Shown here in pieces: positions 1 through 39,583 of a DNA stretch of 39,583 nt. How positions within the stretch are numbered: the first letter of the stretch is position 1; each line of letters begins with the position of its first letter. Position numbers and translations under genes: made by a program. The notes beneath the pieces were generated by a model that had not been told where the DNA came from, ran no database searches, and saw only the letters and a program-made list of their open reading frames with translations. The stretch spans positions 1 to 39,583 of IMG/VR virus record IMGVR_UViG_3300021978_000180. One strand, 5' to 3'. This DNA comes from a virus (Duplodnaviria > Caudoviricetes).

Positions 1-2421
1 TTAAATGTTTTCTGCAAGAGTCCCCCAATCTAATTTTTCTATTTCTTTTGGGATTTCTTGAGCAATTTCTTTTGCATTTTTTGCCTGTGTATTTATAACA
101 ATCTGCTTAATAATTACCGTAACAGATTTATTTTCAGATTTGCCTATACTTTTTGAAGAAGGAAGTATACTTTGTTCTTTATTATCTTTAAAAGGTGCCG
201 TTAGGTTTCCTGCAAATTCTGAAAATAGTTTGAAAATTTCCTTTTCTTTTTCTAAAAATCCTACTTTCAGTCCTTCCAGTGTAAACAATCCTATTTCAGC
301 AAAAACTTTAGATGGTGATTGTATTCCTAAAAAGCTTTTTATCCCGCCGACTATATTTTTAGCTATATTTTTAACTGCTTCTACTGGTTTTAAAATCATA
401 GATTTTATTCCATTTAAAAGCCCTTCGATTATACTCTTACCTATATCAAATAAGTTAAATGTTTTAAGAAAGTTTCTTATAACTTCAAAAGGATGGGTAA
501 CTGAATATATAAGCTTGCTTCCAAATTTAACAACTTCTGCGATTAGATTTATTAGAACTGTAGCAAACTCGGCTATTACGGAAATGACAGATATAAGAGC
601 TTTCCCTGCAAGTATTCCCATTCTTGCAAAAACCATAAATGAACTGTTGTCAGGGTTGTATTTAAATCCAAAAACTTTTGCTATCGCTTGGAAAACCGGT
701 TCAAGAGCTCTGGCTAAATTTGAAAAAGCATCTTTTAAAGGTTTTATGACATTTGAAATATCACTGAAAGCCTCCTTGAAGCCCATCCAGAATGCTTTTA
801 TTCTATCAAGATAAAGGAAGTTATAAATTGCTTTAAATAACCCTTTGACTTTATCCCAGTTTTTATAAACAAGATAACCTGCTATAGCTATTCCTGTCAG
901 AACCGCACCTACTGGAGTGAAAACAAAGCTAATAGCAGCCATTGTTAAACTTCTTAAAGCAATTACTGATGTTTTAATGCTATTTGTTAGTGCCATAAAA
1001 GCAGCTTTTGAAAATGTAGATATTCCGGAAGATAGATTAAGTTTAGCGATAGCAACATTAAGAGAAGGAATTAATTCTTTTTTGACTATACTGCTAAGCT
1101 CTATAATTTCCAATTTTAAATTAATAAAACTTAAAATCCCTTTTGTTATTCCCATTCCAAGTAAGCCGATAGCCCCTAAAAGACCACCTATAACCAGTGT
1201 TAGAATCCCAAATGCTCCTATTGGTAAAAGAATGACGGAAGCTAAAGTTTTATGATGATTTATGAATGTAGCTATTGGTGAAAGAATAGCACTGAAAGCC
1301 TGTATCATCATATTGAGTGGTGGTAAGAATACAGATCCTATTAAAGATGCTATGTTTTTTATGTTATTCCAGAGTAGCTGGAGCTGTGCAGCTGTGGATT
1401 TTGTTAATGCTTCAAATTCTTGTTGCATAGAGCCTGCTTGAGCTCCACTTTGAACCTCTTTTAGTTTGTCTTTCAGCCTATCAAGATTGTTTACGAGGAT
1501 TTGTATTTTACCAACATGTTCAAGACCAACCCATTCTTTTAAAAGCTGTGTTTGTTTTGTTGAGTCCAGTTTTTTTACTGCATCTAATACTTTAATAAGA
1601 GCCTCTGAAGGATTTTGTTGTTTTAGCTTTAAGAATTCATCTTTAGTCATTCCAATAGCAGACAGAACATTTAAGAATCCTTTATCCATTGCTTGTGTTC
1701 TGGTTAAAAGTGTTCTGAATGAAGTTGCTGTCTCTTCTGCTGAAATACCTGCTTCTTTAATAACAGCTCCAAATACTGCTGCATATTTTGCTTCTATACC
1801 AAATGCTTTTGCTGTAGCACCAACTCTTTTCAAGATGTCAATAATATCTATTGCAGCTGCACCCATTGTATTAGAAAGGTAATTAACTGTATCTCCCACA
1901 TCTCTTAAAGCATCAATAGTTGGAATAGCAAACGCATTTTTTATTTCTCCAAAGGCTTTTCCTGCTTCTTCTGGAAGCATATCAAATGCAAATGCAGCTT
2001 TAGATACCATTTCTGTGAATTCTACAAGCTGTTCCTTGGGTATTCCCATCTGGGAAAGTGAAGCAGATAAAGCAAATATCTCGTCTGTTGCTATTGGAAT
2101 TTGAGAAGACATTTTCATAAATGCTTCTGTGTATTTGGACAATTCTTCTTCTGAAGCTCCAACAACTTTATTAAACTCATAAACTTGCTTTTCAAGCTGA
2201 ATAGCAGAGGTAACGGGCAGAGCAAAAGCTGCTGTAATACTTCCACCTACAATGGCAAGATCCTTACCAATATTTGCAAGTTTTTTTGAACTTGCATAAA
2301 GACTTTCTAATGCCTTTTGGGTTTCTTCAGAAACTTTTTCTATATGTTTTAAAGGCTTAGATAGCTTATCAATAGCTTCAAATACAATTCCTATCCTGAA
2401 TATATCATCAGCTCCAAACAT
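1..2421 (-). CDS. Phage tail tape measure protein (TP901-like)
   Basis: 806 aa, Ala-rich helical, typical core (AAFAFDM...AGKAFG, LSNTMGAAA), hydrophobic central segment. Stop codon at 1-3. Confidence 0.9.
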   Translation of the reverse strand: MFGADDIFRIGIVFEAIDKLSKPLKHIEKVSEETQKALESLYASSKKLANIGKDLAIVGGSITAAFALPVTSAIQLEKQVYEFNKVVGASEEELSKYTEAFMKMSSQIPIATDEIFALSASLSQMGIPKEQLVEFTEMVSKAAFAFDMLPEEAGKAFGEIKNAFAIPTIDALRDVGDTVNYLSNTMGAAAIDIIDILKRVGATAKAFGIEAKYAAVFGAVIKEAGISAEETATSFRTLLTRTQAMDKGFLNVLSAIGMTKDEFLKLKQQNPSEALIKVLDAVKKLDSTKQTQLLKEWVGLEHVGKIQILVNNLDRLKDKLKEVQSGAQAGSMQQEFEALTKSTAAQLQLLWNNIKNIASLIGSVFLPPLNMMIQAFSAILSPIATFINHHKTLASVILLPIGAFGILTLVIGGLLGAIGLLGMGITKGILSFINLKLEIIELSSIVKKELIPSLNVAIAKLNLSSGISTFSKAAFMALTNSIKTSVIALRSLTMAAISFVFTPVGAVLTGIAIAGYLVYKNWDKVKGLFKAIYNFLYLDRIKAFWMGFKEAFSDISNVIKPLKDAFSNLARALEPVFQAIAKVFGFKYNPDNSSFMVFARMGILAGKALISVISVIAEFATVLINLIAEVVKFGSKLIYSVTHPFEVIRNFLKTFNLFDIGKSIIEGLLNGIKSMILKPVEAVKNIAKNIVGGIKSFLGIQSPSKVFAEIGLFTLEGLKVGFLEKEKEIFKLFSEFAGNLTAPFKDNKEQSILPSSKSIGKSENKSVTVIIKQIVINTQAKNAKEIAQEIPKEIEKLDWGTLAENI

Positions 2422-2942
2422 TATAATCCTCTGATTATTTCTGGAATTTCTTTTATCACTTTAATTTTTGCGTTTCTGAGGAAATGTTTTCCTTTTATTT
2501 TTGTTTGTTTTCTAAGGGCAAATAAAGAAATAACTTTTTTCCTTTTGGATGCTTTTATCACACCATCTTCAACAAAAATGTTGTATCCTTGCTTTTTTAA
2601 AGCTTCTATAAAAGCCCTCGGAGAACCATACTTTTCTGTTTGCTTTTTTATTTTTTTGTTGACTGGAATAGCAAGAAACTTTGCATTTATAGGTCTTATA
2701 GTTGCTCCGTGTTCCTGTGCAGGTCCATATTCTACATTAGTTCCAACTGCAGACCAGTTATCTCCTATTTCTACTTTTATACTTCTTCTTAGGTGTCCTG
2801 TATCAACGGGAACCTCTTCTTTTGCATATTTTTCTGCTCGTATAGCAGTTTCTTTTAAAAATCTTTTTTCTTTTTCTTTGAATTCTTTGACTTTCCTGTC
2901 TAAAAATTTATGAAATTTATCAAAACCGAAAGTTCCTGCCAT
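2421..2942 (-). CDS. HK97 gp10-like / virion morphogenesis (neck or tail completion) protein
   Basis: Motifs PVDTGHLRRSI, VGTNVEYGPAQEHG and C-terminal KGKHFLR. Confidence 0.8.
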   Translation of the reverse strand: MAGTFGFDKFHKFLDRKVKEFKEKEKRFLKETAIRAEKYAKEEVPVDTGHLRRSIKVEIGDNWSAVGTNVEYGPAQEHGATIRPINAKFLAIPVNKKIKKQTEKYGSPRAFIEALKKQGYNIFVEDGVIKASKRKKVISLFALRKQTKIKGKHFLRNAKIKVIKEIPEIIRGL

Positions 2943-4201
2943 TATGCATTTTCCTCTTGCCAGTTATTCTCCGGATTATAATCTGTGTCTTCTGCTTCAC
3001 TTTCAACCAGTTGGGGTAAGTAATCCTCAATAATTGCTTTGGCTTGTTGCTCGTTAATTATTCCTGCTGCTACAAGTTTTGAAATGCTATCAACTACATC
3101 TTTAAGGTCTTTTTTGTAAGGCTCGGGGAATTCTACTTCTGTTTCGTAGGTGCTGAATTTATAACCTTCATTGATTTCTAAAAGTTTAAGGATGATTCTA
3201 TTCGCATCCTGAAGGGCTTGCTTCCATATAAGCTGTCTTCTTTTGGTTTTTCTGATTATTGGATGCATTTGTTCTTTTACTGAAGCAAGAGAGGAAGGAG
3301 TATGAGCTCCCAGAAGAAATTCTGGAGTTTCAGATAATATCACAATGTTATAGAAAAGTATTTCAAGGAAGTCTTTTAATTCTCCGAAGGCCCTTGAACT
3401 TTCTAAGAATTTAGCTTCACTATCTTCTGGAAGAAGTAATGCTTTGTTCATATCCCAGTTTTTTATCTGCTTTTCAGCTGCTTCTGTATCTCTTGTGATT
3501 ATAACCGGAGTTGGTGTTCCGTGATATTTAAGATTTTTTCTTGCAGCTTCCATAATGTCACTGTAAGCCTTGATTGCTTTTATTGTAGCTTCTGTTATAT
3601 CTCCGGTTCCGTATAATTCTCCTGCAAATCTATCATAGGCAATGTGAACAAGAGGAATTTCTTTTACTCTGTTAGGCTGTCTCTCGATGAGTTTATCATC
3701 TTGATAAGTTTCTATATACTCTGGAGTTAATCTTGTTGTTATTTTGGATTGAGCAATGCCCTGTAAGTCCTGATTAATTATATGTGTAATTAAAATTTCT
3801 TTGTAATCTCTTATGTCTGAAGGATTTGGGATTATGGAAACTTTACCGGGGAAGATTGTCATTATATCAATGCCGTTATTATATCCTATAAACAGGTAAG
3901 CATTCCCAAAAAGCGAAGCATCTCTGCCAGCTGACTGGAGTTCTTCCAGATTGTTATTCCAGATTTTTTGAAGTATCTCTTGAGCTTCTGAATCTTTACT
4001 TTTTACAGAAAATCCATCTGCAAAAATGAAAGATGCTGATATATTTGTTATAGCTTTTACAAAGAATTCTTCTCTATAATATTGTTTTAGTTTTTCAGGG
4101 TCAAGCTGGGAGTAATCATCTTCGGCTACTTTACTCCAGAGTGAATCAATCAGAGCTGGTACTTTTCTTAATGGAGTTTTAAATATATCAAAAAATCCCA
4201 T
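2942..4201 (-). CDS. Phage portal protein
   Basis: 419 aa; ASLFGNAY, IPLVH and SETPEFLLG patterns fit portal proteins; lies in head module. Confidence 0.75.
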   Translation of the reverse strand: MGFFDIFKTPLRKVPALIDSLWSKVAEDDYSQLDPEKLKQYYREEFFVKAITNISASFIFADGFSVKSKDSEAQEILQKIWNNNLEELQSAGRDASLFGNAYLFIGYNNGIDIMTIFPGKVSIIPNPSDIRDYKEILITHIINQDLQGIAQSKITTRLTPEYIETYQDDKLIERQPNRVKEIPLVHIAYDRFAGELYGTGDITEATIKAIKAYSDIMEAARKNLKYHGTPTPVIITRDTEAAEKQIKNWDMNKALLLPEDSEAKFLESSRAFGELKDFLEILFYNIVILSETPEFLLGAHTPSSLASVKEQMHPIIRKTKRRQLIWKQALQDANRIILKLLEINEGYKFSTYETEVEFPEPYKKDLKDVVDSISKLVAAGIINEQQAKAIIEDYLPQLVESEAEDTDYNPENNWQEENA

Positions 4202-4231
4202 AGTTCACCTTTAGAGAATGTTTTGATAAAA

Positions 4232-4274
4232 AGGTTAATTCTGAAGTGGCAGGATTATTAGGACAGGTTGGACA
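4232..4274 (-). promoter_or_regulatory. Putative activator-dependent late promoter, copy 1 (upstream of portal)
   Basis: TGTCCAACCTGTCCTAA (4274-4258), 20 nt, then TAACCT (4237-4232). Confidence 0.7.
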
Positions 4275-4275
4275 A

Positions 4276-4910
4276 TTACATTTGTATTTTTATGTGTTCG
4301 ATAAATTTTACTAAATTATCTAATTCAGAATTTACATCAAATTTATAAAAATTTGTATTTTCTTTGCACACATCTATTATAGGTTTTTCAATATAAACCT
4401 TACCTATTAAACAAGAGGGAACTTTGTTAAAAATAATCCACTTTTCTCCATTAGTGAGTATAGGATAAAAATTACAGTGCTTTTTTATTCCTTTGGAAAT
4501 TTTATGTCCTTTACAATTTTTATAAATCTTGCATTTCTGGTAAATGTAATTTCGCAGTTGACTTAACCCATCCCTATCTTTTACCTTAAGTTGGCCACTT
4601 TCTTTTTTTAATGCCCCTTACCATTTAAATCTCTTGGGAATTCGTCACTTTTTATATTTTTAACTTCAATGAAAAGCACCAACTTTTCGTTGTTATAAAC
4701 TTCTATATCTCCTTGCAACTTCTTTGAATTTCTATTTGCTCTTTTTATAATGTCTGGAGAAAAAACATCAAATCCTGCCAAACATAAGACAGGTTCAACT
4801 AAGAAAATTTGAGTATCTATTTCTGAGACGAAATCTTGATTTTTCAACTTGTTTAGGTTTTCTATTATTCTATTTTTGAGAAAACTTTTTAGGTATTTTG
4901 ATTTCTTCAT
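4276..4910 (-). pseudogene. Frameshifted HsdR-N-like PD-(D/E)XK nuclease gene
   Basis: 5' part (4910-4608) has GDIEV...FIEVK. The -1 frame (4617-4276) continues with QLRNY...ILTNGEKWIIF to a stop at 4278-4276. Confidence 0.65.
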
Positions 4911-4911
4911 T

Positions 4912-5178
4912 TTAGTGCAATTGTTTTAATTTTTCATAAAGTAAAGGCGTATTTTTTTTTGTAATGAATAATATAGATTCATAAACTCCCGGTTCTGTTA
5001 TCTGATTTTTAAATTTTTGCAGAATTTTATCGACCATTTCTATTAATTCTGGGTCTTCTGTTTCTAACGCTCTCTCCATATCGTAAATATCTACTCCAAC
5101 AAATTCATCAACATCAAAATCTAAAAGTATATATTTAAGGGCGTATTTAATATCTTCTTTATCTTTTACCTTCGCCAT
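4912..5178 (-). CDS. Small acidic protein, candidate immunity protein for the upstream MuF extension
   Basis: About 88 aa, acidic, overlaps the 3' end of the MuF gene. Confidence 0.55.
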   Translation of the reverse strand: MAKVKDKEDIKYALKYILLDFDVDEFVGVDIYDMERALETEDPELIEMVDKILQKFKNQITEPGVYESILFITKKNTPLLYEKLKQLH

Positions 5179-6502
5179 CTCCAAGCTCCATAAAGGTTTT
5201 ATTGCCTATATGTTTTTCTAATAATTTTTTTTGCTCCTGAATATAATTTAAAACTCTTTCCTTATTGGTGCTACCTTTTTTATCAACTTTAAAAAATGTT
5301 CTGATTTTAAGGGTATCTCTATCTATTATAGCTATAGTTCCTGTTTTATACTTCACAAACATATATTTACCTGTGTCTTTTAACCCTGTATCATCAAAAT
5401 AAAAAACTCTGCTTGGGTTCTGTAATGTTTCTTTTAATACATCGTAAAATTTTTCTTTGTAATAAGATTTTCTATCTTCTCTTAGATTTTCCCAATGAAC
5501 ACCTAATATATTTGGAAGATGTTTTTTCAGTTTTATTTCTTCTTTTTCAGTTTTTGTCCACTGGGGTAGTTTGCCTTTGCGAACATCTTTTAAAACCTTC
5601 CTTGTATTCTTGATATGTTTTTTCTTTTCTTTTGAAAACTGTATCTCTTTTTCTGAAACTATGGCTCTTTTACCTATCTGAGCTGGAGATATTGCACATG
5701 TGCAGTTTGGGTGTAGTGGTATATCTCCTCCTACATCAGCTTCGTATATAATCCCGCATCGTGCTTGACATTTAGGGCAGGGGGTTTTACCACAGAGCCA
5801 CTTAACTTTGTTTATTCCCATTTTTTTATAGTAATGTAGAGAACCGTAAGTATAAGCTCGTGCTGTTTCTGTTCTTGCAATTGTTAAGGCTCTGTCGTAA
5901 ACATCCCTAAATACTTCATTTGAAGGAAGAGGTGTTTTTGCAATTCTTCTTGCGATTTTATAAACAGATTCTCCTTGAAGCATACCAAGAGATATTTGTT
6001 TTTTTATTTTGCCAATTAGGTCTTTAGAAAGATTATCAGAAAAAACCATTGAATAGGCTGTCAGAAATTCAATAGCCTCTTTAGGAATTAAGAAAAAGCT
6101 TTCTTTTACCTGTAAGCTTTGAGCTGATTGTTTAAAAACTTCCTTAAATGTTTCTTTTATCTGTGATATATCTTCTTCATTTGTCTTTTCTGCTATTTCT
6201 TGAAAAGCTTCTTTTAAAGTATCCGAGATTTCTTGAAGGCTTTCTTCTGCAATCTTTTTCATTAAATCTTTTGAAGGTTTTTCAAGGATATTCTGGATAT
6301 CCTTTTCTATTTCTTTTAGTAGATTTTGGAGCCTCCAGTTTTGGTATGGTGTTTCTTCCTGATTTAGAAGTTTCTGAGATATTTCTTTTTGAACTTCTTC
6401 AAGAAGTTTTACATATTCTTTTGCATACTTATTCCCAGATTTTAAAAGTTTTTTCTTTGCCTGCCTTGCTTTTCTTTGGATTATATTTTGTATACTAGCC
6501 AT
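5159..6502 (-). CDS. Phage minor head protein (MuF / SPP1 gp7 family) with C-terminal extension, putative nuclease toxin
   Basis: IARTETARAY and CPKC...PLHPNCTC MuF signature, followed by about 170 extra basic residues. Confidence 0.85.
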   Translation of the reverse strand: MASIQNIIQRKARQAKKKLLKSGNKYAKEYVKLLEEVQKEISQKLLNQEETPYQNWRLQNLLKEIEKDIQNILEKPSKDLMKKIAEESLQEISDTLKEAFQEIAEKTNEEDISQIKETFKEVFKQSAQSLQVKESFFLIPKEAIEFLTAYSMVFSDNLSKDLIGKIKKQISLGMLQGESVYKIARRIAKTPLPSNEVFRDVYDRALTIARTETARAYTYGSLHYYKKMGINKVKWLCGKTPCPKCQARCGIIYEADVGGDIPLHPNCTCAISPAQIGKRAIVSEKEIQFSKEKKKHIKNTRKVLKDVRKGKLPQWTKTEKEEIKLKKHLPNILGVHWENLREDRKSYYKEKFYDVLKETLQNPSRVFYFDDTGLKDTGKYMFVKYKTGTIAIIDRDTLKIRTFFKVDKKGSTNKERVLNYIQEQKKLLEKHIGNKTFMELGDGEGKR

Positions 6503-6806
6503 AATACACTTTCAGGTAAGTTTTAATTGCAACTTTCTCAGTTCCTACATAGTAATCTTCAAGTTTTACAGCTATATACTGCTGATTTAAAACTGTGATA
6601 ATATCTCCAGCCTTGATACTGGTATTAAATGGAAGATAAACAGTTGCGTCGTATTCTTCAGAAAATCCAAATTCATCTGTGTTTGTAGAGGTTATTTTAG
6701 AAGTGAAATATCCATTTACAGTGGAAGTATCTGCCAGAGTTATAGGAACCTTCGGGAAAGGGAGACTGTCAAATATTTTTCTGAACAGGTCTGGTTTTAA
6801 TCCCAT
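6495..6806 (-). CDS. Putative head-closure / head-tail joining protein
   Basis: 103 aa, beta-rich (IKAGDIITV); second gene after capsid. Confidence 0.55.
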   Translation of the reverse strand: MGLKPDLFRKIFDSLPFPKVPITLADTSTVNGYFTSKITSTNTDEFGFSEEYDATVYLPFNTSIKAGDIITVLNQQYIAVKLEDYYVGTEKVAIKTYLKVYYG

Positions 6807-7120
6807 TTTGGTTCCTCTTCAGGAAGGGGAACTATCTTGACAGTTGAACCTGTTTCTTTTTTTAGCTTTTCTTTATAATCTTCAAGAAGAGTTCTTAAAG
6901 CATCCAGTCTGCTGTTTCCTTCTACTTTAAGGTCTCCTATGGAAGCTGATTGGACAGCAGAGATTTCTATTTTTATAAGCTCAATAACCAGTTTATAAAG
7001 GGCTATTTTTTCTGTGGGTTCGTTCAAAAATTCATCTGCAAGGTTTTCAGCTGTTGTCTGATCTGCAAATGGAAGTCTGATTAAAGCTTTCTGAACAAGA
7101 GCTGTTTTATCAATAGCCAT
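6797..7120 (-). CDS. Putative head-tail adaptor protein
   Basis: Helical 107 aa with SASIGDLKV motif, directly after capsid; ATG at 7120 follows GAGG. Confidence 0.55.
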   Translation of the reverse strand: MAIDKTALVQKALIRLPFADQTTAENLADEFLNEPTEKIALYKLVIELIKIEISAVQSASIGDLKVEGNSRLDALRTLLEDYKEKLKKETGSTVKIVPLPEEEPKWD

Positions 7121-7130
7121 AGGAAACCTC

Positions 7131-7152
7131 AAAGAAGAGGGCAAAGCCCTCT
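7131..7152 (-). terminator. Probable intrinsic terminator after major capsid gene
   Basis: AGAGGGC-TTT-GCCCTCT stem-loop followed by TCTTT on the minus strand, just after the capsid stop. Confidence 0.6.
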
Positions 7153-7153
7153 A

Positions 7154-8119
7154 TTATAGTGTGATCCTAATTCCGTATTTGTTAGAGAGAACTACACCAT
7201 TGTATCTTTCTGTATATGCAAGTTTTATTTCTTGTGTACCTATGTCAAAATCTCTGTCAACCTGAAGGCTTTGTCTGTGCTGGTAATACTGGTCTTTTTT
7301 AGGAATTACAAGGTCAACTGGTCCAGTAGGGTCGTAGTGAACTGTATCTATTATGTCAAAATCAAATGTAAGTCTTTCTCCTCTCTGTCCTGCTACAGTG
7401 GAGTCTTTTTTAGCCTGAATAAGTTCCGCTGCAACCTCTACTGGTGCTATAACAACTGGTTTTCTAATACTGTCTTTTTTGAGTTTTCTTAGAAGCTTAG
7501 CCCATGCGGTGTTCAGTGTTTTTATCAAAGATGTAGAATAAGCCACAGTGTCATAGTTTGTATTTTTTATAAGTGCGAACATAGCGGAAGCTTTATCAAC
7601 TACAGCTTGTTCTTTAGCTTTTCTTGTAACATCCTCAATTTTCCACCATTTGTTATCCTCAAACCAGGTTCTGAGGAGTCCTACCCCTGCTGCATAGGTA
7701 ATATTTTTAACTGTTACTGTTTTTACAGATGCAGCGTGTGTGAATTTTATACTTCCACCGGGTTTTAGTTCTTCAAATGAAATAGACTGTTGTCCAGATT
7801 CGTATGTTTCTGAGTCAGATGTAGACTCAACAGTTTTAAATATCTTCATCCATCTATCATCGTATTCAGGAACCACATCCTCATCAATATTAACTACCAC
7901 AGGTTTAGGTGGTTTCATTGCCTCTGGAGGCATCTGTGTTGCAGCTTGAAGTTTTTGCTGGAGAAGTTTTATACCCTGTTCCCTTGGAACAGGAAGACCG
8001 TCGGGACCATAAAGACCAGCCTTCATATAACTATCTACAGCATCTATAAACTGAGCCTGTAGTTTTGGGTCAGAAAGTATAGCTGCTGCTTGAACTTTAC
8101 CTTTAATTAATATTCCCAT
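7154..8119 (-). CDS. Major capsid protein
   Basis: 321 aa, strong GGAGG RBS, follows protease/scaffold and cement genes, followed by a terminator. Confidence 0.75.
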   Translation of the reverse strand: MGILIKGKVQAAAILSDPKLQAQFIDAVDSYMKAGLYGPDGLPVPREQGIKLLQQKLQAATQMPPEAMKPPKPVVVNIDEDVVPEYDDRWMKIFKTVESTSDSETYESGQQSISFEELKPGGSIKFTHAASVKTVTVKNITYAAGVGLLRTWFEDNKWWKIEDVTRKAKEQAVVDKASAMFALIKNTNYDTVAYSTSLIKTLNTAWAKLLRKLKKDSIRKPVVIAPVEVAAELIQAKKDSTVAGQRGERLTFDFDIIDTVHYDPTGPVDLVIPKKDQYYQHRQSLQVDRDFDIGTQEIKLAYTERYNGVVLSNKYGIRITL

Positions 8120-8144
8120 TTTTTATTTAACCTCCTTATTGTTT

Positions 8145-8489
8145 TTAATAAAGCTCTGGCATAAGTGTTACTAAAACGGTTGTTTCACCTGCTATCTTTT
8201 CTGCAAAAGCTTTTCCTATTTTGGGGTTGGCGGTATCAGTAGAATCGTAAGGTTTTACACCACCGTTTCCATCGTATTGGAGTAAATCTCCTGATGCTAT
8301 TGCAACAGTAGGGTCTGCTACAGGAAGTTCAAAAACACCTCTTGTCATAATTATTCCTTCTTGTCCTGCTGGAATATCTGTATAAGCAACTCCCACCCAG
8401 TTTCCAACTTTTACAAGAGAATTTGCAGCTATGTCGGAAGTTCCTGTGTTTTTAATTAAAACTCTGTCGTCTCTATCATACCTAAGCAT
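8145..8489 (-). CDS. Capsid cement/decoration protein (DUF2190-like)
   Basis: GVAYTDIPAGQEG...GVFELP...IGKA pattern; lies between protease and capsid. Confidence 0.75.
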   Translation of the reverse strand: MLRYDRDDRVLIKNTGTSDIAANSLVKVGNWVGVAYTDIPAGQEGIIMTRGVFELPVADPTVAIASGDLLQYDGNGGVKPYDSTDTANPKIGKAFAEKIAGETTVLVTLMPELY

Positions 8490-8503
8490 TTTCTATTCCT
8501 CCT

Positions 8504-9382
8504 TTAATAGGTTATAAATGGATTGTCTACTGTTTTTGTGTTGTCGTTTGGATTTGGGATAGTAAAGCCAGCCTGCATTTTTGGAAGCTTTTCTTTGAAG
8601 GTTGCTGTTAGCTTATCAACTTCTTCTTTTGTCTTTGCTACTTCAAGGCTTGCTTTTAAAAGTTCTCTTACTTCTTCAGGAACCTCAGATAGCTTTTCAG
8701 TTTTATAAGCAGATAGTTCAATCTGGAGCTTTTCAGCCTGAAGCTTCTGGATTTCCTTTTCTTTTTCCTCAAGGCTTGCTTTGAGGTTTTGGATCTCCTC
8801 ATCTTTTTGTTTGAGCTGAGACTCAAGCTCTGTGTTTTTTGCAAGTAGTTTTTTGATTTCTTCTTGCATATCTAAATCCTCCTTAGATTTTTTTGCATCT
8901 AATCTTCTGTTATTTGGCTCTGCTCCTTGTAAAACAAGGGAAAGCTCAATAGGTTCAAATTCATTGATTGTTACTACTCCGGTAGCTTCATCTACAGTGT
9001 AGTTTGTGATGTAACCACCGATAGAAACTTCTCTGATAGGGGAAGGTTTCATTTTTGCCAGTGCTACAATTTTTTCCTCTGCTTTGGGAATTCTTACATA
9101 AGCTATTAGTTCACCATTAACAACTTCAGTTTTAGCAACAACTCCTATAATGTGAGTTATACTTTCTCTGTGGTCAGCAAGCAGAGGCTTTCCTTTCAAT
9201 TTTTCTGCTGTGAGTTTTACAGCATCAGAAGTAAAACTTGCGTCTGTGGGTTCATAATTTATAAGAGGTCTAAATACGGTGTTTTCAGAAAGTGCCACAA
9301 ATGGAATTTCAATGTATTCATCTGTTTCTTTTAACTGATATTTTTGGTCAGTTTTTGCAACTAACTTTAAGTTCTTATCCAT
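8504..9382 (-). CDS. Prohead protease with C-terminal scaffold
   Basis: PLLADH, EVSIG and ELSLV protease motifs plus coiled-coil C-terminus. Confidence 0.8.
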   Translation of the reverse strand: MDKNLKLVAKTDQKYQLKETDEYIEIPFVALSENTVFRPLINYEPTDASFTSDAVKLTAEKLKGKPLLADHRESITHIIGVVAKTEVVNGELIAYVRIPKAEEKIVALAKMKPSPIREVSIGGYITNYTVDEATGVVTINEFEPIELSLVLQGAEPNNRRLDAKKSKEDLDMQEEIKKLLAKNTELESQLKQKDEEIQNLKASLEEKEKEIQKLQAEKLQIELSAYKTEKLSEVPEEVRELLKASLEVAKTKEEVDKLTATFKEKLPKMQAGFTIPNPNDNTKTVDNPFITY

Positions 9383-9410
9383 CTTACACCTTTAAGTGGT
9401 TTTGATAAAA

Positions 9411-9453
9411 AAGATAGAATGTGAAGATATAAAAAGTTAGGACAGGTTGGACA
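9411..9453 (-). promoter_or_regulatory. Putative late promoter, copy 2 (upstream of protease-capsid module)
   Basis: 17-bp motif (9453-9437), 20 nt, then TATCTT (9416-9411). Confidence 0.7.
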
Positions 9454-9463
9454 GTTTGTAATA

Positions 9464-9823
9464 TCAGTAGTAAAGGCTTACAAGTTTAACTACTTCTTCA
9501 AAGGGAATTCTTTTATTTTTGTCTTCCAATGTTAAAATCTGACCTTCCATTATTCTATGGTGAATAGTTGAACGGGAGATTCCAGTTATTTTGGAAACTT
9601 CTCTAATAGAGTAAGAAGCTTTTACTTCGCCTAATTTTTCAATACTTTTTTGTTTTATCCAGCTTTCATAATCTATGATTACTCGTCTTTGGAGATTTAA
9701 TTTTTCTTTCAATTTTCTGTTTATTTTTGCCAATTCTTCATTTAACTGTTGTTTTTTTCTTATTAAATCCCATATTTCTTCCTGTATTAAACTCCCTTCC
9801 CTTACAGGAATTTTTACCCCCAT
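9464..9823 (-). CDS. Coiled-coil plus C-terminal excisionase-like HTH protein; candidate late activator
   Basis: YSIREVSKITGISRSTIHHRIMEGQI...RIP resembles HTH_17/Xis-type winged HTH. Confidence 0.6.
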   Translation of the reverse strand: MGVKIPVREGSLIQEEIWDLIRKKQQLNEELAKINRKLKEKLNLQRRVIIDYESWIKQKSIEKLGEVKASYSIREVSKITGISRSTIHHRIMEGQILTLEDKNKRIPFEEVVKLVSLYY

Positions 9824-9857
9824 AATTTATAACCTCTGACAATATCAGCTTTTTCAA

Positions 9858-9886
9858 AATCTACAATTTTTGATTTTTGTTATCAA
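9858..9886 (-). promoter_or_regulatory. Sigma70-like promoter upstream of the HTH gene
   Basis: TTGATA-N17-TAGATT on the minus strand. Confidence 0.45.
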
Positions 9887-9914
9887 GTTAGGGAGAAATT
9901 GATGTGGTTGAGCA

Positions 9915-11231
9915 TTAGTATTGAATTTCCAGTCTTTTAGAATTCCAAATATTGCTATTTACTATAGAGATACTACCTTTTGATTTATAATCTTCAGAGG
10001 CATAAATAGCTAATGCTAAACTCCAAAATCTATCTGCGTGCCCTTTATCTGTTCTTTTTGCTTCATATTTAATATTGCCTGCTGTAGTTACTGATTTTTT
10101 AACAGAGTGTAAATCCTGTATTAAATCTCTATCTGGAGGAATTGTTATTAGTCTATCTTCAAATTTTGATTTTAATTTTGTTGCAAGTTCATCTTTTGAT
10201 TTATTAGTAAAGTAAACAGGAATAACCTTGCTTCCGTATTTGTTTTTTAGTTCTTCAGCTATTTGCATTCCTATTCCTGTTTCATCTATTGCAACTCTTT
10301 TTACAAAAGGCATAAAGTTTTCTATAAACTGTAGTTGTTTACTGAAAGGCATATTTTTTAGTATCTCTAACTTTCTCAAGATTAATTTGCTCCCAATTTT
10401 TTCTATAAACGATAAAACAGTTAAATCCTTTCTTCTTCCTATGTCTATTCCTAAATAGAATTCTCCATCGGCTTTTGTTACATTTGTCTCTATGTTTTCT
10501 TGAGTGCAGGAATGTATTAGTTCGTAAGGCAGTAAATATTCGTCTTCTTCTAAAAATTCACAAAGATATTCTTGTTTCCAGATATCCTCTGTAGGAACAC
10601 CTTCTTTAAGTTCTTCTATGTCTATATCTAATCCTTTGTTTACAGCATCATATATTGTTAGCTTTTGTCTGTACCATCTTGGATTATCTTGGGACATTTG
10701 CCATAGATGTCCAAAGATATCATGCTTTGTTTTGGGAGTAGAAATTACTATAAATTTATAATCTTTTTTTCTGGTTATACTTGGAAAAACTGCCTGATAA
10801 ACTCCATAACCGTCTTTAAAAAAGGCTGATTCTTCCATTATTACATCACCTGAATAACCTCTAACACCATCTGGGTTAGCGGGCAAACCAACAATGGTAG
10901 TTCCATTTGGAAATCTTGTTTCTAAAACTGTTAATTCTGTATCATCTATAAATACTTTAAATTCATCAAAACTTACTTCGCTTTCAGATATAAGTTTTAA
11001 AGCTTTTATATGCATTTTTACTTTATTCATTAGGTTTTTAGATTGTCTTTCTGTTGGAGAAATTATAAGAATAGTATGGTTTTTCTTTTCTAAAGCCCTA
11101 AAGGTTGCCCAAAGTGAAATAACAAAAGATTTTCCTGTTTGCCTGCTCCACATAAGGATAGAGTATTTATACTTTTCTAATGCACTGTAAGCTTCTATTT
11201 GATAAGGCAAAAGAATTTTTCTAAATTCCAT
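9915..11231 (-). CDS. Terminase large subunit (Mu gp28-like)
   Basis: WSRQTGKS Walker A, LPANPDGVRGYSGDVIMEE, ISTP, GIDIGR nuclease motif, GHADRFWSLALA. Confidence 0.92.
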   Translation of the reverse strand: MEFRKILLPYQIEAYSALEKYKYSILMWSRQTGKSFVISLWATFRALEKKNHTILIISPTERQSKNLMNKVKMHIKALKLISESEVSFDEFKVFIDDTELTVLETRFPNGTTIVGLPANPDGVRGYSGDVIMEESAFFKDGYGVYQAVFPSITRKKDYKFIVISTPKTKHDIFGHLWQMSQDNPRWYRQKLTIYDAVNKGLDIDIEELKEGVPTEDIWKQEYLCEFLEEDEYLLPYELIHSCTQENIETNVTKADGEFYLGIDIGRRKDLTVLSFIEKIGSKLILRKLEILKNMPFSKQLQFIENFMPFVKRVAIDETGIGMQIAEELKNKYGSKVIPVYFTNKSKDELATKLKSKFEDRLITIPPDRDLIQDLHSVKKSVTTAGNIKYEAKRTDKGHADRFWSLALAIYASEDYKSKGSISIVNSNIWNSKRLEIQY

Positions 11232-11718
11232 AGATTTCCCTTTTAATCATTTCCAGGAATTCTTGAGGTATGTTCTTTTCTTTTCCTTCTTTTTCAATCT
11301 TTTGAACTGCTTTTTCGAGTCTTTCTTCTCTGTATTTTTGCAGGCTTTCTAAAGACTTAGACAATCTTGAAACCGCTTGCGTAAGTTCTACCGGATCATC
11401 AAAGTCTATAGATTCAATTTGCCTTACAAATTCAAATATTTTGTTTGTTAAGATTGTGTGAACTGCTTCCATTAAATCAGTAGCAGGATTTTCTTTAAGA
11501 GCTTCAATTAAACCTTTTGTTTCCTCTGCAATTTTTTTGTATTCAAGAGCAAGCTCTTGGTGAGTTTTTATGGTCCTATGGATAGAAGATTTTGAAATAT
11601 CATATCCTTCACTTCTAAGGATGCTTTCTATTTCTTTTATACTCAACTTCTCATTCTCATATAAGAAAATTATTCTATTGACCAAATCATACATTTTGGC
11701 TTTGCTTCTTCTTCCCAT
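11221..11718 (-). CDS. Terminase small subunit (Mu gp27 / DUF3486-like)
   Basis: MGRRSK start and GYDISKSSIHR motif; immediately upstream of the large subunit. Confidence 0.8.
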   Translation of the reverse strand: MGRRSKAKMYDLVNRIIFLYENEKLSIKEIESILRSEGYDISKSSIHRTIKTHQELALEYKKIAEETKGLIEALKENPATDLMEAVHTILTNKIFEFVRQIESIDFDDPVELTQAVSRLSKSLESLQKYREERLEKAVQKIEKEGKEKNIPQEFLEMIKREIYGI

Positions 11719-11719
11719 C

Positions 11720-12019
11720 TTATTCCCCTAAAAGAATTGCTTTATCTTCTATAACTCCATCCATAAGTTCTATACCAGTAGGAGTTAGTTTATATAGATT
11801 TACAGTCTGGTTTCTTATTTCTACCAATTTCTTTTCATCTTTTTCTACATAACCTTTATCAACTAAATATTGCAAACTTCTTTTTACTTCATCAGGTAAT
11901 ATCCCAACTTCTGCAAATGAAAAAGTAAGCGTTTCTTCCATTACAGGATAAGGATAAGAAATGTAAAGAAATTGAAGTACTTTTCCTCTAACAATTCTTT
12001 GATTATTGAACTTTTTCAT
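11720..12019 (-). CDS. Mu gp26-like small winged-helix protein
   Basis: LQYLVDKGYV...YKLTPTGIELMDG; position upstream of terminase small subunit. Confidence 0.65.
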   Translation of the reverse strand: MKKFNNQRIVRGKVLQFLYISYPYPVMEETLTFSFAEVGILPDEVKRSLQYLVDKGYVEKDEKKLVEIRNQTVNLYKLTPTGIELMDGVIEDKAILLGE

Positions 12020-12356
12020 TTTTTAGCTCCCTAATTGTTTTTAATATTTCATTTTTTGTATCTTCCTGCCCTCTTAAATACTCAAGCTTTTTAAGCATCT
12101 CAAAGTTTGCATTTTCTATGTTTTTTAGCCTTCTATCTAGACCAGCGGACAAATTTGCGAATTGTTCCTGTGTTACAAATTTATAAGGAAGTTCTTTTTC
12201 TAAATTATTTAGTCTTTCTGAAAGTTCGCTATGCCTTTCTTCTGTTTTTTTAGCTATATCCCTTACTTCTGACTTTATAGTTTTCAGTATCCAAAACAGA
12301 GAGCCGATAGTTCCCACTGCCTGAAATCCAGCAAGAATAATCTGTGTGTCTGTCAT
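12003..12356 (-). CDS. N-terminally anchored coiled-coil protein (Mu gp25-like position)
   Basis: One hydrophobic N-terminal helix, then coiled coil; synteny. Confidence 0.5.
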   Translation of the reverse strand: MTDTQIILAGFQAVGTIGSLFWILKTIKSEVRDIAKKTEERHSELSERLNNLEKELPYKFVTQEQFANLSAGLDRRLKNIENANFEMLKKLEYLRGQEDTKNEILKTIRELKNEKVQ

Positions 12357-12622
12357 TTTTTTATTTCCTCCAGATAAGTTCTCAAGGGTAATACTATGTA
12401 AGGTTCTTTTCTGTTAGCTTTGATAACTAATTTCTCTGCTCCATCAAATAGATTTAAAACCGAAAACTGCTTTCGTGCTTTTACTTGAATAGAACCTATT
12501 CCTTTGACTTGTAAATCTGCTTTTCCAAAAGAACCAGCTGAACGAACAACTTCAAATCCTGCTTCTTCAAATGTTTTTTTAATCTGTCTTTCTACTCTTG
12601 AGCCTTTTGCTTTTGCTTTCAT
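12353..12622 (-). CDS. Hjc-like Holliday junction resolvase (PD-(D/E)XK)
   Basis: KGSRVERQIKKTFEEAGFEVVRSAGS...DL...IQVK matches the archaeal-type Hjc pattern; ATG at 12622. Confidence 0.75.
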   Translation of the reverse strand: MKAKAKGSRVERQIKKTFEEAGFEVVRSAGSFGKADLQVKGIGSIQVKARKQFSVLNLFDGAEKLVIKANRKEPYIVLPLRTYLEEIKK

Positions 12623-12649
12623 TATTTGACCTGTGGGTTTTTTGATTAA

Positions 12650-12692
12650 AAGATAAAACATATAGATAGGCAGTGTTAGGACAGGTTGGACA
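12650..12692 (-). promoter_or_regulatory. Putative late promoter, copy 3 (upstream of resolvase-terminase module)
   Basis: 17-bp motif (12692-12676), 20 nt, then TATCTT (12655-12650). Confidence 0.7.
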
Positions 12693-12702
12693 GGAAGGCT
12701 CC

Positions 12703-13341
12703 TCACACAGTTGCAGTATCTGTGTCTGCTGAAGGTGGTAGTGGCTTTTGCTTTGCCCAGTCTTCAAATGCGAGGATTGTTTTACCTTCCATTCGTTCTT
12801 TTTCGTATTTTACAAGAAGCTTCCTACAATATTCATCTGTTGATTGTGCTGTGCATGTTTTTGTTTTATTTGCAGTGTTTTCAGATGTATTATCTGCTGT
12901 ATCACTTGTGCCAGTTGAGGTTTTCTTTTCTTTTTTTTCTTCAGGTAGTTGAGCTTCTATTAATTGAAGAGTTGCCTCTATTCCAGTGTCTGTTTCAGAG
13001 GATCTAAGATCATAAAACTGAACCTTTTTTACTCCTCTTGCCTTGCAGTGTTTATCTATGATAGTCCAAATAACAGGTCTGCCATCTTTTAATCTTTTAA
13101 AGGCTTTTTCAATCTGTTTTAACTTTTCAAAAGCAGTAATATATTCTTCATCAGCAAGACTGAATGTTATATCTACATATGCAGGTTCATATCCCTCATA
13201 CAGTCTTGTAAGAGAGCTGTTTCCTTCTCCAGTGTTATCCTCATACTTGATATTTTTATATATCTCTAATCCTGTATTATCTATCGGCAAAACCACTTCA
13301 TTTCCGTCTTCATCAATCAGTTTTACTACTCTACTTTCCAT
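12703..13341 (-). CDS. Putative baseplate/tail tube initiator-like protein
   Basis: In baseplate module; beta-rich N-terminal domain with low-complexity Thr/Lys tail. Confidence 0.45.
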   Translation of the reverse strand: MESRVVKLIDEDGNEVVLPIDNTGLEIYKNIKYEDNTGEGNSSLTRLYEGYEPAYVDITFSLADEEYITAFEKLKQIEKAFKRLKDGRPVIWTIIDKHCKARGVKKVQFYDLRSSETDTGIEATLQLIEAQLPEEKKEKKTSTGTSDTADNTSENTANKTKTCTAQSTDEYCRKLLVKYEKERMEGKTILAFEDWAKQKPLPPSADTDTATV

Positions 13342-13344
13342 TCC

Positions 13345-14508
13345 TTATACCACCTGCAGTGTTAAGCTTTGAAGGGTTGGAAGTTCATTTGGATTCACGG
13401 CAATATCAGCTGTTGGGTTGTTTATGTTTATTTTTTCTACCCCTTCTATTTCCATTAGAACATAGTAAATAGTAGAAAGAGTTATACTTTTGCCAATAGT
13501 AAATCTTCTACTTTCGTAATCAAAAATTATTTCCTTGTAGTCTGGATTATAAATAAACAGGGCATTTATTCTTCTTTCTGCTTCGGCTTGAATTAATGCT
13601 TTATCTGGATAATCAGAATAGGAAGTTATTGTTATATCTAAATCAATAGGTTTTTCTGCAGGAGCCTTTACCAGGATATCTGCAGCTGGAGTTTTTACAT
13701 CATCTATTACAGCCTGAACCTGTGAAATTAAATCTGTCGTTGGCATTCCAGAAGATGAAACTATGTATATATCAGCTGTTCCCTGCCCTCTTGGATGCTG
13801 ATTATCTATATAACAATCAACAACACCATCAACAGATAAGGTATGAAATCTATAATAATCATCCGTAAATATAGATTTTGTAGCCCATACAAGAATGATT
13901 CTGTTTCTGAGGCTTTCGTCTGTTTCTTCATCTGTCCCTTCTTCAGTAAGCCAGTTTGCCGGATTGTATATCTCATCAATACCAGATATATATGTAGTCA
14001 AGGTATTTATCATTCCCTCTCCTACATTATATTTTGCTCCAGGTTTTTCAGCTTCTATCTGGACTGAAATTTCTGTCTGACCGTCTATTAATACTTTTTC
14101 CTCAATGGTTATAAACTTAAGCTCTTCTCCAAAAATGTTAGGAGTTGTTTTTATTATTGTTCCTTTTGGAATAAGTACATTTCCTGATGTGTCTGTTCTT
14201 CTAAAAAGAACATATCCTTTTGCTTTTTTTGCTGGTTTTCTTGTTATTCCAAATGTGGCAGCATGAATATCAAGCCATTTTCCTTTAGCGGTCATCACAA
14301 ACATATTTGGAACGATGTGTTCTTTCACAAGGTCATACAGCTGTTTTATAGCTTCTGAATTTACTTCAAGGAGTGTTCTGTATGCTCCACCTACATTGTA
14401 GTTTGTGATCTTTGGATTTTTCTGTCTTGATAAAGCAATAGATTCTTGTAGCAATTGTTCAAATGTCGGATAATCCAGTAGGCTATCTAAAGTCTGTTTG
14501 TAGTCCAT
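13345..14508 (-). CDS. Baseplate J / gp47 family protein
   Basis: TAKGKWLD, EAEKPGAKYNV, GTDEETDESLRNRI and PRGQGTADIYI motifs. Confidence 0.92.
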   Translation of the reverse strand: MDYKQTLDSLLDYPTFEQLLQESIALSRQKNPKITNYNVGGAYRTLLEVNSEAIKQLYDLVKEHIVPNMFVMTAKGKWLDIHAATFGITRKPAKKAKGYVLFRRTDTSGNVLIPKGTIIKTTPNIFGEELKFITIEEKVLIDGQTEISVQIEAEKPGAKYNVGEGMINTLTTYISGIDEIYNPANWLTEEGTDEETDESLRNRIILVWATKSIFTDDYYRFHTLSVDGVVDCYIDNQHPRGQGTADIYIVSSSGMPTTDLISQVQAVIDDVKTPAADILVKAPAEKPIDLDITITSYSDYPDKALIQAEAERRINALFIYNPDYKEIIFDYESRRFTIGKSITLSTIYYVLMEIEGVEKININNPTADIAVNPNELPTLQSLTLQVV

Positions 14509-14513
14509 TTTTT

Positions 14514-14933
14514 TTACTCCTCTACTGTTTTTGAGACTTTTATGTATATGTCCTGATTGTCTTTATCTAAATCTATAATCAGGTTGATAGGGGTGTCATA
14601 TTCCACTGTTTCAACTATCACTTTTATTACAAAAGTTCTCATGTCTATGTATTCTCTTACAGCTGTTGCTTCCAAAATCCTTGGATCCTTTTCAAGCTCT
14701 GTTTCAATAAGAGTTAGTATTTCAAGTTCTGTTTCCTCTGACCACTGAGCCTTAAGGTATTTATAAAGGTCTATCCCATAATCTGGATGTCTGAAATGTG
14801 AACCTTTTACTGTTTTGAGCCTGTTGATAATATCCTGAATAAGACAATATTTATCATTTACAAGAGTAATATCTCCTGTTGGTAAAACCTGAAAGTCTCC
14901 ATTAATACAGTAGATATCTGTTCCAAAATCCAT
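14514..14933 (-). CDS. Baseplate wedge protein (gpW/gp25-like)
   Basis: RLKTVKGSHFRHPDYG and LEKDPRI motifs; upstream of baseplate J. Confidence 0.8.
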   Translation of the reverse strand: MDFGTDIYCINGDFQVLPTGDITLVNDKYCLIQDIINRLKTVKGSHFRHPDYGIDLYKYLKAQWSEETELEILTLIETELEKDPRILEATAVREYIDMRTFVIKVIVETVEYDTPINLIIDLDKDNQDIYIKVSKTVEE

Positions 14934-14940
14934 CGCGATA

Positions 14941-15333
14941 TCACCCAGGTATATCTATAGGACTTGTTATAACATTTATTAATTTTTGATATTTATTAAC
15001 TATTGTTGGCAAATCTGGAGCAGAGACTCCAATAACAATTCCTGCAGAATAAGCGTCTACTGGTGGAGGATTTGAAGCTGATTGTATTCTTTGAACGATT
15101 CCTCCAGAATTTGGTTCTAACATCAAAACATAAAAACCTGCTTCTTGAATATCTCCTAAAAGTCCAGTTGTAGTTCCTATAATATTGTTTAAAGCATCTA
15201 TTTTCCTTTGAAGTTGATCTGCTACAGCTGTGGACTTGTTAAAAATATCTGTAGCTTGTTTATGTATTTTATCTAATGCTTGTGCTTGAGCAGGAAATAC
15301 ATCAGCTAAAGTTAAATTTTGCCATGTTGCCAT
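14941..15333 (-). CDS. Hypothetical baseplate-region protein
   Basis: 130 aa ORF with GGAG RBS between spike and wedge genes. Confidence 0.6.
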   Translation of the reverse strand: MATWQNLTLADVFPAQAQALDKIHKQATDIFNKSTAVADQLQRKIDALNNIIGTTTGLLGDIQEAGFYVLMLEPNSGGIVQRIQSASNPPPVDAYSAGIVIGVSAPDLPTIVNKYQKLINVITSPIDIPG

Positions 15334-15345
15334 TTTTTTATCTCC

Positions 15346-16062
15346 TTAATATGTTTGATTTGGTGAGGAAGTAGTTCCTCCACTATCTCCTGTATGTGTG
15401 TGAGAGTTATAAATAGTTAAGAATTCATCAACTTTAAGATTTAATCCGCCATCTGTAGTTAAAAGCCCTCCAAGAGCTGTGCAGGTTGAAGATGTCAAAA
15501 CAGACCCTGTAACTGTTATACTTCCATTTACAGTTAAGTTTCCGTTAAGAATAAATTCTCCTGTGTAGTTAAATACAGTTTTAGCTTCTTTCTTTATGGT
15601 ATCAGCAGAAACCTGCCATAGATTCTTTATGTTTTCTATTTTGTTATTTCCAATATCTTTAATTTCATCTTTTGGAACATTTATCTGGAGATTATCCTTT
15701 CCGTGTTGAGGAATAGATTTTCTGTAAGGAAGAATTCCATCTATAACCGGATAAGACAGACATCCATACAAGAAAGATACTTTTACTATTGCTCCTTTTT
15801 CAGGAAGGAAAAATATACCTCTGTTGTTTCCAAATCCTATTCCAAGGATAGGGACATCAGGAATAACAAGGTCAGAATCTTTAAAGTTCCCACCTTCTGT
15901 AAGTTCTATTAGTCTTACATCAGCTGAATATATACAATTCAGAAAATCAGATTTTCCTGCTACTTCATAGACTTTTTCCACCTTTCCTAAAATAGGTGGA
16001 GCAGGAATAGATACAGTCTTCTCTATTAAGCTTTTAATTTCTTCAATCTGTTTTTCAATCAT
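15346..16062 (-). CDS. Baseplate spike protein (gpV-like)
   Basis: OB-fold-like N-terminus (FLPEKGAIVKVSF), beta-helix repeats (LNGNLTVNGSITVTG), C-terminal HTH metal-binding motif (SHTHTGDSGGTT). Confidence 0.85.
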   Translation of the reverse strand: MIEKQIEEIKSLIEKTVSIPAPPILGKVEKVYEVAGKSDFLNCIYSADVRLIELTEGGNFKDSDLVIPDVPILGIGFGNNRGIFFLPEKGAIVKVSFLYGCLSYPVIDGILPYRKSIPQHGKDNLQINVPKDEIKDIGNNKIENIKNLWQVSADTIKKEAKTVFNYTGEFILNGNLTVNGSITVTGSVLTSSTCTALGGLLTTDGGLNLKVDEFLTIYNSHTHTGDSGGTTSSPNQTY

Positions 16063-16068
16063 AAGAAA

Positions 16069-16110
16069 AAGATATATCAGGGAAGGGTAAAGGTTTAGGA
16101 CAGGTTGGAC
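16069..16110 (-). promoter_or_regulatory. Putative late promoter, copy 4 (spike gene, apparently leaderless)
   Basis: 16/17 motif match (16110-16095), 20 nt, TATCTT (16074-16069), 6 nt, then ATG. Confidence 0.7.
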
Positions 16111-16126
16111 GGAAGGTTAACAGCAG

Positions 16127-16648
16127 TTAAAGTCTTATATTAAATTCTCTCATGAAATCAAACAAGTGAATATATCTAATATTAAGCTGTCTACAAACAT
16201 CTGGAATTTTTATTTTTTTTCTATTTAAAGCTCCATCTGGACTTGGCATTTCTTCAGTTACTATAATAATTTCTCCTTCAATGTTATATGCTTTAGCATA
16301 TGCAATAAGAAAAGCATCAGCTTTTTCTGCATCTAAGAATTGTTCTTTTGCCCTTTCTTTATAATGGTCATGGTCATTGACCCAGAGGCTAATTTCAGTA
16401 TATGCTTGAAGAACTCTTTCGTCAGTTTCAGTTATTAGAATTTTATTTTTATCAATATTATTAATCCACTCAATTAAGTAGTCATTTCCTCTAAGTATTT
16501 CTTCTTTTACTTTATCGATAATAAACACATTTCCATTAGGTTGATTAATGATATTTGACAGATGGTCCCAAAATGAAGGTGCTATATCTACATTATAATA
16601 GTTCCTATGCGGTGTAATAATGCTACTTGTATCTATAATGTATTTCAC
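16127..16648 (-). CDS. PIN-domain protein (DUF4411-like)
   Basis: YIIDTS, FWD, ADAFLIAYAK, IVTEE and KIKIPDVC motifs. Confidence 0.85.
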   Translation of the reverse strand: MKYIIDTSSIITPHRNYYNVDIAPSFWDHLSNIINQPNGNVFIIDKVKEEILRGNDYLIEWINNIDKNKILITETDERVLQAYTEISLWVNDHDHYKERAKEQFLDAEKADAFLIAYAKAYNIEGEIIIVTEEMPSPDGALNRKKIKIPDVCRQLNIRYIHLFDFMREFNIRL

Positions 16649-17804
16649 TTTCCCATCCCTTTGCCATTTTCTTTAGGAAGTTTTCTAAAGTTTTAAATTT
16701 CATTCTAGTTAAATGAGAGGCATCTATAAAAGAAATAAAGTTATTATTCATAGCATCTATAAGAAGCGTTATAAAGCGATTACTTATTTTATTCTTTTGC
16801 GTATTATAGTAATCACCATATTTTTCCTTTTTTTCTTCTTTTTCAAGTTCCTTTAATCTTATCTTATAATCTTCCATAAGAAATCTATATTCATCTTCTT
16901 TAATCAATTTTAGTTCCAGAGCTCGTATCAACAAAACCATTTCACTTACTTTAAATACTTTAGAAAGTTGTTGGAAATCTTTGCTAAACTTTTCTTTAAA
17001 AGTTCTTTCTGGAACCAATAACTCAACAGCGACTTTGTTGGCTAACCTTTCTAAAGAGATGTTAAATATATCAAAATCAGTAATTTCGCTTTCACCTAAA
17101 AATATATGTGCTATTTCATGAGCCAATGTGAAAAGTTGTATAGATTTAGCCTCATTTGTATTAATAAACACAATTGGAGCAAAGTCATCTATAAGAGAAA
17201 AGCCTTTAAATCCTCTAAGTTTTTTACTATTATTTCCAAAAAGTACACTATCAAGAAAAACAAAAATACCAGCCTTCTCAGCTTTATATCTTAAATATCT
17301 AAAGGCATCTGTTCTACTTTTTACTTCATTTACTGTCCAATTTTCAGGAAGTTCAAGATATTTTCTTACAAGAGATGCAATCTCTTTTGAATCACTTAAT
17401 CCTTTAGCTATACCAACATATTCCAATTTTTCATTGCCAAGTTCTTGCAGATATTCGTTTAAAAAGTCTTGCTTTTCTTTTATATCTTTTATTAACTCCT
17501 TAACTTCTATTGGAAGTTTTTCATTTGGTTGTTTTCTGAAGTAAGGAATTTCTTCTATTTCTTTGTTAATAGGTAGTTTTTCTATAATCAAATAACCAAA
17601 AGGAACATACGCTCTTTTAGCAAACTCTTTTGCTTGTTTTATAGTCAAAAAGTAATAATTTTGTTCTTTATTTTTTAAGAAATTTTCTTCTAATTTTTTC
17701 TTATCTTCTTCATCTAATCTTTCCAATACATCATGTATGTATTTTTCATTTAATCGGATATAAATTCTGCCTCTTTTTTTAAGAAATTTTTCTTCTTTAA
17801 TCAT
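16623..17804 (-). CDS. ImmA/IrrE family metallopeptidase
   Basis: GFSL...PIVFIN...FTLAHEIAH (HExxH)...ERLANKVAVELLVP; overlaps the PIN gene. Confidence 0.88.
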   Translation of the reverse strand: MIKEEKFLKKRGRIYIRLNEKYIHDVLERLDEEDKKKLEENFLKNKEQNYYFLTIKQAKEFAKRAYVPFGYLIIEKLPINKEIEEIPYFRKQPNEKLPIEVKELIKDIKEKQDFLNEYLQELGNEKLEYVGIAKGLSDSKEIASLVRKYLELPENWTVNEVKSRTDAFRYLRYKAEKAGIFVFLDSVLFGNNSKKLRGFKGFSLIDDFAPIVFINTNEAKSIQLFTLAHEIAHIFLGESEITDFDIFNISLERLANKVAVELLVPERTFKEKFSKDFQQLSKVFKVSEMVLLIRALELKLIKEDEYRFLMEDYKIRLKELEKEEKKEKYGDYYNTQKNKISNRFITLLIDAMNNNFISFIDASHLTRMKFKTLENFLKKMAKGWESEIHYRYK

Positions 17805-17903
17805 CCTTTTAATGCCTACTTTACGGTTAAAATAATTAATATTAATATCGCTAAAATTCTTTTATTAGTCTATCAAGATCGTCATAAAAATTTAACCATT
17901 TCT

Positions 17904-19040
17904 TTAACTATTTTCCCTCATTAACCTATTCAAAACAGCTGACAGATAAAAAAAGTTAACATCAGTTAAAGGTCTAAATATCAATGCGGGTCCTGTTTCT
18001 TTTTTTATTTCTATCACTCCCTCATCTTCATATATATTAAAGTCCAAGATTTTATCCAGCTTTATAGAAGTGGTCTTTTTCTGACCTACGAATATAAATC
18101 TTTTGTTTGTTATATAGATCGATCCTATATCTTCTGTTTTTAAAACATCCTGACTGCTTGTTATTCTTCCAGTCCCTGTGTAAAATCTTACTCCTTTTGC
18201 AACTTTGAAACTTAATCCAATACCGCCATAACTAACTTTTTCTTTTTTCCATTTCTGGAGCTCGGCTTTTTGTATTTCAAAATAACATTCTTCGTTCTTT
18301 TGGAGATTTATAGGACAGGGGATTGGGTTTAGTGGCTGATTCATCATTAAATATACACTATACAAATCCTCTATTCTTTTCTGTGTTTTCTCATCAAGTT
18401 CTATATTTAAGCCTTTTGTTAACCTTTCTATATATTCTTTTTCTTCAGGTGTAACCATGTTATCTTCAAAGATTTTTCTTAGCTCATTGGATATGAAGTT
18501 TGTAACTATCATAGAGTATAACTTTTTAGCATCTTTATCACTAATACCTAAAATATCTTTAACCTTGAGGAGTGTCTCTTTTTCAATTTCTGAAAGTTCT
18601 CCATCTCTGATAAAGATTTCTATTAATTTTTTGTAAAGGTCTATCTTGTCTATGCTTATACCAAGTTCTTTTGATAGTTCTAGAAGCTCTTTAAACTTAT
18701 CCCAATCCTGTTTCAATGCATAGCTATAAAGGCTTGAAAAAACTGCAGATTTGATTTGTTCTTTTTCCTGAACATTCTTAAACATATTTTTAAAGTCTAT
18801 ATTGCTAACATCCATAGAAATAATTTCAGAAAGCTTTTTCTTTGACTCATTAAGTCTTTCTTCTTTTTCTGCATTTTTTTGAAGTTTACGCTTTGTAAGG
18901 AAAAAGGTTGCTGGAATCGCTAATATCATTGAGATATAAATAGCCGTATCCCCTTTGACTCCAATCAAAGTAAGAATAACACCTATCCCTATATAAGATA
19001 GGAACCAGAATAAAAATCCCCATAAGATTTTCTTTGCCAT
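17904..19040 (-). CDS. Membrane-anchored hypothetical protein (2 N-terminal TM helices, C-terminal PH-like domain)
   Basis: Two hydrophobic helices; DGELSEIEKETL and GSIYITNKRFIFVG motifs; downstream of the repressor on the same strand. Confidence 0.65.
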   Translation of the reverse strand: MAKKILWGFLFWFLSYIGIGVILTLIGVKGDTAIYISMILAIPATFFLTKRKLQKNAEKEERLNESKKKLSEIISMDVSNIDFKNMFKNVQEKEQIKSAVFSSLYSYALKQDWDKFKELLELSKELGISIDKIDLYKKLIEIFIRDGELSEIEKETLLKVKDILGISDKDAKKLYSMIVTNFISNELRKIFEDNMVTPEEKEYIERLTKGLNIELDEKTQKRIEDLYSVYLMMNQPLNPIPCPINLQKNEECYFEIQKAELQKWKKEKVSYGGIGLSFKVAKGVRFYTGTGRITSSQDVLKTEDIGSIYITNKRFIFVGQKKTTSIKLDKILDFNIYEDEGVIEIKKETGPALIFRPLTDVNFFYLSAVLNRLMRENS

Positions 19041-19069
19041 CTGGGATTCTCCCTCCCAATACCAATCCT

Positions 19070-19756
19070 TTATAACTTGCTTAAATTTACCAATATTCTT
19101 CCTATTATTTTTATCTCTGCCTGCTGGTCTTCTGTTATTTCAATGTCATTATATTCTGGATTATCTGATTTAAAAATCAGCTTGTTTCCTTTTCTATCTT
19201 TTTTGAATCTTTTTACAAATAATTCATTGCCTATACGAAATACATAGATTGAACCTTCTAAAAGGAAGTTTTCATATTCATAGAACTTTCCGATAAGATA
19301 ATCTCCAGGTTTTATGGTTGGATACATAGAATCTCCATAAGCTTGTATCATAAAAAGTCCATTTCCAGAAGATATACCAAGTATAGCCTGTGCGAAAAGT
19401 CTGTCTATTTGAATTGGTTTTGGTTCTGATTCTATAGCTTCTACACCGTTGCCAGCAGATGCATATATATCATAAAAAGATACTTGAAAGTATTCTTTAA
19501 AACTTTTTTGAAAATGCATAGAGGTTTGTAATTGAGGAACTCCCGCAAACATCTCCCCTTCTCCTGTCTTTAACCATTCCTCATTAACATTAAATTCTTT
19601 TGCAATGAGCTTCAAGGCTGGTTCCGAGGGAATCCTATCTCCACTTTCCCATTTTTGCACTGCATTTAAACTCTTTCCTATCTTTTCGGCAAATTCCCTT
19701 TGAGATAAACCTAACATCTTCCTAAGCTGTTTTATTCTCTGTCCTATATTTTCCAT
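19070..19756 (-). CDS. CI-like repressor (XRE HTH plus S24 peptidase)
   Basis: IGQRIKQLRK...SQREFAEKIG...WESG HTH; ASAGNG cleavage site, GDSMYP and VKR catalytic motifs. Confidence 0.93.
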   Translation of the reverse strand: MENIGQRIKQLRKMLGLSQREFAEKIGKSLNAVQKWESGDRIPSEPALKLIAKEFNVNEEWLKTGEGEMFAGVPQLQTSMHFQKSFKEYFQVSFYDIYASAGNGVEAIESEPKPIQIDRLFAQAILGISSGNGLFMIQAYGDSMYPTIKPGDYLIGKFYEYENFLLEGSIYVFRIGNELFVKRFKKDRKGNKLIFKSDNPEYNDIEITEDQQAEIKIIGRILVNLSKL

Positions 19757-19791
19757 ATTTTAGGTAGTAAATTTTGCAACATTATCCTCAA

Positions 19792-19876
19792 AAGTGTCCG
19801 ATTCTCCACTTGGTGATTTTTCGGACACTTCCGTATAAAGTGTCTAATTTTTTACTTGGTAATTTTTTAGACACTT
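19792..19876. repeat. Two tandem 39-bp imperfect palindromes
   Basis: AAGTGTCCGA...ACTTGGT...TCGGACACTT (19792-19830) and AAGTGTCTAA...ACTTGGT...TTAGACACTT (19838-19876). Confidence 0.85.
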
Positions 19877-19884
19877 CAACTTAA

Positions 19885-19946
19885 TATATATACTTGTATA
19901 CAAAATCCTATTGACAAATTGCATACAAGTATATATACTTATATAC
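19885..19946 (+). promoter_or_regulatory. Early rightward sigma70 promoter with flanking operator-like inverted repeats
   Basis: TTGACA (19911-19916)-N17-TATACT (19934-19939). TATATATACTTGTAT at 19885 is inverted as ATACAAGTATATATA at 19923. Confidence 0.8.
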
Positions 19947-19971
19947 AACCACATATACAGGAGGCACATAT

Positions 19972-20157
19972 ATGTCAACCACAGTTAATATTAAACAGGA
20001 AAAAATAAGTAAAGACAAGGCAGTTTTAGAACTCCACCAAGCAGGTTTAAGTATCAGACAAATATCAAATATTTTGCAAATTCCAAGAACCTCTGTATTC
20101 AGAGTAATCAAAAAGTGTAGTTCCAAAAAGGGAGTAGAAAATGGAAGAGTTGATTAA
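19972..20157 (+). CDS. Small HTH regulator (Cro/Ner-like position)
   Basis: LELHQAGLSIRQISNILQIPRTSVFRVI; GGAGG RBS; first gene divergent from the repressor. Confidence 0.75.
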   Translation: MSTTVNIKQEKISKDKAVLELHQAGLSIRQISNILQIPRTSVFRVIKKCSSKKGVENGRVD

Positions 20158-20290
20158 AGTTCTAATTATTGGGTTCTCCATAATAGGGGCATCATTAATA
20201 ACACTAATAATAATGCTCTATGTGAAGTTCTCGAATTTAGAAGACATAATCTCTCAAAAATTTGAGAAAGAGGAAAAGAATGAGAAGTAA
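20141..20290 (+). CDS. Small single-TM protein, 49 aa (cassette 1, sense gene; absent from ORF track)
   Basis: GGAG RBS; MEELIKVLIIGFSIIGASLITLIIMLYVKFSNLEDIISQKFEKEEKNEK. Confidence 0.6.
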   Translation: MEELIKVLIIGFSIIGASLITLIIMLYVKFSNLEDIISQKFEKEEKNEK

Positions 20291-20443
20291 ATACAAAAGA
20301 GTAACTATTTTTGCAGAAAATGTTCTTGTTTCCTTTCTATGTTTATCTGCTTTGAAAAATAAAATTGTTGAAATTGCCATAAAAACAAAATCTAAATATC
20401 CCTTATTTATAAGCTCTATAAAAATATCAGCAAATTTTTCCAT
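20237..20443 (-). CDS. Small 2-TM protein, 68 aa (cassette 1, antisense gene, apparently leaderless)
   Basis: ATG 6 nt after TATGGT of motif copy 5; two hydrophobic helices with a basic loop. Confidence 0.6.
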   Translation of the reverse strand: MEKFADIFIELINKGYLDFVFMAISTILFFKADKHRKETRTFSAKIVTLLYLLLILFLFLKFLRDYVF

Positions 20444-20449
20444 ACCAAA

Positions 20450-20492
20450 ACCATACCCCAAAACCTCTCCTTTCTTTAGGACAGGTTGGACA
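20450..20492 (-). promoter_or_regulatory. Putative late-type promoter, copy 5 (antisense to early operon)
   Basis: 17-bp motif (20492-20476), 20 nt, then TATGGT (20455-20450). Confidence 0.65.
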
Positions 20493-20515
20493 AAAACATT
20501 TCAAGGAGGCTAAAA

Positions 20516-20797
20516 GTGAAAACCGTAGATATACAAGCACAAGTCCGAAAATACGGAAGACTAAATTTCATCAAGGGAGAACTGCTCAAAAGAGGTCTCA
20601 CTCTCAAACAGTTTGCTGAAATTCTGGGTGTATCTGAAAGCTTTCTGTATCAGATGCTACACAAAGACGCCAAGTCCCGCCGAGTAGCAAAGGAAATTGA
20701 GAGATTTTTGGAAGTCCCAGAAGGTTCGCTTTTTCCTTATGTTCTGGAGCCTGTGGAAAATTCTAAGAAAAATTCTGAAGAATTTAGGAAGGAGTAG
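20516..20797 (+). CDS. Ner-like HTH regulator
   Basis: IKGELLKRGLTLKQFAEILGVSESFLYQML...SLFP; GTG start after GGAGG. Confidence 0.75.
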   Translation: MKTVDIQAQVRKYGRLNFIKGELLKRGLTLKQFAEILGVSESFLYQMLHKDAKSRRVAKEIERFLEVPEGSLFPYVLEPVENSKKNSEEFRKE

Positions 20798-20800
20798 AAG

Positions 20801-21004
20801 ATGGACAAGGCAGTCAAATTCTTAATCTACTCACTTGCTGTATCAGTTTTGGCATTGTCGCTCTCAATAGAGAAAAACAGAACTCTTGAAATAGTTTTAG
20901 GGATAGCTATTACTGCTGGATTCATTTTTAGCTATTTGGCAATAGTAAAAATCTGCTCAAGAAAAAATAAAAAACAAAATACCTACGACAATAAGGAGTT
21001 CTGA
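20801..21004 (+). CDS. Small 2-TM protein, 67 aa (cassette 2, sense gene)
   Basis: AGGAG RBS; two hydrophobic segments and a basic tail. Confidence 0.65.
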   Translation: MDKAVKFLIYSLAVSVLALSLSIEKNRTLEIVLGIAITAGFIFSYLAIVKICSRKNKKQNTYDNKEF

Positions 21005-21178
21005 AATGTTTAAAGTGGTTTTGGAAGTTTCTTTTAAGCCTTTCTTTTCTGCAGAAACGGCAATTAAGGCAAAAACTGCAGAAAAAAGCAAACATATAAA
21101 ACCAATGATAATACCAGAATTATTCAAAAGGAATTCTTTACTCACTTTAAGCACCAAAAAAACTAACTTAACTTCCAT
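20957..21178 (-). CDS. Small membrane protein, 73 aa (cassette 2, antisense gene, apparently leaderless)
   Basis: ATG 6 nt after TATTGT of motif copy 6; two hydrophobic helices with a basic loop. Confidence 0.6.
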   Translation of the reverse strand: MEVKLVFLVLKVSKEFLLNNSGIIIGFICLLFSAVFALIAVSAEKKGLKETSKTTLNISELLIVVGILFFIFS

Positions 21179-21184
21179 ACAAAA

Positions 21185-21227
21185 ACAATATCCTAAAACC
21201 TTTCCTGTCTTTAGGACATGTTGGACA
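21185..21227 (-). promoter_or_regulatory. Putative late-type promoter, copy 6 (antisense)
   Basis: TGTCCAACATGTCCTAA (one mismatch, 21227-21211), 20 nt, then TATTGT (21190-21185). Confidence 0.65.
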
Positions 21228-21270
21228 AATGAAATCCATAAAATCAAAAATTTATAGGAGGTAACAGGTA

Positions 21271-21738
21271 ATGGCACACGCTAACTTTGGATGGGTTTAC
21301 AAAAAGTTCATCAAGAGGGTAAATCCTCTCATCTTTCAGGTGAGAGCTGGTATTTCTCACAAGACTGTTTACAGCTGGGCTCAAGATGCAGACAATCCAT
21401 ACTACCGCAGAGATCCTCTTTCAAAAGCTGTTGACATTTTAGACATTCTCAAAGACGAAACACCAGAACTTTTCCAGCAAGTTCTACAAGAAATACTTAG
21501 AAGATACGGCTATGTTCCAGTGAAACAAGAAAAACCTTCGGAAGATGTAAAACTCTCCAGACTTATGAAAGAGCTTAACGATGTTCCCCTAACAGAAGTA
21601 AACATTATGGAAGATGGAAGGATAACAAAAGAAGAACTACTTCAACTTCTGAACGAAATTGATGAAGCCCTTGCAGTTCTCAATGAAAAAAGAGCGATTG
21701 TCAGACAGAAAGTAATAAGTCTTAGGGAAGAGTATTAA
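21271..21738 (+). CDS. Phage regulatory protein, CII-like family
   Basis: N-terminal HTH-like segment (GISHKTVYSWA) and C-terminal MEDGRITKEE motif. Confidence 0.65.
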   Translation: MAHANFGWVYKKFIKRVNPLIFQVRAGISHKTVYSWAQDADNPYYRRDPLSKAVDILDILKDETPELFQQVLQEILRRYGYVPVKQEKPSEDVKLSRLMKELNDVPLTEVNIMEDGRITKEELLQLLNEIDEALAVLNEKRAIVRQKVISLREEY

Positions 21739-21751
21739 AGGGGGCAATAAA

Positions 21752-21985
21752 ATGGAAAGTTTAATTCTTTCTTTAATAATAGGTATAGGTATAGTTTATA
21801 TGATAATAGACTTTATATTTGACAATACGAAATCTATACTCAAGCTAATTTCAGCTCTGCTTTTTGCTCTTATTGTTTCTATATCCATTTGGATTTTCAA
21901 AATGGAAAATTTATCTAAGCACAACTTTAAACACTATAACAATAGCACTTATAAAGTTGAAAATCATAAACAAAAGGAGAATTAA
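21752..21985 (+). CDS. Small 2-TM protein, 77 aa (cassette 3, sense gene)
   Basis: G-rich RBS; two hydrophobic segments and a polar tail. Confidence 0.65.
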   Translation: MESLILSLIIGIGIVYMIIDFIFDNTKSILKLISALLFALIVSISIWIFKMENLSKHNFKHYNNSTYKVENHKQKEN

Positions 21986-22138
21986 TATGGCGACATTAAT
22001 ATACCAAGGTTCTCTATCTGTTTTTGGAATTTGCAATATTGCTTTACCAGTTTTCACTATAGATAGAACATTTATCCAAAGAACTAATATCAAAATTCCC
22101 TTATGTGAATTTTGTAGACACTTTATAAACTCTACCAT
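21911..22138 (-). CDS. Small 2-TM protein, 75 aa (cassette 3, antisense gene, apparently leaderless)
   Basis: ATG 6 nt after TATGGT of motif copy 7; two hydrophobic helices. Confidence 0.6.
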   Translation of the reverse strand: MVEFIKCLQNSHKGILILVLWINVLSIVKTGKAILQIPKTDREPWYINVAILILLLFMIFNFISAIVIVFKVVLR

Positions 22139-22144
22139 GCCAAA

Positions 22145-22187
22145 ACCATACCCCAAAACCTCTCCTTTCTTTAGGACAGGTTGGACA
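22145..22187 (-). promoter_or_regulatory. Putative late-type promoter, copy 7 (antisense)
   Basis: 17-bp motif (22187-22171), 20 nt, then TATGGT; 22135-22188 is nearly identical to 20440-20493. Confidence 0.65.
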
Positions 22188-22213
22188 ACACTAAACCAAG
22201 GAGGGTTAAGCAG

Positions 22214-23251
22214 ATGAGAGAACAAGTTGAAAAACTTACTTTAAGGCACAGAAGACCTGATGTCTATAAACTTTTGACAGAGCTTGGATGCGAATTTAAA
22301 GGAATTGATTATGTATCTATCGATGACCTTGTTCTTGACCAGGGTATATATCCAAGAGACAAAACAGATTGGGAAAGAGTTAAGCTTTATGCTGAAGATA
22401 TGGAAAATGGTGATATTTTTCCACCTTTGCTGGTAGAAGAAGAATACAAGGTAATTCTTGATGGAAACCATAGATATTATGCAAGCAAAGAAACAGGTAA
22501 AGCTATTATGTGGATTGAAAAATGGGAAGTTCCTGAAGGTCTTTACCCAGTGGTAGCTCAAGCAGTGAACACTGAAGAAAAAGAGATAGATACCCCCTTA
22601 ACCCCCACAGAAAAGAAAAAAGCAATATTAAGGGATTGGGAAATATTAACGCAGTATGACAAAAAAACCAGAAAAGAGCTAATTGCAAAAGTTTTAAAAA
22701 CTTCTGTTTCATATGTTGACAAGGTTTTATCTGAAGCTGGGATTATCAAAAGTGAGAAGGAGGAGTTAAAAAATAAGGTTTTAGAACTTCATAAACAGGG
22801 TTATAGTTTAAGAGAAATAGCTAAAGAATTAGGACTAAATCACCAAACAGTAAAAAATTATCTTGATAAGTGTCTAAAAAATTACCAAGGTAAAAATTTA
22901 GACACCCCTCAACCCACCCAAGAAGAACCCACTAATGAAGAAGAAAACAACTGGGACGACTGGAACGAAGAGGAAACAGAAGAAGAACCAGTAGCAGAAG
23001 AAAAACCAAAGCAGAAAAAAGATTCTTCAAAAGAAGAAAAGAAACTTTTACACCCGAATCACATACTTGAAAGAGATAAAAATGCAATCTGGGATGCAGT
23101 GATAGAAATAGAATTCCATTTCGGAGAAGAAAAAGCTTTAGAAGTTTTAGAAGAAATCTATTTCGCTTATAAAGAGAGAAAGCACAAAGGATTAACCATT
23201 TACAAAGATAGAAGAGCACTATTCGTATACAACCAAAAAAGAGGAAGCTAA
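22214..23251 (+). CDS. ParB/Srx N-terminal domain protein with HTH
   Basis: FPPLLV...ILDGNHRYYA ParB box; HTH GYSLREIAKELGLNHQTVKNYL; acidic linker. Confidence 0.8.
   Translation: MREQVEKLTLRHRRPDVYKLLTELGCEFKGIDYVSIDDLVLDQGIYPRDKTDWERVKLYAEDMENGDIFPPLLVEEEYKVILDGNHRYYASKETGKAIMWIEKWEVPEGLYPVVAQAVNTEEKEIDTPLTPTEKKKAILRDWEILTQYDKKTRKELIAKVLKTSVSYVDKVLSEAGIIKSEKEELKNKVLELHKQGYSLREIAKELGLNHQTVKNYLDKCLKNYQGKNLDTPQPTQEEPTNEEENNWDDWNEEETEEEPVAEEKPKQKKDSSKEEKKLLHPNHILERDKNAIWDAVIEIEFHFGEEKALEVLEEIYFAYKERKHKGLTIYKDRRALFVYNQKRGS
22868..22907. repeat. Third copy of the 39-bp palindrome (40 bp, inverted), inside the ParB-HTH gene
   Basis: AAGTGTCTAAAAAATTACCAAGGTAAAAATTTAGACAC closely matches the reverse complement of 19838-19876. 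Confidence 0.8.
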
Positions 23252-23253
23252 AA

Positions 23254-24702
23254 ATGGATAAGAACAAAATCCTCCAGCTCTACGCACAAGGTTTCTCAAT
23301 AAGACAGATTGCAAAAATTACAGGAACAAGCAAATCAACAGTTCATAGAATTATAAGCGGTGATATAGGAAAAGAAAGAAAAAAGGGAGAGAAAAACCTC
23401 CAGATTTACAAATCTATGTCAGAGCCCACAAAAAACAAACTTAAGACCCTGCTGATAATGAGAACTGAAGAAAAAGGAACCAGCAGAGTTCTATCCTATT
23501 CTCAAATATACGAGCATATCAGGATTAATTTACTTGCCGACAATGTCAAGCTCAGTAAAAAGGCATTTTACGAATTTTTAGACTACTTCATTATAAGAGA
23601 ATTCGGCTCTCAAGAAAACCTTGAAAAACAAAGAAGACTCAAGAAAGAAATCTCAAAGTTTGTCCAGTCTAAAGGAACTGTCAAAAGAGAAGTGGGTCTA
23701 TGGGAAATAGATGCAACAGGCTATCAGTGGAACGGTAAAAACTACTCCATCATGCAGGTTGTTGACACCTTCACTGGCTATGTATTTCCGGCAATGATCG
23801 TTGAAAACAAAGAGAAAAACGCAAAACACTACAACAAAGCATTCAACTCACTTGATGTTGCTTACTATCTGATGACACTTTTTATCCAATATGGAGTTCC
23901 AAAAGCCATTAAGTCTGATAACGAAAAAATCATTAAAAACGACTACATCATAAATGCTTTAAAAGAACTTGGTGTTCAATATAGAAATACAAAATCTTAC
24001 AACCCATCCTCAAAAATCATAGAAAGATTTTTCAGAAGTCTGAAAGACATGGCAAGAACAATAAGAGCTACAGGATTTGAAGGAAGTATGGAGGATTTAT
24101 GGTATCTATCAATTGAACACTTCAACAAAGAATCTCATAACTTTAAACACATTCAAGGAGCATTCTCACCACTAGAGTTGGTCAACTCATACGGACTTGG
24201 CACAAAACAGGTAGATGAAGAAAACATCAGAATGGCATTTGCTGAAAGGTTTGAAAGAAAGGTTATTAACAACCAGATAAAAATAGACAATCTCATTTAC
24301 GAGTTCATTTACAACAAAACAGAAACAGATCTTGGCAGAAAAAGAAAAAATCTGCCTGTTATAGTTCTCAGAGACCTTGAAAACATAACGAATCTATTTG
24401 TTTATCACGCAGAAACAGGAGAGTATTTAGGAACTGCTAAGCTAATCAGCCAGCCTGCAGACCTTGAAACTATCAAAGACAAACAAATCAAACAGAAGCA
24501 AAAACGCATCCAGAAAAGAATACAAAAACTCGAATCAGAAAAAACAATTCTCGAAACTGAAGCTATTCAAGAAGACCCTCACAAAATAGAAATACCTACA
24601 GAACCTATACTTGATGAGTTTAAAGAAAACATAAAGCTAGAAGAAGAACATCAAGAAGAAGAAATAGACTTCCTTTCAAAGCTTTTATCAGAGGAGGAGT
24701 AA
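23254..24702 (+). CDS. DDE transposase (MuA/rve-like integrase core)
   Basis: N-terminal HTH; WEIDAT...VVDTFTG, GVPKAIKSDN and NPSSKIIERFFRSLK motifs. Confidence 0.9.
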   Translation: MDKNKILQLYAQGFSIRQIAKITGTSKSTVHRIISGDIGKERKKGEKNLQIYKSMSEPTKNKLKTLLIMRTEEKGTSRVLSYSQIYEHIRINLLADNVKLSKKAFYEFLDYFIIREFGSQENLEKQRRLKKEISKFVQSKGTVKREVGLWEIDATGYQWNGKNYSIMQVVDTFTGYVFPAMIVENKEKNAKHYNKAFNSLDVAYYLMTLFIQYGVPKAIKSDNEKIIKNDYIINALKELGVQYRNTKSYNPSSKIIERFFRSLKDMARTIRATGFEGSMEDLWYLSIEHFNKESHNFKHIQGAFSPLELVNSYGLGTKQVDEENIRMAFAERFERKVINNQIKIDNLIYEFIYNKTETDLGRKRKNLPVIVLRDLENITNLFVYHAETGEYLGTAKLISQPADLETIKDKQIKQKQKRIQKRIQKLESEKTILETEAIQEDPHKIEIPTEPILDEFKENIKLEEEHQEEEIDFLSKLLSEEE

Positions 24703-24705
24703 AAG

Positions 24706-25398
24706 ATGCAAGTAAAAACACACGCTTATGAAGAACTTGAAAAAGTAGTTTCAATGCTTCGTAAAACAATAAAAGATGGCAAACAAGGACTTGCAGTAAT
24801 ATCAGCAAATTATGGAGTTGGAAAAACTCAAGCTGCAAAGATGCTAACTAAACAGTATCCAGATGTTTTCTATATGAAAGTCTCTCAAACTCTTGATACA
24901 CCTTCAAAGTTTACAAGAGAACTAGCAAGAGTTTTAAATTCGGCTATTTCTAGAAGCTATCAGGAAACCTTAGAGTTTTTAGCAACCTATTTAGAAGCAA
25001 CAGGGCAAAATCCTATCGTAATTTTAGATGAAGCCCAACGCCTATTAACAAAAAGAATTTTAATGGGAGAAATAAAGGATATATTTGAAGAATTTCCAAT
25101 CAGGTTCGTTCTACTTGGAGACCTTGACCTTTTAAAGCATATAGGGAAATATCCAGCCATAAACAAAAGAGTAATAATAAGAAGGTCCTTAAATCCTCTC
25201 TCAGAAAAAACAATTAAGGAACTGGCTTCTGCATACAACATAAAAACAGATGAAAATCTACTCAAAATCGCAAAACAAAGAGGCTGGACCACAATAGAAG
25301 TAGATAGACTTCTCTATTACGCAAAAGGTATGAAACTCCAAAATTTAACAGAAAAAGAAATCAAAAAACTAATGAAAGCAGTAGAGGTATCACTATGA
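24706..25398 (+). CDS. Transposition AAA+ ATPase (MuB-like)
   Basis: Walker A ANYGVGKT and Walker B VILDEAQRL; directly after the transposase. Confidence 0.88.
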   Translation: MQVKTHAYEELEKVVSMLRKTIKDGKQGLAVISANYGVGKTQAAKMLTKQYPDVFYMKVSQTLDTPSKFTRELARVLNSAISRSYQETLEFLATYLEATGQNPIVILDEAQRLLTKRILMGEIKDIFEEFPIRFVLLGDLDLLKHIGKYPAINKRVIIRRSLNPLSEKTIKELASAYNIKTDENLLKIAKQRGWTTIEVDRLLYYAKGMKLQNLTEKEIKKLMKAVEVSL

Positions 25399-25937
25399 AA
25401 AATGTAATCTGGTCTTTTATGGTAAGAAGAAAAGTTTTCACACCAAAAGACATAGTAAAGGATTTAGAGGAAACAAAATACAAATATTTAGGAAAAAGCT
25501 TTATTAGAAATAAAGTTAGAGATTTTATAAAGCAACAACTATATAAGGCTACAATCATTGCAGTATCAGAAGGTATATTTGCCTTAAAGGATTATGCTAA
25601 AGATTGGGAAAAATACATAGAAAAAAAGAAATGTGCTGTATGCAATAAAGATTTTATCCCATTTGAAGAAAAACAAATCTTTTGTAGTCAGAAATGCAAA
25701 AAAGAATATTACAAGCTCTATCACAAAACAAAAAGACATCGTGGAAAGAAAAGTAGAAAATTCCAAAGCTGGCAAAAGTGGGAAGAAGAAAGGCTAATAG
25801 AAGTATTTAAACCAAATAACTACAGATTTAACAAACAAAAAGCAATTCAGCTTTCAAAAGAACTTGGAAGAACTGAAGAAGCAATAAAAGAAAGATTAAA
25901 AATCATTAGAAGAAGATTAAAAGGAGTTGTGCTATGA
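25395..25937 (+). CDS. Putative DNA-binding protein with zinc finger
   Basis: CAVC...FCSQKC and C-terminal W..WEEERL...LGRTEEAIKER (Myb/HTH-like). Confidence 0.6.
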   Translation: MKNVIWSFMVRRKVFTPKDIVKDLEETKYKYLGKSFIRNKVRDFIKQQLYKATIIAVSEGIFALKDYAKDWEKYIEKKKCAVCNKDFIPFEEKQIFCSQKCKKEYYKLYHKTKRHRGKKSRKFQSWQKWEEERLIEVFKPNNYRFNKQKAIQLSKELGRTEEAIKERLKIIRRRLKGVVL

Positions 25938-26449
25938 GACACGAGACAATTCTTAAAAGACTCATAGATATAAGGAACTCCAAATCAGGTAAAGAAGCAA
26001 AGAAAAAATTAGATGAGCTTATCAAAGGTCTTGAGGTTTATATAGAGGAAAAGAAAAAAGACAAAGTAGATATAAGGCATCTTATGGGCTGGTATTTACA
26101 GCTTTGGAATAATGAGCCCCCAGAAAAACTTATGTCTGTAAAGTATCAGGCAGTTATAGGGAAACATTTAAAAGAGCTTGTAAAAATCTATCAGCAAAAC
26201 AATGAATCCATAGAACAGTTAAAAGCAGATTACGAAAAATTCAAAGAAACACAGAAAAAAGGCTCTAAAGGCATAACCCAATTTAGAGCATTACTTCCAG
26301 CAATAAAACAAGCTAAAAATCAAACAAAACAATGGACATCTCCAGAAAACGAGCGAGGAGATGATTTTTATAAAAAAGCAGTGGAAAAACATATAGACAA
26401 AAATTTCCCAGAAGAAATAAACCTAGATGATGAAGATATAACTCTATAA
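25934..26449 (+). CDS. Hypothetical protein (possible replication initiator partner)
   Basis: 171 aa, ATGA-coupled, upstream of the DnaC-like ATPase. Confidence 0.55.
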   Translation: MRHETILKRLIDIRNSKSGKEAKKKLDELIKGLEVYIEEKKKDKVDIRHLMGWYLQLWNNEPPEKLMSVKYQAVIGKHLKELVKIYQQNNESIEQLKADYEKFKETQKKGSKGITQFRALLPAIKQAKNQTKQWTSPENERGDDFYKKAVEKHIDKNFPEEINLDDEDITL

Positions 26450-26462
26450 CGGAGGAACTGTT

Positions 26463-27164
26463 ATGAAAATCTACATAGCAAACACAAAAGAAGAAGTAAA
26501 GAAAATGTTTCCAGATGCAGACCTTATTTTAGAAGGATACAAAGAAGACAGCGACTGGAGCAAAGAACCAGAAATAACCCACTTTTATGTTTACAAGGAC
26601 AACTGCTTAATGGCAATTGTTAGAAAACCAAGAAAAAAAGAAGAAATTAAATCAATACTTTTAGAGGGAAAGTTTCCAGTTTCTTTTGTTGAAGAAGTTT
26701 TTACGCCAAGAAAAACATCAGTTTTAGGCAAAATACTACAAGCCCCAGAAAACAAAGGACTTGTAGCAAGTGGAAAAGCAGGAATAGGGAAAACCTTTTC
26801 GGTAATTTTTAAAATAGCAAAACTGATTAAGCATTTCAAGATAAACAGGCCTTTATATATAACCTTTCAAGATGTAAATGCATTTAATATGCTCTACAAA
26901 GAAAGGGATTTATCAAAATACGATGCAATTTTTATGGACGATTTAAACAAAAATCTAGGTAAACTAGAAAAGAAACTAGCAGAAACAATAATTTTCCATA
27001 TTTACAACAGTAAAAATACAAAAAAACTATATATCACAACAAATCAAACAATAGATGGATTGTTTGAATTCATAAATGAAGAACCTATTAAGTCAAGGAT
27101 TTTAGAAATTTGCACATTACTAGAACTAAAAGAAAACAAAGATTTAAGAATAGCTGTTGCATAG
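26463..27164 (+). CDS. DnaC/IstB-like ATPase
   Basis: GKAGIGKT, IFMDDL, YITTN, IKSRILE and terminal DLR. Confidence 0.75.
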   Translation: MKIYIANTKEEVKKMFPDADLILEGYKEDSDWSKEPEITHFYVYKDNCLMAIVRKPRKKEEIKSILLEGKFPVSFVEEVFTPRKTSVLGKILQAPENKGLVASGKAGIGKTFSVIFKIAKLIKHFKINRPLYITFQDVNAFNMLYKERDLSKYDAIFMDDLNKNLGKLEKKLAETIIFHIYNSKNTKKLYITTNQTIDGLFEFINEEPIKSRILEICTLLELKENKDLRIAVA

Positions 27165-27177
27165 GAGGTAAGTAATC

Positions 27178-27360
27178 ATGCAAAGTAAAGATTTATATAT
27201 AAAACAGAAATTAGCAGAAAAAGGCAAATTTGATTATTCAGAAGAAGAATTTAACAAGTTAAAAAAAGAATTCATAGACAATCTCTTCATCTATAAAGAC
27301 AAAGAAGAAGCATTTGAAGAAGCATATAAAAAAGTCTTTGGAGGTAGAAATAATGCTTGA
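27178..27360 (+). CDS. Hypothetical protein
   Basis: GGAGGT RBS; 60 aa. Confidence 0.6.
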   Translation: MQSKDLYIKQKLAEKGKFDYSEEEFNKLKKEFIDNLFIYKDKEEAFEEAYKKVFGGRNNA

Positions 27361-27556
27361 GTTTGCACAAGGAGTATTTATAGGAGTTTTATTTTCATCA
27401 CTGGTTTTTGCAACTGCAGTAATGGTTCTATACGACTTGTGGCAAAACGAAAAAGCAAACTATAACCAGCTTTTAAAAATCTCATTAAAAGAAATCTCTA
27501 AACTCAAAAAAGAAAATGAACAAAGTAAAATCGTCAAATTTTCAAAAGGAGGTTAA
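27353..27556 (+). CDS. Small single-TM coiled-coil protein
   Basis: GGAGGT RBS; ATG at 27353; MLEFAQGVFIGVLF... Confidence 0.6.
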   Translation: MLEFAQGVFIGVLFSSLVFATAVMVLYDLWQNEKANYNQLLKISLKEISKLKKENEQSKIVKFSKGG

Positions 27557-27558
27557 AA

Positions 27559-27717
27559 ATGCTTGAAAAAGTAGGATTTTTTATTGGAGGAATGCTTTTT
27601 GCTTCTATTGGATGGGGATTTTTCACAATGGTTCTATGGCATATGTATTTAAATCTTGAAAGAGAAATTGAAAGATTAAGACAAGAAAAATCAAAAAAAC
27701 ATTACAAACTTTTGTAA
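27559..27717 (+). CDS. Small single-TM coiled-coil protein, 52 aa (absent from ORF track)
   Basis: AGGAGGT RBS; MLEKVGFFIGGMLFASIGWGFFTMVLWHMYLNLEREIERLRQEKSKKHYKLL. Confidence 0.65.
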   Translation: MLEKVGFFIGGMLFASIGWGFFTMVLWHMYLNLEREIERLRQEKSKKHYKLL

Positions 27718-27731
27718 GGAGGTAAAACCCA

Positions 27732-28010
27732 ATGACAAAATACGAACTAGTTAAGGCAGTGTCAATTAATACAAAAGTTGACGAAGAAACAACAAGCAAA
27801 ATAATAGAGGAAACATTTCAAACAATAGCTAGTGTCTTAGAAAAGGGTGATAGGATACAAATCCCATTTTTTGGCACATTCTACACAAAAACAAGAAACG
27901 GTAGAACCACAAAGCTAAACGGCAAACAAATTAAAATCCCATCAAAAAGAGTTGTAGCCTTCCAAGTTAGCAAAGCATTAAAACAAAAAGTTGAAACAAA
28001 TATTGTTTAG
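27732..28010 (+). CDS. HU/IHF family DNA-binding protein
   Basis: MTKYELV...GDRIQIPFFGTF...IPSKRVVAFQVSKALK. Confidence 0.88.
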   Translation: MTKYELVKAVSINTKVDEETTSKIIEETFQTIASVLEKGDRIQIPFFGTFYTKTRNGRTTKLNGKQIKIPSKRVVAFQVSKALKQKVETNIV

Positions 28011-28022
28011 GAGGTAGCAAAT

Positions 28023-28265
28023 ATGTTTGTAAAACTAGGAGATGATTCTTATGTAAATTTGAACTATGTAAAAGAAATCTATCTAGTCGAGGAAGAAAGT
28101 TTATATTCCCAAAATCTAGGAAAATTTTGTTGGGTTTTTTCTATGGGTAAAGAAGACGGAAAAGTTTTAGAAGTAGAAAGTCAATATTTTGAAACCACAA
28201 AAGAGGCTTATAAATGGTTTGAAGAAAATATTAAACCTATTTTGGAAAAATTAAACAACCAGTAA
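28023..28265 (+). CDS. Hypothetical protein
   Basis: GGAGGT RBS; 80 aa. Confidence 0.6.
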   Translation: MFVKLGDDSYVNLNYVKEIYLVEEESLYSQNLGKFCWVFSMGKEDGKVLEVESQYFETTKEAYKWFEENIKPILEKLNNQ

Positions 28266-28303
28266 ACAAAAGAAAACAAATATCGTTTAGGAGGAAAAGT
28301 GAG

Positions 28304-28612
28304 ATGAACCTACAAGAATTTATCCAGCAAACATTAGAAACAGTAGAAATGCCACAGCCAGAAAAGGCAGTAAAGCTCTTATCATTTGCCTACATCCAAA
28401 AAGCAAACATAAAAAACAAAATACTACAAATAGAACTAGAAAACATAGACCCAGAAAGCAGAGCATCAATTGAAAAGCAACAGATGAAAATAGCAAAACA
28501 AAATGAAGAATACAAAGAATTACTTATGCAACTAGAACTATTAAGAGCAGGAATAAACGCATTAGAAATATTTTTAAAACTACATCAAAAAAATTTACAG
28601 GAGGTAATTTAA
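28304..28612 (+). CDS. Hypothetical coiled-coil protein
   Basis: GGAGG RBS; 102 aa. Confidence 0.6.
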   Translation: MNLQEFIQQTLETVEMPQPEKAVKLLSFAYIQKANIKNKILQIELENIDPESRASIEKQQMKIAKQNEEYKELLMQLELLRAGINALEIFLKLHQKNLQEVI

Positions 28613-28613
28613 A

Positions 28614-29594
28614 ATGGAAAAAGCAATTACAAAACCACAAAACCAAGCATTAGAAAGACAAGCACCTTTAACCACATTTCAGGATTTAGGACTTGAAAAC
28701 TGGACACCAGAAGACATAGTAATTCCAGTTTTACGGATTGTTCAGCCAACAAGTCAATGGGATGCAGATGCAGGCACATTTTTTGACGCTCAAACTGGAG
28801 AGGTTTTCAAAGAAATAGAAGTAGTATTCGTAAAATCCTCTTGGGGAAGAGTAAAATTCAAAGATGATATTTCAGAAAAAGGAATAGAATGTAAATCATC
28901 AGACAGAATATTTCCATCAGTAGAAAATCCGCCAGCCCCCGAGTGTAAAGCGTGCCTATATTCAAGATGGGGAGCTGACGGAGAGCCACCAGCGTGCAAA
29001 GAAACAATCAATAATATAATTTACCTTATACCAAAAGAAGCCAAAAGCCCATTAGACGGAGTGCCTTATCTATTTAGCGTTCACGGAGTTAATATAAAGC
29101 CTTTAAAACTAGCATTATCAAGCCTAATCACAAGAGGAAAACCAATATTTTCGAGAGTATTTAAGCTTACTTTAGAATTAACCAAAAACGAGAAAGGTAA
29201 ATTCTATGTAGTCAAATACACACCAGATAGATGGTTATCTCCAGAAATAATCAACGAATTTGCAAAAATCTCATCAAGCTATTCAAGAGAAACAATAGAC
29301 AAATCCCTAGAAAAAGCAGAAGAAGAATGGGCAGAAAATCAAGAACAAAAGCAAACACCAGCTGAAGAAGTAGCTCAAGAAATTCCACAAACACAGCAAG
29401 ATGCAGAGGAAGAATTAAGACAGGAACTAATTCAAAAACTTAGAACAGAAATTAAACAAAAAGGATTAATCCAGCAAGCAAAAACACTACTACAAACAAA
29501 ATACAAAAAACAAAAACTAGACCAGCTAACATTTGAAGAATTAAGTCAGTTTTCAGTAGAGCTAATGCAAAACGGCTGGTCAGACGAGATATAA
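28614..29594 (+). CDS. Putative phage ssDNA-binding or recombination protein
   Basis: DIVIPVLRIVQPTS, Cys cluster (CKSSD, CKAC, PPACK), KNEKGKFYV and acidic C-terminus. Confidence 0.5.
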   Translation: MEKAITKPQNQALERQAPLTTFQDLGLENWTPEDIVIPVLRIVQPTSQWDADAGTFFDAQTGEVFKEIEVVFVKSSWGRVKFKDDISEKGIECKSSDRIFPSVENPPAPECKACLYSRWGADGEPPACKETINNIIYLIPKEAKSPLDGVPYLFSVHGVNIKPLKLALSSLITRGKPIFSRVFKLTLELTKNEKGKFYVVKYTPDRWLSPEIINEFAKISSSYSRETIDKSLEKAEEEWAENQEQKQTPAEEVAQEIPQTQQDAEEELRQELIQKLRTEIKQKGLIQQAKTLLQTKYKKQKLDQLTFEELSQFSVELMQNGWSDEI

Positions 29595-29654
29595 GCAGTC
29601 CGAGCCTGACGGCTATCCTCCCATGTATCTTACCTCCCTTTAAGCCCTCCATAT

Positions 29655-29680
29655 CCCCCTCGAAAGAGGGGGGCTTTTTT
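29655..29680 (+). terminator. Intrinsic terminator ending the early operon
   Basis: CCCCCTC-GAAA-GAGGGGG followed by GCTTTTTT. Confidence 0.85.
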
Positions 29681-29681
29681 A

Positions 29682-29724
29682 TGTCCAACCTGTCCTAACA
29701 ATCTTAGTGTTTAAAAATTAACCT
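29682..29724 (+). promoter_or_regulatory. Putative late promoter, copy 8
   Basis: 17-bp motif (29682-29698), 20 nt, then TAACCT (29719-29724); directly after the terminator. Confidence 0.72.
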
Positions 29725-29756
29725 TTTATCAAAATAAAATTAGCGAGGTAAAAATA

Positions 29757-30314
29757 ATGGAACTTAATCTGGAGTATTATGGAGAGAATTATTCTTTCAG
29801 GTTTTCAAAGCCTTCAGAAAAAGACCTGAACGCATTTATAGAACTCAACAGAAAAGGCAAAACAGAAAAAGCCTCTCATCTTTTAATCTTTTCATCTGTT
29901 GATCCAAGAGATAGAGCAAAATTAAAAGATGCTCCACAGATAATAAAAGATAAAGTTGCCATAATAATAGGTCAGTATTTAGGGCTCACAGAAGAAGAAC
30001 CCTACATTGAAGATGAAAAGTTATTTATCCCAGTTTATGATCCAGATATAGAAATTGAAATGTTTGAACAGTTTTCTTTGAAAGAGTTCGATTATGAAAA
30101 AACAAAAGAAATACTCAAGAATGCCCGTGGTATAAAACTTATAGAAAAAATGAAAGAGGTGATATTGGACTCTGTAGAAGAATCACAAAAAATGAAAACA
30201 CTATTAGAAAACTATCCACTACTGACACTTAGGATATTCCCTGTTCTCGTAAAAACTGTTGAAGAAGAGGTAAAAGCCCAAATAAAAAAGTCAGAGAATA
30301 CGCCACAAGAATAG
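29757..30314 (+). CDS. Putative tail assembly chaperone (short form)
   Basis: Acidic 185 aa with A-AAA-AAG slippery site at 30284-30290 near the 3' end. Confidence 0.6.
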   Translation: MELNLEYYGENYSFRFSKPSEKDLNAFIELNRKGKTEKASHLLIFSSVDPRDRAKLKDAPQIIKDKVAIIIGQYLGLTEEEPYIEDEKLFIPVYDPDIEIEMFEQFSLKEFDYEKTKEILKNARGIKLIEKMKEVILDSVEESQKMKTLLENYPLLTLRIFPVLVKTVEEEVKAQIKKSENTPQE

Positions 30315-30454
30315 AAAGCGATGGACTTTTGTTTTTGGAAACACTAATAATGAAATACTTCAATAAAAAGCCATCCTCTTTTGAAGAATTAGAAGAGCTT
30401 GGAGGAATGGCTCTTTTCCTTTATAAAAAAGAATTTCCGCAGGTTGAAGAATGA
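30284..30454 (+). CDS. -1 frameshift extension of the tail assembly chaperone
   Basis: -1 frame is open for 56 codons (KKVREYATRIESDG...EFPQVEE) and its TGA overlaps the next ATG. Confidence 0.6.
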   Translation, partial: KKVREYATRIESDGLLFLETLIMKYFNKKPSSFEELEELGGMALFLYKKEFPQVEE

Positions 30455-31167
30455 TATATAAACCTAACTTCAAACTTATTGTTGGAGACAAAAAGGAAAC
30501 TCAAAATCTTCTGGAGTTTAAAATTTTCCAGTCTGCAAGATTCCATACTCAGTATTGTCAACTTAAAGTTTCCAAAATTGAAGCAAAATTAGATGACAGG
30601 GTGGAACTTTATCTTGGATATAAAAAGCTCTATCCAGTCTTTAAAGGTTATGTTACAGATATTTCAAACAAGAGAATTACATTTATAAAGGCGAAAGATG
30701 AATATATAAAACTCATAAACGAAAAAATTACAAAATCATTCAATAAAGTAACTCCCAAAGAAATAATAAGTTCTATTGTTAAACATAAGATAAAATTTAC
30801 GAAAAAATCATTTATCCAAAAACATCATTTCCCTATATGGAACGAATCTATAGACACAGCTCTAAGAAGAATCCAAAAAACATGGAATCTTAAAAACTTT
30901 ATCTGGTTTTTTGATATAGATGGAATATTTCATTTTCATGAATTTCAAAAAATATATGATTATCCTTTACATATAGACGAACAACTTATTAAAATTTTCA
31001 CACCAAGAAAAAACTATTCAGAAATTATCTTAACAAGACCTTTATTTGATATATATCCTCTTTATGGCATTAAAATATTAGGAAAAGATTACATAGTAGA
31101 AACCGTAATCCACACATATGAAAACCAAAAACTAACTACCACGCTTTATCTGTCCAACCTGTCCTAA
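30451..31167 (+). CDS. Putative baseplate hub / gpD-like tail protein
   Basis: VELYLGY...VFKGYVTDI and FDIDGIFHF patterns. Confidence 0.65.
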   Translation: MIYKPNFKLIVGDKKETQNLLEFKIFQSARFHTQYCQLKVSKIEAKLDDRVELYLGYKKLYPVFKGYVTDISNKRITFIKAKDEYIKLINEKITKSFNKVTPKEIISSIVKHKIKFTKKSFIQKHHFPIWNESIDTALRRIQKTWNLKNFIWFFDIDGIFHFHEFQKIYDYPLHIDEQLIKIFTPRKNYSEIILTRPLFDIYPLYGIKILGKDYIVETVIHTYENQKLTTTLYLSNLS

Positions 31168-31193
31168 CTTTTTCGCTTTTCACATTCTATCTT
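31151..31193 (+). promoter_or_regulatory. Putative late promoter, copy 9 (apparently leaderless; supplies the stop codon of the upstream gene)
   Basis: 17-bp motif (31151-31167), 20 nt, TATCTT (31188-31193), 6 nt, then ATG at 31200. Confidence 0.7.
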
Positions 31194-31199
31194 TTTTAC

Positions 31200-31688
31200 A
31201 TGATTAAAATGCCAAGTAGTCAAGAGATTTTAAATATGTTAGTAGCCGATTTCTCTCAGATTATCAATACGACAAAAGCTCATAAAGGATATGGACAACA
31301 TTCTATAGCTCCAGCACTTGCTATTGAGTTTGCAGGTCAAAATATAAAAAGGAACAGAAAAAGATGGAGAACTACTGAAACGGAGGCAGAAATAACAATC
31401 AGATACAAAATAGATGATATTATCTACACATTTGAGCTTAACGCTCAGATTTCAGAAAACCAGATAGACCTTTTAGACCAAATTGTTTCTTTTGTTTTGA
31501 ATAATCCATATAAAACAGATTCAAATGGAGAACAACTTGAGCTGTCTATAACCCCATTTGAATTCCAGGAAGAAACAGACAAACAAGGAATAAACAAATA
31601 TAGAACAGTTTTAACAGTAAAAGGTATATCAGTTTTAGACAAAAATTATCCCAAAATACCAGTTAATACGGAGGTTATATTCTCATGA
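31200..31688 (+). CDS. Putative tail terminator/completion protein
   Basis: 162 aa, two genes upstream of sheath; positional inference only. Confidence 0.45.
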   Translation: MIKMPSSQEILNMLVADFSQIINTTKAHKGYGQHSIAPALAIEFAGQNIKRNRKRWRTTETEAEITIRYKIDDIIYTFELNAQISENQIDLLDQIVSFVLNNPYKTDSNGEQLELSITPFEFQEETDKQGINKYRTVLTVKGISVLDKNYPKIPVNTEVIFS

Positions 31689-31981
31689 AAGCAAAAGAAA
31701 TTGCAGAAAAACTTTTAATTAAAAAAGCAAAGATAAAACAGGGAGATAAAGAAAGAGAAATCGTTCTAAAAAACAGAATGCACATTTTTGAAGGAATGAA
31801 AGTAGCTTTCAATATCAAGGATGATGATGAAATATCAGAAGGAAAATTCAAAGAAATGATGGATGCATTTCTTGAAAGTAAAAGTCATGAACTTCCCAAC
31901 TTATCAAAAAAATCTGAAGAAGTAGGTGAAGATATCGCCACAGGAGCATTAGTAACTAAAAGGAAAGGAGGCAATAAATAA
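31685..31981 (+). CDS. Hypothetical protein
   Basis: ATGA-coupled 98 aa ORF. Confidence 0.6.
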   Translation: MKAKEIAEKLLIKKAKIKQGDKEREIVLKNRMHIFEGMKVAFNIKDDDEISEGKFKEMMDAFLESKSHELPNLSKKSEEVGEDIATGALVTKRKGGNK

Positions 31982-33186
31982 TGATTAGGGTAGAAGGACA
32001 AAAATCAGCATTACCAGATGTTGATGTTCTTTTTTATGACGGGGCTCTTGGAAGAATCCCTGCTACAGGAGATGGCATAGCAATAGCAGTTGGTGTAAAA
32101 GACACTTCAGGAACTGCAACAGCAAATCAGGTTTATAGATTGTTTCTTCCGAATGATTATGAAAAGGCAATAGAGCTATTCGGTGGCACTTTTGCAGACA
32201 AGCTGCTTGATGCTGTTTCAAATGGGCAGGGAATAGTTTATGCAATCTCTGCAGCTTCAAACACATCTGCTGATATACTCACTGCAATAGAAGCGGCTGT
32301 CGATCAATCCCTTGTAAATGGAGATGCACTTTTTGAATACATAGCAGTTTTAACACCAGTAGATAAAACGCTTGCAACATCAATAGAATCTTATCTTTCT
32401 TCCCTCGTATCAAGACACATATATGTATGGGCAATTGTAGAAGCAAGAGATAAAAACCCAGATACCACAGTTGAACCGGATTACGATACTTATGTGACAA
32501 ACCTAATAAATGAATGGTCCGGTTTTAATGCTTTAAGAACTTTTGTTGTTGCTGCTTATGCAACTTTTACAAACATAAAAGGGAATCAGGGACACAGAAA
32601 TGGTCTTGGTTCTATAATGGGGCTTATTTCAAGAGCCAAAGTCTCTCAGGATATTGGGGAAGTTGGAGCATTTTCTATTAAAAATCTTGTTTCACTTCCA
32701 GATGGTCTTACCTATTCTCATATCTATACACTTGACCAGGCAGGATTTATAACTATCAGGACTTATGATGGGTATGCAGGATACTACGTGACAAATCCTG
32801 TTGCGATGAATGATCCAACTTCTGATTATCACTTTATGTATGCAAGAAGAGTAGCTGATAAAGCTGCAAAACTTTCCAGAAAAGCAGTAATGAAATATCT
32901 AAAAGGTGAAATACTTCCACCAAACAATCAGGATCCTTCAAATCCTGTGAAACCCACAAAGTCTCCAACTGTTCAGGAACTGAAGGCAAAAATAGAGCAT
33001 GCGTTAAAAGTAGGAATGTATGACCAAAAAGAACTTTATGGATACAGAGTATATATACCTGAAGGTCAAGATATCTGGGCATCCAGAGAACTAAATGTAT
33101 ACACAAAATTAATTCCAACACCACATATGGACTGGATTGAAATACATCAATCCTTTGAAAATCCACTTCTTGAAATAGGAGGTTAA
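31981..33186 (+). CDS. Tail sheath protein (DUF2586-like)
   Basis: LDQAGFITIRTYDGYAGYY, SDYHFMYARRVADKA and terminal ENP motifs; precedes tube. Confidence 0.82.
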   Translation: MIRVEGQKSALPDVDVLFYDGALGRIPATGDGIAIAVGVKDTSGTATANQVYRLFLPNDYEKAIELFGGTFADKLLDAVSNGQGIVYAISAASNTSADILTAIEAAVDQSLVNGDALFEYIAVLTPVDKTLATSIESYLSSLVSRHIYVWAIVEARDKNPDTTVEPDYDTYVTNLINEWSGFNALRTFVVAAYATFTNIKGNQGHRNGLGSIMGLISRAKVSQDIGEVGAFSIKNLVSLPDGLTYSHIYTLDQAGFITIRTYDGYAGYYVTNPVAMNDPTSDYHFMYARRVADKAAKLSRKAVMKYLKGEILPPNNQDPSNPVKPTKSPTVQELKAKIEHALKVGMYDQKELYGYRVYIPEGQDIWASRELNVYTKLIPTPHMDWIEIHQSFENPLLEIGG

Positions 33187-33192
33187 TGAGAA

Positions 33193-33645
33193 ATGGCTAA
33201 TGTATTAATTAATGGAAAAGAATACGACTGGAGTTCTGTTGAGATAGGAATAGACGATGCACCACAAGAATTGAAAGACCACATAATAGCAATTGATTAC
33301 GAAGATAAAGAAAACATAAAACCAAGATATGGCAGAGGGAACACACCTATCGGATGGACAAAAGGTAAATGGGAAGGCTCAGGGAAAATTACCTTAACAA
33401 GAACCGGATTCAACATTTTAATGGAGTGGGTAAGAACCCAGGGTAAACAGAGAGTTTCCCAGATAGCTCCTTTCCCTATAACTATTTCCTATCTTGATGA
33501 TGAGATGAATGTAACTGTAACTGATAAGCTACCATCAGTAAAAATGGACAATCCAAAAACAAAAGCAGCAGAAGGCGATGAAAAGGTTGATGTAGAAATA
33601 ACTCTAATTCTTTTACAACCAATTGAGTGGGGTGCTAAAGCATAA
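33193..33645 (+). CDS. Tail tube protein
   Basis: INGKEYDWSSVEI, YGRGNTPIG and PFPITISY; follows sheath. Confidence 0.82.
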   Translation: MANVLINGKEYDWSSVEIGIDDAPQELKDHIIAIDYEDKENIKPRYGRGNTPIGWTKGKWEGSGKITLTRTGFNILMEWVRTQGKQRVSQIAPFPITISYLDDEMNVTVTDKLPSVKMDNPKTKAAEGDEKVDVEITLILLQPIEWGAKA

Positions 33646-34310
33646 TGATTGCAAACTGGCTTTGGGAGATTTCTCCCACAAGCTTTAAAACAGGGAGCAA
33701 AGAAAAAACAGAAAGAGATGTTTATAAACTTTATCAGGTTTGGGAGCCTAATATTGAAAACTTTAGGCAGCATGCATTCAAGGTAAGAAGGCAGAGATTT
33801 CCTCAATTTGCAAATTCAAATGCTTTATATCTGCTTGGCAAAGAAAGAGGTTTTAACAGGTTTCAATCGGAAACAGATGAAGAATTTAAAAATAGGATAA
33901 TAAATGCAATATCTTGGTACGAAAAAGCTGGAACTGTAAAAGGGATTAAAGAAATTTTATCCCTTTATGGATTTGAAAATATAAAAATAATACCGGTTTT
34001 AAAAACAGACCCAAACAGATGGGCAGAGTTCAGGGTAGAAGCAGATATAAGAAATGGGGTATCTGAGGAAAAATTTTCACTCATTTCAGAACTCCTCCCA
34101 AAGATTAAGCCTACCCACGAAGTCTTAGAAAAATTGATTATCTACCTCACTTCCGATTTCAAACAAAACAGAGCAGCAGCTATGCTTTCTGGACACGATA
34201 TCACAATCTATCCATATCAGGTGAGAGAGCTGCAGCTTTTTGCAAAAGACTATATGGCTATTGGTTATCAATCTGTTTATACCACAACAGTTTATCCTCA
34301 AACACAATAG
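33645..34310 (+). CDS. Baseplate wedge protein (P2 gpI-like)
   Basis: GKERG...ETDEEFKNRI...GTVKGIKEIL...WAEFRV...KPTH. Confidence 0.78.
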   Translation: MIANWLWEISPTSFKTGSKEKTERDVYKLYQVWEPNIENFRQHAFKVRRQRFPQFANSNALYLLGKERGFNRFQSETDEEFKNRIINAISWYEKAGTVKGIKEILSLYGFENIKIIPVLKTDPNRWAEFRVEADIRNGVSEEKFSLISELLPKIKPTHEVLEKLIIYLTSDFKQNRAAAMLSGHDITIYPYQVRELQLFAKDYMAIGYQSVYTTTVYPQTQ

Positions 34311-34320
34311 GAGGCTATAA

Positions 34321-35688
34321 ATGGCAGTAAATGAGCAGTATTATACGATTTTGACATCATATGGGAAACAAGCACTTGCAAATGCACAGGCAAGCGGGAC
34401 AGCTGTCAACTTGGTGGAATTTGCTGTTGGAGATGGGAACGGCAGCTATTACGCACCAAATGAAACACAAACAGCTCTTAAAAATGAAGTTTATAGAGCT
34501 TCAATAAACAGAATTACAACAGACCCTGATAACCCAAACTGGATTGTAATTGAAGGGATAATTCCCGCAGACCAAGGAGGCTTCACTATCCGTGAGATAG
34601 GGATATTCGATGATCAAAACAATTTGGTTGCAATAGGAAACTATCCAGAAACATACAAGCCTGTTCTCAGTCAGGGTTCAGGCAATGATATGTATATCAG
34701 ATTCATAATGGAAGTTGAGAATGTAGACAGTGTTCAATTGAAAATAGATCCTGCAATTGTTCTTGCTTCTCGTAAATATGTGGATGATGAGATAACAGCT
34801 CACGATACAAGCTCAACAGCTCATGCAGATATAAGAACAGAAATAGACAACATAAAAAATGGAAATACAACTGTTGGAAATGCAGATAAACTTGATGGAT
34901 TTGATGCATCTGCTTTACAAAAAACATATTCAAAAATCACTGTAGAAACAACTTTTCCTACGTCTCCAAATTATGGAGACCTGATATGGCGACAAGATTT
35001 GTTGAAACTATATAAATATGAAAATGAATGGGTTGAAATTGATTGGCAATCTATAGTTAGATCTACCCCTGATTACCACTTTGGCAATCTTAGAATAAAT
35101 GCCGAGAAACTTGAGATAAGTCCAGATGGAATAAATTGGTATGAATGTATTCCTGCTGTAGGAGTTGATACAATAGAGATAGGAACAATAGATAATACAA
35201 ATTATCAATATCTATATTTTGTAGCACCGGGAACTCAAGTTATTATCAAAAATGCAAATCACATTCCTATTGTATATACTTCACGTACATCACCAATATA
35301 TCAAGGAATTTTCTACAGTTTACAAGCTGGTTTATTAGGTTCTTTGGGAGGACTATATCCGTCCAACATACAAATTAGCGATGGTTGGTTTATGTATTTG
35401 CATGCAAGCTCTACAGGTTCAACTGTAGCATCAAGTTTATCAAATCTAAACTATTTCCCAGTAATCGATACAGACCAAAATGGAGAAATGTGGGGGCAAT
35501 TCTCTATAAAGATAAGACCTGACTTAGTATGCCATTCAGAATTTTTAGGACAAGGTTCACAAGGAAATGTTCTTATAATGTCTGGAAAAGGAACTGCCTC
35601 ATCAGTATCTTACTGGCTTGGAACTTGGGTCAATTCAGATGGTACAAATATAGTAGTTGACAATTTATCCTTAGTAAGGAGGTCTTAA
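34321..35688 (+). CDS. Tail fibre protein (P2 gpH-like N-terminus)
   Basis: YYTILTSYG, FAVGDGNG, GGFTIREIG, NYPETYKP and IDPAIVLASRKYVD. Confidence 0.9.
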   Translation: MAVNEQYYTILTSYGKQALANAQASGTAVNLVEFAVGDGNGSYYAPNETQTALKNEVYRASINRITTDPDNPNWIVIEGIIPADQGGFTIREIGIFDDQNNLVAIGNYPETYKPVLSQGSGNDMYIRFIMEVENVDSVQLKIDPAIVLASRKYVDDEITAHDTSSTAHADIRTEIDNIKNGNTTVGNADKLDGFDASALQKTYSKITVETTFPTSPNYGDLIWRQDLLKLYKYENEWVEIDWQSIVRSTPDYHFGNLRINAEKLEISPDGINWYECIPAVGVDTIEIGTIDNTNYQYLYFVAPGTQVIIKNANHIPIVYTSRTSPIYQGIFYSLQAGLLGSLGGLYPSNIQISDGWFMYLHASSTGSTVASSLSNLNYFPVIDTDQNGEMWGQFSIKIRPDLVCHSEFLGQGSQGNVLIMSGKGTASSVSYWLGTWVNSDGTNIVVDNLSLVRRS

Positions 35689-35689
35689 A

Positions 35690-36148
35690 ATGGCTTATGC
35701 ATGGATCGAGAACAATAGAATATTCGTAAGTAAAAATAAACCCCCTATTGAAAATGTAAATATATTAGAGGTTCCAGACAATACTCTATCATTTTATTTA
35801 ACTATTGATAATAGAATTCTAAAATTTAAAACTCAAAATGAATTGCTAAGTGCAATTAAAATACAAAAGCAGGAAGAACTATTATCTCTCGAAAAGCGAA
35901 GAGTTAATGAAATTCTTGATAAATATAAATATTTATCACTTGGTGATTTACAGTTTTACGCAAATCAAAACGATACAGAAGCAAAAGCTCTACTTAATTG
36001 GTATTTAGCCTATGATAATCTCATCTGGTCATACATAGACAACGACCTTTCAGCATTTACAAGCGTTGACGAACTGCTTGCAGTAGATATGAAAAACATT
36101 GAAGAGCAGACATTCAATCAAGCTGTTCAAACAGCACCACTGCCGTGA
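35690..36148 (+). CDS. Putative tail fibre assembly chaperone
   Basis: 152 aa directly after the fibre gene; helical C-terminal half. Confidence 0.55.
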   Translation: MAYAWIENNRIFVSKNKPPIENVNILEVPDNTLSFYLTIDNRILKFKTQNELLSAIKIQKQEELLSLEKRRVNEILDKYKYLSLGDLQFYANQNDTEAKALLNWYLAYDNLIWSYIDNDLSAFTSVDELLAVDMKNIEEQTFNQAVQTAPLP

Positions 36149-36158
36149 GGTGAGGAAA

Positions 36159-36635
36159 ATGGCAAGTAGAAAATTAGAAGATTTACACCCAATAACACAA
36201 CAAAAAGCAAGGGAGTTTCTGAAATCGGCAGAGGAGCAAGGCATACAAATTTTAATCTACTGCACCTACAGAAGCCCAGAAGAGCAGGAAGTTTTATATA
36301 TGCAAGGCAGACTTGAGCAATTTGGAATAACACTTGAAGAGCTAAATGAGAAAAGATTAAAAATAGGCTTATGGAAGCTAACAGAAAAAGAAGCAAAAAG
36401 AAAAGTTACTAATGCCAGAGCTTGGCAATCTTTTCATCAATACGGATTTGCCTTTGACTGCGTTCCCTTGTCTGCAGGAAAACCAGACTGGAACAACAAA
36501 GAAGCCTATCAGACGCTCGGACAGATAGCAAAACAAGTAGGATTAGAATGGGCAGGAGAATGGAAAAGATTTCGTGAAATGCCCCACTTTCAAGACACAG
36601 ACACTTATACAAAAATCGTTAAAAGAGGCAAGTAA
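36159..36635 (+). CDS. Endolysin, M15 family peptidase
   Basis: TYRSPEEQEVLYMQGR, VTNARAWQSFHQYGFAFD and WAGEW...EMPHFQ. Confidence 0.92.
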   Translation: MASRKLEDLHPITQQKAREFLKSAEEQGIQILIYCTYRSPEEQEVLYMQGRLEQFGITLEELNEKRLKIGLWKLTEKEAKRKVTNARAWQSFHQYGFAFDCVPLSAGKPDWNNKEAYQTLGQIAKQVGLEWAGEWKRFREMPHFQDTDTYTKIVKRGK

Positions 36636-36636
36636 A

Positions 36637-37065
36637 ATGTTTAACCTCTTATCAATTATAGGTACCATTGTGGATAAAGTAGCAAACATTATAGACCAAA
36701 CAGTAGAAGATAAAGACTTGGCTGCACGAATAAAATCACAAATACAACTAACAATACTTACAAAAGAATATGAAAATATAAAAAAAGAATTAGAAGCTAA
36801 ACGAGATATTGTCGTTGCAGAAGCCACAGGGCACAGCTGGCTCCAAAGAAACTGGAGACCAATTACAATGTTAGTTTTTGTTTACATCATAGCACATAAT
36901 TTCATTATTGCTCCTTTATTCAACCTGAAATATCTTCCTATTCCTCCAGACATGTGGGAACTATTAAAGCTTGGAATGGGAGGATATATCATTGGAAGAA
37001 CAGTGGAGAAATCAGGACCCATAATCGTTGAGAAAATTTCTCAGGTATTCAAAAAAGGAGAATAA
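36637..37065 (+). CDS. Holin-like protein (3TM / gene-transfer-agent type)
   Basis: AEATGHSWLQRNWRP...MWELLKLGMGGYIIGRTVEK; follows endolysin. Confidence 0.85.
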   Translation: MFNLLSIIGTIVDKVANIIDQTVEDKDLAARIKSQIQLTILTKEYENIKKELEAKRDIVVAEATGHSWLQRNWRPITMLVFVYIIAHNFIIAPLFNLKYLPIPPDMWELLKLGMGGYIIGRTVEKSGPIIVEKISQVFKKGE

Positions 37066-37070
37066 GCAAT

Positions 37071-38189
37071 ATGTTTTATCTGTATTTTCCCCTACAATAC
37101 TTTTTAATCGTCTTATTATCCCCTGTCAGATGGATGATAAATCTGATAGTTAGAAATCTATGGACGGATTTTGATTTTGATATGAATAAACTAAACCATA
37201 AAGCAAAAGTAAATCTTAAAGAATTTGCAAAACAAACAAGAGAAAGACTTATTAACAACATTGAAGACTTAGTTTTTCATGGGGATTCAGCGAAATTTTT
37301 ATCACTTTTGCTTGTCTCAACTAACGATGAAAAGGTTTTAAAAGCATTCAAAAGCTACATAAAAGACGGAAAGTTTTTCAGAAAGCCGGGGGTAATCACA
37401 AAAAAAGCATTTAGCGGAGATATGTTTGCAGGATATTCTTATGCCCTGCTTGATTTGTTTTATAAAAGAGAACTTGATAAAGACCCTGAATTTAAAAATG
37501 AATTAATAAAAGTCCTTGAAAACTCTATTTTTAAAAAGCCTTACTTCCAGATAAAAAGTTACAGTAAAACAGCAGATAGAGGTTATCTAATTAGATGGTT
37601 CTTTGCGAATGCAGGTCATTTTTTACCGGTTCTTACGCTCCTTCAGCTTCTTTGGAGACTAACAAGGAAAAGAAAATATCTTCTATTTTACTATGCTATA
37701 TTTCCAATTGCCGCATTAGATATCATCATAAACCCTACATTTGCAATCAGATTTAAAAACTATAGATATATGCAGTGGTATTATATTCATTCAAACTTTC
37801 TCTATTACCAAACTCTTTTCAAAATGACGGGCAATCCTGTTTATTTATATGGAATGAAATTTATGCACAGAAGATTTCCTTTCAATCCGGAATTTGCTGC
37901 AGTGATGGGAGATTTTGAAACTGCATATATGCACCTGACTGATTATACATATCAATCAAAAGAACATAATAAAAAAGCTGAGCTCAAATTTAAAAAAAGA
38001 ATAGTTAAAAATTTAAAAGATGTAATAAGAAGAAGACCTGCCGAGTACGAGGAATTTACAGAGATCCTTCCCCCAAGAACACGCAAGAATGACTATCAAT
38101 GGGAAAAATCTATGGATTGGAACGAATGGAAAGATACCCCTTTAGCCGGGATAGATTTTTTACATGTTTTATCAAAAATCTCAAAATAG
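37071..38189 (+). CDS. Hypothetical protein, last prophage gene
   Basis: 372 aa, AGGAG RBS, aromatic-rich and probably helical; no family recognised. Confidence 0.7.
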   Translation: MFYLYFPLQYFLIVLLSPVRWMINLIVRNLWTDFDFDMNKLNHKAKVNLKEFAKQTRERLINNIEDLVFHGDSAKFLSLLLVSTNDEKVLKAFKSYIKDGKFFRKPGVITKKAFSGDMFAGYSYALLDLFYKRELDKDPEFKNELIKVLENSIFKKPYFQIKSYSKTADRGYLIRWFFANAGHFLPVLTLLQLLWRLTRKRKYLLFYYAIFPIAALDIIINPTFAIRFKNYRYMQWYYIHSNFLYYQTLFKMTGNPVYLYGMKFMHRRFPFNPEFAAVMGDFETAYMHLTDYTYQSKEHNKKAELKFKKRIVKNLKDVIRRRPAEYEEFTEILPPRTRKNDYQWEKSMDWNEWKDTPLAGIDFLHVLSKISK

Positions 38190-38202
38190 AAATCTTCAAA
38201 AC

Positions 38203-38330
38203 TGTCCCATTTTTTCCGGACAAACTGAAAAAGGTCAAAAACATGTTTCTGGGACACCTTTTTGGTTATTGAATATCAAGAGTTTGCGAAGGTGGGGGTG
38301 TCCCAAAAAAATCGGAAATTATAGATTTCA
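38203..38330. repeat. Probable right-end transposase binding sites
   Basis: TGTCCCA at 38203 (+), 38256-38250 (-) and 38299 (+); the two + copies continue N7-CGGA. Confidence 0.55.
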
Positions 38331-38334
38331 TTTA

Positions 38335-38425
38335 TGGCGGAGGGAGAGGGATTCGAACCCCCGGAGGGCTGTTAACCCTCAAGTGATTTCAAATCACCCG
38401 CCTTCGTCCGCTCGGCCATCCCTCC
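38335..38425 (-). tRNA. tRNA-Ser (anticodon TGA)
   Basis: GGAGGGA acceptor stem, anticodon loop TTTGAAA, long variable arm, GTTCGAATC T-loop, encoded CCA. Confidence 0.95.
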
Positions 38426-38440
38426 TTATGAGAGAATTAT

Positions 38441-38469
38441 ATTATAATAATCAAACCTAATTTTTTCAA
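38441..38469 (-). promoter_or_regulatory. Sigma70 promoter of tRNA-Ser
   Basis: TTGAAA-N17-TATAAT, ending 15 nt upstream of the tRNA. Confidence 0.7.
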
Positions 38470-38483
38470 GAGGTTTATTTGTT

Positions 38484-39071
38484 ATGCTTGAAGAATTTGT
38501 AGAAGAAATTTTTATAGAAAGTGCAAATTTAAAAAAAGAATTTGTTTTTGAATATGCTGAAGATATAGTAAATCTTGGATTATTAATAGCAAAGAGATTA
38601 GAAATGGGATATAAAATTTTAATTTGTGGAAATGGCGGAAGTGCAGCAGATAGCCAGCATTTTGCAGCGGAAATAATTGGTAGATTTGAAAAAAATAGAA
38701 AAGCTTACCCAGCTATAGCTTTAACAACAGATACTTCTGCCTTAACTGCAATAGGAAATGATTATGGTTTTGATGAAATATTCTCAAGACAAGTAGAAGC
38801 TCTTGGGAGAAAAGGAGATATTCTAATAGGAATATCAACTAGTGGAAACTCAGTCAATGTTATAAAAGCAGTAGAAAAAGCAAAAGAATTGAATTTATTT
38901 ACAGTTGGATTTTTAGGAAGAGATGGAGGAAAATTAAAGGATATAGTGGATAAAGCTTTTATAGTTAAGCACAATAACACTGCAAGAATACAAGAAGTTC
39001 ATTTAACATTAGAACATACATTATGCAAAATTATAGAGATGTATTTAACAGGAGAAATATCTAAAAGCTAA
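38484..39071 (+). CDS. gmhA: D-sedoheptulose 7-phosphate isomerase
   Basis: [30 protein letters not shown] and TARIQEVH. Confidence 0.96.
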
Positions 39072-39583
39072 TTACTTAACAGTTTTATTTTATCTTCTAA
39101 CCACTTCTTATATTTACCATCAGAAAGTTCTAAAGCTTTTTTATACATATTAAGTGCCATTTGCTTTTCTCCTAACTTTTCATAAATTTTTCCTGCTTTT
39201 ACAGCAAACTTTGTGTTCCCTTCTTCTGCTAAGTTTTCAAAAATTTCCGCAGCAGCGTAAAGATTTTTTTCCCTTAAATAAATTTTTCCCAATGCTTTTG
39301 CTACAAGATTAGGATTTGAAAGTTTGTAATAAGCCTCTTCTAAAATTAGCTTAGATTTTTTTTGTTTTCCCAGTTTTTCGTAAGACTTATGCAGTAAATA
39401 ATATGTTTTATCTAAAAGATTATCGTTCTTTACATTACTAATTATTTTTCTTGAATATCTTATAGCTGCTTTATAGTGTTTTAATCTAAAGTTAAACAAG
39501 GCTATCTTATAGAGTATGTAATAATCTGGATTTAATTGGTAGGCTTTTCTATAAAAATACAATGAACTTATAATATCCCTTTT
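39068..39583 (-). CDS. TPR-repeat protein (5' end beyond window)
   Basis: TPR-like helices ([16 protein letters not shown]...YKKAL); frame stays open to the window edge. Confidence 0.75.

Follow-up and report, generated by a model that had tools for sequence, protein, structure and literature searches.

Why does a transposable prophage carry late-type promoters that point backwards within its own early operon, each ahead of a small membrane gene that converges on another? We examined this in a window of 39,583 nucleotides, the whole of IMG/VR record IMGVR_UViG_3300021978_000180. It is a Mu-like transposable prophage, in which a DDE transposase gene (phrog_310, E 1e-19; PF09299) is followed by a gene for a MuB-like ATPase (phrog_296, E 2e-20) and the early operon lies opposite a repressor gene.

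Convergent cassettes in an early operon

A preliminary description of this locus placed three cassettes among four early genes, encoding an HTH protein, a Ner-like protein, a CII-like protein and a ParB protein. The matches to PF06892, phrog_101 and phrog_1033 agree with that order; searches of PDB sequences with the CII-like and 25395 proteins returned nothing under E 0.03. DNA identical to the cassettes is carried by a Hydrogenothermus bin. All six described cassette ORFs are present at the positions given for them (Table 1). The sense genes (S) encode 49, 67 and 77 amino acids behind sequences resembling a Shine–Dalgarno (SD) site, and the antisense ORFs (A) encode 68, 73 and 75 amino acids and overlap S tail to tail by 54, 48 and 75 nt. 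As had been remarked, the three A proteins of the window show little or no relationship to one another, and the same holds for its three S proteins (shuffle z 0.3–4.3). Each cassette also holds a third ORF that had been overlooked, a sense 'bridge' frame running from S to the next gene. Bridge 1 ends 3 nt ahead of the Ner-like start and bridge 2 ends 14 nt ahead of the CII-like start, and the stop of bridge 3 overlaps the ParB start (ATGA).

Table 1 Features of the window and their positions
Feature	Position	Strand	Remarks
S1, 49-aa single-helix membrane gene, predicted antidote	20141..20290	+	S-gene likeness in relatives
A1, leaderless 68-aa two-helix gene, predicted effector	20237..20443	-	
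Bridge ORF 1, stop-free frame across A1 and its promoter	20280..20513	+	
S2, 67-aa two-helix membrane gene	20801..21004	+	homologs L026, G129
A2, leaderless 73-aa two-helix gene	20957..21178	-	homologs L026, G129
Bridge ORF 2	21006..21257	+	SD and ATG one base past S2 stop
S3, 77-aa two-helix membrane gene	21752..21985	+	homologs L018, L004, G102
A3, leaderless 75-aa two-helix gene	21911..22138	-	homologs L018, L004, G102, P0009
Bridge ORF 3	21987..22217	+	SD and ATG one base past S3 stop
Predicted antisense late promoter 1	20444..20492	-	motif 20492-20476, 20-nt spacer, hexamer 20455-20450
Predicted antisense late promoter 2	21179..21227	-	motif with one mismatch, 21227-21211; hexamer 21190-21185
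Predicted antisense late promoter 3	22139..22187	-	motif 22187-22171; hexamer 22150-22145
Motif copy ahead of portal-region operon	4258..4274	-	
Motif copy ahead of head operon	9437..9453	-	
Motif copy ahead of Hjc-terminase operon	12676..12692	-	
Motif copy ahead of gene 16062-15346	16095..16111	-	leaderless at +32
Motif copy ahead of gene 29757	29682..29698	+	
Motif copy ahead of gene 31200	31151..31167	+	leaderless at +32
MerR/Xis-like HTH gene, candidate late activator	9464..9823	-	PF00376, PF12728 weak
CI-like repressor	19070..19756	-	phrog_4; recognition helix differs among five family-A phages
Early promoter TTGACA-17-TATACT with 19-nt inverted repeat, predicted operator	19885..19939	+	
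Ner/Cro-like HTH gene	20516..20797	+	PF13693, PF01381, phrog_769
CII-like (Phage_CP76) gene	21271..21738	+	PF06892, phrog_101

The antisense ORFs follow a late-type motif

The cassettes end in a three-copy repeat family of 83 nt, with copies 71% and 86% identical to the reference copy. On the minus strand, each repeat reads as described before: TGTCCAACCTGTCCTAA, 20 nt, the hexamer TATGGT or TATTGT, 6 nt and ATG, copy 2 departing from the 17-mer at one position. The window holds nine copies of the 17-bp motif, six facing structural operons and three backwards in the early operon, each of these three 32 nt ahead of the ATG of an A gene. At up to three mismatches there are 10 matches against 0.13 expected; the tenth (35544, three mismatches) was set aside from the motif count. 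The six copies before structural operons, two of which are likewise followed by a leaderless gene at +32, argue that the motif is indeed a late-type promoter element, as had been proposed.

Among 178 genomes of the host phylum, the motif is confined to prophages. It occurs at up to one mismatch in seven of them, with 6–9 copies in prophage stretches in four and one copy each in the other three. On this distribution, a host regulator was rejected as the binder of the motif. Scans of sequence collections with the 17-mer gave 17, 38 and 31 stretches; most single matches in unrelated organisms (including L013, L030 and L045) had no hexamer and were taken as chance.

The motif would be bound by a phage activator, probably the MerR/Xis-like HTH protein encoded at 9823-9464, an assignment made by position and co-occurrence. 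The gene ends 10 nt ahead of a motif copy, and a model of the protein resembles the HTH domains of MerR, Xis and BldC (best E 0.024). It is found in all five distinct phages of the window's family (family A) at 82–92%, and no match was found in two other families, B and C. These five phages have five different repressor recognition helices and operator regions and one and the same motif. Family C phages have a closely similar CII-like recognition helix and use a different motif. The candidate gene sits behind the terminase gene in an operon that itself begins at a motif copy, which leaves its first expression unexplained.

Cassettes are conserved and exchanged

Comparison with relatives yielded 10 further cassettes, differing in number, position and content. 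All 13 lie in the early operon upstream of the transposase gene, with an ATG at +32 to +34 of the motif in every case, and no family-A phage examined is without an antisense motif copy. The A proteins are 68–81 aa long, with two hydrophobic segments in eight of nine scored and one, at the threshold used, in that of L004. As a check on chance, we looked for an ATG at +32 to +34 opening an ORF of 65–85 aa with two hydrophobic segments, and found one from 12 of 9,229 antisense early-operon positions; nine of these are A1, A2 and A3, and the other three are a motif-less shadow ORF at 25558-25361. No cassette was found in the more distant relatives G042, G056 and G079 (two prophages); G067 has no early region, and in G182 the CII-like gene is followed by a single convergent membrane pair, in which no motif or bridge was found and which is not counted. 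Three further loci with CII-like matches (G101, G158 and G173) were rejected as not Mu-like and without the motif.

The preliminary description had allowed that the antisense ORFs might be shadows of the sense DNA; their substitution patterns point instead to purifying selection. For A and S, dN/dS is 0.14–0.35 overall, and 0.14 for S2 outside the overlap. A2 is 72% identical to its L026 counterpart (dN/dS 0.30). The homologs of S3 in L018, L004 and G102 are 77%, 47% and 45% identical (dN/dS 0.23–0.25) and those of A3 are 76%, 45% and 44% identical (0.25–0.35); P0009 is a fifth A3 homolog, and one A3 homolog is annotated as a gene. A is also under selection inside the overlap with S (A3–L004, p 1e-4; A2–L026, p 0.007), where the bridge is untranslated and wobble positions do not coincide. 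Elsewhere A and the bridge share wobble positions, and a test of one against the other discriminates weakly (46 versus 36 changes, p 0.16); in four of five pairs the substitutions are more conservative in A.

The bridge frame is open in all 13 cassettes, and in those of L004 and L006 it stays open over 276–279 nt of promoter. Its stop overlaps the next start in 8 of 12 scored and lies within 16 nt of it in the remainder, and its product is conserved neither in length (77–158 aa) nor at the C-terminus. We also considered RNA structure that masks the SD of the next gene, which was rejected (z -1.6 to +0.3 in nine of nine regions; compensatory change in none of 10 consensus pairs).

Cassettes have been exchanged between phages and between positions, in keeping with the recombination suggested earlier. 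About six unrelated A families are spread over 12 cassettes, with one to three cassettes per phage and no family universal. S1 resembles S genes of L018, L019, G129 and L004 (z 6–12), and A1 is weakly similar to the A gene of L019 (z 6.5). The S1-like family is accompanied by unrelated A genes in different cassettes and so is at odds with strict cognate antidotes. S occurs without A in four cases (L026, L019, G129 and L004), and A without S in none of the 12 cassettes for which the contig includes the S side, although physical overlap alone already explains this co-inheritance. The orphan S of L026 retains the mirror of the second helix of A, indicating that A and its promoter were lost there.

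Neither A nor S matched a Pfam or PHROG family, PHROG lysis families included (a separate holin gene lies at 36574-37065), and PADLOC gave matches at noise level only. For A3, tblastn against 50,697 phage records gave no match, a search of 1.84 billion representatives gave one relative, and none of 161 family candidates scored; the search with the S3 family returned four proteins, all from these phages. The best match in the Atlas search (0.86) was below the lead threshold. In a collection of 15 billion sequences, none of six A proteins was present as an exact sequence, against four of four S and bridge proteins.

A second phage family carries the motif at a cassette

Family B (G001, G002 and G102) has a transposase 26% identical to that of the window and its own head, terminase and GemA genes. 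Its late operons are preceded by a palindromic motif of its own, TGTTATATATAACA, followed by 20 nt and a hexamer; this motif has 4, 2 and 5 copies in G001, G002 and G102, and none in shuffled sequences. It was found in no family-A phage examined. The window's motif occurs once each in G001 and G002 (up to three mismatches), directly ahead of their A genes and 36 nt behind a copy of the family's own motif; G102 is without it. The A genes of G001 and G002 are unrelated to each other. The foreign motif is identical at 17 of 17 positions between G001 and G002, against 37 of 58 in the spacers (Fisher p 0.0016), in a comparison of one pair of genomes that are 50% and 26% complete. One S3/A3 pair stands behind the window's motif in the window and L018, behind that of family B alone in G102 and behind both in G001, so the sensor is exchangeable. 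G001 (11988) and G102 (24075) hold a second antisense copy of the family B motif, absent from G002, with no conserved ORF behind it; antisense late promoters are thus possible without an effector.

A predicted trap for late activators

We put it at about an even chance that each cassette is a swappable trap for late activators, with self-immunity conferred by early transcription and S. The module has four parts: S, the stop-free sense bridge, the antisense two-helix A and the late-type promoter motif. While the prophage lies silent, a phage that superinfects or shares the cell, carrying another repressor and the same late activator, would turn on A, which would be transcribed leaderless and, being toxic or otherwise blocking phage growth at the membrane, would abort the infection. 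During the prophage's own lytic cycle, early transcription would disarm the trap. Ribosome-coupled sense transcription, carried across A by the bridge frame, could favour the sense polymerase in collisions and supply antisense RNA, and the S protein would already be present in the membrane. In a synthetic Escherichia coli system, lengthening the translated frame that covers a convergent gene is described as strengthening interference (bioRxiv 2020.09.23.310730). Orphan S genes in early operons might then serve as counter-defence. Should early transcription cease at the late stage, A would be fired during the phage's own cycle by the activator that this phage itself makes, which would count against the trap.

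The cassettes had been proposed to form an early/late switch of membrane effectors, such as toxin–antitoxin-like pairs. The toxin–antitoxin-like option is also our best reading; a trigger in trans is favoured over a switch in the phage's own cycle, because in the second phage family the foreign motif is retained at the cassette alone.

Other explanations

A could instead serve the phage's own lytic cycle as late accessory proteins, for lysis timing or for receptor masking that spares progeny or excludes latecomers, with S as ordinary small early membrane genes or modulators. The promoters of A do match the phage's own late genes, leaderless starts included, the G102 cassette is under its own motif only, and exclusion-type genes are typically variable. 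We nevertheless consider this unlikely, if a serious contender: a holin (phrog_3427) and an endolysin-like gene are already in the late region, no A family is common to all phages, and neither the backward position of A in an early operon with a bridge nor the intact foreign motif in two family-B phages is explained. It is rather improbable that the antisense promoters are an early-to-late switch, in which the activator turns off the early operon through colliding polymerases and antisense RNA, with A and S as passengers. The constant place of the 13 cassettes upstream of the transposase, the antisense copy in every family-A phage examined and the family-B copy without a conserved ORF would suit such a switch. 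Promoter number and position vary, however, A is under purifying selection, the bridge should strengthen sense rather than antisense transcription, the more distant relatives (G042, G056 and G079) are without such a cassette, and the foreign motif would expose the early genes of family B to silencing by another phage, to no benefit.

The promoters also point at the repressor gene, no minus-strand terminator was found between A1 and that gene in a simple scan, and a CP76/CII-like gene adjoins them; copy 2, flanked by the Cro-like and CII-like genes, has the position of pRE in lambda. They might thus be establishment promoters resembling pRE or pE, perhaps activated by the CII-like protein, whose leftward transcription would enter the repressor gene and favour lysogeny while another phage goes through its late phase. 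We regard this as very unlikely, since the same motif heads six structural operons and so is not unique to a cI-establishment promoter, family C combines a close CII-like recognition helix with another motif, and A is given no role. It is scarcely credible that the A ORFs are shadows, cast by A-rich sense DNA or by bridge ORFs that gene callers annotate instead. The exact-sequence counts, the wobble positions common to A and the bridge and the motif-less hydrophobic shadow at 25558-25361 would fit shadows; the nearly constant ATG position and narrow length range in the 13 cassettes, the selection on A inside the S overlap, the unconserved bridge products and the A3 homolog called as a gene would not.

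Relation to known systems

The statement that no described system has this layout was too strong: NonA of the Bacillus subtilis prophage SPbeta, whose primary paper is reportedly that of Yamamoto et al. 2014, has a like trigger logic, and Tha/Ith and Tab/anti-Tab (Atab) have a like self-immunity layout. The combination of the two was not found in the literature searched, in which titles and the starts of abstracts (subscription journals and supplements being outside the scope) held no paper with the cassette layout or a trap using the phage's own late promoter. NonA is described as a small transmembrane protein that aborts infection and is switched on by the sigma factors Orf199–Orf200 of the infecting phage SP10 (PMC8270828). 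Like nonA as described there, A (68–81 aa) is a gene for a small transmembrane protein in a prophage. NonA, by that account, answers an unrelated lytic phage, whereas the cassettes use the late motif of the prophage's own family (joined in family B by a foreign one), and self-immunity would therefore be needed; they are also stacked, exchangeable and furnished with a convergent partner and a bridge, and the predicted trigger is an HTH activator. The likeness drawn here concerns setting and predicted logic.

In the account available for Tha/Ith of Staphylococcus aureus prophages, the defence gene and a small inhibitor gene lie in overlapping antisense operons, polymerase collision and the inhibitor protein switch immunity off on induction, and Tha, a HEPN RNase, is expressed from the cI promoter in the lysogen, with tail proteins as its trigger (PMC11087260). 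The cassettes share the overlapping antisense transcription units, in layout only; unlike Tha so described, A is a hydrophobic protein of 70 aa behind a late motif, predicted to stay silent in the lysogen until transcription sets it off. Tab of Pseudomonas phage JBD26 is reported as a defence gene that lies backwards in a lytic operon under a promoter of its own and adjoins a coupled sense gene that neutralises it, with the pair dispensable; it is constitutive, lies in the late operon between the genes for the small and the large terminase and blocks tail assembly (PMC10884400). Unlike Tab in that report, the cassettes belong to the early operon and stand behind an activator-type motif predicted to need the late activator.

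Type I toxin–antitoxin pairs of Bacillus prophages, TxpA/RatA and BsrG/SR4, have a small membrane protein gene whose 3' end is overlapped for 50–120 nt by a convergent transcript. Their antisense RNA is non-coding, whereas both cassette strands encode ORFs that are under purifying selection; moreover, the antisense promoter is predicted to be activator-dependent, and no structured antitoxin RNA was detected. Unlike holin/antiholin pairs, S and A have no holin-family match. Lambda pRE and phage 186 pE are activator-dependent leftward promoters in an early operon beside a CII-like gene; the cassette promoters differ in having three copies, a motif shared with late operons and an ORF each.

Significance

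If the trap reading is true, prophages would defend themselves against heteroimmune kin by sensing the late activator, which kin cannot change cheaply, and 44 bases of inserted promoter would add a second phage family to the range, a programmable sensor–effector design. Because gene callers annotate the bridge and miss A, defence screens that work from proteins would overlook the class. A search rule would follow, namely a late motif backwards in an early operon, a leaderless ORF and a stop-free opposite frame. The predicted trigger, effector and antidote consist of a single small gene apiece and lend themselves to tests in a heterologous host. The reading would also explain the small membrane genes that crowd early operons. 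More tentatively, and with the balance somewhat against it, Mu-like phages of vents may be engaged in an arms race at the level of transcription, in which stacked plug-in traps have as sensor a late promoter of their own family, of a rival one or of both in tandem and release a hidden leaderless membrane effector, a bridge and a cognate membrane antidote keep them blind to self, and rivals carry orphan antidotes as counter-defence.

Convergent cassettes and their promoters

The window is a Mu-like transposable prophage that adjoins tRNA-Ser, holds structural genes in both arms and encodes early HTH, Ner-like, CII-like and ParB-like proteins, a DDE transposase and a MuB-like ATPase. Each of its three cassettes combines a sense membrane gene (S), an antisense two-helix gene (A), a bridge (a stop-free sense frame running from S over A and its promoter to the next early gene) and a late-type 17-mer (motif A). 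The coordinates, lengths, S/A overlaps (54, 48 and 75 nt) and repeat reported in the preliminary description were all reproduced. A Hydrogenothermus sp. contig (L081) carries all three cassettes with unchanged A proteins and motif contexts, and Persephonella is the listed source of proteins from related loci; the hosts are therefore vent Aquificota.

Positions of features in the window and in related sequences
Feature	Position	Strand
Central inverted segment	9453-31151	
Lysogeny-side cargo	16127-19040	
Repressor	19756-19070	-
Early promoter	near 19911-19939	
GGTAATTTTTTAGACAC-like repeat	19812-19876; 22863-22912	
Cassette 1, S; A	20141-20290; 20443-20237	+; -
Cassette 2, S; A	20801-21004; 21178-20957	+; -
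Cassette 3, S; A	21752-21985; 22138-21911	+; -
In-spacer AAGGAG/TTG, cassettes 1 and 3	20461; 22156	-
TGTCCCACCTGTCCTAA-like motif, G169:C62	4335; 8896; 12359	
TGTCCCACCTGTCCTAA-like motif, G170:C137	1785	
Antisense gene, L018	4289-4975	
Degenerate repeat tract, L088	12200-12760	
Convergent pair, G182 (joined L136/L137)	19566-19913	

Motif A occurs nine times in the window with no more than one mismatch; matches with up to three mismatches have a chance mean of 0.13. Six of the nine copies face structural operons, each with a TANNNT hexamer about 20 nt downstream; two of these structural-side copies lead straight into an ATG 32 nt downstream, just as at the three antisense genes, and relatives preserve this geometry. 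Among 178 genomes of the host phylum, 7 contain the motif, and in the four with 6–9 copies all lie inside prophage stretches. We infer that a late activator made by the phage acts at motif A. A variant resembling TGTCCCACCTGTCCTAA, present three times on one contig and once in another genome, probably marks a further phage subfamily. The promoter spacers of cassettes 1 and 3 contain an SD-like AAGGAG five bases upstream of a TTG that is in frame, from which A could also be read on a longer transcript; cassette 2 lacks this arrangement.

A MerR/Xis-like HTH gene with a nearly invariant helix-turn-helix, the candidate late activator, ends 2–13 nt before a motif copy in 5/5 phages of family A, the window and its kin. 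HTH-like genes occupy the equivalent place next to motif B, the late motif of family B, in G001, and next to a third motif in G056, G067 and G079. The model of the MerR/Xis-like protein resembles MerR, Xis and BldC domains, with weak E-values; the CII-like gene and the gene at 25395 are alternative candidates for the late activator. No two of the five family-A phages share a repressor recognition helix or operator region, so these kin may be able to superinfect one another while having the late motif in common.

Two motif-containing repeats bound an inversion of the central 21.7 kb, which includes the entire early region: head genes follow the HTH gene in the window and the L026 phage, tail genes in G003/G122, G004/G119 and G129. 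This reflects either recombination at the repeats or an assembly effect. Behind the repressor lies cargo that differs in every relative, here DUF4411, an IrrE/M78 peptidase (PADLOC RmrA/capP-like, E 1e-12) and a TerB/PH-like membrane protein (PDC-S48, E 2e-5). A second repeat resembling GGTAATTTTTTAGACAC (31 nt, with 94% identity as an inverted copy) is present beside the start of the repressor gene and at two sites, in inverted orientation, within the ParB-like gene, and is possibly a ParB site or transposase enhancer site; G182, a distant relative, has a different palindrome at both places and near one prophage end.

Conservation of S, A and the bridge

Cassettes had been proposed to be modular, and across related prophages their number, position and content do vary. 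Family A (transposase 82–84%) comprises the window (three cassettes), L018/G003/G122 (two), L019–L020/G004–G005/G119 (one), L026/L101 (one), G129 (two) and the fragment L070 (at least one). In the window and L026, S2/A2 sits between Ner and CII, and in G129 between HTH and Ner; S3/A3 follows CII in both L018 and the window. Comparison of 12 A proteins (68–81 aa) gives about six unrelated families, and the S1-like family is paired with unrelated A genes.

That the antisense frames are shadow ORFs is highly improbable: they are conserved in homologous loci, with dN/dS of 0.25–0.35 outside the overlap (p 0.0006–0.009; four pairs, not all independent), and selection extends into the overlap. S outside the overlap gives 0.14–0.25. 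S and A are codon-aligned in 11/11, so the charged tail of S mirrors the second helix of A. Exact matches in the protein collection were found for S and bridge proteins (4/4) and for no A (0/6). The layout is real, conserved and hidden from annotation.

The bridge, mostly opening at an SD-led ATG, is stop-free over A and its promoter in 13/13 cassettes, and its stop overlaps the next gene's start in 8 of 12 scored cassettes; in the other four the distance is at most 16 nt. Because the wobble positions of this frame and of A coincide, and because such a frame is frequently open anyway (probability 0.05–1.0 by synonymous recoding), openness over A alone proves little; the predicted bridge is supported instead by its start signals, its run through 72–279 nt of promoter and its coupled stop. 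With wobble positions in common, the dN/dS of A might in principle stem from the bridge. A is, however, also under selection within the S overlap, where the bridge is untranslated; substitutions are more conservative in A in 4/5 pairs, and a codon-position test leans towards A without significance (p 0.16). L018 has a 169-aa antisense gene that carries two N-terminal helices, an SD of its own and a sigma70-like -10; a 219-codon bridge runs across it, from the first early gene as far as the Ner-like gene. This is a bridge cassette with a different promoter, which is probably constitutive. In G182, convergent 100-aa sense and 85-aa two-helix antisense genes directly follow the CII-like gene; neither motif nor bridge was found at that locus.

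A foreign late motif in family B

G001, G002 and G102 (family B) are Mu-like phages whose transposase, CII-like, terminase and head genes are unlike those of family A and whose late operons are preceded by the palindrome TGTTATATATAACA, 20 nt and a hexamer. Motif A occurs once each in G001 and G002, directly before an A gene; a copy of motif B with its own hexamer lies 36 nt further upstream. Between these two the foreign motif is 17/17 identical and the spacers 37/58 (p 0.0016; one pair, genomes 50% and 26% complete); their A genes are mutually unrelated. Since G102 carries the G001-type S3/A3 pair behind motif B only, leaderless at +33, one cargo is found behind either motif or behind both. 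The genome that contains G001 also contains the family-A prophage G122. Motif B was not seen among the family-A phages examined. The family-B transposase of contig L088 contains, close to its N terminus, an extended run of short degenerate repeats.

A possible late-activator trap

The reading we consider best, every functional step of which is inferred, is that a rival phage's late activator fires A; its chances are about even. That A serves a late accessory function in the phage's own cycle is rather unlikely. Shut-off of early genes by the antisense promoters, to which a family-B antisense motif copy without a conserved ORF lends some support, is unlikely, and pRE-like establishment promoters are improbable. 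Not all of these readings are mutually exclusive.

Orphan S-like genes, with neither A nor motif beside them, are present in L026, L019 and G129 (resembling the L006 S) and in L004 (resembling the G129 S); the L026 orphan keeps an antisense remnant of a second helix. No A lacked S among the 12 cassettes with the S side on the contig. This asymmetry is what an antidote and a toxin would show, but it is also compatible with A landing on the tails of pre-existing early genes, and the unrelated A partners of the S1-like family do not suit strict cognate pairing.

The proposed trap would work in the same way as SPbeta NonA, described in PMC8270828 and PMC4147584 as a small transmembrane protein regulated by the infecting phage's sigma factors, and would avoid autoimmunity as do Tha/Ith (PMC11087260) and Tab/anti-Tab (PMC10884400). 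Tests that could be run gave no membership in any of these systems, and a title- and abstract-level literature search returned no account of this layout.

Under the trap reading, A would be silent in the lysogen, with the early operon repressed. A heteroimmune or co-resident phage making the activator would fire the resident cassette promoters, and leaderless A, produced without S, would abort infection as a membrane effector. On the prophage's own induction, the early operon would be read first, with ribosomes relaying through S and bridge, sense transcription would prevail and S would be present; in a synthetic convergent-gene system, longer translated frames are reported to strengthen interference, which early stops abolish (bioRxiv 2020.09.23.310730). 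Multiple cassettes and dual promoters would broaden the range of the trap, and orphan S genes may act as counter-defence.
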